IMG/VR virus record: IMGVR_UViG_2740892274_000003 | Source: a virus | Lineage: Duplodnaviria > Heunggongvirae > Uroviricota > Caudoviricetes | Strand: one strand, 5' to 3' | DNA: 9,880 nucleotides | The notes under the pieces: generated by a model | The model's input: only the letters and a program-made list of their open reading frames with translations | What the model was told of the DNA's origin: nothing | Database searches by the model: none | Position numbers and translations under genes: made by a program | Shown: in pieces, positions 1-9,880 of the stretch | Layout of the letters: each line of letters opens with the position of its first letter | How positions within the stretch are numbered: the first letter of the stretch is position 1

Positions 1-183
1 CGCCACGGGAATATCTACGGCAGCAAGCCAGTAATGGGTTAAGTGATAACAGGTGTCTGGAAATATAGGGGCAAATCCAGCGTTCATCAGCCCCCGCATT
101 GCCGACAGGATCACAGACGGGGGGCGCAACTGGTTGTCGTTCAACTGGCCCAGCTACCGTTCTTGTATCAGAGGTGTGGCTGC

Positions 184-1575
184 ATGACAACACCAGTCTG
201 GCGTAATGATGACCTGGAAGGCGCTGTCATTGGCGCATTCTTTCTGCGTGGGGCAGATCATGAAGTGATGGATATTCTGATCACACTACCGGCGGACATT
301 TTTTCTGTACGAGCGTATCGGGATATCTACACAGGCATCTGCAGACAGGCCCGTGTTTCAGGAGTGATTGACCCCGTGCTGTTGTGTAATGAGATGCCGG
401 AACTTGCCCCGGTGATTACTGATACCGGGCGTAAAACCTGGGTGAAGTCTTCACTGGAGCACTATGTTGCAGCGTTGCGGCGCAATGCCGCACTGCGCGA
501 TGCAGAAAAAACACTGAATGAGGCGCTGCAGAAATTACGTGATGCGCATACCTGTGAAGCAGCTGAAGATGCCCTGAAGGATGCGCAGAACATGATGGTC
601 ACACTGTCGACAGGAAAGGGCGTCATTCAGCCGGTACATATTGATGATGTGCTTCCGGAAGTGGTTGAGCGTGTTGAATGCCGGAATCAGGGGCTGGAGA
701 AATCCAGGACGTTGATGACCGGTATTGATGAACTGGACGCAAAAACAGGCGGTATGGAGCCCGGAGACCTGGTATTCATTGCCGCCCGTCCTTCGATGGG
801 GAAAACCGAACTTGCGCTGGACATCATCGACAAGGTGACTGAGCAGGGGCATGGTGTGCTTCTGTTCACCATGGAGATGGCGAACATCCAGATTGGTGAA
901 CGTATGGTGTCTGCGGCTGGAGGGATGCCAGTATCACGCCTGAAATCTGTGGCTCACTTTGAAGATGAAGACTGGGCGCGTTTCTCACAAGGGGTGGGGC
1001 GGATGACCGGGCGCAATATCTGGATGGTGGACCAGGCGAACCTGACCATTGATGAGATATGCGCAACAACGAAACACCATCTGATTAAACATCCGGAAAC
1101 GGCGCTGGTGGTGGTTGATTATCTCGGGCTGATAAAAACCCGAACCACGGGGCGTCATGACCTTGCCGTGGGTGAAATCTCAAAGGGGCTTAAAGGCCTG
1201 GCAAAATCCGGTGGTTTTCCGTTGATTGCGCTGAGCCAGCTCTCCCGCGGTGTGGAGTCCAGACCCAATAAACGTCCCATGAACTCAGACCTGAAAAATT
1301 CCGGAGAAATAGAGGCGGATGCAGACATCATTCTGATGCTTTACAGGGATGAAGTGTACAACCCGGATACACAGGCTACAGGCATAGCAGAAATTAATAT
1401 CACGAAACAACGTAACGGTTCTCTGGGGACGATTTACCGGCGTTTTTATAACGGACATTTTCTGCCTGTGGACCAGGAAAGCGCACAGGTTCTTTCCACC
1501 CCAATGCGGCAGCCCCAGCCGCGCAGATACAGCAATACACGTACCGACAGCAGTAAGATGGAGCGTTTCTTTTGA
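184..1575 (+). CDS. DnaB-family replicative DNA helicase (phage replication module)
   Basis: Translation has a DnaB-like N-terminal domain and a RecA-like C-terminal domain with Walker A (AARPSMGKT) and the conserved KRPMNSDLKNSGEIEADADI / NITKQRNG region. ATG at 184 is preceded by GAGGTG 7 nt upstream. The in-frame GTG at 43 gives a 47-aa extension rich in R/H/C/W that looks like out-of-frame sequence, so 184 is preferred. Confidence 0.85.
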   Translation: MTTPVWRNDDLEGAVIGAFFLRGADHEVMDILITLPADIFSVRAYRDIYTGICRQARVSGVIDPVLLCNEMPELAPVITDTGRKTWVKSSLEHYVAALRRNAALRDAEKTLNEALQKLRDAHTCEAAEDALKDAQNMMVTLSTGKGVIQPVHIDDVLPEVVERVECRNQGLEKSRTLMTGIDELDAKTGGMEPGDLVFIAARPSMGKTELALDIIDKVTEQGHGVLLFTMEMANIQIGERMVSAAGGMPVSRLKSVAHFEDEDWARFSQGVGRMTGRNIWMVDQANLTIDEICATTKHHLIKHPETALVVVDYLGLIKTRTTGRHDLAVGEISKGLKGLAKSGGFPLIALSQLSRGVESRPNKRPMNSDLKNSGEIEADADIILMLYRDEVYNPDTQATGIAEINITKQRNGSLGTIYRRFYNGHFLPVDQESAQVLSTPMRQPQPRRYSNTRTDSSKMERFF

Positions 1576-1829
1576 ACAACCAGACAATGACTTTTACCTC
1601 TGAACAATTGCGTAAACACGCGCAGGAAATGTTGCGACAGGCGGAACAACTGGAAAAAACAGGTGTAACAAAAGATGCCATTCGTCGGGATATGGTGCCA
1701 GCGCTCAGGGAACTGATGCAGGCGAAACATCGCGCACAAAAAGCGGTGGATGAGCTCGTTGATTGTGTGGCAGAGCTGGAAACCAAAGTTGGAAAGTTTG
1801 AAAAAATGGTGCAGGAGGTGCTGCGCTGA
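1572..1829 (+). CDS. hypothetical small protein (85 aa, predicted helical), nin-region-like position
   Basis: ORF sits exactly between the helicase stop (1573-1575) and the rusA start (1829). Its stop overlaps the rusA ATG (TGATG). Start is either TTG 1572 (GGAG about 9 nt upstream) or ATG 1584. No recognisable family by eye. Confidence 0.5.
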   Translation: MNNQTMTFTSEQLRKHAQEMLRQAEQLEKTGVTKDAIRRDMVPALRELMQAKHRAQKAVDELVDCVAELETKVGKFEKMVQEVLR

Positions 1830-2200
1830 TGCGCCATGAGTTTATTTTACCTTATCCGCCGACGGTGAATACTTACTGGCGACGTCGTGGCAGCACATAT
1901 TTTGTATCAAAAGTTGGTGAGCGTTATCGCCGTGATGTGACGCTAATTGTTCGCCAGCAGCGGCTGAAATTAAACCTGTCCGGAAGGCTGGCGATAAAGA
2001 TTATTGCAGAGCCACCGGATAAGCGCCGTCGTGACCTGGACAATATCCTGAAAGCACCACTGGATGCGCTGACGCATGCCGGACTACTCATAGACGACGA
2101 GCAGTTTGATGAAATCAATATTGTGCGCGGTCAGCTCGTTCCTGGTGGGCGACTGGGCGTGAAGATTTATGAAATCACAGGTGATAACGATGGCGCGTGA
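1829..2200 (+). CDS. rusA: RusA-family Holliday junction resolvase
   Basis: 123 aa. N-terminal [11 protein letters not shown] and the central [29 protein letters not shown] match the RusA acidic catalytic motif as I recall it. Position between replication genes and Q is typical. Confidence 0.85.
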
Positions 2201-2576
2201 TATTCAGCAGGTTATGGAACGGTGGGGGGCTTGGGCTGCAAACACTCATGAAGATGTATCCTGGGCGTCGATCGCTGCTGGTTTTAAAGGGTTAATTCCG
2301 TCGAAAGTGAAATCACGCCCTCAGTGTTCTGATGATGATGCAATGATAATTTGTGGCTGTATGGCCCGGTTGAACAAGAAAAATCAGGATTTGCACGATT
2401 TGCTGGTGGATTATTACGTAGGTGGAATGACTTTTATGAGTCTGGCACGGAAACATGGGTGTTCGGATACCTGTATTGGCAAGCGCCTGCAGAAAGCGGA
2501 AGGGGTTATTGATGGCATGTTGATGATGCTTGATATCCGGCTGGAGATGGACAGATACGTAGAACGAATTATGTAG
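2190..2576 (+). CDS. phage late-gene antitermination protein Q, short QuuD/DLP12-like type
   Basis: 128 aa starting [17 protein letters not shown], with a Cys cluster (C-x9-C-x-C ... C-x3-C). Resembles the short Q family of DLP12-type prophages from memory. ATG 2190 has AGGTGA 8 nt upstream; the alternative ATG 2169 would overlap rusA more deeply. Located immediately upstream of a promoter/terminator region and the lysis genes. Confidence 0.7.
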
Positions 2577-2580
2577 GTGC

Positions 2581-2610
2581 TTGACCAGACACATTGTCCG
2601 GGGCTATATT
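2581..2610 (+). promoter_or_regulatory. candidate sigma70 late promoter (PR'-like): TTGACC-18-TATATT
   Basis: -35 TTGACC at 2581-2586 and -10 TATATT at 2605-2610, starting 5 nt after the Q stop. A small hairpin (CGCCAG/CTGGCG, 2618-2635) lies in the initial transcribed region. Confidence 0.35.
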
Positions 2611-2671
2611 CCTCACGCGCCAGCAAAATCTGGCGTCGGGATTGGAACCCCGGATAGAGACCGCGACAGAC

Positions 2672-2693
2672 ACACGCCGCGAGCGTGTTTTTT
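2672..2693 (+). terminator. candidate intrinsic terminator (tR'-like)
   Basis: Stem ACACGC (2672-2677) / GCGTGT (2683-2688), 5-nt loop, followed by TTTTT(A)TT at 2689-2696. Confidence 0.4.
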
Positions 2694-2821
2694 ATTGTCG
2701 TATGCACGCGCACATCTGAATTATGGTGGGGCGCATGGGGGAGCTGAAAAGCTCGCCGGTCGGTTTCCCGGTAGTTCCAACCCTGTGCGTCTCACCACCC
2801 GATGATTGGAACCTGACGGTG

Positions 2822-2850
2822 TTGACAGTTTCAGGTTTGCAGTTTACATT
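2822..2850 (+). promoter_or_regulatory. alternative candidate sigma70 promoter: TTGACA-17-TACATT
   Basis: Consensus -35 TTGACA at 2822-2827, 17-nt spacer, -10 TACATT at 2845-2850 with the key T, A and final T positions conserved. Could be the true PR' or a promoter for the downstream cargo gene. Confidence 0.3.
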
Positions 2851-2885
2851 TCCCCGCGGTGCTCAAAACACCTCGAAAGCGGTAT

Positions 2886-2913
2886 CCACACCCGATAGCC
2901 ATGTGGTTTTTTT
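2886..2913 (+). terminator. weak terminator-like hairpin plus T7 tract
   Basis: CCACA (2886-2890) / TGTGG (2902-2906) with an 11-nt loop, followed by TTTTTTT at 2907-2913. Confidence 0.25.
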
Positions 2914-3056
2914 GTGTCCAGAATTCTTGGTTTATGACCGGGTGTGCGGCTAATACAATACCAGCAATGGAAATACGCCCGCCGACTTTCGACGGTTTTG
3001 AGCGCCCGGTCACCCTCTCAAAAGGGGTAAATCAAAATATTCGAAAGGACATGTCT

Positions 3057-3620
3057 ATGAATCGCACGTCTATTGAAAAACTCCCGTCACTTACGCATAA
3101 CCATCTTCCTGTCATGACAACAGAGCTGCTGGCTGATTTGTACGGAACAGAGCGCCAGCGTTTGACAAACAATTTCAATCGAAACAAAGAACGGTTTATA
3201 GAAGGTAAACATTTTTTCCTGATAGAAGGTGATGCGTTACGAGAGTTGAAGAACGAAAACTCTTTAAGAGTTTCTGTGAAAATTGCCCGTAACGTTCGCT
3301 CCCTCATCCTCTGGACAGAACGTGGCGCAGCCCGTCACGCCAAAATGCTCGAAACCGATCAGGCGTGGGAAGTGTTCGAAAAACTGGAAGACTGTTATTT
3401 CAACCAGAAACAGCCACCAGCGGCACAAAACACATCTATCGAAAATGATGGATGCGCATTACTGAGCCACTTCGATAAACACGGTCAGGTTGAGTTCACG
3501 GAAAAGGTACCCGCCGATGCGATGGTATGTACTCTGGAACGGTTTAAATTTTATCTGGAGCAACACGGGTGGATCGTTGCCCGTAAAGAGCAACTGGTGG
3601 AGCGGTTGATGCGGTTTTAA
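3057..3620 (+). CDS. ORF6N-domain (KilA-N-related, predicted DNA-binding) protein with an unassigned C-terminal domain; late-region cargo
   Basis: N-terminal region LPVMTTELLADLYGTERQRLTNNFNRNKERFIEGKHFFL ... ILWTERGAARHAKML fits the ORF6N pattern (LYG..RLN..RN.ERF...F.L...WTE.GA) as I recall it. ATG 3057 has AAGGA 8 nt upstream; ATG 3051 is an alternative. The longer GTG-2859 ORF has an implausible N-terminal extension. The C-terminal 70 aa are not recognisable. Confidence 0.7.
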   Translation: MNRTSIEKLPSLTHNHLPVMTTELLADLYGTERQRLTNNFNRNKERFIEGKHFFLIEGDALRELKNENSLRVSVKIARNVRSLILWTERGAARHAKMLETDQAWEVFEKLEDCYFNQKQPPAAQNTSIENDGCALLSHFDKHGQVEFTEKVPADAMVCTLERFKFYLEQHGWIVARKEQLVERLMRF

Positions 3621-3696
3621 AAATTTTTTCCGAAAACTTTACGATCGTAAAAAGTTGAATATCCTGTTAAGAGTGGTTACTACGCCACACAGCTTA

Positions 3697-3721
3697 AACC
3701 CGCCGATGAGCGGGTTTTTTT
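3697..3721 (+). terminator. rho-independent terminator after the ORF6N gene
   Basis: Stem AACCCGC (3697-3703) / GCGGGTT (3710-3716), loop CGATGA, then a T-run through 3721. Confidence 0.6.
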
Positions 3722-3771
3722 ATACCTGAAAAACGGCACAGGACGTTAAACGTGCTGGTGGTCAGATGAGT

Positions 3772-3800
3772 TTGCAGATGTGATGACATATGGTTATTAT
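3772..3800 (+). promoter_or_regulatory. candidate promoter for the tRNA cluster: TTGCAG-17-TATTAT
   Basis: -35 TTGCAG at 3772-3777 and -10 TATTAT at 3795-3800; predicted start about 3 nt before the first tRNA at 3810. Confidence 0.35.
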
Positions 3801-3809
3801 TCTGCCTCC

Positions 3810-3886
3810 GGCCCTTTAGCTCAGTTGGTCAGAGCGAGCGACTCATAATCGCCAGGTCGCTGGTTCAAGTCCAGCAAGGGCCACCA
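3810..3886 (+). tRNA. tRNA with anticodon CAT, most like tRNA-Ile2 (ileX/ileZ type); automated tools would likely label it Met
   Basis: Cloverleaf traced by hand: acceptor GGCCCTT/AAGGGCC, anticodon loop CTCATAA, T-loop TTCAAGT, discriminator A, encoded CCA. Anticodon stem-loop GCGACTCATAATCGC resembles E. coli ileX from memory. Confidence 0.85.
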
Positions 3887-3887
3887 A

Positions 3888-3964
3888 CCACCACTAGCTC
3901 ATCCGGATAGAGCATCAACCTTCTAAGTTGACGGTGCGAGGTTCGAGTCCTCGGTGGTGGGCCA
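3888..3964 (+). tRNA. tRNA-Arg (anticodon TCT, reads AGA)
   Basis: Acceptor CCACCAC/GTGGTGG (unusual C1-G72), anticodon arm TCAAC-CTTCTAA-GTTGA, T-arm CGAGG-TTCGAGT-CCTCG, discriminator G, encoded CCA. Confidence 0.8.
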
Positions 3965-3966
3965 GC

Positions 3967-4042
<76 letters not shown>

Positions 4043-4045
4043 TAT

Positions 4046-4120
<75 letters not shown>

Positions 4121-4733
4121 GCGAGATTTGAGACGAAGGTTGTTATTTGCACTGACACAATATTGTGTGGGAATGTCTGACTCCTTACCATCTCCTGTTC
4201 TGTGATGTTGTTTTGTTGCAGTTCCAGTGCTCTTTTTTCAGCACCAGAATGGTGCATTGTCGGTCAGGTTACGTAGTGAACCTCTGGCAGGGGACTGATG
4301 ATTCATCATTCTGGTGTTGTAAATATCTCTTCGGACAACTTACAAAATATTCTAAGCAAACCCCGGGAACACACTCTTAACTGCCTTGGCTGGCGGTTTT
4401 TTGTACAGTGCTCGGTATGTGTGAGCTGGAAATCAGATTTTGCATGGACTGGAATCATGCTGTTATTTAGGGGCGAAGAACTGGCTTTTTCTTCCGCCTT
4501 CTCACCAGTAACGATTAGAAAAATAATGAAATGCCCCCCTCCGGGGAGGAGGACCGTAGAAAAAAGGACCCGCCAGCAAAAACATTGGGGATGAACAGCT
4601 TTCGCTACTCAGATTGCTGGCGGGTAAAGTTCCTCATGAATTAAGAATGCTACGCGATCTTTTTTAATGGAAATGAAAATTATTGTCAATTAGTCGTGCG
4701 TGTTTTTTCATACAATATTGGTAAAGGTGATTC

Positions 4734-4768
4734 AGGCCATCAGAGTTTTGCTGATGGCCTTTTTTCTT
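4734..4768 (+). terminator. strong rho-independent terminator immediately upstream of the holin
   Basis: Perfect stem AGGCCATCAG (4734-4743) / CTGATGGCCT (4751-4760), 7-nt loop, then TTTTT(C)TTT. Confidence 0.65.
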
Positions 4769-4800
4769 TCCGATAGCACAGGTCTGTCGGGGGGCGGGAT

Positions 4801-5016
4801 ATGTATCAGATGGAAAAAATATCAACAGGCATTGCCTACGGCACCTCCGCCGGCAGTGCCGGCTACTGGTTTTTGCAGTGGTTGGATCAGGTCAGTCCAT
4901 CACAGTGGGCTGCGATTGGTGTGCTGGGAAGTCTGCTTCTGGGGCTTCTGACTTATCTGACAAATCTGTATTTCAAAATAAGAGAAGACAAGCGTAAGGC
5001 TGCGAGAGGTGAATAA
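4801..5016 (+). CDS. S: class II holin (phage 21 S21-type pinholin), dual-start motif
   Basis: 71 aa; [66 protein letters not shown] matches the S21 pinholin from memory. Two in-frame starts (M1, M4). Stop overlaps the endolysin ATG (TAATG). Confidence 0.9.
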
Positions 5017-5171
5017 TGTCGCCATCATTACGCAAGGCTGTTGCAGCTGCTATTGGTGGTGGGGCTGTTGCTATAGCATCTGTGTTAATCACTGGCCCAG
5101 GTGGTAACGATGGTCTGGAAGGTGTCAGCTACATACCATACAAAGATATCATTGGTGTATGGACTGTATGT
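5016..5171 (+). CDS. R: SAR endolysin (phage 21 R21-type lysozyme), 5' part only; remainder lost in the N run
   Basis: N-terminal 52 aa: Gly/Ala-rich SAR membrane segment ([18 protein letters not shown]) followed by [23 protein letters not shown], which carries the E-D-T catalytic triad spacing known for R21. The sequence runs into N at 5172. Confidence 0.8.
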
Positions 5172-5522
5172 NNNNNNNNNNNNNNNNNNNNNNNNNNNNN
5201 NNNNNNNNNNNNNNNNNNNNNNNNNNNNNNNNNNNNNNNNNNNNNNNNNNNNNNNNNNNNNNNNNNNNNNNNNNNNNNNNNNNNNNNNNNNNNNNNNNNN
5301 NNNNNNNNNNNNNNNNNNNNNNNNNNNNNNNNNNNNNNNNNNNNNNNNNNNNNNNNNNNNNNNNNNNNNNNNNNNNNNNNNNNNNNNNNNNNNNNNNNNN
5401 NNNNNNNNNNNNNNNNNNNNNNNNNNNNNNNNNNNNNNNNNNNNNNNNNNNNNNNNNNNNNNNNNNNNNNNNNNNNNNNNNNNNNNNNNNNNNNNNNNNN
5501 NNNNNNNNNNNNNNNNNNNNNN
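5172..5522. other. assembly gap / masked region (351 N)
   Basis: Continuous run of n. Removes the 3' two-thirds of the endolysin and the 5' parts of Rz and Rz1. Every six-frame ORF crossing it is an artefact. Confidence 0.99.
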
Positions 5523-5699
5523 GCAGTCTGTCAGTCAGTGCGTGAAGCCACCACCGCCTCCGGCGTGGATAATGCAACCAGCCCCCGACTGGCAGACACC
5601 GCTGAACGGGATTATTTCACCCTCAGAGAGCGGCTGATGACGATGCAGATGCAACTGGAAGGGGCACAGGAGTATATCCGCACTCAGTGCATTAAGTAG
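5523..5699 (+). CDS. Rz: Rz i-spanin, C-terminal 58 codons (start lies in the gap)
   Basis: AVCQSVREATTASGVDNATSPRLADTAERDYFTLRERLMTMQMQLEGAQEYIRTQCIK is near-identical to the lambda Rz C-terminus as I remember it. Confidence 0.8.
   Translation, partial: AVCQSVREATTASGVDNATSPRLADTAERDYFTLRERLMTMQMQLEGAQEYIRTQCIK
5524..5637 (+). CDS. Rz1: Rz1 o-spanin, C-terminal part, embedded in the +1 frame of Rz (start lies in the gap)
   Basis: QSVSQCVKPPPPPAWIMQPAPDWQTPLNGIISPSESG, proline-rich, matches the lambda Rz1 C-terminus from memory; nested inside Rz as expected. Confidence 0.75.
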   Translation, partial: QSVSQCVKPPPPPAWIMQPAPDWQTPLNGIISPSESG

Positions 5700-5741
5700 C
5701 CTTTTTATCGTGGTAAACATTTCGCAGGGTATGAGGTATTT

Positions 5742-6092
5742 ATGCCATCACTAATCCCACGTGCCTGCCGTAAGCGTGGATGTGCAGGTACAACCACAGA
5801 CAGTTCGGGTTACTGCGATAAACATCGCGGTGAAGGCTGGGTGCAGCACCAGCGCGGACTGAGCCGCCACCAGCGTGGCTATGGCTCAAAATGGACGGTG
5901 ATTCGTGCCCGTATTCTGAAGCGCGATAAAGGTCTGTGTCAGTTGTGTCTGCGTGTCGGTGTGGTGAGCGAGGCGAAAACCGTCGACCACATCATCCCGA
6001 AAGCGCATGGCGGAACAGACGCAGACAGCAACCTGCAGAGTCTGTGCTGGCCCTGCCATAAAGCGAAAACAGCGCGCGAACGAATCCGGTGA
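5742..6092 (+). CDS. HNH endonuclease (terminase-associated type)
   Basis: 116 aa with Cys pairs CRKRGC...C and CQLC, then DHIIPKAHGG...N...CWPCHKAKT (HNH motif). GAGGT sits 6 nt before the ATG. Lies directly upstream of the terminase genes, as in HK97-like cos phages. Confidence 0.85.
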   Translation: MPSLIPRACRKRGCAGTTTDSSGYCDKHRGEGWVQHQRGLSRHQRGYGSKWTVIRARILKRDKGLCQLCLRVGVVSEAKTVDHIIPKAHGGTDADSNLQSLCWPCHKAKTARERIR

Positions 6093-6110
6093 TAATTATT
6101 CTCACTTGTA

Positions 6111-6174
6111 GGGAGGGGCGGGGCAAATCCCTGTGACCTGACGTCTTCCGGACTGCCCGCCCCATCGTTTTTTT
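6111..6174 (+). promoter_or_regulatory. GC-rich inverted repeat plus T-tract in the HNH-TerS intergenic region; candidate terminator and/or cos-site element
   Basis: GGGGCGGGGCA (6115-6125) pairs with TGCCCGCCCC (6154-6163) with one bulged G, about 28-nt loop, followed by TTTTTTT at 6168-6174. Confidence 0.3.
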
Positions 6175-6213
6175 ATACCCGCGAAAAATGAAATTTAACC
6201 AGGAGTGCCGCAT

Positions 6214-6708
6214 ATGGCTGGAACGGCGGGGCGTTCCGGGCGTCGCCCCAAGCCAACGGCGCGCAAGGCGCTGGCCGGAAACCCCGGCAAGCGAGCCCTG
6301 AACAAAGATGAACCTGTTTTTACGCCCATCAAAGGTGTTGAGCCACCAGAGTGGTTCGCTGAAGAAGATCTCCCTCTCGCCACGATCATGTGGCAACTGA
6401 CAACCAAAGAACTCTGCGGTCAGGGCCTGCTGTGCGTGACTGACCTGGCGGTACTTGAGCGGTGGTGCGTGGCCTATGAGTTCTGGCGACGTGCCGTGAA
6501 AAATATTGCCATACAGGGCAACACCATCACCGGTGCAATGGGCGGCAGGGTCAAAAATCCGGAGCTGACCGCCAAAAAAGAACAGGAGTCCGAGATGAGC
6601 AGCACGGGGGCAATGCTCGGACTCGACCCCAGCAGCCGCCAGCGTCTGATTGGCCTGGCGGGGCAGAAGAAAGCCACTAACCCGTTTCTGAAAATTATCG
6701 AATCATGA
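6214..6708 (+). CDS. terminase small subunit (P27 family)
   Basis: [34 protein letters not shown] is the characteristic N-terminus of P27-family small terminases. AGGAG lies 8 nt before ATG 6214. Stop overlaps the TerL start (ATGA). Confidence 0.85.
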
Positions 6709-8438
6709 GCCGGAAATCTTACCCCAACGTAAATGCTGCAAATCAGTATGCCCGGGATGTCGTGCGCGGAAAGATTGTTGCCTGCCAGTTTGTGATTCAG
6801 GCCTGCCAGCGCCATCTTGATGACCTGATGGCGGAAAAAAGTAAGTCGTTTCGTTACCGCTTCGACAAGGACCTGGCTGAACGGGCCGCGAAATTTATTC
6901 AGCTGTTGCCGCACACCAAGGGGGAGTGGGCATTCAAACGGATGCCCATCACGCTGGAGCCGTGGCAGCTATTTGTGATCTGCTGTGCGTTTGGCTGGGT
7001 CAATAAAGGCACCCGGTTGCGCCGCTTCCGGGAGGTGTACACCGAAATCCCCCGTAAGAACGGCAAATCAGCAATCTCTGCCGGTGTTGCCCTGTATTGT
7101 TTTGCCTGTGATAACGAGTTTGGCGCGGAAGTGTATTCCGGTGCCACGACAGAGAAACAGGCGTGGGAAGTCTTTCGCCCGGCGCGACTGATGTGTAAAC
7201 GCACACCCATGCTGACGGAAGCGTTCGGGATTGAGGTTAACGCCTCAAACATGAACCGTCCGGAGGATGGCGCGCGGTTTGAACCGCTGATCGGCAACCC
7301 AGGTGATGGTTCATCACCCCACTGTGCCGTGGTTGATGAATATCACGAGCATGCCACCGATGCGCTTTATACCACAATGCTTACCGGGATGGGGGCGCGA
7401 CGTCAGCCACTGATGTGGGCCATCACCACCGCCGGGTACAACATTGAGGGGCCGTGCTACGACAAGCGGCGGGAAGTCATCGAGATGCTCAACGGCTCGG
7501 TGCCTAACGATGAACTGTTCGGGATCATCTATACCGTTGATGAAGGTGACGACTGGACCGGCCCGCAGGTGCTGGAAAAAGCCAATCCAAATATTGGCGT
7601 GTCGGTTTATCGCGAATTTTTGTTAAGTCAGCAGCAGCGTGCGAAAAATAACGCCCGTCTGGCAAACGTCTTTAAAACAAAACACCTCAATATCTGGGTG
7701 TCGGCGCGTTCGGCGTATTTCAACTTGGTGAGCTGGCAGAGCTGCGAGGATAAATCACTGACCCTTGAGCAGTTCGAGGGGCAGCCGTGCATTCTGGCCT
7801 TTGACCTGGCGCGTAAGCTGGATATGAACAGCATGGCGCGACTTTATACCCGCGAGATTGACGGTAAAACGCATTACTACAGTGTGGCCCCGCGTTTCTG
7901 GGTACCGTATGACACGGTGTACAGCGTCGAGAAAAATGAAGATCGACGGACAGCCGAACGCTTTCAGAAATGGGTGGAAATGGGCGTTCTGACCGTTACC
8001 GATGGTGCGGAGGTGGATTATCGCTACATCCTCGAGGAGGCCAAAGCGGCGAACAAAATCAGCCCGGTCAGTGAGTCACCCATCGACCCCTTCGGGGCGA
8101 CCGGGTTGTCACATGACCTTGCTGATGAAGACCTGAATCCCGTCACTATCGTCCAGAACTTCACCAATATGTCCGATCCGATGAAAGAGCTGGAAGCAGC
8201 GATTGAATCGGGACGTTTTCATCATGACGGCAATCCCATCATGACCTGGTGTATCGGCAACGTGGTCGGCAAAAACATGCCGGGTAACGATGATGTGGTG
8301 AAACCCGTCAAAGAGCAGGCGGAAAACAAAATCGATGGTGCAGTTGCGCTGATTATGGCGGTTGGCAGAGCCATGCTGTACGAGAAAGAAGACACGCTGT
8401 CTGACCACATTGAGTCCTACGGGATCCGCTCGCTTTAA
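6705..8438 (+). CDS. terminase large subunit (HK97-like)
   Basis: Uninterrupted 577-aa ORF with ATPase-like N-terminal region (EIPRKNGKS) and nuclease-like C-terminal region. Translationally coupled to TerS. Confidence 0.95.
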
Positions 8439-8449
8439 CTGAGGTAATT

Positions 8450-8632
8450 ATGATCATGCTGATTCTCGCGCCTCTGGTGGGCGTGCTGGGTGCGCTTTTG
8501 CTGGCGTATGGTGCCTGGCTGATTTATCCCCCGGCGGGTTTTGTTGTTGCCGGGGCGCTGTGCCTGTTCTGGTCGTGGCTGGTGGCGCGATATCTCGACC
8601 GTACACGGCAGTCTGTCGGCGGAGGTAAATAG
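8450..8632 (+). CDS. small hydrophobic protein (60 aa, two predicted transmembrane helices)
   Basis: [49 protein letters not shown] then a basic tail. GAGGT precedes ATG 8450. Its TAG stop overlaps the portal GTG start (TAGTG) and its last codons contain the portal Shine-Dalgarno GGAGGT. Confidence 0.5.
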
Positions 8633-9788
8633 TGTTCTTTTCGGGATTATTTCAACGAAAAAGCGATGTGCCGGTGACCACGCCAGCAGAACTGCTGATG
8701 CTATCGGGCTGTCATACGACACCTATACCGGAAAGCGGATCAGTAGCCAGCGGGCCATGCGCCTGACGGCGGTCTATTCTTGCGTCAGGGTGCTGGCAGA
8801 GTCTGTTGGTATGCTGCCCTGCAGTCTCTACAAAATCAGCGGTACCCTGAAAACACGGGCGGTGGATGAACGACTGCATAAGTTGGTTTCGGCAAAACCT
8901 AATGGCTACATGACACCGCAGGAATTCTGGGAGCTGGTTATTGTCTGCCTGTGTCTACGGGGGAATTTTTACGCCTACAAGGTAAAGGCACTGGGAGAAG
9001 TGGTGGAGCTTCTTCCGATAGATCCGGGCTGTGTGGAACCGAAGCTGAACAGCCAGTGGCAGCCGGTTTATCAGGTGACGTTTCCGGATGGTTCCGTGGA
9101 TGTGTTGACCCAGAATGAAATCTGGCATGTGCGCACCCTGACGCTGGATGGACTTGTCGGGCTGAATCCCATTGCGTATGCGCGTGAGGCCATTTCACTG
9201 GCAGCGGCAACCGAGGAGCACGGTGCCAGGTTGTTTAGTAATGGTGCGGTGACATCCGGTGTGTTGCGTACGGAACAAAAGCTCACGCCGGATGCTTACG
9301 AGCGTCTGAAGAAAGATTTTGAGGAGTGTCACACGGGGCTTGGCAATGCTCACCGCCCGATGATTCTGGAAATGGGGCTGGACTGGAAGTCGATGGCGCT
9401 GAACGCCGAGGACAGTCAGTTCCTGGAAACCCGCAAGTTTCAGCTGGAAGAAATCTGTCGTCTGTTCCGGGTGCCGTTGCACATGGTGCAGAACACCGAT
9501 CGCGCCACCTTCAACAATATCGAAGAGCTGGGGCTGGGATTTATCAACTATTCACTGGTGCCGTATCTGACCCGCATCGAACAGCGGATCAACACCGGAC
9601 TGGTACGAAAAAGTAAGCAGGGCGTTTATTACGCCAAATTTAACGCCGGGGCGTTACTGCGCGGGGATATGAAGTCCCGTTTTGAAGCCTACGCCACCGG
9701 GATCAACTGGGGAATTTACTCTTCCAATGACTGCCGCGACCTGGAAGATATGAATCCGCGTCCCGGTGGTGTAATGCCGATCAGTTAA
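8632..9788 (+). CDS. phage portal protein, HK97 family; apparent frame discontinuity near 8705-8720 (sequencing error or pseudogene)
   Basis: GTG 8632 with GGAGGT 5 nt upstream opens a frame reading [26 protein letters not shown] and stopping at 8764-8766. The -1 frame reads YTGKRISSQRAMRLTAVYSCVRVLAESVGMLP and continues as a portal-like sequence to 9788. Restoring one base near 8710-8714 joins them. Alternative intact start: ATG 8757. Confidence 0.75.
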
Positions 9789-9821
9789 GGATCAGTTGAC
9801 CGATCCAGTGGCTGTGTAAGA

Positions 9822-9856
9822 ATCCGGAAACGCTCACTTGTTTCCGGATTTTTTTA
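9822..9856 (+). terminator. terminator-like hairpin plus T7 tract after the portal gene
   Basis: Stem ATCCGGAAAC (9822-9831) / GTTTCCGGAT (9840-9849), 8-nt loop, TTTTTTT at 9850-9856, immediately followed by ATG 9857. Confidence 0.4.
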
Positions 9857-9880
9857 TGCACATTGGACAGGCTCTTGATC

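Follow-up and report, generated by a model that had tools for sequence, protein, structure and literature searches.

An AnrP-like ORF6N gene directly behind the Q antiterminator and its putative control by C4-type antisense RNAs

What kind of gene stands between the Q antiterminator and the lysis genes of this caudovirus, and what controls it? In the window, by which we mean the whole 9,880-nt stretch of DNA that was analysed (IMG/VR record IMGVR_UViG_2740892274_000003), the original prediction had placed here an open reading frame at 2859-3620 encoding a 187-aa protein, which it read as free-standing cargo comparable to Stx. The placement is confirmed on both sides, with Q (PF06530) upstream and a P21-type holin at 4801-5016, and the gene itself is real, as supported by the ORF call and by an ORF6N match. 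The plus-strand open reading frame does span 2859-3620, with 2859 being merely the first GTG past a stop codon. However, the coding sequence begins at the conserved ATG at 3057: it is preceded by an AAGGA Shine-Dalgarno sequence (3045-3049), the single ATG in E. coli relatives aligns with it (alignment A1), and the homologue in EC12 is a 187-aa coding sequence in the RefSeq annotation. The 198 nt at 2859-3056 contain non-coding RNA elements and no protein. Q, the gene and its 3′ region comprise the following features:

2169..2576, plus strand: Q antiterminator gene (PF06530, E 2.7e-52)
3057..3620, plus strand: coding sequence of the AnrP-like protein, 187 aa (Pfam, PHROG, identity to STM2616, AlphaFold models)
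3093-3347, plus strand: ORF6N domain, residues 13-97 (Pfam)
Residues ~115-133, plus strand: disordered linker of the AnrP-like protein
3447-3617, plus strand: C-terminal module of the AnrP-like protein, residues ~131-187
3621..3724, plus strand: conserved 3′ UTR with an intrinsic terminator, stem 3696-3717 plus a T-run (terminator scan; z = -2.2)

A terminator belonging to the gene had been anticipated at 3697-3721, and the one found is conserved in five relatives, among them as the IsrJ terminator of Gifsy-1, where the 3′ UTR occupies the position of IsrJ. We considered an isrJ homologue downstream of the gene and rejected it, as an Rfam isrJ match is absent from the window and the terminator and position alone are shared.

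The assignment of the N-terminal half to ORF6N was borne out by Pfam, in which PF10543 matches residues 13-97 (profile positions 5-86 of 86) with an E-value of 8.8e-21 and 74.4 bits against a gathering threshold of 27.8, far above chance. ORF6N is part of the KilA-N/Bro-N/Rha group, whose members generally carry the annotation DNA-binding. Residues 2-187 align with positions 3-187 of 187 of PHROG 2379 (E 4.4e-85), whose name 'anti-repressor' is an annotation and not a tested function. A homologue search with the 187-aa protein returned 4661 proteins at E <= 0.001. The protein is ordinary, a member of a family of prophage regulators that is very common in enterobacteria.

The C-terminal ~57 aa had no match among the families of Pfam and NCBIfam or among solved structures, in agreement with the earlier failure to assign them, and sequence searches of the PDB and NCBIfam gave no match. 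An exhaustive search with this domain matched only 19 clusters (50% identity), one of which, P0130, is a repeat protein and was discarded as spurious. The module also occurs in fusions with N-terminal domains of the Rha and Ash+AntA types, and it may serve in partner binding or oligomerisation. AlphaFold modelled the N-terminal domain with confidence and the C-terminal domain poorly, and a Foldseek comparison of the whole-protein model with the PDB yielded nothing below E 0.4.

These data bear on a different reading of the protein, namely that it is a sequence-specific transcription factor acting on phage or host promoters through its KilA-N-like ORF6N domain, with the same RNA gating and without binding a repressor. 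Apart from the Pfam match and the general annotation of the group, the best Foldseek matches of the full model are to winged-helix or MerR-like DNA binders, though these are weak (E > 0.4) and no fold match is significant. The induction of Gifsy-1 by AnrP fits a transcription factor and an antirepressor alike, but C4-type RNAs and Xcc1 elements, described below, precede antirepressor-class genes, including homologues of P22 Ant (P22_AR_N/C). We consider a pure transcription factor rather unlikely. The ORF6N domain also gave weak PADLOC matches to the candidate system PDC-S05 (E 1.4e-7), and genes leading late operons are sometimes counter-defence genes, so that an anti-defence or defence factor was weighed, for instance one that blocks host immunity early in late expression or excludes other phages. 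However, the PADLOC matches cover the shared ORF6N domain only, PDC-S05 is itself uncharacterised, defence partner genes are absent nearby, and the data on AnrP indicate phage regulation; such a role is very improbable.

We instead favour as probable that the 187-aa protein is an antirepressor-type homologue of AnrP and the effector of an immI-like, antisense-RNA-gated switch placed directly behind Q, where the late operon begins. An antirepressor had been among the options of the original prediction, and the AnrP homology, PHROG 2379 and the apparent RNA gating speak for keeping it. AnrP (STM2616/SL2578) of Gifsy-1 is a full-length homologue of the 187-aa protein, with 49.5% identity over residues 3-184 and 48% in alignment A2, while the C-terminal domains of the two are only ~30% identical. 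The original prediction had named clear homology of the whole protein to a well-characterised phage protein as evidence against itself; such homology now exists in part, because AnrP, on which genetic work has been published (PMC4825925), is a homologue of the protein over its whole length, and the ORF6N half of the prediction stands.

The 480 nt separating Q from the gene are not a spacer, as Rfam models for IsrK/c4-a1b1, the C4 antisense RNA and sRNA-Xcc1 all match there. The module next to Q comprises four elements:

2581..2610, plus strand: promoter P1, TTGACC-18-TATATT, located where the late promoter PR′ lies (promoter scan, 10/12)
2617..2693, plus strand: IsrK-type short RNA with a1/b1 hairpins (Rfam isrK, 77.5 bits, GA 50)
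2719..2802, plus strand: C4-type antisense RNA, with b′ GTTCCAA at 2774-2780 (Rfam C4, RF01695, 71 bits, GA 45)
2806..2812, plus strand: b2 remnant of the C4 module, TTGGAAC

Transcription from P1 would start at ~2617. The -35 hexamer of P1 and the block TCCGGGGCTATATTCC are invariant in the window, EC12, O157 and Gifsy-1 (A1), and the IsrK promoter has been called antitermination-regulated (PMC7547250). A c4-a1b1 match (RF03163) covers 2604-2656 with 50.1 bits (GA 46.7). Within the IsrK-type RNA, b1 is TTGGAAC at 2642-2648, complementary to b′ of C4, and an intrinsic terminator lies at 2672-2688 followed by a T-run (terminator scan). The C4 RNA folds with -44.9 kcal/mol (z = -5.0). In relatives with a short leader, C4 shows its canonical order: b2 and a2 lie at the Shine-Dalgarno sequence of the same gene, and 8 or more specificities covary. 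The C4 of the window, in contrast, has b1 and b2 only: the a2 target at the ribosome-binding site of the gene has been lost, and no a2 site for this RNA was found in the leader. An 8-nt C4 complement inside the coding sequence (3351-3358) is probably due to chance. The recombination joint between the C4 module and the one that follows lies just past b2, at ~2820-2824.

The second module extends from this joint to the start of the gene:

2822..2850, plus strand: promoter P2, TTGACA-17-TACATT (promoter scan, 10/12)
2857..2913, plus strand: putative short 'decoy' RNA, hairpin GGTG-CTCAAAA-CACC (complementarity, covariation)
2936..3019, plus strand: sRNA-Xcc1-family RNA of C4-like architecture (Rfam RF02221, 77.4 bits, GA 53)
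3017..3049, plus strand: mRNA target sites b2* (CTCAAAA, 3017-3023) and a2* (TCGAAAG, 3041-3047)

P2 coincides with a promoter already proposed at 2822-2850, and a TTGACA/-10 pair at its position is kept in diverged relatives with different spacers. LexA control was rejected, as the box-like site CTGACGGTGTTGACAG (2813-2828, one mismatch) is at chance level, with 6 matches against 3.4 expected, and is not conserved in EC12. The decoy holds b1* as GCTCAAAAC (2861-2869) and a1* as TCGAAAG (2873-2879), and ends in a weak terminator formed by CCACA (2886-2890) and TGTGG (2902-2906) followed by T7 (2907-2913). With its 5-bp stem and 11-nt loop, this terminator was missed by the terminator scanner; its stem covaries (CCACA/TGTGG vs CCGC/GCGG). 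Folded alone, the decoy is unstable and no better than shuffled sequence (z = +1.1).

The RF02221 match runs end to end, over model positions 1-87 of 87. The recognition loop a′ of the Xcc1 RNA is CTTTCGA (2986-2992) and its 3′ junction b′ is GTTTTGAGC (2995-3003), and these display exact complementarities of 7-9 nt both to a1*/b1* in the decoy and to a2*/b2* in the mRNA, where a2* overlaps the Shine-Dalgarno sequence AAGGA just upstream of the start codon. The loop, a1* and a2* covary three ways, as UCGAAAG in the window, UCAGUAG in EC12 and O157, CAGAAAG in relative L094 and UUAGC in relative L004, a covariation equally compatible with antisense action in trans and with sequestration of the ribosome-binding site in cis within one transcript. 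An 11-nt Xcc1 complement inside the Q gene (2298-2308) was taken as chance, because it is not conserved in relatives sharing the Q family or the loop.

Across the Xcc1 family, the same layout recurs. In the window and in ~100 phage contigs, Xcc1 lies 70-95 nt upstream of an antirepressor-type gene and has cognate sites on both sides, and 16 of 17 sampled related loci pass the RF02221 gathering score. A loop complement of at least 6 nt within 25 nt before the element's own start codon was present for 76% of 59 distinct Xcc1 loops, as opposed to 5.3% of 3422 non-cognate loop/target pairs, and an upstream copy of the target also exists for 42 of the 59. In 66 of 87 elements, the distance from the 3′ end of a2 to the start codon that follows has a median of 9 nt, and KilA-N, AntA, Bro-N, P22_AR_N, ORF6N or Rha domains occur in 84 of the 87 distinct proteins encoded downstream. 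Upstream, a sigma-70-like site at a distance of 80-140 nt accompanies 75% of 103 Xcc1 elements against 10% of coding controls, and a hairpin followed by a T-run accompanies 43% against 2%. So many specificity variants among 59 distinct loops would be consistent with action in trans and with immunity specificity.

Domains, homology, gene order, RNA-family matches, complementarity and covariation were computed, and from these we infer the direction of regulation, the trans or cis action of Xcc1 and the binding of a repressor by the protein. In the mechanism that we propose, P1, which resembles PR′, would make the short IsrK/a1b1 RNA, stopping at its terminator, while read-through or Q-modified polymerase would cross the C4-type RNA. 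P2 would likewise make the short decoy RNA, stopping at the weak terminator, and read-through would produce the Xcc1 RNA and then the mRNA. The CACCC at the 3′ end suggests that the C4 and Xcc1 species, predicted at ~85 nt each, would be processed by RNase P in the manner of P1 C4. The Xcc1 loop CUUUCGA and junction UUUUGAG would pair with a2* on the Shine-Dalgarno sequence and with b2* 20 nt upstream, and because of this pairing the gene would be transcribed but untranslated in the lysogen. The decoy RNA, carrying the same two target sequences, would compete for Xcc1 in the way that IsrK competes for the C4-like RNA of Gifsy-1, so that translation would be switched on by a rising level of the decoy or by the flood of transcript that Q sends through the region. 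Once made, the protein would raise early and Q-operon expression, most simply by inactivating the repressor of its own phage, the gene for which lies outside the window, or that of a co-resident prophage, and this would reinforce lytic commitment. The C4 lock would have been replaced by the Xcc1 lock through recombination just past b2, leaving a C4 RNA that has no target on the gene.

The isrK-orf45-anrP-isrJ region of Gifsy-1 (Hershko-Shalev et al. 2016, PMC4825925) has an order in common with the window: Q, promoter, IsrK (a1b1) with its terminator, C4-like RNA, ORF6N gene, terminator and tRNA. The C4-like RNA there is orf45/STnc1160, and the covariance-model scores of IsrK and C4 are as strong as those in the window. 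In contrast to Gifsy-1, the window contains an extra module of ~200 nt (P2, decoy, Xcc1) between C4 and the gene, and has neither a C4 a2 site at the Shine-Dalgarno sequence nor the isrJ match. The translational coupling to orf45 by an AUGA, in which the stop of one frame overlaps the start of the next, is essential in Gifsy-1 and is missing as well: a 76-codon ORF homologous to orf45 keeps its conserved AUG at 2723 and ends at 2953, 104 nt before the ATG at 3057. Until its activating sRNA IsrK acts, the operon of Gifsy-1 shows transcription (280 Miller units) and no translation (4 units), and expression of AnrP raises antQ (Q-operon) mRNA and induces Gifsy-1 (PMC4825925). AnrP is a different protein from GfoA, the SOS antirepressor of Gifsy-1, which adjoins dinI and is LexA-controlled (PMC3121763). 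The suggestion that the gene may also be expressed in the lysogen probably holds for its RNA and not for its protein, given the untranslated Gifsy-1 operon and a Shine-Dalgarno sequence complementary to Xcc1.

C4-type antisense RNAs are said, following work by Citron and Schuster in 1990, to control the antirepressor gene ant in P1/P7. The window resembles immI of these phages (c4, icd, ant) in that RNA elements a′ and b′ are flanked by upstream a1 and b1 and downstream a2 and b2, the downstream site covers a ribosome-binding site, and the gated gene is of antirepressor type. Complementary sites as in immI were found for the Xcc1 copy of the window and for the C4 of the short-leader relatives, but not for the C4 copy of the window. 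In immI, specificity variants lead to heteroimmunity. Unlike in P1/P7, the targeted Shine-Dalgarno sequence is that of the effector gene itself and not that of an icd-like leader ORF, none of which overlaps or abuts the start at 3057 in the window. Furthermore, the effector is of ORF6N type rather than P1 Ant, the module follows Q in a lambdoid late operon, and two different C4-type RNAs are stacked.

Two further systems share parts of this design. In the CI RNA of P4 (seqA - cI - seqC), a parallel already drawn by the authors of the IsrK study, a processed small RNA pairs upstream and downstream in its own transcript. However, CI causes premature transcription termination of the replication genes, whereas the downstream Xcc1 site of the window lies on the Shine-Dalgarno sequence, which suggests translational control. 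The 6S RNA of lambda and StxS of Stx phages (PMC7547250) resemble the IsrK-type RNA in that the lysogen makes a short, terminated RNA from a constitutive promoter right behind Q, and IsrK has been listed among such short PR′-tR′ sRNAs (PMC7547250). StxS acts on host mRNAs via Hfq, while the IsrK/a1b1 RNA of the window is paired with a linked C4-type RNA.

With the circuit set out, we return to the cargo reading, in which the gene would be a lysogenic-conversion moron that the prophage expresses to the benefit of the host and that stands outside the phage decision circuit. Two marks of a lambdoid moron are indeed found: the gene has its own promoter-like site and terminator, and its presence varies among related phages. 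With Q on one side and the lysis genes on the other, it is missing from phiP27, the closest sequenced phage, which has other genes and stx2e there instead, and it occurs in 1349 of 5426 complete E. coli genomes (~25%). In relatives, however, it is always the first gene after Q, in a module starting 39-47 nt past the Q stop codon whether Q belongs to PF06530, PF06323 or DUF1133; of the distinct proteins encoded upstream, 20 of 21 have the size of Q, and 9 of the 10 that were scanned belong to a Q family. It stands upstream of the portion of the slot that truly varies, which holds tRNAs, a methylase and the effector GogA. Its homologue AnrP induces a prophage, and its expression in the lysogen appears gated, because its Shine-Dalgarno sequence is complementary to the adjacent antisense RNA. 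The comparison with Stx cargo is therefore unsupported, since Q genes of three Pfam families directly precede the gene, which is wired to C4-type antisense RNAs at a fixed place ahead of the variable genes, and we judge the moron reading improbable.

The original sRNA-Xcc1 (RF02221; Chen et al. 2011) was described as a trans-acting, HrpG/HrpX-controlled sRNA of a Xanthomonas integron. It has been treated as a virulence sRNA, and in 2025 Xylella homologues were discussed together with plant and bacterial target predictions. Unlike that RNA, the copy in the window is a leader element situated 38 nt upstream of a phage gene, its cognate targets being linked, and integron features are absent from the window. 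One paper on APSE phages noted Xcc1 beside an ORF6N gene and proposed no antisense mechanism. Among the open-access papers searched, we found none tying Xcc1 to C4 or to antirepressor control, and the mechanism seems unreported there. Tentatively, and with somewhat more doubt than conviction, we suggest that Xcc1 in phages is a second lineage of C4-type immunity RNAs, in which the RNA, linked in cis, locks the ribosome-binding site of an antirepressor gene by antisense pairing, a decoy copy of its targets lies close to the promoter, and the specificities, of which there are dozens, can be interchanged. Here it would have replaced C4 on an AnrP-type gene, and because the orphan C4 stays, two heterologous RNA locks would be stacked between Q and the antirepressor; in trans, the orphan could still affect co-resident prophages.

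These findings alter the picture of the gene itself only a little, and its context weighs more. An antirepressor under a Q-dependent late promoter would form a positive feedback, with late transcription leading to derepression. The arrangement offers a concrete, mutationally testable mechanism for the silence of such ORF6N domain-containing genes in lysogens. The Rfam family sRNA-Xcc1, read in recent papers as acting in virulence or on host targets, would be reassigned to phage immunity, its targets being linked, and this would redirect target searches in Xanthomonas and Xylella. Finally, because many loop/target specificities covary and C4 appears to have been exchanged for Xcc1 here, our results point to heteroimmunity by RNA and cross-talk among prophages as widespread phenomena in polylysogens, E. 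coli and Shigella with Stx phages among them.

The interval originally predicted as a gene, 2859-3620 of the window, is the maximal open reading frame counted from a GTG; the gene exists, with its real coding sequence at 3057-3620 (+), encoding 187 aa. Its ATG follows an AAGGA motif located 7 nt upstream, the ATG matching 3057 is the sole one in the relatives (nucleotide alignment A1), and the RefSeq coding sequence of the homologue in the related locus EC12 has an equal length of 187 aa. A Pfam profile search bore out the predicted ORF6N domain of the N-terminal half (residues 13-97, E 8.8e-21), and a match to PHROG 2379 "anti-repressor" spans the protein end to end (E 4.4e-85). AlphaFold modelled the full-length protein with confidence at residues 10-110 and with a disordered linker at 115-133; when the alignment was more diverse, the last 57 residues were predicted to form a β-hairpin followed by two helices (pLDDT 80.7). 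Eleven IMG/VR contigs encode an identical protein (100%), and a Shigella sonnei protein shares 99% identity with it. Among 5426 complete E. coli genomes, 1349 match the region, and the protein is a new member of a known, very common family.

The related contigs L098 (1-558) and L099-L103 encode a Rha-type N-terminal domain joined to a C-terminal module 90% identical to that of the window, which shows that the N-terminal half was recently domain-swapped. PADLOC matched the ORF6N domain (protein of 3057-3617) weakly (E 1.4e-7) to PDC-S05, a candidate defence system that is itself uncharacterised.

The window is a segment of a lambdoid, phiP27-like prophage, with the following features.

Genes and RNA elements of the window
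43-1575, DnaB-type helicase
1829-2200, RusA
2169-2576, Q antiterminator, family PF06530
2581-2610, promoter P1
2604-2656, c4-a1b1 (Rfam, 50.1 bits)
2617-2693, isrK (Rfam, 77.5 bits)
2719-2802, C4 antisense RNA (Rfam, 71.0 bits)
2822-2850, promoter-like site P2
2936-3019, sRNA-Xcc1 (Rfam, 77.4 bits)
3057-3620 (+), ORF6N gene
3810-4120, four tRNA genes
4801-5016, P21-type holin
5016-5699, endolysin, mostly masked by an N run (~5170-5530)
Remaining genes: HNH endonuclease, small and large terminase subunits, portal

Within 5742-6708, the HNH endonuclease gene lies immediately 5' of the P27-family small terminase, an association known in cos phages of this type. The tRNA cluster (Met-CAT, Arg-TCT, Thr-TGT, Gly-TCC), which together with a promoter-like site ahead of it (3771-3800) spans 3771-4120, occupies the same place as ileZ-argN-argO of Stx phages, and its Met-CAT tRNA is possibly an ileZ-like lysidine tRNA. 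The 680 nt between tRNAs and holin (4121-4800) are free of annotation in E. coli copies of 99.9% identity; they contain terminator-like hairpins at 4379-4398 and 4734-4760 and show partial matches to 1428 genomes, plasmids accounting for 639 of the match places.

A homologue that has been studied is STM2616 of Gifsy-1, which shares 49.5% identity over residues 3-184, likewise directly follows Q, and is the anrP gene (SL2578) of Hershko-Shalev et al. 2016 (PMC4825925). There, isrK-orf45-anrP is driven by the isrK promoter, and its mRNA is made but left untranslated (280 versus 4 Miller units) until the short IsrK RNA switches translation on in trans; AnrP expression leads to Gifsy-1 induction and raised antQ operon mRNA (PMC4825925). 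AnrP is not the Gifsy-1 antirepressor GfoA, a distinct, LexA-controlled protein. At 3621-3724, the window gene ends in a 3' UTR and terminator that EC12 and the related contig L037 also keep; these take the position of the Gifsy-1 IsrJ sRNA, whose terminator aligns with that of the window; this region has no Rfam match to isrJ and may encode an IsrJ-like 3'-end sRNA.

The module lies 39-47 nt after Q genes of three Pfam families (PF06530, PF06323 and DUF1133). Among 21 distinct upstream proteins, 20 have the size of a Q protein (117-225 aa) and lie equally far from the module; nine of the ten scanned against Pfam belong to Q families, and an integrase makes the single clear exception. P1 keeps its -35 and -10 regions, with a spacer that varies with the Q family. 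Since IsrK has been grouped with RNAs from antitermination-regulated late promoters (Sy et al. 2020, PMC7547250), we infer that P1 is the PR' equivalent.

Structured RNA makes up the 480 nt that separate Q from the gene, and it holds four Rfam elements, each above its gathering score. A script looking for exact complementarity paired the Xcc1 hairpin-2 loop, CTTTCGA (2986-2992), with two copies of TCGAAAG, at 2873-2879 (a1*) and at 3041-3047 (a2*), the latter overlapping the Shine-Dalgarno sequence. Likewise, GTTTTGAGC at the 3' junction of Xcc1 (2995-3003) is an exact complement of GCTCAAAAC (2861-2869, b1*), which forms a hairpin loop, and of CTCAAAA (3017-3023, b2*). The upstream pair belongs to a short unit running from the conserved promoter-like site (2822-2850) to a hairpin followed by T7 (2886-2913); this unit, with its putative decoy RNA (2857-2913), is thereby a structural counterpart of IsrK/a1b1. 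Xcc1 follows the same logic as C4 of phage P1. Among relatives, a1*, a2* and the loop covary three ways.

Covariation of a1*/a2* with the Xcc1 loop
Window: UCGAAAG, loop CUUUCGA
EC12 and O157: UCAGUAG, loop CUACUGA
L094: CAGAAAG, loop CUUUCUG
L004: UUAGC(A), loop UGCUAA

An 11-nt perfect complement of hairpin 2 (2985-2995), CCGTCGAAAGT, also occurs inside the Q coding sequence (2298-2308). If real, it would tie Xcc1 to the Q mRNA; it is probably due to chance, since neither L001, which shares the Q family but not the loop, nor L068-L070, which share the loop but not the Q family, keep it. In the otherwise identical contig L035 (1239-3006), an extra ~1.35 kb separates Xcc1 from the ORF6N gene, of which residues 20-187 alone are left, probably through an IS insertion uncoupling the gene from its leader.

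A scan of IMG/VR with the Xcc1 core yielded about 107 unique elements; 16 of 17 sampled loci passed RF02221, and none of these 16 had C4 or isrK nearby. Using one representative per distinct loop (n=59; 3422 non-cognate pairs), we searched the 25 nt preceding the element's own start codon for perfect complements: 76% of loops had one of 6 nt or longer, versus 5.3% of non-cognate pairs, and 58% versus 1.5% had one of 7 nt or longer. An upstream target copy was present for 78% versus 10%, and both copies for 42 of the 59 loops, the a2 site ending a median of 9 nt from the start codon. Sigma-70-like promoters lie 80-140 nt 5' of 75% of elements (10% of coding controls), and terminator-like hairpins just 5' of 43% (2% of controls). 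An antirepressor-type N-terminal domain was found in 84 of 87 distinct downstream proteins (KilA-N 20, AntA 17, Bro-N 16, P22_AR_N 13, ORF6N 13, Rha 5).

In most relatives, the gene has a short isrK-C4-gene leader, where b2 just after C4 and a2 at the Shine-Dalgarno sequence are complements of the C4 junction and hairpin-2 loop. At least eight specificities covary there, including CGGTGAT/ATCACCG (Gifsy-1), GTTTCGA/TCGAAAC, TCCGTAC/GTACGGA and TCCTTTTTC/GAAAAAGGA. The C4 RNA of the window is otherwise without a target; GAAACCGA (3351-3358; codons of the invariant LETD motif in the ORF6N gene) complements its hairpin-2 loop UCGGUUUC, probably by chance. In L047-L051 (~605-688), a C4-type element 96-98% identical to that of the window lies 45 nt 3' of an AnrP-like gene, at the viral contig end, with hydrolase genes after it; no isrK was detected in this arrangement.

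In the open-access literature we found no description of sRNA-Xcc1 as a lock of the C4 kind acting on antirepressor genes, and an earlier description may exist elsewhere; a 2025 paper still predicted targets in plants and bacteria for the homologues of Xylella, and an APSE phage paper merely remarked on Xcc1 adjoining an ORF6N gene. Beyond the complementarity and covariation that are observed, the direction of control, trans versus cis action and repressor binding by the protein are inferred. P1 and P2 would transcribe the gene, and Xcc1 pairing at b2*, and at a2* on the Shine-Dalgarno sequence, would lock its translation. The lock would open once the decoy RNA or Q-driven transcription outcompetes Xcc1, and the protein may then derepress early/Q transcription, as AnrP does.

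Follow-up and report, generated by a model that had tools for sequence, protein, structure and literature searches.

The interval between the tRNA-Gly(UCC) gene and the holin gene of this lambdoid prophage is not a single feature but the junction of two modules. We consider it likely that it represents a moron site without cargo, in which two conserved non-coding modules are joined at 4405-4418, one providing the RNA trailer of a tRNA operon on the + strand (Module A) and the other an sRNA gene on the minus strand (Module B), with a terminator, T2, that shields the lysis genes.

The window, by which we mean the whole stretch of 9,880 nt that was analysed (source record IMGVR_UViG_2740892274_000003, Caudoviricetes), comes from a lambdoid prophage and comprises its late-regulatory and lysis region, with the gene order Q, tRNAs, interval 4121-4733 and holin, followed by additional genes for lysis and terminase (Table 1). 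The original prediction had described the interval as a segment with no credible ORF, limited by tRNA-Gly and by a holin terminator and rich in secondary structure. ARAGORN, Rfam and a terminator scan placed its limits at the end of tRNA-Gly(UCC) (4120) and at a terminator at 4734-4766, as proposed, but the label given to the latter is a misnomer because it stands upstream of the holin gene and is not the holin's own terminator. The abundance of structure was borne out by the terminator scan, which found 8 terminator-like sites in 3600-5100 compared with 1.5 +/- 1.3 in shuffles, and terminators are present in the interval. The proposal of a cargo-type site also agrees with the location, the "moron" position that follows Q and that is occupied in related prophages by cargo such as TerB/DUF3927, IraM or a SASA esterase. 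The complete 613-bp interval occurs at 99.2-99.8% identity, with no annotation inside, in only 9 of the 5,426 complete E. coli genomes, and none of the deposited phage records matched the whole of it at high identity.

Table 1. Features of the interval between tRNA-Gly(UCC) and holin and of its surroundings, with positions in the window.
Feature	Position	Strand	Basis or remark
Replicative helicase and Q-family antiterminator (1829-2200)	Upstream context in the window
c4-a1b1, isrK, C4, sRNA-Xcc1	2604-3019		Rfam matches
DNA methyltransferase (methylase) gene	Between the Rfam matches and the tRNA array		Own terminator at 3696-3717
Sigma-70-type promoter, TTGCAG - 17 nt - TATTAT	3771-3800	+	Promoter scan, 9 of 12 matches
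tRNA array Met/Ile2(CAU), Arg(UCU), Thr(UGU), Gly(UCC)	3810-4120	+	ARAGORN, Rfam
tRNA-Gly(UCC)	4046-4120	+	ARAGORN and Rfam
Single-stranded spacer after the encoded CCA of tRNA-Gly	4121-4146	+	Sequence; presumed endonucleolytic processing site
Module A core, conserved structured RNA domain	4147-4324	+	RNAalifold, 51 pairs
P1 (GCACUG/CAGUGC)	4148-4154 paired with 4225-4231	+	Encloses the variable hairpin
Variable hairpin	4200-4205 paired with 4216-4221	+	Within P1
U-run	4233-4238	+	
Long helix, ~33 pairs	Spans 4235-4323	+	Apical part covaries
A/C-rich 3' tail, largely unpaired	4325-4378	+	Comparison of 16 distinct tails
Intrinsic terminator T1 of the tRNA/Module A unit	4379-4404	+	Terminator scan
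Mosaic junction of Module A and Module B	4405-4418	None	Homology breakpoints on both sides
Conserved island with small hairpin (4442-4460)	4419-4470	Unassigned	Four-haplotype variation
Second hairpin, downstream of the candidate sRNA terminator	4533-4554	-	9 pairs with U·G in the window
Candidate sRNA, ~95 nt	4556-4654	-	Predicted 5' end ~4654, 3' end ~4560
Candidate sRNA terminator stem	4625-4614 paired with 4579-4568	-	Followed by CC and U6
Apical 8-bp helix with GAAA loop	4611-4592	-	Two G·U pairs
U6 tract	4565-4560	-	Begins 2 nt beyond the stem
Putative promoter of the candidate sRNA, TTGACA (4689-4684) - 17 nt - TAAAAA (4666-4661)	4661-4689	-	
Invariant pre-terminator stretch GUAAAGGUGAUUCAGGC and intrinsic terminator T2	4722-4766	+	Scan, 10 pairs; z -3.23
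T2 stem-loop (10-bp, GC-rich) and U-run	4734-4760 and 4761-4766	+	Just upstream of holin
Class II holin gene	4801-5016	+	Annotated in the 99.8% identical CFSAN029787 prophage

Nucleotide searches for homologous loci, the check proposed with the original prediction, recovered related prophages that carry genes at this site and divided the interval into its two modules. Homology to the IHE3034, CFT073 and ColV haplotypes begins at ~4419, and after T1 the homologues of Module A run on into other sequence; the two modules are, moreover, distributed independently of each other. The suggestion that the segment might encode non-coding RNA found strong support for 4121-4404, from a covarying 51-pair structure and strand-specific G·U pairs, and moderate support for 4419-4766, where the support comes from anatomy, four haplotypes being too few for covariation.

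Module A occupies 4121-4404 on the + strand as the trailer of the prophage tRNA operon. An alignment of 19 clusters at 93% identity, folded with RNAalifold, revealed a core in which P1 surrounds small hairpins that covary, including a highly variable one, and is followed by a long helix of near-invariant sequence. In this structure 96.6% of the Module A cells are paired, compared with 52.7% or less when the partners are slid, and 11 pairs are altered on both sides. Of the five measures, four had observed values that none of 500 shuffles reached; the fifth, the count of further pair types, was not above the shuffles. The same alignment contains 182 G·U cells and only 13 A·C cells, and therefore the Module A RNA is read from the + strand; read as the other strand, the paired fraction falls to ~79%. 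The window copy gave an MFE of -82.8 kcal/mol on the + strand and -64.1 kcal/mol on the minus strand, a gain of 18.7 kcal/mol for the former, and its whole-module fold was only modestly better than shuffles (z -1.52).

Downstream of this core, the A/C-rich tail leads to the intrinsic terminator T1. The 16 distinct tails compared are 86-99 nt long and share the motif CUAAGCAAA..CC.GG.AA.ACA..CUUAAC, and the T1 stem (ACYGCC/GGCGG) with its U-run is kept in every tail collected, GGCGG and a T-run having served as the pattern for collecting them; the loops are variable. The window and roughly half of the clusters have an unpaired tail leading to T1, the other clusters carrying a different structured 3' extension, and the window-type copies of Module A finish in an intrinsic terminator. 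The unpaired tail is a candidate seed or chaperone-binding region.

Sequences ~70% identical to Module A follow tRNA-Gly in many lambdoid prophages, including the LT-IIb phage SerU. The core pattern was found at 117 loci in IMG/VR, and a common variant is present in 387 of the 5,426 complete E. coli genomes (~7%), at up to five places per genome. Carriers of Module A include CFSAN029787, Shigella flexneri SFBU1023 and, with a variant of the module, E. coli W. The module is tied to tRNA-Gly(UCC), which ends 126-143 nt before the core motif (GAATGG) in 119 of the 122 instances that have enough flanking sequence. This linkage holds whatever tRNAs stand upstream (Thr-Gly alone, Met-Arg-Thr-Gly, Met-Lys-Thr-Gly and others). 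Rfam 15 returned no family match for Module A, even at E <= 10 on the short stretch. These results indicate that Module A is a well-supported structured RNA family absent from Rfam 15.

The tRNA array, whose first member is named tRNA-Ile by PGAP, is preceded by a sigma-70-type promoter that ends ~9 nt before the first tRNA. Five of six other aligned loci show both promoter hexamers in recognisable form at this position, despite the different genes found upstream. Because this promoter fronts the array across such differing upstream genes, the tRNAs and Module A look like an autonomous promoter-to-terminator unit in the methylase-adjacent loci, that of the window included.

Module B covers 4419-4766 and was found in only four haplotypes: the window type, that of the IHE3034-type prophages, the CFT073-type copy and the ColV-plasmid copy. 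When IMG/VR, a set with one genome per GTDB species, and metagenomes were searched, nothing emerged beyond slight variants of these four haplotypes and chance matches, the latter in GC-rich genomes. Comparison of the four delimited conserved islands at 4422-4470, 4552-4625, 4662-4690 and 4722-4750, and these islands coincide with the predicted -35, the terminator hairpin and T2. The segment 4419-4470 varies at 2-5 sites per 20 nt, compared with as many as 13 in 4472-4541, and its fold is no better than shuffles on either strand (z +0.16 on the + strand, -1.39 on the minus strand).

The best-conserved island of Module B is the hairpin that would terminate the candidate sRNA. The T-run after the stem and the apical helix exist on the minus strand only, in all four haplotypes. 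Folding of 4525-4655 is more favourable on this strand (-49.7 kcal/mol, z -4.19) than on the + strand (-40.9 kcal/mol, z -2.03). The terminator scan missed this minus-strand terminator because its loop is long, and it becomes visible in the folds. In the putative promoter, the TTGACA is invariant in the four haplotypes; the -10 is weak, without the conserved final T, and the promoter scan did not report a promoter at this place. One change in the ColV haplotype favours the plus strand, where it makes a G·U pair, over the minus strand, where A·C results. Beyond the candidate terminator, the second hairpin is more stable on the minus strand in the window (-15.5 against -9.2 kcal/mol on the + strand), is inconsistent in other haplotypes and holds a poly-C tract that varies from 5 to 7 C among near-identical copies. 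This anatomy suggests that Module B encodes an sRNA of ~95 nt on the minus strand, in a position and predicted orientation like those of PasA and PasC. Such an RNA, whose existence we infer from these elements, would be convergent with Module A, starting from the promoter at ~4689-4661 and ending at the terminator at 4625-4560; on the two strands, the predicted terminators oppose each other at 4404 and 4560. EHEC and EPEC prophages are described as having Hfq-bound sRNA pairs in this layout at the same site.

Module B is 85-87% identical to matches in ~1,450 complete E. coli genomes, on chromosomes and on plasmids; its carriers include CFT073, IHE3034 and ATCC 25922. It reaches ~27% of the complete E. 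coli genomes because a remnant adjoins iss on ColV-type plasmids and lies near pap islands. When one genome per species was scanned, Module B appeared only in Escherichia and Shigella, and plasmid copies are also found in Klebsiella and Salmonella. The IHE3034 order is methylase, STnc100 (+), a PapR-like gene (-), Module B, holin, YdfR, lysozyme, Rz and iss; in this type of locus STnc100 scored 114.5 bits on the + strand in the same Rfam search, and the PapR-like gene on the minus strand was recognised from published PapR primers. CFT073-type copies have an Rz fragment after Module B and papI ~2 kb away, and in the ColV plasmid examined iss lies ~390 bp downstream of Module B. The CFT073-type and plasmid copies look like the IHE3034 arrangement after loss of the holin-to-Rz segment, and because they look like such deletion derivatives, Module B may have been kept beside iss in many ExPEC genomes as a hitch-hiker of one deletion event. 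We also considered that Module B could be the end of an insertion sequence and rejected it: an ISL3 pseudogene precedes Module B in CFT073, and no IS is present in the window or in the IHE3034-type prophages.

At the holin side, T2 is clearly a + strand terminator. C-to-T is the substitution seen in its 5' arm, which produces U·G pairs on the + strand, and inspection of the alignment shows one compensated pair; Rfam gave only sub-threshold sRNA-like matches at 4722-4766. In the simplest view, T2 insulates the lysis genes against promoters located upstream, and it may also form the 3' terminus of a very short RNA on the + strand. In the lysogen it would shield the holin and lysis genes from read-through until a Q-modified polymerase overrides T1 and T2.

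RNase III prefers long imperfect double-stranded helices, and the long helix of Module A, imperfect and rich in G·U, is a typical substrate of a double-strand RNase. The whole interval could be purely cis-acting punctuation, with hairpins and terminators that shield the lysis genes against transcription from the constitutive tRNA promoter and offer processing sites (such as an RNase III site in the 33-bp helix) in the tRNA precursor and in the late transcript, and with no RNA acting in trans, a reading that we regard as possible but rather unlikely. It would accommodate the two strong + strand terminators placed between a constitutive-looking promoter and the holin, as well as the strict coupling of Module A to tRNA-Gly. 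However, a terminator needs ~30 nt, yet Module A keeps ~180 nt of extra covarying structure together with a conserved unpaired tail, and the best-conserved hairpin of Module B has its T-run on the opposite strand.

The remaining alternatives assign a coding role to the interval, past or present. Its open frames include one of 98 aa (4298-4594), which passes through T1 and over the junction, one of 71 aa (4165-4380) and others; compared with Pfam and PHROGs, they gave nothing significant. PGAP calls "hypothetical proteins" in homologous loci (79, 86 and 63 aa), which we rejected as genes, their frames being not conserved between homologues and without homologues of their own. The 3' tails of Module A differ in length among homologues by non-multiples of three, and the variable poly-C tract of Module B lies within a 37-aa frame. 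A conserved ORF is absent from the interval: where a conserved protein-coding gene with homologues would have contradicted the original prediction, we found frames that break and that belong to no family.

The conservation around one start codon raises the question of a short translated ORF. In all 19 Module A clusters an invariant GGCAGGG sits 5-7 nt before an AUG that is kept; the window copy has AUU in place of the usual AUG, with another AUG one codon earlier in frame (4298), from which a peptide M-(I)-H-H-S-G-V-V-N... would be read. In several variants the frame passes through T1, and the ORF could give a micro-protein or act as a translation-coupled leader that attenuates T1. We nevertheless judge this improbable, since the frames diverge past ~8-10 codons through indels of 1, 4 and 7 nt, the ORF ranges from 18 to 98 aa across variants, no protein family matches it, and the changes in the early "codons" covary with the opposing arm of the helix, as expected of RNA pairing. 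The near-invariant long helix and the GGCAGGG-AUG element do leave room for a short leader ORF or for a protein-binding site.

The best candidate peptide, plausible in appearance (GDEQLSLLRLLAG...), is encoded by a 63-aa frame that is open in the IHE3034 haplotype; in the window its ATG is missing and a stop follows after 27 codons. The frame extends through T2, the peptide has only 7 matches at E <= 0.01 among 5.8 billion proteins (the named ones from E. coli/Shigella) and no family match in Pfam or PHROGs, and between haplotypes we counted from the alignment ~7 non-synonymous and 2 synonymous substitutions. That the interval is a decayed cargo site, as the original prediction had offered, with the remnant of one or more former moron genes, is thus very improbable: related prophages do have protein genes at the site and this frame is open in another haplotype, but the constraint on Module A is structural and not coding, each half is an intact module also present in many other prophages, and no trace of a former protein could be detected.

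Returning to the two RNA modules, we propose that the promoter at 3771-3800 would transcribe the four-tRNA operon together with the ~285-nt trailer, stopping at T1. Maturation of the tRNA 3' end would then cut the spacer after the CCA, a spacer whose sequence differs between homologues, and free the trailer. Co-transcription with the tRNAs is the expected consequence of this layout, and the freed RNA could be a stable structured molecule acting in trans, as an sRNA or sponge like the leuZ 3'ETS, or it could serve only for the processing, stability and insulation of the operon.

Within the variable hairpin, an 11-mer at 4201-4211 is identical to the R1 seed of GcvB, in the same sense as GcvB and not antisense. 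It is only a weak lead, because 6% of shuffles contain such a match and the homologues lack it. Two candidates built on this 11-mer were rejected. An AgvB-like anti-GcvB RNA on the minus strand (4190-4225) would have no terminator there and folds worse, and a GcvB mimic on the plus strand would carry the 11-mer in a hairpin; both depend on a match that is within chance and not conserved. Pairing between Module A and the Module B candidate was not better than shuffles with RNAduplex, which is a poor test on long inputs.

A bolder version of the two-module reading, which we put forward as doubtful, is that the conserved scaffold of Module A (P1 plus the 33-bp helix) presents a fast-evolving hairpin (4200-4221 in the window) as an exchangeable seed, in a trans-acting RNA cut from a tRNA precursor. 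Prophages would in this way plug differing specificities into the Hfq/ProQ networks of the host, and, with the convergent Module B sRNA, the locus would be a mobile regulatory cassette made only of RNA.

An insertion site that serves for Stx, LT-II and other virulence cargo, and that seems "empty" here, holds conserved RNA-only modules. Module A, carried by ~7% of complete E. coli genomes, is apparently missing from the strains used for Hfq CLIP or RIL-seq, and this absence would explain why it has been overlooked. If Module B makes an sRNA, it would be a widely carried accessory regulator of ExPEC that was not previously studied. Two module strings of 15-18 nt, taken in both orientations and written as DNA and as RNA, were absent from the literature searched, and a literature search for a prophage tRNA 3'ETS RNA found nothing.

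Among known RNAs, the closest relative in kind to Module A is the 3' external spacer of the glyW-cysT-leuZ tRNA operon (3'ETS-leuZ), which Lalaouna et al. reportedly described in 2015 as an Hfq-bound sponge RNA. Like 3'ETS-leuZ, Module A starts directly after the last tRNA, extends up to the intrinsic terminator of the operon and has an A-rich unpaired stretch before that terminator; it is thus encoded where RNAs of the 3'ETS class have to be, presumably as part of the same transcript. Unlike 3'ETS-leuZ, which is ~50 nt long, Module A has ~285 nt and a large covarying multi-helix domain, is borne by prophages, is tied to tRNA-Gly(UCC) and has no known sRNA partner. Phage T4 offers a second parallel, since the "species 1 and 2" of its tRNA cluster are stable, structured non-tRNA RNAs that are co-transcribed and co-processed with the tRNAs. 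They resemble Module A as structured RNAs accompanying phage tRNAs, in an unrelated phage group. The features of 3'ETS-leuZ have also been described elsewhere (bioRxiv 10.1101/2021.04.25.441314).

For Module B, the nearest counterparts are the Pas sRNAs, which adjoin the holin/lysozyme operon (bioRxiv 10.64898/2026.05.13.724894). PasA and PasC of EPEC E2348/69 lie directly upstream of the holin cassette, with an insertion sequence intervening in the PP5 prophage; PasC is on the opposite strand by its RIL-seq coordinates (PMC8550237), the strand of PasA was read from the sequence, and both have a TTGACA promoter. The Module B candidate is likewise directly upstream of a class II holin, on a predicted strand opposite to the late operon, and shows a TTGACA -35, a long terminator with GCCAGCA in its 5' arm, a CGAAAG loop motif and a U tract. 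It therefore shares the Pas layout, a position next to the holin cassette, a predicted opposite strand and a 3' stem-loop with U tract. It differs from PasA and PasC in a much longer terminator hairpin, which contains an internal helix, and in a shorter 5' region. The Pas family is defined by blastn similarity, and a sensitive blastn of 4100-4810 against the pasA and pasC loci of E2348/69 gave no match.

The arrangement of both modules recalls the convergent pairs of Hfq-bound sRNAs at the moron site of EHEC prophages (PMC4104026). Like the EHEC anti-sRNAs AgvB and AsxR (Rfam RF02702 and RF02703, as cited in the Pas preprint, bioRxiv 10.64898/2026.05.13.724894), the Module B candidate would lie at the moron site downstream of Q and PR', convergent with a + strand RNA, and a variable region stands beside a conserved structured part. 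AgvB and AsxR measure 51-60 nt, and the window candidates differ from them in size. Their covariance models, which describe a conserved 3' part of ~42 nt, found nothing in the whole window at E <= 1 and nothing in the stretch 4100-4810 when the limit was raised to E <= 10; at this second limit the stretch matched no Rfam family, AgvB, AsxR, Esr41 and STnc100 included.

A further convergent pair, STnc100/PasD (RF02076) and PapR (PMC4546395), lies between the methylase and Module B in the IHE3034-type prophages, in the slot that is taken by the tRNAs and Module A in the window, where Rfam gave no match to STnc100 (RF02076). We rejected the identification of Module B with PapR, which its location ~2 kb from papI in CFT073 had suggested: the published cloning primers give other ends, which are absent from the window, the window lacks the 22-nt complementarity to papI, and the PapR paper places PapR outside the pap island (PMC4546395). 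Both modules would belong to kinds of RNA already known, those of prophage moron sites and of tRNA trailers. Neither has a mechanism without precedent.

The tRNA unit that runs from its promoter (3771-3800) through four tRNAs (3810-4120) into Module A, the structured RNA trailer that ends in the intrinsic terminator T1, is preceded by a further intrinsic terminator lying 3' of the methylase gene and just before the tRNA promoter (table), which gives the unit terminators at both ends. This upstream element also gave a sub-threshold match to Trp_leader (24.9 bits). Across the 119 loci compared upstream of Module A, the constant core of the array is Thr(UGU)-Gly(UCC), with Arg(UCU) or Lys(UUU) alternating at position two and Phe found there once; this varying second tRNA could provide codon supplementation or allow evasion of anticodon nucleases.

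The 3' end of Module A also exists in two forms. In the alignment, roughly one cluster in two has neither the tail of the type found in the window nor T1. Such clusters share another conserved sequence at their 3' end, some 130 nt long (…GAGGCG..CCTCAG…GGGAGGCACCCGACGCCTC…), found in L004 (3391-3600), L062, L065, L074, L076, L077, L113, L137 and L141, which looks highly structured.

Features located in the window and in homologous loci
Feature	Location	Strand	Remarks
Intrinsic terminator	window 3696-3717	+	3' of methylase gene
c4-a1b1	window 2604-2656	+	Rfam, above gathering score
isrK	window 2617-2693	+	Rfam, 77.5 bits, above gathering score
C4 antisense RNA	window 2719-2802	+	Rfam, 71 bits, above gathering score
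sRNA-Xcc1	window 2936-3019	+	Rfam, 77.4 bits, above gathering score
Module B copy	L002/L011/L012 (CFT073-type pap island), about 5001-5344 or 4001-4344
Module B copy	L003 (ColV-type plasmid pH2332-166), 5001-5344
STnc100	L013, 3698-3886	+	114.5 bits
PapR-like gene	L013, about 3990-3888	-	3' end fits published PapR cloning primers save for a few bases

Module B, the candidate minus-strand sRNA region upstream of the holin, was matched in about 1,450 of 5,426 complete E. coli genomes and in 574 plasmids, some of them from Klebsiella and Salmonella. In the CFT073-type pap island, where it is followed by a C-terminal fragment of Rz with papI about 2 kb away, and on the ColV-type plasmid, where iss lies about 390 bp downstream, Module B is a surviving phage remnant. 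Within its second minus-strand hairpin, the poly-C tract at 4533-4539 ranges from 5 to 7 C among otherwise near-identical copies, a length change that suggests slipped-strand variation. Beyond the holin, 351 masked bases (N, 5172-5522) directly follow the start of a YdfR-like ORF, annotated in the closest genome as a truncated pseudogene.

Downstream of Q, 4 Rfam families were matched between 2604 and 3019, a region that we take to be an RNA control region of the P1/P7 c4 type or the Gifsy-1 IsrK type. The late promoter and an early-terminated late transcript are expected at this same place.

The prophage of E. coli IHE3034 (L013) holds at 3698-3990 a convergent pair in which STnc100 faces a PapR-like gene with its own promoter (TTGCAA-18-TATTAT). 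Compared with PapR of UTI89, this gene differs in its 5' part.

What the first reader, a model, noticed from the sequence alone, without database searches (positions are those of the whole stretch)
4556..4689. Candidate antisense small transcript: minus-strand promoter-like TTGACA-17-TAAAAA and a 12-bp stem followed by a minus-strand T-tract
A perfect 12-bp inverted repeat (ACCCGCCAGCAA 4568-4579 / TTGCTGGCGGGT 4614-4625) is followed on the minus strand by TTTTTT (plus-strand AAAAAA at 4560-4565). On the minus strand a consensus -35 TTGACA (plus 4684-4689) sits 17 nt from TAAAAA (plus 4661-4666). Together these would give a transcript of about 95 nt running opposite to the late operon. Caveats: the -10 lacks the conserved final T and the terminator loop is 34 nt, so this is a weak but specific prediction.
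Basis: partly seen in the sequence, partly recalled or inferred. Interest (0 to 1): 0.45.

Follow-up and report, generated by a model that had tools for sequence, protein, structure and literature searches.

The report
Unannotated Esr41-like prophage small RNA gene
The flagged hairpin and promoter-like site are real, and they most likely form a small, unannotated regulatory RNA gene in a lambda-like prophage. It is a diverged relative of the known E. coli sRNA Esr41, so it is a candidate of a known kind rather than a new kind of element.

Summary

**What supports a small RNA gene**
- The 12-bp inverted repeat is the longest in the window.
- TTGACA at 4689-4684 is the only one on the minus strand.
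- Across five haplotypes that differ by 15-29% in their flanks, the T-tract plus stem-loop and the -35/spacer/-10 block are the best-conserved parts of the 350-bp module. Variable columns are 11/74 in the core against 117/287 in the flanks (p = 2e-5).
- The same shell is found in a cassette of Stx2 prophage Sp5: TTGACA, 17 nt, TAAAAA, a body of about 80-95 nt, a CCGCCAGC/GCUGGCGG stem and a U-tract.
- That Sp5 cassette matches Rfam Esr41 below threshold. All three sequences align collinearly with bona fide Esr41, a validated Hfq-dependent sRNA.
- The position and orientation, antisense between the moron region and a P21-type holin, match those of PasA, AsxR and AgvB.

**What limits the claim**
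- There is no expression evidence and no covariation.
- The -10 lacks the final T.
- The window does not hit the Esr41 model.
- The Esr41 5' hairpin and U/C-rich segment are absent.

**Verdict:** a probable new, diverged member of a known kind of prophage sRNA. The module holding it matches 26% of complete E. coli genomes, including virulence plasmids where it lies next to iss. Its function and targets are unknown.

The parts
4684..4689 (-). -35 hexamer TTGACA
   Evidence: Read directly. It is the only TTGACA on the minus strand of the window. It is invariant in all 20 distinct homologous sequences and identical in the Sp5 cassette and in Esr41.
4667..4683 (-). 17-nt promoter spacer
   Evidence: No insertions or deletions in any haplotype. 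The Sp5 cassette and Esr41 have the same 17-nt spacing.
4661..4666 (-). -10-like hexamer TAAAAA (weak, lacks the final T)
   Evidence: Read. It is kept in all haplotypes except TAAAAG in the AR_451-type haplotype. It is identical in the Sp5 cassette. The local alignment of the two regions spans exactly 4661-4689. In alignment A4 it aligns with Esr41's TTATAT.
4653..4655 (-). Predicted transcription start (inferred)
   Evidence: It lies 6-8 nt downstream of the -10. By analogy, the Esr41 5' end lies 6 nt after its -10, and the PasA 5' end lies 7 nt after TCAGAA, which follows TTGACA by 17 nt. It was not measured.
4626..4652 (-). 5' single-stranded, more variable part of the predicted RNA (GUAGCAUUCUUAAUUCAUGAGGAACUUU)
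   Evidence: Unpaired in the fold. 16 of 33 alignment columns vary across 4628-4660, which also takes in the discriminator between the -10 and the start. It aligns loosely with Esr41 AUUUUCUCCAUGGGGUAUUC.
4614..4625 (-). 5' arm of the terminator stem in the RNA (ACCCGCCAGCAA)
   Evidence: In six distinct sequences, 10 of 12 pairs never vary, one changes A-U to G-U, and one is broken (C-A) in the plasmid haplotype.
4592..4611 (-). Inner hairpin UGAGUAGC-GAAA-GCUGUUCA inside the terminator loop
   Evidence: It includes G-U and U-G pairs that are possible only on the minus strand. It corresponds to an insertion relative to the 8-11-nt loops of Esr41 and the Sp5 cassette.
4580..4591 (-). Unpaired C-rich segment of the loop (UCCCCAAUGUUU)
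   Evidence: Unpaired in the folds. The 34-nt loop as a whole shows a mean pairwise difference of 0.097.
4568..4579 (-). 3' arm of the terminator stem in the RNA (UUGCUGGCGGGU)
   Evidence: Invariant in the five haplotypes. GCUGGCG is shared with the Sp5 cassette and Esr41.
4560..4565 (-). U-tract (UUUUUU) that ends the predicted RNA of about 95 nt
   Evidence: Read. Invariant. The other haplotypes read UUCUUUUUU directly after the stem.
4533..4554 (-). Second minus-strand hairpin followed by AUUUCAUUAUUUUU, a possible back-up terminator (uncertain)
   Evidence: Reported by the terminator scan on the minus strand. It is poorly conserved, with a mean pairwise difference of 0.29. PasA likewise has a minor read-through form that ends at a second terminator.
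4734..4768 (+). Context: plus-strand intrinsic terminator just upstream of the holin start at 4801. It marks the right end of the conserved module.
   Evidence: It is the top terminator-like site. Variants keep pairing through U-G wobbles that work on the plus strand only. In the plasmid and ExPEC-remnant loci, homology ends right after it, where IS200-type STnc490 hits begin.

Best explanation
The segment 4560-4689 is a self-contained small-RNA gene on the minus strand of a lambdoid prophage. It lies in the 'moron' region between the Q/tRNA block and the P21-type holin.

Proposed mechanism:
- A sigma-70-type promoter (TTGACA, 17 nt, TAAAAA) starts transcription near 4654.
- The RNA runs about 95 nt and ends at an intrinsic terminator made of the 12-bp stem and the U-tract at 4565-4560.
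- The gene is a diverged relative of the Esr41 family of horizontally acquired E. coli sRNAs. It keeps the promoter and terminator shell. Its single-stranded 5' segment differs, and it carries an extra hairpin inserted in the terminator loop.
- Like other sRNAs at this kind of locus (Esr41, PasA/PasC, AsxR, AgvB), it most likely binds Hfq through its U-tail and acts in trans on host or phage RNAs. Its targets are unknown.

What is shown: the sequence features, their conservation, the shared shell and the synteny. What is inferred: transcription, the ends of the RNA, Hfq binding and trans action.
For: 1. The features are exact and unlikely by chance.

2. The element occurs in 1427 of 5426 complete E. 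coli genomes and in Shigella, and in no other species representative. Five haplotypes differ by 15-29% in their flanks. The T-tract plus stem-loop differs by only 6.6%, with 11/74 variable columns against 117/287 in the flanks (Fisher p = 2e-5). The promoter block has 4/29 variable columns and the 5' body 16/33.

3. A covariance model built from the RNA body alone gave a weak hit in Sakai prophage Sp5. A homologous promoter block lies next to that hit at the right distance and in the right orientation. The best local alignment of the two regions spans exactly the -10 to the -35: 24/29 identical for the B haplotype, a score not reached in 1000 resamples.

4. Rfam Esr41 matches the Sp5 cassette over its full length at E = 0.0018. 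True Esr41 has TTGACA, 17 nt, TTATAT and a mapped 5' end 6 nt further on. All three cassettes align collinearly. Whole-cassette alignment scores against shuffles give z = 7.4-9.5 for window or B against Sp5, z = 7.7 for Sp5 against Esr41, and z = 4.2-4.6 for window or B against Esr41.

5. Esr41 is a validated Hfq-dependent trans-acting sRNA (PMC5286369).

6. PasA is Northern-verified and Hfq-dependent. It sits on the antisense strand between a moron gene and a class II holin, with TTGACA, 17 nt and TCAGAA 7 nt before its 5' end.

7. In the B-type locus the cassette is convergent with an STnc100 gene. This is the arrangement of convergent sRNAs at the moron site described by Tree et al. 2014 (PMC4104026).

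8. The inner hairpin needs G-U pairs available only on the minus strand, and only the minus strand has a U-tract.
Against: - No expression data are available for this sequence.
- The -10 (TAAAAA, or TAAAAG in the commonest chromosomal haplotype) lacks the highly conserved final T.
- There is no compensatory change in any of 20 pairs. One variant (C4617T, plasmid type) breaks a pair on the minus strand but gives a G-U pair on the plus strand.
- Folding energies do not separate the strands.
- The window and its haplotypes give no Esr41 hit even at E <= 10.
- Esr41's 5' hairpin and U/C-rich segment are missing.
- The related Sp5 cassette is not among the 63 Hfq-bound candidate sRNAs listed for Sakai. 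That list excluded sites within 100 bp of genes.
- Most copies lie in decayed prophage remnants and plasmids, so part of the conservation could be hitch-hiking.
Confidence: 0.55

Rival explanations
1. The same short minus-strand RNA is made, but it works in cis. It is fully complementary to the untranslated leader of the late transcript, 140-240 nt upstream of the holin start. It could pair with leaky or Q-antiterminated late RNA and trigger cleavage or interference, much as lambda OOP RNA does for cII. That would add a safety lock on lysis genes in the lysogen.
For: - The orientation is opposite to Q, the tRNAs, the holin and the terminase.
- The cassette sits between two plus-strand terminators (4379-4398 and 4734-4760) that already insulate the holin.
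- No trans target site was found near neighbouring start codons.
Against: - The overlapped plus-strand region is non-coding and far from the holin ribosome-binding site.
- Most copies, about 640 on plasmids and several hundred in ExPEC chromosomal remnants, have lost the holin downstream through an IS200 insertion. They still keep the promoter and terminator.
- The relatives Esr41, PasA, AsxR and AgvB act in trans.
Confidence: 0.12
2. The cassette is a decaying, silent relic of an Esr41-like gene. The -10 has degenerated, little or no RNA is made, and the apparent conservation reflects recent common ancestry or recombination between prophages rather than selection.
For: - The -10 is weak, and TAAAAG is the form in the commonest chromosomal haplotype.
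- There is no covariation.
- The family is confined to Escherichia and Shigella.
- Most copies lie in prophage remnants.
- The Sp5 relative is absent from the Sakai Hfq-CRAC list.
Against: - Within the same 350-bp module, divergence is 3-4 times lower in the stem-loop and promoter block than in the flanks (p = 2e-5). Uniform decay does not predict this.
- The -35, the 17-nt spacing and the -10 hexamer are retained in two cassettes whose bodies have diverged beyond recognition.
Confidence: 0.2
3. The conserved stem-loop acts on the plus strand or as DNA. It could be a structured element of the late mRNA leader (a processing or stability site) or a protein-binding inverted repeat. On this reading the minus-strand promoter-like motif is incidental.
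For: - The plus-strand RNA folds almost as well (-30.3 kcal/mol).
- The plasmid variant C4617T keeps pairing only on the plus strand.
Against: - No U-tract follows the stem on the plus strand.
- The inner hairpin has two A-C mismatches on the plus strand.
- The 34-nt spacing between arms is unlike an operator.
- The promoter block is conserved together with the stem in an otherwise unrelated cassette.
- One variant (T4615C) keeps pairing only on the minus strand.
Confidence: 0.08

Closest known systems
Esr41 (Rfam RF02676), an EHEC island-encoded Hfq-dependent sRNA (Sudo et al. 2014; Waters et al. 2017, PMC5286369)
   Same: - Identical -35 (TTGACA), a 17-nt spacer, and the -10 in the same register.
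- A short body of 74-95 nt.
- Terminator arms CGCC(G/A)GCA / UGCUGGCG followed by a U-tract.
- A collinear alignment with above-shuffle similarity, bridged by the Sp5 cassette.
- Horizontally acquired and confined to Escherichia and Shigella.
   Different: - No hit to the Rfam model, even at E <= 10.
- It lacks Esr41's 5' hairpin GAUGCUCUAGGCAUC and the segment UUUUCUCCAUGGGG. The window has UUAAUUCAUGAGGAAC there instead.
- The terminator loop is 34 nt with an inner hairpin, against 8 nt in Esr41.
- The -10 is TAAAAA, not TTATAT.
- It lies in a lambdoid late region, not in SpLE1.
Unnamed Esr41-like cassette of Stx2 prophage Sp5 (Sakai NC_002695.2, about 1272084-1272203, minus strand, between ECs_5706 and ECs_1210)
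   Same: - Promoter block 22-24 of 29 nt identical, including TTGACA and TAAAAA.
- CCGCCAGC/GCUGGCGG stem plus a U-tract.
- Same orientation relative to the late operon and the same overall length.
   Different: - The RNA body between the -10 and the stem is unrelated.
- It has a simple 9-bp stem with an 11-nt loop.
- It is followed by a small membrane-protein gene, not by a terminator and a holin.
- It is itself uncharacterised and absent from the Sakai EcOnc list.
PasA / PasC of EPEC E2348/69 (Pearl Mizrahi et al. 2021, PMC8550237; Zhu, Shabalina and Storz 2026 preprint)
   Same: - Same position and orientation: minus strand between a moron gene and a class II holin.
- TTGACA, 17 nt, a weak -10, and a 5' end 7 nt further on.
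- An RNA of about 85 nt, with GCCAGC in the 5' arm of the terminator.
   Different: No detectable homology. The covariance model of the window's RNA does not hit the PasA or PasC loci, and the alignment shares only the -35 and the GCCAGC words.
AsxR / AgvB anti-sRNAs (RF02703 / RF02702; Tree et al. 2014, PMC4104026)
   Same: - Encoded at the moron site downstream of pR', antisense to the late operon and convergent with an STnc100-type sRNA.
- A conserved 3' domain and a variable 5' part.
   Different: - No Rfam hit.
- Those RNAs are 51-60 nt with a different terminator.
- Their terminator abuts that of STnc100, whereas here the gap is about 250 nt.
Lambda OOP RNA (short cis-antisense phage RNA)
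   Same: A short RNA with its own promoter and intrinsic terminator, transcribed against a major phage operon.
   Different: OOP overlaps the 3' end of the cII coding region and acts through RNase III. Here the overlapped RNA is a non-coding leader, and no sequence similarity was seen or expected.

Membership tests
Esr41 (Rfam RF02676) | Reaches the Rfam gathering score (102 bits) for the covariance model | tested here: not met
   There is no Esr41 match at E <= 10 in window 4100-4820 or in the B, D and E haplotype loci. The Sp5 intermediate reaches 28.1 bits at E = 0.0018. True Esr41 scores 108.6 bits.
Esr41 (Rfam RF02676) | Own promoter with TTGACA, a 17-nt spacer and a -10, and the RNA 5' end 6-7 nt downstream | tested here: met
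   At the sequence level, the -35 is identical, the spacer length is the same, and the -10 is in the same register in alignment A4. The -10 is weaker (TAAAAA). The start site itself was not measured.
Esr41 (Rfam RF02676) | GC-rich terminator CGCCGGCA...UGCUGGCG followed by a long U-tract | tested here: met
   The arms CCCGCCAGCAA / UUGCUGGCGGG align with those of Esr41, and a U6 (or UUCU6) tail follows. The loop is enlarged from 8 to 34 nt.
Esr41 (Rfam RF02676) | 5' hairpin and the single-stranded U/C-rich segment UUUUCUCCAUGGGG. My own recollection, not checked here, is that this segment is the target-pairing region. | tested here: not met
   The hairpin is absent, and the aligned segment reads UUAAUUCAUGAGGAAC.
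Esr41 (Rfam RF02676) | Hfq-dependent stability and trans repression of targets (chuA, cirA, bfr) | not testable with these tools
   Needs Northern blots in an hfq mutant, RIL-seq or CLASH, or reporter fusions (PMC5286369).
PasA/PasC | Antisense-oriented sRNA gene between the moron region and a class II holin of a lambdoid prophage | tested here: met
   In the window, the holin (PF04971) is at 4801-5016 on the plus strand and the cassette is on the minus strand. In E2348/69, PasA (743499-743415, minus) lies upstream of the holin at 743713.
PasA/PasC | Sequence and structure homology to PasA or PasC | tested here: not met
   Model R1 gives no hit in L084 or L085 at E <= 10. Alignment A2 is anchored only by TTGACA and GCCAGC.
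AsxR/AgvB anti-sRNAs | Match to RF02703 or RF02702, a length of 51-60 nt, and the conserved 42-nt 3' domain | tested here: not met
   No hit. As a positive control, AsxR is found in Sakai Sp5 at 88.1 bits.
Intrinsic (Rho-independent) terminator | Stable GC-rich stem followed directly by a U-tract on the transcribed strand | tested here: met
   The stem has 12 bp with 8 G-C pairs. The hairpin folds at -28.8 kcal/mol. U6 begins 2 nt after the stem. It is atypical because of the 34-nt structured loop, which is why the scan missed it.
Type I toxin-antitoxin (divergent sRNA plus small toxic membrane protein) | A conserved small hydrophobic ORF next to the sRNA, with sRNA complementarity to its mRNA | tested here: not met
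   The plus-strand mini-ORF starting at 4668 is 8 aa in three haplotypes, 16 aa in one and open in another. Duplex energies of the sRNA with the holin or ECs_1210 start regions do not exceed shuffles.

The most novel reading that the evidence does not exclude
The cassette is an active, re-targeted paralogue of Esr41. Its conserved, enlarged terminator-loop domain and new 5' segment would give it a distinct regulon.

It sits in about a quarter of complete E. coli genomes, including roughly 640 plasmid records. In the plasmid loci inspected it lies beside iss, and in one of them near iroB. Esr41 controls the siderophore and colicin receptor CirA. This RNA could therefore link virulence-plasmid or prophage carriage to host iron uptake, colicin sensitivity or serum-resistance traits in extraintestinal pathogenic E. 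coli.
Probability: 0.12. Interest if true: 0.6.

Novelty: new member of a known kind. Interest (0 to 1): 0.38.

Why it matters
- **An annotation gap.** The element is unannotated in RefSeq and absent from Rfam. A 211-nt query spanning it matches 1427 of 5426 complete E. coli genomes, covering at least 80% of the query in 1422. It is also in Shigella, and it appears in about 640 plasmid records; in those inspected it lies next to iss.
- **A possible evolutionary mechanism.** If the element is expressed, it adds a third branch (window type, Sp5 type, Esr41) to a family of mobile sRNA cassettes. These keep a promoter-terminator shell while the target-pairing body is swapped. That would be a concrete example of how prophage sRNAs diversify.
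- **Directly testable.** The candidate comes with precise predicted ends.
- **Not surprising in kind.** Antisense-oriented Hfq sRNAs at the moron site upstream of the lysis genes are already well documented.

Tried and rejected
1. **Known RNA family at the site.** Rfam gathering and E <= 10 scans gave no credible hit in 4120-4800. There is no tRNA there.

2. **Sequenced phages.** No match to the INPHARED phage collection, near or distant.

3. **Homology to PasA/PasC.** Rejected.

4. **Other ACCCGCCAGC...GCTGGCGGGT hairpins.** Hairpins in unrelated viral contigs (L076, L077, L080) were selected by the stem pattern itself. They have unrelated contexts, so they were not counted as homologues.

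5. **Covariation test.** Uninformative: no double changes in any of 20 pairs.

6. **Strand call from folding energy.** Inconclusive.

7. **Type I toxin-antitoxin idea.** Rejected: the mini-ORF is not conserved and there is no complementarity.

8. **A 10-codon ORF in the minus RNA.** It starts at 4639 (MRNFTRQQSE) and stays in frame in all haplotypes, but it has no Shine-Dalgarno sequence and lies in the indel-free stem. I treated it as incidental.

9. **Plus-strand sRNA ending at the 4734-4760 terminator.** No conserved plus-strand promoter was found. The weak Rfam hits there (SgrS, MicA, FopS and others) reflect the terminator.

10. **Trans targets within the window.** Nothing beyond chance. 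The best duplex, near 1792, has p of about 0.02 for one of 11 sites tested.

11. **EcOnc10/11/12 of Sakai.** These lie downstream of Rz, not at this locus.

12. **Literature search by Sakai locus tags.** Nothing relevant.

Full report
**Context**

The window is the regulatory and late region of a lambdoid prophage, read on the plus strand. In order it contains:
- a DnaB-type helicase (43-1575)
- RusA (1829-2200)
- antiterminator Q (2169-2576, PF06530)
- an isrK/C4-type RNA cluster and an ORF6N antirepressor-like gene (2604-3620)
- four tRNA genes (3810-4120)
- about 680 bp without genes
- a P21-type holin (4801-5016)
- an HNH endonuclease, the terminase subunits and the portal gene

The finding lies in the gene-free stretch, about 115-245 nt upstream of the holin.

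**Observation**

- a perfect 12-bp inverted repeat, 4568-4579 and 4614-4625, with a 34-nt loop
- plus-strand A6 at 4560-4565, which is U6 on the minus strand two bases after the stem
- minus-strand TTGACA at 4689-4684
- minus-strand TAAAAA at 4666-4661, after a 17-nt spacer

The repeat is the longest perfect inverted repeat in the window. Only 3.75% of Markov resamples of the window hold one that long. The TTGACA is the only one on the minus strand. The minus-strand RNA folds at -32.4 kcal/mol, z = -3.1.

The loop is not unstructured. It contains an 8-bp hairpin with a GAAA loop, and its two G-U pairs exist only in the minus-strand RNA.

**Distribution and conservation**

- The module from about 4420 to 4770 has no match in sequenced phages.
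- A query from the middle of it (4520-4730) matches 1427 of 5426 complete E. coli genomes. About 915 places are chromosomal and about 640 are on plasmids.
- In the plasmid loci inspected it lies next to iss, and in one of them also near iroB.
- Among species representatives it is found only in E. coli and Shigella flexneri.
- No record annotates anything there except, in some records, a doubtful 63-aa ORF. That frame is broken by insertions and deletions between haplotypes.

Five haplotypes differ by 15-29% in their flanks. The T-tract plus stem-loop differs by only 6.6%. Variable alignment columns are:

| Region | Variable columns |
|---|---|
| T-tract plus stem-loop (core) | 11 of 74 |
| Flanks | 117 of 287 |
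| Promoter block | 4 of 29 |
| Predicted 5' body | 16 of 33 |

The difference between core and flanks gives Fisher p = 2e-5.

TGTCAA is invariant in all 20 distinct sequences and the 17-nt spacer has no insertions or deletions.

There is no covariation. Of the two single changes in the stem, one favours each strand.

**Relatives**

I built a covariance model from the predicted RNA body only.
- It found no PasA or PasC locus.
- It gave a weak hit in Stx2 prophage Sp5 of strain Sakai.

At that Sp5 site the sequence reads, on the minus strand: TTGACA, 17 nt, TAAAAA, an unrelated body of about 50 nt, a CCGCCAGCG/CGCUGGCGG stem, then U8.

The best local alignment between the window region and the Sp5 region spans exactly the -10 to the -35 (window 4661-4689). 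For the B haplotype, 24 of 29 positions are identical, a score not reached in 1000 resamples. The promoter was not part of the model, so this is independent evidence that the promoter and the terminator belong to one unit.

Rfam's Esr41 model matches the Sp5 cassette over its full length, but below threshold (28 bits, E = 0.0018).

Bona fide Esr41 in SpLE1 has TTGACA, 17 nt, TTATAT, and its 5' end 6 nt further on.

A seven-sequence alignment is collinear from the -35 to the U-tract. Whole-cassette alignment scores exceed shuffles:

| Comparison | z |
|---|---|
| Window or B type vs Sp5 | 7.4-9.5 |
| Sp5 vs Esr41 | 7.7 |
| Window or B type vs Esr41 | 4.2-4.6 |

Relative to both relatives, the window's terminator loop carries an insertion of about 20 nt. 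That insertion forms the inner hairpin.

**Precedent for the locus**

- Tree et al. 2014 showed that lambdoid prophages of EHEC carry convergent Hfq-bound sRNAs at the moron site downstream of pR'.
- In the B-type locus the cassette is indeed convergent with an STnc100 gene.
- In EPEC E2348/69, PasA is Northern-verified and Hfq-dependent. It lies on the antisense strand between a moron gene and a class II holin. Its mapped 5' end lies 7 nt after TCAGAA, which follows TTGACA by 17 nt. A perfect -35 with a poor -10 is therefore compatible with an expressed sRNA at this position.
- Esr41 itself is a validated trans-acting regulator of chuA, cirA and bfr.

**Interpretation**

The best-supported reading is a self-contained minus-strand sRNA gene of about 95 nt. 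It is a diverged Esr41-family member with a different 5' segment, and it probably acts in trans. I put this at about 0.55.

Alternatives:
- The same RNA acts in cis on the late leader (0.12).
- The cassette is a silent relic (0.20).
- It is a plus-strand or DNA element (0.08).

The main weaknesses are these:
- There is no expression evidence.
- The -10 is weak.
- There is no covariation.
- The window does not meet the Rfam Esr41 model, and Esr41's 5' hairpin and U/C-rich segment are missing.
- The Sp5 relative is absent from the Sakai Hfq-CRAC list.

I found no target. Complementarity to neighbouring start regions is not above chance.

**Novelty**

This is a probable new and unannotated member of a known kind, prophage moron-site sRNAs related to Esr41. 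It is widespread and precisely testable, but not surprising in kind.

Noticed in passing
window 4196-4222 (+): CTGTTCTGTGATGTTGTTTTGTTGCAG shares an exact 11-mer (4201-4211) with the GcvB sequence fetched. By hand alignment, 17 of 18 positions match the G/U-rich segment that I recall as the R1 seed. It lies in the 260-nt trailer after tRNA-Gly, before the plus-strand terminator at 4379-4398. It could be a GcvB-seed mimic on the plus strand or, if the minus strand is transcribed, an AgvB-like GcvB sponge. The Rfam GcvB and AgvB models do not hit it. I saw no minus-strand promoter or terminator by eye. This trailer occurs in only 9 complete E. coli genomes.
   Followed up: partly
window 4235-4323: A long imperfect hairpin with 31-nt arms, 77% complementary, and a 27-nt loop in the tRNA trailer. 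It accounts for several spurious microRNA-family hits. Its function is unknown.
   Followed up: no
window 2581-3019 (+): Directly after Q (2169-2576) comes a 10/12 promoter match (2581-2610). It is followed by Rfam hits above threshold to c4-a1b1 (2604-2656), isrK (2617-2693, with its own terminator), C4 antisense RNA (2719-2802) and sRNA-Xcc1 (2936-3019). The last overlaps an ORF6N antirepressor-like gene (2859-3620). This looks like a P1/P7-type or Gifsy-1-type C4/IsrK-antirepressor module placed at the start of the late operon.
   Followed up: partly
window 5172-5522: A run of 351 N (masked sequence) inside the lysis region. ORFs listed across it, such as 5016-5699, are not interpretable.
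   Followed up: no
window 3810-4120 (+): Four tightly packed tRNA genes with anticodons CAT, TCT, TGT and TCC. The first is called Met by ARAGORN but is annotated tRNA-Ile in the near-identical E. coli record. A promoter-like site lies at 3771-3800 and a tR'-like terminator at 3696-3717.
   Followed up: no
L106 5585-5704 (Sakai NC_002695.2, about 1272084-1272203, minus strand): An uncharacterised Esr41-like cassette in Stx2 prophage Sp5, between ECs_5706 and the 59-aa membrane-protein gene ECs_1210. It is conserved in 26 distinct sequence variants from about 40 Stx-phage-like viral contigs. It is not in the Tree et al. 2014 sRNA list.
   Followed up: partly
L006 3237-3358 and L004 856-978: In the iss-adjacent plasmid haplotype and the commonest ExPEC chromosomal haplotype, homology to the window ends right after the plus-strand terminator. 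There, STnc490 hits above the Rfam threshold begin. I read these as an IS200-type insertion, because the same family sits next to an IS200 tnpA in E2348/69. The insertion would have replaced the holin side of the module.
   Followed up: partly

Follow-up and report, generated by a model that had tools for sequence, protein, structure and literature searches.

Organization of the locus

The window is a 9,880-nt stretch of DNA from a Caudoviricetes virus (IMG/VR record IMGVR_UViG_2740892274_000003), identical (100%) to two other loci (L292 and L295) up to position 9880. All features described below are on the plus strand unless stated otherwise. An intact gene for the terminase large subunit (TerL, 577 aa) occupies 6705..8438 (PHROG 9, E 3e-195; Pfam TerL_ATPase and TerL_nuclease). 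It is followed by a small ORF at 8450..8632, which according to the ORF list and its translation starts with ATG and has 60 codons, and by an HK97-type portal gene at 8632..9771 (Pfam Phage_portal, 2e-107; TIGR01537). The lysis genes (holin, endolysin and Rz spanin) are located at about 4800–5700, and the small ORF lies about 2.7 kb farther on. The ORF at 5016..5699 was considered as an endolysin-Rz fusion and rejected, being an artefact of the masked N run at 5172–5522.

The portal gene is a pseudogene, as seen from its translations and alignment. It starts with GTG and, in alignment with ST64B, phiP27 and L004 (a relative from E. coli), lacks one nucleotide after about position 8693. The frame opened by the GTG ends at 8766, and the remainder of the portal is in another frame. 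The same base is missing in one more locus (L016). The pseudogene state had been missed in the initial annotation. The prophage is cut by the end of an IS4-family insertion sequence at 9772..9880, with the transposase start near 9856; in three identical chromosomal loci (L293, L294 and L297) an Nterm_IS4/DDE_Tnp_1 gene stands straight after the portal fragment.

The small ORF is tightly coupled to both neighbors. The TerL stop codon TAA is at 8436–8438, leaving a gap of 11 nt, and a Shine-Dalgarno sequence GAGG (8441..8444), read directly from the sequence, precedes the ATG by 5 nt. The stop codon TAG (8630–8632) shares one G with the portal start GTG (8632–8634), forming TAGTG at 8630–8634. 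The portal Shine-Dalgarno sequence GGAGG (8621..8625) lies within the small ORF, where it coincides with codons G57–G59. The same geometry was observed in 147 distinct homologous junction sequences: the TerL stop, 9–12 nt containing GAGG or AGAGG at the equivalent site, the ATG, a portal ribosome-binding site GGAGG, GGGGG or similar, and the portal start as TAGTG, TAATG or TGATG. It is also present in high-GC distant relatives. Thus a small two-helix membrane ORF between the terminase and portal genes, with its own Shine-Dalgarno sequence, a stop overlapping the portal start and the portal Shine-Dalgarno sequence in its last codons, as described in the initial annotation, is confirmed in each of these details, including the hydropathy given below.

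Identification of the small ORF as ymfR

The protein is identical in 58 of 60 residues (97%, E 2e-40) to YmfR of E. coli K-12 (b1150), encoded in the cryptic prophage e14. The two proteins have equal length, and both genes follow the terminase gene after 11 nt and overlap the portal gene by 1 nt. Both differing residues are in the variable tail; otherwise nothing of substance distinguishes the copies, apart from the insertion sequence that cuts off the present prophage just downstream. The gene order in e14 is terminase remnant, ymfR, portal remnant. Residues 1–55 match PHROG 502 ("membrane protein") with E 2.8e-28, and the family corresponds to IPR020297. Homologues are annotated as L37 in phiP27, Sb3 in ST64B and SfII_03 in SfII; the gene is annotated in SfI as well. 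RefSeq E. coli genomes carry the annotation ymfR, and the TerL-ymfR-portal junction is found in about 1600 of 5426 complete E. coli genomes (roughly 30%). By sequence and position, the small ORF is ymfR of an e14/ST64B/phiP27-type prophage, an already named gene whose annotation goes back to the genome papers of K-12, phiP27 and ST64B. Several phage records, namely SfV, SfIV and PY54, miss it.

The literature on ymfR consists of gene lists, expression tables and chance letter matches, with nothing on function. Searches for b1150 and e14, for the phiP27 integral membrane protein and for small membrane proteins between terminase and portal genes found no function either. The term "sb3" does not occur as a whole term in the ST64B paper.

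Predicted structure of the protein

The grand average of hydropathy (GRAVY) of the 60-aa protein equals 1.16. Kyte-Doolittle means over 15 residues exceed 1.9 over residues 1–26 and reach 2.2 around residues 31–45. An AlphaFold2 model (mean pLDDT 74) has helices at residues 2–25 and 27–57. Hydropathy, the model and alignment column statistics together delimit helix 1 at residues 2–25 (8453..8524) and helix 2 at residues 30–47 (8537..8590). Helix 1 has a small residue at each fourth position (A7, G11, A15, A/S19), and its G14 and G21 are invariant. Helix 2 carries G30, A34, G35, C38 and S42; W41 is invariant within the enterobacterial members.

The hallmark of the family is the segment of residues 21–35 (8510..8554), delimited from alignments, which comprises the end of helix 1, a tight turn and the start of helix 2 and is the conservation maximum of the whole superfamily. 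The motif YGAW[LM]IYxPAGFIxxG is common to family members and is visible in representatives taken at 50% identity. In this copy the turn that joins the two hydrophobic helices reads YPPAG. A conserved Pro-Pro ribosome-stalling site regulating the portal was considered and rejected, given that distant members have a single proline (Y-x-PAGF). The basic C-terminal tail (8591..8629) evolves fast according to column statistics and junction sequences: positions 51–57 have 7–12 residue types per column, and G58 and G59 are nearly fixed. This Gly-Gly near the end, coincident with the portal ribosome-binding site, is the sole conserved feature of the tail.

By the positive-inside rule, the protein is predicted to be an inner-membrane helical hairpin with both ends in the cytoplasm, which would place the GAW-IY-PAGF segment on the periplasmic side of that membrane. 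Alternatively, helix 1 could be a cleaved signal peptide, with a small residue at −3 and Gly at −1 before A22. A search of PDB sequences with the family profile gave no match below E 0.87. Foldseek with the AlphaFold2 model against PDB and BFVD returned nothing at E ≤0.001 and generic helical hairpins only, hence a fold search with a 60-aa hairpin is uninformative.

Distribution and linkage to the portal gene

The family comprises 426 clusters at 50% identity. All six distant representatives examined are encoded directly ahead of a portal gene and, wherever the contig extends far enough upstream, behind TerL. Some phages with the same family in this slot are very distant, their TerL being about 21% and their portal 25–34% identical to those of the window. 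A YmfR-type ORF is present in all 28 phage records whose portal is at least 60% identical (25 detected by tblastn, YeP3 by sequence reading, and YeP1 and YeP2 inferred from near-identical layout).

The identity of YmfR proteins correlates with that of the portals (Spearman 0.68) and with that of TerL (0.39). In pairs with YmfR more than 90% identical, the portals are at least 85% identical, and TerL identity goes down to 34%. SfV shares most of the TerL of the window but has another portal and another hairpin ORF. On these comparisons, YmfR is evidently inherited with the portal type, and the TerL gene has been swapped around them. A recombination hot spot at the 3' end of TerL, where the last codons are conserved, might by itself account for this co-inheritance.

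The gene is not universal. In Pseudomonas phage vB_PaeS-D14E TerL is joined directly to the portal (TGATG) with no hairpin ORF, and the closely related portal of VW-6S has a hairpin ORF next to it. It is likewise absent from HK97, where TerL is at 542..2056 and the portal at 2056..3330, in agreement with the initial annotation, and from eight other sampled phages with related portals. A YmfR-type gene is dispensable, since vB_PaeS-D14E lacks it with a closely related portal, and at least one lineage has evidently lost it cleanly. The presence of one family in such distant phages suggests an old gene that was inherited vertically and lost at times. Hence the ORF can be called inserted between the two genes, as proposed initially, in a limited sense only: the gene is indeed optional, as D14E and VW-6S demonstrate.

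Transcription signals and the cargo hypothesis

The ORF had initially been suggested to be superinfection-exclusion or toxin-like cargo. In its more specific form, this explanation states that the inner-membrane hairpin protects the host by blocking the entry of incoming phage DNA, as does gp15 of HK97. That protein is the original "moron", an inner-membrane superinfection-exclusion protein of the YebO family (PMC3594210). There is a resemblance: like gp15 (PMC3594210), the hairpin is a small protein, in its case predicted to lie in the inner membrane, and both are encoded among the late structural genes of HK97-type phages. Moreover, PHROGs places family 502 in the category "moron, auxiliary metabolic gene and host takeover", the optional presence of the gene among close relatives fits exclusion cargo, and the conserved face is predicted to be periplasmic, where incoming tails act. 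The ORF is also intact in decayed prophages with broken neighbors, that is, in K-12 e14 and in this window; however, survival of a 183-nt ORF in such remnants is what is expected by chance, and one Shigella flexneri copy (L013) is frameshifted.

Morons are recognized by their own promoter and terminator, deviant GC content, addition with respect to relatives, and expression from the repressed prophage (PMC3594210, after Juhala et al. 2000). These hallmarks, on which gp15 differs from the hairpin together with its tail-operon location and bacterial YebO relatives (PMC3594210), are largely missing here. A scan for σ70-like consensus promoters found no site within or beside the ORF on either strand, although weak promoters could escape it, and no terminator flanks the ORF on its own strand. 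A rho-independent terminator is annotated inside the SfII homologue; the corresponding candidate was rejected, as the minimum free energy of the window RNA is at the level of shuffled sequences (z 0.15) and the terminator scan was negative. The GC content of the small ORF (0.59) is no anomaly against 0.49–0.61 in TerL and portal. As to addition, the gene is absent from HK97 and D14E, yet the same family is found in very distant phages.

Given the lack of its own promoter, ymfR should be silent in the lysogen, which counts against exclusion. In e14 it behaves like induced prophage genes: when cells are exposed to a drug that induces the SOS response, it rises by 4.5 log2 units alongside the rest of e14 (PMC10012262), which likewise disagrees with the cargo idea. 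Searches of family databases point the same way. Pfam (E up to 1) gave four weak matches to unrelated membrane families and no YebO, holin or toxin family; NCBIfam gave only sub-threshold matches to unrelated membrane families; and PADLOC gave nothing at E up to 10. Accordingly, neither YebO/gp15 nor any PADLOC model resembles the protein in sequence. Type I toxin-like peptides fare no better, with no Pfam, NCBIfam or PADLOC family match and no promoter-like site on either strand for a dedicated antisense RNA or a separate transcription unit. Finally, exclusion genes are usually lineage-specific, whereas here a single family occupies this position in phages whose hosts differ widely, unlike the changing content of a variable cargo slot. 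Toxin-like cargo is not supported by these results, and we consider exclusion unlikely.

Comparison with holins

Class II holins (S21-like) are late proteins that span the membrane with two helices and carry a basic tail in the cytoplasm. They could serve as a model for another explanation, in which the hairpin is a lysis-timing factor, holin- or antiholin-like, that perturbs membrane energization or acts on the phage's own holin late in infection. The size (about 60–70 aa in holins of family PF04971, including the one at 4801–5016 of the window), the two helices, the predicted topology with both termini inside, the basic C-terminal tail and the position in a late operon all recall this class. 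Both helices have small-xxx-small faces typical of tight packing or oligomerization, and dispensability fits an accessory timing role.

Nevertheless, the protein has no match to holin, antiholin or spanin families in Pfam (PF04971 for the class II holins) or PHROGs, and profile comparison by hhalign with the class II holin encoded in the window itself gave a probability of 0.6%. The phage already encodes a set of holin, endolysin and Rz spanin about 3 kb upstream. In every context inspected the family member adjoins the portal gene and never lies within the lysis cassette, and holins do not usually have a turn motif conserved this strongly. A holin-like dual start at Met1-Ile2-Met3 was tried as well and rejected, because most homologues begin with MFLI or MILM and no charge separates the methionines. 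Hence a function in lysis timing appears quite unlikely.

Coding constraint

Conservation at homologous TerL-portal junctions, by which the initial annotation proposed to check the ORF, is seen in the shared geometry of the 147 distinct junctions. Among 113 distinct DNA versions of the ORF, the median dN/dS over codons 1–48 equals 0.19 (dS about 1.1), and the numbers of variable sites at the three codon positions are 30/18/44. All four codons are used for each of the invariant glycines G11, G14, G21, G30 and G35, and invariant Gly, Leu and Pro residues in general use 3–4 different codons. By these measures the small ORF is protein-coding, with purifying selection acting over the hairpin.

This bears on the explanation that the peptide has no role of its own and the ORF is a translational spacer that leads ribosomes from TerL to the portal start and so sets the portal level. 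Such a spacer is supported by the tight coupling at both ends of the ORF across all lineages and by the fact that the one conserved feature of the tail is the portal ribosome-binding site. However, a spacer would not account for purifying selection on amino acids of this strength, for invariant residues encoded by all synonymous codons, or for a 15-residue motif kept over 426 clusters. Moreover, HK97 and D14E couple TerL straight to the portal with no spacer at all, which makes this explanation very improbable. A chance ORF, or a signal from the opposite strand or an RNA element, for which minus-strand ORFs (8435..8722 and 8454..8606) and the terminator annotated in the SfII record might speak, is refuted by the pattern of conservation, that is, by substitutions in phase with the plus-strand codons and protein-level conservation of the family down to 40% identity, along with RNA folding at the shuffled level.

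Proposed role

The explanation that we favor as a whole, with moderate confidence, is that the ORF, which is a ymfR gene of the late packaging/head operon inherited with the portal type, acts late in phage growth, possibly as an accessory membrane factor of the portal and head. From the features described above we infer a non-essential phage protein of lytic growth rather than cargo expressed in lysogeny. Ribosomes that finish TerL would pass to the hairpin and then to the portal, so that the three proteins are probably made late and in comparable low amounts. The component of this explanation that assigns the hairpin to the portal/head module as an accessory membrane factor is, taken on its own, tentative. 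For example, the hairpin might provide an inner-membrane site for the initiation of the portal ring or the prohead, or for portal chains still being translated from the coupled mRNA.

A more specific and rather speculative extension, to which we assign a low probability, is that YmfR-type hairpins and those of PHROG 7105 (described below) are embedded in the membrane and assist the initiation of portals or proheads in a large HK97-like branch. Translated by the same ribosomes just before the portal, the hairpin would enter the inner membrane and draw the coupled mRNA, the nascent portal or the assembling portal ring there. Its partner could be the hydrophobic first residues of the accompanying portals, which begin with MFFSGLF, MFFPALF, MIFDTLF and similar sequences. 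If so, phages thought to assemble their heads wholly in the cytoplasm would have a membrane-nucleated step like that of T4 gp40.

Two observations speak against a portal role. Prediction places the conserved part in the periplasm or the outer leaflet, and the tail, which is the only part able to touch a cytoplasmic portal, is short and variable, so a portal-binding role fits poorly. Moreover, the gene is dispensable, with D14E, HK97 and the eight other sampled phages having no hairpin.

As a discovery the gene is ordinary. Its interest is that ymfR, a named K-12 gene without an assigned function, represents a very large and old family of hairpins whose position is locked directly before the portal gene, and that a membrane protein is an unexplained member of an operon for cytoplasmic packaging and head assembly. 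The system is genetically tractable: members of the family are carried by the Shigella phages SfI, SfII and SfIV, which form plaques, and natural relatives with and without the gene exist.

Comparison with known systems

Small genes in this map position are known from phage lambda, where gpW, a soluble head-completion protein, is encoded between A (TerL) and B (portal) and acts in head-tail joining. In contrast to gpW, the small ORF encodes a hydrophobic membrane hairpin and has no gpW match in Pfam or PHROGs. In several GenBank records the YmfR homologue goes under the name "head-tail joining protein W"; these labels look like annotation by position.

A functional analogy is possible with membrane proteins of other phages. 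T4 gp40 aids the assembly of the portal protein gp20 at the inner membrane, and P20 and P22 of PRD1 are small membrane proteins of the packaging vertex. They have no sequence relationship to the YmfR hairpin and stand in another genomic context.

Other hairpins occupy the same slot as YmfR. An ORF of PHROG 4810 in Pseudomonas phage P7869 has equal position and size and two hydrophobic helices; homology of PHROG 4810 to the YmfR family was not detectable with hhalign (1.3%), and this hairpin may be an independent solution or may have diverged past recognition. ORFs of PHROG 7105, found between TerL and portal in SfV (L003, 2289..2450, unannotated), Ralstonia phage YO374_2 and Pseudomonas phage PARCL1pr, are like YmfR in size, in having two helices, in overlapping both neighbors and in the basic end of the tail. 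They differ in the turn, which is LQFG-x-AP or similar and not IYPPAGF, and in the portal subtype alongside. Comparison of these ORFs with the YmfR family by hhalign gave a probability of 82% (E 1e-5, 45 columns), and the SfV ORF matches PHROG 502 at 5.7e-6. The PHROG 7105 and YmfR-type hairpins are thus likely to be remote homologues.

Identification of the ORF as ymfR

The ORF of 60 codons between the genes of the terminase large subunit (TerL) and the portal protein occupies positions 8450..8632 (+) and starts with ATG. TAA at 8436–8438 closes the TerL gene (6705..8438, +), and the Shine-Dalgarno sequence GAGG of the ORF is found at 8441–8444, 5 nt upstream of the ATG. The final base of the TAG stop (8630–8632) is shared with GTG at 8632, for which GGAGG within the last Gly codons of the ORF (8621–8625) is suitably positioned. 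Translation from this GTG yields the first residues of an HK97-type portal protein, and the equivalent base is the annotated portal start in phiP27. The ORF product has a GRAVY of 1.16, with hydrophobic stretches at residues ~2–25 and ~30–47 separated by YPPAG, and a basic tail after the second one. The AlphaFold2 model, based on a 27-sequence alignment, has helices at 2–25 and 27–57 (mean pLDDT 74). All elements described in the initial annotation, namely the Shine-Dalgarno sequence, the overlap of the stop with the portal start, the portal ribosome-binding site in the last codons and the two helices, were thus found.

The ORF is already known as YmfR (PHROG 502, annotated as "membrane protein"; E 2.8e-28). 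A search of complete E. coli genomes returned ymfR as its RefSeq name, and the TerL-ymfR-portal junction was present in 1600 of 5426 such genomes. In K-12 MG1655, ymfR (b1150, "IPR020297 domain-containing protein YmfR") belongs to the cryptic prophage e14, where, as in the window, it follows the terminase gene (here the remnant aaaE) after 11 nt and overlaps the portal gene (the remnant beeE) by 1 nt; the two proteins are identical at 58 of 60 residues. Homologues in phiP27 (L37), ST64B (Sb3), SfI, SfII and 118970_sal3 are annotated as putative integral membrane proteins. Pfam, NCBIfam and PADLOC contain no model for YmfR, a sequence search of the structure database yielded no related solved structure, and fold searches with the model were uninformative. 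In the literature mentioning ymfR, no paper addressing its function was found: the gene appears only in e14 deletion lists and in one expression table, where it is up 4.5 log2 units together with the other e14 genes. The present analysis adds the assignment of the ORF to ymfR, the size of the family and its hallmark motif, its strict position before the portal gene, its linkage to the portal type, natural presence/absence pairs and several annotation errors.

Coding constraint and family extent

About 290 homologous loci were gathered from GenBank phages, GTDB genomes and IMG/VR, and constraint statistics were computed on the 113 distinct DNA sequences obtained for the enterobacterial type. 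Median pairwise dN/dS for codons 1–48 is 0.19 at dS of ~1.1, and the numbers of variable sites in the three codon positions are 30, 18 and 44. G11, G14, G21, G30 and G35 are invariant while all four Gly codons are used at each; L6 and L37 are likewise written with four codons. Tail residues 50–57 are almost unconstrained; the terminal Gly-Gly, which coincides with the portal ribosome-binding site, is retained. The predicted RNA fold of the region is not better than that of shuffled sequence. Hence ymfR is a real gene under protein-level constraint, and since this constraint acts on the plus-strand ORF, the conservation signal does not come from opposite-strand ORFs or an RNA element.

A profile search of 1.84 billion representatives yielded 426 YmfR clusters at E of 0.001 or better, nearly all of them 45–90 aa long. 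The family core YGAW[LM]IYxPAGFIxxG spans the last part of helix 1, the turn and the beginning of helix 2, and the cytoplasmic-side helix ends and the tails vary. The position at the junction is kept even in distant phages. In high-GC environmental phages, with TerL ~21% and portal 25–34% identical to those of the window, the ORF still lies between the two genes, mostly overlapping each. All six distant representatives that were looked up directly precede a Phage_portal gene, with TerL upstream wherever the contig shows that end; on longer contigs the order is HNH – Terminase_4 – TerL – ORF – portal – S78 protease – HK97 capsid. Tandem duplications also occur, with two hairpin units per protein of 102–122 aa (P0158, P0181, P0187, P0210). 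The P0181 gene (L318, 64–399, on a short contig) overlaps by 1 nt the gene directly after it, which encodes 230 residues and has no family annotation.

Several records are mislabelled. In ON470584.1, ON470603.1, ON470580.1 and PQ793804.1 the YmfR homologue carries the label "head-tail joining protein W", a name that seems to have been taken from the lambda gene order A-W-B. The protein itself is a membrane hairpin without a gpW family match. In SfIV and PY54 the homologous ORF is unannotated. Three records attributed to unrelated hosts contain sequences ~96–97% identical to the E. coli/Shigella junction: L005 (MAG "Bacillota bacterium", JAEWTL010000102.1), L007 (Edwardsiella hoshinae) and OR844959.1 ("Enterococcus phage Efm 3-10", 1764 nt). 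They are probably contamination or misassignment, the Edwardsiella locus possibly being a recent transfer. In Shigella flexneri CP182557.1 one copy (L013, ~3000–3182) is frameshifted in its first half, and the second copy in that genome (L008) is intact.

Linkage to the portal type

For 70 sampled loci, the Spearman correlation of hairpin identity with identity of the portal N-terminal 250 aa was 0.68, and that with identity of the TerL C-terminal 250 aa was 0.39 (2415 non-independent pairs in both cases). Hairpins more than 90% identical always precede portals at least 85% identical, with TerL identity down to 34%. The final few TerL codons are conserved even across TerL classes that are 36% identical, which suggests that recombination occurs there and the hairpin stays on the portal side. 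All 28 phage records whose portal shares at least 60% identity with that of the window contain the ORF (25 established by tblastn, YeP3 by sequence reading, YeP1 and YeP2 inferred from their near-identical layout).

Portals behind the hairpin ORF (window 8632, L001 3423, L300 2465, L003 2440, L306 1093, L313 4174 and others) mostly start with a short hydrophobic run (VFFSGLF, MFFPNMF, VLLDALF, MIFDTLF, MFFPALF, MILERIF, MFLRQFF). Nine sampled portals without the ORF start otherwise, e.g. MEEPKYT, MAKNKQQ or MNDENWW. Such starts could reflect shared ancestry or a constraint of the T-rich start region, the comparison being uncontrolled for phylogeny.

Shigella phage SfV shares most of the TerL gene with the window and has a different portal. 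It contains an unannotated 53-aa two-helix ORF MKSLIADVIGLAGFGLLTCGVYLQFGMAPALILSGALLLVGALAMARRGTRAA (L003, NC_003444.1, 2289..2450; PHROG 7105) that overlaps the TerL stop by ATGA. Judging from its matches (PHROG 502, E 5.7e-6; hhalign 82%), this ORF is probably a remote YmfR relative. The annotated SfV portal start, GTG 2392, is probably too far upstream; GTG 2440 after AGGGGG fits better. Similar hairpin ORFs were found in Ralstonia YO374_2, Vibrio K265, Pseudomonas PARCL1pr and Pseudomonas VW-6S. The ORF of Pseudomonas P7869 (PHROG 4810) is built like YmfR, but homology is not detectable.

In nine other phages with related portals there is no room for a hairpin ORF and none is hidden: HK97 (in agreement with the initial annotation), mEpX1, Klebsiella ST13-OXA48phi12.2, Burkholderia vB_CB2a, Pseudomonas BR143a, Moraxella Mcat21, Streptococcus Javan499, Bacillus J5a and Vibrio 1.004.O. 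One pair of phages differs by the ORF itself. In Pseudomonas vB_PaeS-D14E (L322, 560–700) TerL runs straight into the portal gene through TGATG, whereas VW-6S (L323, 420–660) has a 63-aa hairpin ORF with an ATGA overlap with TerL and a TGATG overlap with the portal. The TerL C-termini (HGIRKL and HGIRTL) and portal N-termini of the two are homologous. The hairpin gene is thus not indispensable, and the border overlaps could permit its precise loss or gain.

State of the prophage in the window

Over 2725–5171 and 5523–9880 the window matches two bacterial chromosomes, CP104423.1 and CP022457.1, at 100% identity. Compared with phiP27, ST64B and L004 (an E. coli relative), its portal gene lacks one base after ~8693. 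The portal (8632–9880 region, +) is a pseudogene: reading from the GTG ends at 8766, and the remainder lies in the frame of 8541..9788. This deletion is shared with IMG/VR locus L016 in the alignment, and an identical ymfR ORF occurs on four IMG/VR contigs (L016–L019), so the deletion looks like a lineage mutation and not a read error. From ~9772 an IS4-family element (transposase start near 9856) replaces the portal 3' end, and there the prophage ends. The prophage is therefore truncated, with ymfR as the last of its genes still intact, and in the window the coupling of ymfR to the portal has no purpose any more. A 227-aa ORF at 5016..5699, resembling a fusion of an endolysin N-terminus with an Rz C-terminus, was rejected as an artefact of a masked run of 351 N (5172–5522); in the identical chromosomal loci, lysozyme and Rz are encoded separately.

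Possible roles of YmfR

The ymfR gene belongs to the late operon and has no signals of its own. It is coupled to its neighbours on both sides, its protein sequence is under constraint, and it is co-inherited with the portal and optional. Its product would be made late, in amounts like those of TerL and portal, and would insert as a hairpin with both ends cytoplasmic, given the positive-inside rule (the N-terminus is uncharged and the tail is basic). The conserved segment would then be at the periplasmic face. Within residues 19–22 (8504–8515), the small A or S at position 19 and the invariant G21 that precedes A22 fit the −3/−1 rule for signal peptidase I, so that helix 1 might be cleaved off as a signal peptide instead of forming a stable transmembrane helix.

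We tentatively favour, as a possibility well short of probable, an accessory role of YmfR in the portal/head module at the inner membrane. This reading draws on the portal linkage and on the precedents of T4 gp40, which helps the portal protein gp20 assemble at the inner membrane, and of the PRD1 packaging-vertex membrane proteins P20 and P22. Two points speak against it: a cytoplasmic portal would lie across the membrane from the conserved face, and loss of the gene occurs.

We consider late or lysogenic exclusion unlikely. The intact ymfR copies within decayed prophages (e14 and the window) are weak evidence of a benefit to the host, but chance alone can easily preserve a 183-nt ORF, and a frameshift is present in one Shigella flexneri copy. 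Involvement in lysis timing seems still less likely; comparison of the ymfR profile with the class II holin encoded in the window gave no match. That the ORF is a pure translational spacer is very improbable. YmfR may also have a role not yet imagined.

Morons are defined by an aberrant GC content, a promoter and a terminator of their own, and expression while the prophage is repressed, the archetype being HK97 gp15 of the YebO family (PMC3594210). A consensus-type scan revealed no promoter-like or terminator-like site around ymfR on its own strand. The GC content of the ORF is 0.59, compared with 0.49–0.61 in its neighbours, and PHROGs, Pfam, NCBIfam and PADLOC gave no YebO, holin, toxin or defence-system match. 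Given this lack of own signals and of family matches, the normal GC content and the single family in the slot, the superinfection-exclusion or toxin-like cargo proposed initially is not supported. The ymfR slot differs from a variable cargo slot in that one family fills it across very different hosts.

Follow-up and report, generated by a model that had tools for sequence, protein, structure and literature searches.

The window, by which we mean the whole 9,880-nucleotide stretch analysed here, is with a probability of roughly 93% part of a Shigella sonnei draft assembly that covers a decayed prophage remnant of the phiP27/ST64B/SfIV type, and its portal gene is a pseudogene carrying two lesions: the loss of a single G in codon 22, beside position 8694, and an IS4 element that replaces the 3' end of the gene from position 9772 onwards. 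The portal remnant is an ordinary dead gene, the outcome of routine pseudogenisation in an IS-riddled phiP27-like remnant. The first-pass annotation had described a portal gene split by a frame discontinuity within 8632–8766, and reading frame coordinates, tblastn and alignments all bear this out. It had offered two explanations, a sequencing error in a draft or a genuine inactivating mutation, and the evidence below supports the second. The IS4 lesion had escaped it.

The window spans the late region of a lambdoid, HK97-type prophage. Upstream of the portal it contains the following features.

1–79: an IS end, abutting phage DNA at the left edge
184–1575: a DnaB-type helicase of 463 amino acids, probably complete
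3' of the helicase in the listed gene order: RusA, then a Q-type antiterminator
before the tRNA cluster: an ORF6N-domain protein
3810–4120: four tRNA genes, between the ORF6N-domain gene and the lysis genes
around the 351-N gap, which interrupts them: holin, lysozyme and Rz genes
5742–6092: an HNH endonuclease (PF01844)
6205–6708: the small terminase (PF05119)
6705–8438, plus strand: the large terminase, intact, 577 amino acids (PF03354 and PF20441)
8450–8632, plus strand: a YmfR-like membrane-protein gene of 60 amino acids, between large terminase and portal

The replication module is also cut by an IS (window 1–79). An IS3-family element adjoins the phage DNA at base 80, with upstream transposase genes carrying HTH_Tnp_1 and rve domains, and positions 1–79 look like the right end of an IS2. 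Truncation of the helicase by this left-edge element was considered and rejected, as phage homology begins at base 80, within the gene that precedes the helicase. The phage-borne tRNA cluster consists of Met-CAT, Arg-TCT, Thr-TGT and Gly-TCC; the region between the tRNAs and the holin gene is otherwise non-coding apart from a 98-amino-acid ORF at 4298–4594, which is a gene call in some S. sonnei genomes and has no Pfam match. The run of Ns at 5172–5522 had been taken as the sign of a draft, rightly: it is a true scaffold gap of mis-estimated size, in which 626 bp of complete S. sonnei genomes are represented by 351 N, and near-identical lysis genes of other lambdoid prophages are its probable cause. 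What is missing there is the 3' part of the lysozyme gene together with most of the Rz/spanin gene. Because the gap is real, the window is a draft; the frameshift is nevertheless not a draft artefact.

The portal locus itself is made up of the following segments.

8632–8694, plus strand: portal 5' segment, codons 1–21 in the native frame (tblastn frame 1, 95% identity)
8692–8697, plus strand: site of the 1-bp deletion, CTG-CTG in the window against CTGGCG, CTGGCA or CTGGCT in relatives
8695–8766, plus strand: out-of-frame tail of the 44-amino-acid product, LMLSGCHTTPIPESGSVASGPCA, ending at TGA 8764–8766
8697–9771, plus strand: rest of the portal, codons 23–380 of the restored gene, in the -1 frame
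8757–9788, plus strand: ORF called by the pipeline, 343 amino acids, from ATG 8757 to TAA 9786–9788, its last 17 nt being IS4
9760–9771, plus strand: 12-bp IS4 target, GTCCCGGTGGTG
9772–9880, plus strand: left end of IS4, with the terminal inverted repeat from 9772; the first 109 bp of the element lie in the window

GTG 8632 opens a frame of 44 codons that ends at TGA 8764–8766. This start overlaps the stop of the small upstream gene (TAGTG), is preceded by GGAGG at 7–8 nt, and occupies the same position as the annotated portal starts of phiP27, E. coli A36, E. coli C311 and SfIV. The possibility had been raised that homologous portals begin at the equivalent of ATG 8757 and lack the upstream N-terminal segment; instead, they have that segment and start at the equivalent of GTG 8632. 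The portal sequence lies in the -1 frame, which stays open from 8541 to 9788 and reads ...DAIGLSYDTYTGKRISSQRAMRLTAVYSC..., and tblastn places the phiP27 portal residues after 21, up to 380, in frame 3, ending at 9770. The same search finds no portal homology for 8695–8766 in the frame of the 44-amino-acid product.

The missing base is one G of CTGGC, the GG lying beside window base 8694 in codon 22, where the window has GAACTG-CTGATG and the relatives have GAGCTGGCGGATG. DNA alignments with phiP27, SfIV, ST64B and three E. coli prophages open a single one-base gap in the window, GAACT-GCTGATGCT against GAGCTGGCGGATGCT or a close variant in those six relatives, and every E. coli genome match listed by megablast is one base longer than the query. 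Once the G is restored, GAA CTG GCT GAT GCT encodes ELADA, the same residues as in most relatives, two nearby nucleotide differences turn synonymous, and the reading ...PAEL-ADAIGLSYDTYTGK... is identical to that of the relatives. The earlier proposal that one base is missing therefore stands, but the site it gave, 8710–8714, does not, as the real site is about 17 nt upstream; its junction "LLMLSGC-x-YDTYTGK" is wrong by the same ~17 nt, with LMLSGC already out of frame, and the true junction is ...TTPAEL-A-DAIGLSYDTYTGK....

Outside S. sonnei, all 14 relatives (phiP27, SfIV, ST64B, E. coli prophages, and metagenome and IMG/VR contigs) have a single continuous frame. Two contigs, L020 from a metagenome and L021 from IMG/VR, have the restored haplotype, GAACTGGCTGATGCT, letter for letter, and six intact portals of 413 amino acids that carry the extra G (L028–L033) read AELADAIGLSY. 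The restored gene runs to 9771 over 380 codons with zero stops, and the deletion beside 8694 is the sole frame lesion within them. Compared with phiP27, 68 codon differences are synonymous and 10 are non-synonymous, which points to a portal gene that was under purifying selection until recently.

Since a -1 shift could in principle correct a 1-nt deletion, and the frames share about 70 nt ahead of the frame-1 stop, we considered that programmed -1 ribosomal frameshifting or transcriptional slippage might bypass the deletion, with the full-length N-terminus still being made. Such recoding is unsupported, because 8632–8766 holds zero X XXY YYZ heptamers in any phase, because its homopolymer runs are just TTTT at 8638 and AAAAA at 8658, both upstream of the deletion, and because none of the 14 relatives changes frame there, so that no conserved recoding site exists here. 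IS4 moreover cuts the gene as well. We regard recoding as having next to no chance of being correct, and read the deletion as an inactivating frameshift.

By family, the gene is well placed. The restored protein matches the Pfam Phage_portal profile (PF04860) at 359.2 bits against a cut-off of 39.1, over profile positions 2–321 of 321, and the domain corresponds to restored residues 47–373, with both lesions outside it. The phiP27 orthologue matches the HK97 portal structures 8cez/8fql with E = 1.5e-53 over residues 17–387, and 6te8/6tba, also of the HK97 family, at about 4e-20. Synteny agrees on the upstream side, where the large terminase precedes the portal; next come the protease and capsid genes in relatives, and IS4 and chromosomal genes at this locus. 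Profile, structural matches and upstream gene order together indicate that the gene is an HK97-family portal by descent, but it is a pseudogene because a single uninterrupted frame of ~413 codons is absent, being broken by the deletion beside 8694 and by IS4 at 9772.

The question of whether the missing base is real was addressed through its distribution. A sequencing or assembly error, with the gene really intact in this strain, is suggested by the draft status of the window with its 351-N scaffold gap and by single-base indels being a common assembly fault. However, the 343-amino-acid product starting at ATG 8757, which depends on the frameshift, occurs in its exact form in 1695 blocks of a public assembly collection, of which 46 have contigs longer than 1 Mb. 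At least 1000 public contigs carry it, in every case under the name 'portal protein [Shigella sonnei]'. All ten loci fetched by way of this product (L007–L016) carry the identical deleted allele, and seven are 100% identical to the window over 5523–9880, although this look-up detects frameshifted copies alone and does not give the fraction of carriers among S. sonnei genomes. Two less biased checks were added, namely retrieval based on the helicase and an IMG/VR pattern scan admitting either allele. The three loci retrieved via the helicase, independently of portal status (L017–L019), all have the deletion, so that each of the 13 S. sonnei chromosomes or large contigs retrieved has the same deleted allele. 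In the IMG/VR scan, six contigs are at least 99.9% identical to the window and all six have the deletion, while the intact allele is limited to relatives no more than 95% identical. Neither the loci fetched nor the IMG/VR scan includes an S. sonnei-type copy that has the G, and among complete E. coli genomes the identity at the deletion site does not exceed 95.4%. A pattern scan of the GTDB species representatives, of which S. sonnei is evidently not one, matched neither allele.

The 13 other S. sonnei assemblies with the deletion include complete chromosomes from different laboratories and a hybrid assembly; among the 13 are HE616528 (S. sonnei 53G, lineage II; PMC5447701), CP022457 (S. sonnei 2015C-3566; PMC6456863) and CP037997 (strain FC1653, from a hybrid assembly study; PMC6836418). 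The site itself is a mere GG dinucleotide with no long homopolymer. Given this, a draft error is hardly credible, and the mutation is genuine. Three chromosome-size contigs (L010, L013 and L016) also have their terminase, helicase and some chromosomal genes (recN, nadK, bamE) split into two ORFs each, and differ from the window by scattered 1-bp gaps. Whereas the portal deletion is common to all assemblies, these differences look like indel noise from assembly.

The second lesion lies at the other end of the gene. The portal was described earlier as continuing through 9788, and the frame is indeed open that far, but homology to the portals of phiP27 and E. coli stops at 9771 and positions 9772–9880 are IS4, with window 9767–9880 matching IS4 InsG records at 100%. 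IS4 supplies the last five codons and the stop (TAA, 9786–9788), so that the portal frame ends ...PRPGG-VMPIS* and the natural tail, DVYLTPMNMTT..., of about 33 C-terminal residues, is missing. In L015, where the whole element can be seen, IS4 is 1426 bp long (element proper 11016–12441), its inverted-repeat arms lie at 11014–11033 and 12424–12443, each including one flanking base pair, and it encodes a transposase of 442 amino acids with Nterm_IS4/DDE_Tnp_1 domains (PF13006/PF01609); in other words, terminal inverted repeats enclose a ~1.4-kb element with an IS4-type DDE transposase.

IS4 duplicates 11–13 bp of its target upon insertion. The 12-bp target GTCCCGGTGGTG is repeated to the right of IS4 solely in one S. 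sonnei draft scaffold, L027, where CTGACTGGCATTAGTCCCGGTGGTGATGTC joins the right end of IS4 to the duplicated target; an IMG/VR search for the missing 3' end of the gene found a right junction with the duplication in L027 alone. The duplication is absent from the right flank in the complete genomes L007, L008, L012, L015 and L018. What follows IS4 differs between genomes: in L012, L015 and L018 it is the raiA-pheA side of the chromosome, and in the other complete genomes a second IS, followed by bamE-recN. Complete genomes have chromosomal DNA beyond IS4, and at this locus the portal has no protease, capsid or tail genes next to it. The absent duplication is consistent with later recombination between IS4 copies, and the differing right flanks indicate that IS4 took part in subsequent rearrangement or deletion.

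Scaffold L027 (IMGVR_UViG_2663762996_000003; protein CST26286.1) runs from the right IS4 end through the 12-bp target into the portal 3' end and then the protease, capsid and tail genes. This right junction identifies a simple IS4 insertion as the original event, and at least one strain may keep the downstream protease, capsid and tail module. A look-up with the L027 protease returned just intact relatives, 91–93% identical to the window and not of the S. sonnei type, with 413-amino-acid portals. Positions 1–4600 of the scaffold hold, in order, a frameshifted portal, IS4 from position 69, the duplicated target and the portal 3' end a second time. The frameshifted portal of L027 reads to its natural stop without IS4, and we considered this as proof that the frameshift predates IS4. 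The idea was dropped, as the scaffold has a single-N join at 2819 and a 386-bp overlap with the sequence right of IS4 (3 mismatches, one at the junction), and the read-through product of 371 amino acids occurs on one contig only. L027 holds either two prophage copies or a gap-closing artefact. Because the IS4-less read-through may be such an artefact, L027 is not used for ordering the two lesions.

Taken together, the evidence gives the following picture. Loss of the G beside 8694 in codon 22 is the first lesion in the reading direction: ribosomes starting at the strong GGAGG-GTG site would add 23 out-of-frame residues to 21 authentic ones and stop at TGA 8764–8766. Insertion of IS4 at 9771/9772, an independent lesion, removed the last ~33 codons and supplied a new stop. 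IS4 later served as a recombination point, and it is for this reason that the portal fragment in complete genomes is seen joined to chromosomal DNA, not to head and tail genes. We infer that no functional portal is made and that the lesions reflect neutral decay of a remnant which IS expansion had already left non-inducible. The earlier suggestion that the mutation makes the prophage defective for packaging is therefore moot, as IS4 cuts the gene at 9772 and no morphogenesis genes follow at the locus. Regardless of the frameshift, a functional prophage is excluded because of the IS4 truncation, the missing downstream genes and the IS at 1–79.

One further reading concerns the shortened portal that could start at ATG 8757. 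This ATG lies 5 nt upstream of the stop of the 44-amino-acid frame (ATGCGCCTGA), an arrangement that could in principle permit weak termination-reinitiation, and the product would lack residues 1–42 and the C-terminal tail and keep the whole Pfam portal domain; some expression of a portal shortened at both ends is thus conceivable. Such a protein (residues 43–380 plus VMPIS) might retain some role, for example through interaction with another P27-like prophage or as one element of a terminase/portal module that has been retained. Most complete genomes keep the HNH gene and both terminase genes intact, and further phiP27-like prophage regions have been reported in S. sonnei 75/02 (PMC5447701). 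Against this, ATG 8757 lacks a good Shine-Dalgarno sequence in front of it, residues 17–42 align to the solved HK97 portal and so belong to the conserved protein, and S. sonnei is a young clone in which intact neighbouring genes need no selection. A functional shortened portal is unlikely on this evidence, and re-initiation yielding a product with some role is, in our view, very unlikely to be the explanation. That the remnant as a whole, with HNH, both terminases and the shortened portal, has been kept as interfering with or used by other P27-like phages would be a slimmer prospect still. Neutral decay of a two-lesion pseudogene remains the reading we favour.

Frameshifts and IS disruption of prophage genes are routine in IS-rich Shigella genomes, and prophage erosion in them is well established. 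The locus occurs in thousands of public S. sonnei genomes, where it already bears the annotation of a short or partial portal protein. The value of the present analysis is mainly one of annotation hygiene. The frameshift is a real, lineage-fixed lesion that should not be "corrected" in assemblies, and the annotation of the gene should read pseudogene with two lesions. Similarly, a phage-like score for the region should not lead prophage-prediction tools to count it as inducible. Combined with the portal-IS4 junction, the deletion allele could serve as a candidate S. sonnei-associated marker.

Among known systems, the closest portal by nucleotide identity is L38 of the Stx2e phage phiP27 (NP_543090.1), at 93.7% to the window over 8440–9771, followed by those of the Shigella phages SfIV, SfII and SfI and of the Salmonella phage ST64B at 88–89% over the same interval; at the protein level, 10 of 380 residues differ between the phiP27 portal and the restored window protein. 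These phages have the same order of genes as the window, from HNH through small terminase, large terminase and the 60-amino-acid membrane protein to the portal, and the same GTG portal start overlapping the upstream stop. The order from HNH to portal is also seen in many E. coli prophages, and the YmfR-like gene is at the same place in phiP27, ST64B and E. coli prophages. Relative to the phage portals, the window lacks one G in codon 22 and has its last ~33 codons replaced by IS4, and, unlike in the phages, no protease and capsid genes come after the portal at this locus. The IS4 part matches known IS4 (InsG) at 100%, but complete S. sonnei genomes lack the duplicated target on its right flank. 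With the HK97 portal gp3 (8cez/8fql) the likeness is one of fold and family at low sequence identity, and the window copy differs in being a pseudogene. E. coli annotations name the 60-amino-acid gene upstream of these portals ymfR, and the e14 cryptic prophage of E. coli K-12 presumably offers a parallel, with a portal pseudogene next to ymfR. The e14 element appears to belong to the same prophage family and likewise carries a decayed portal in a cryptic element, while its lesions and its host are different from those described here.
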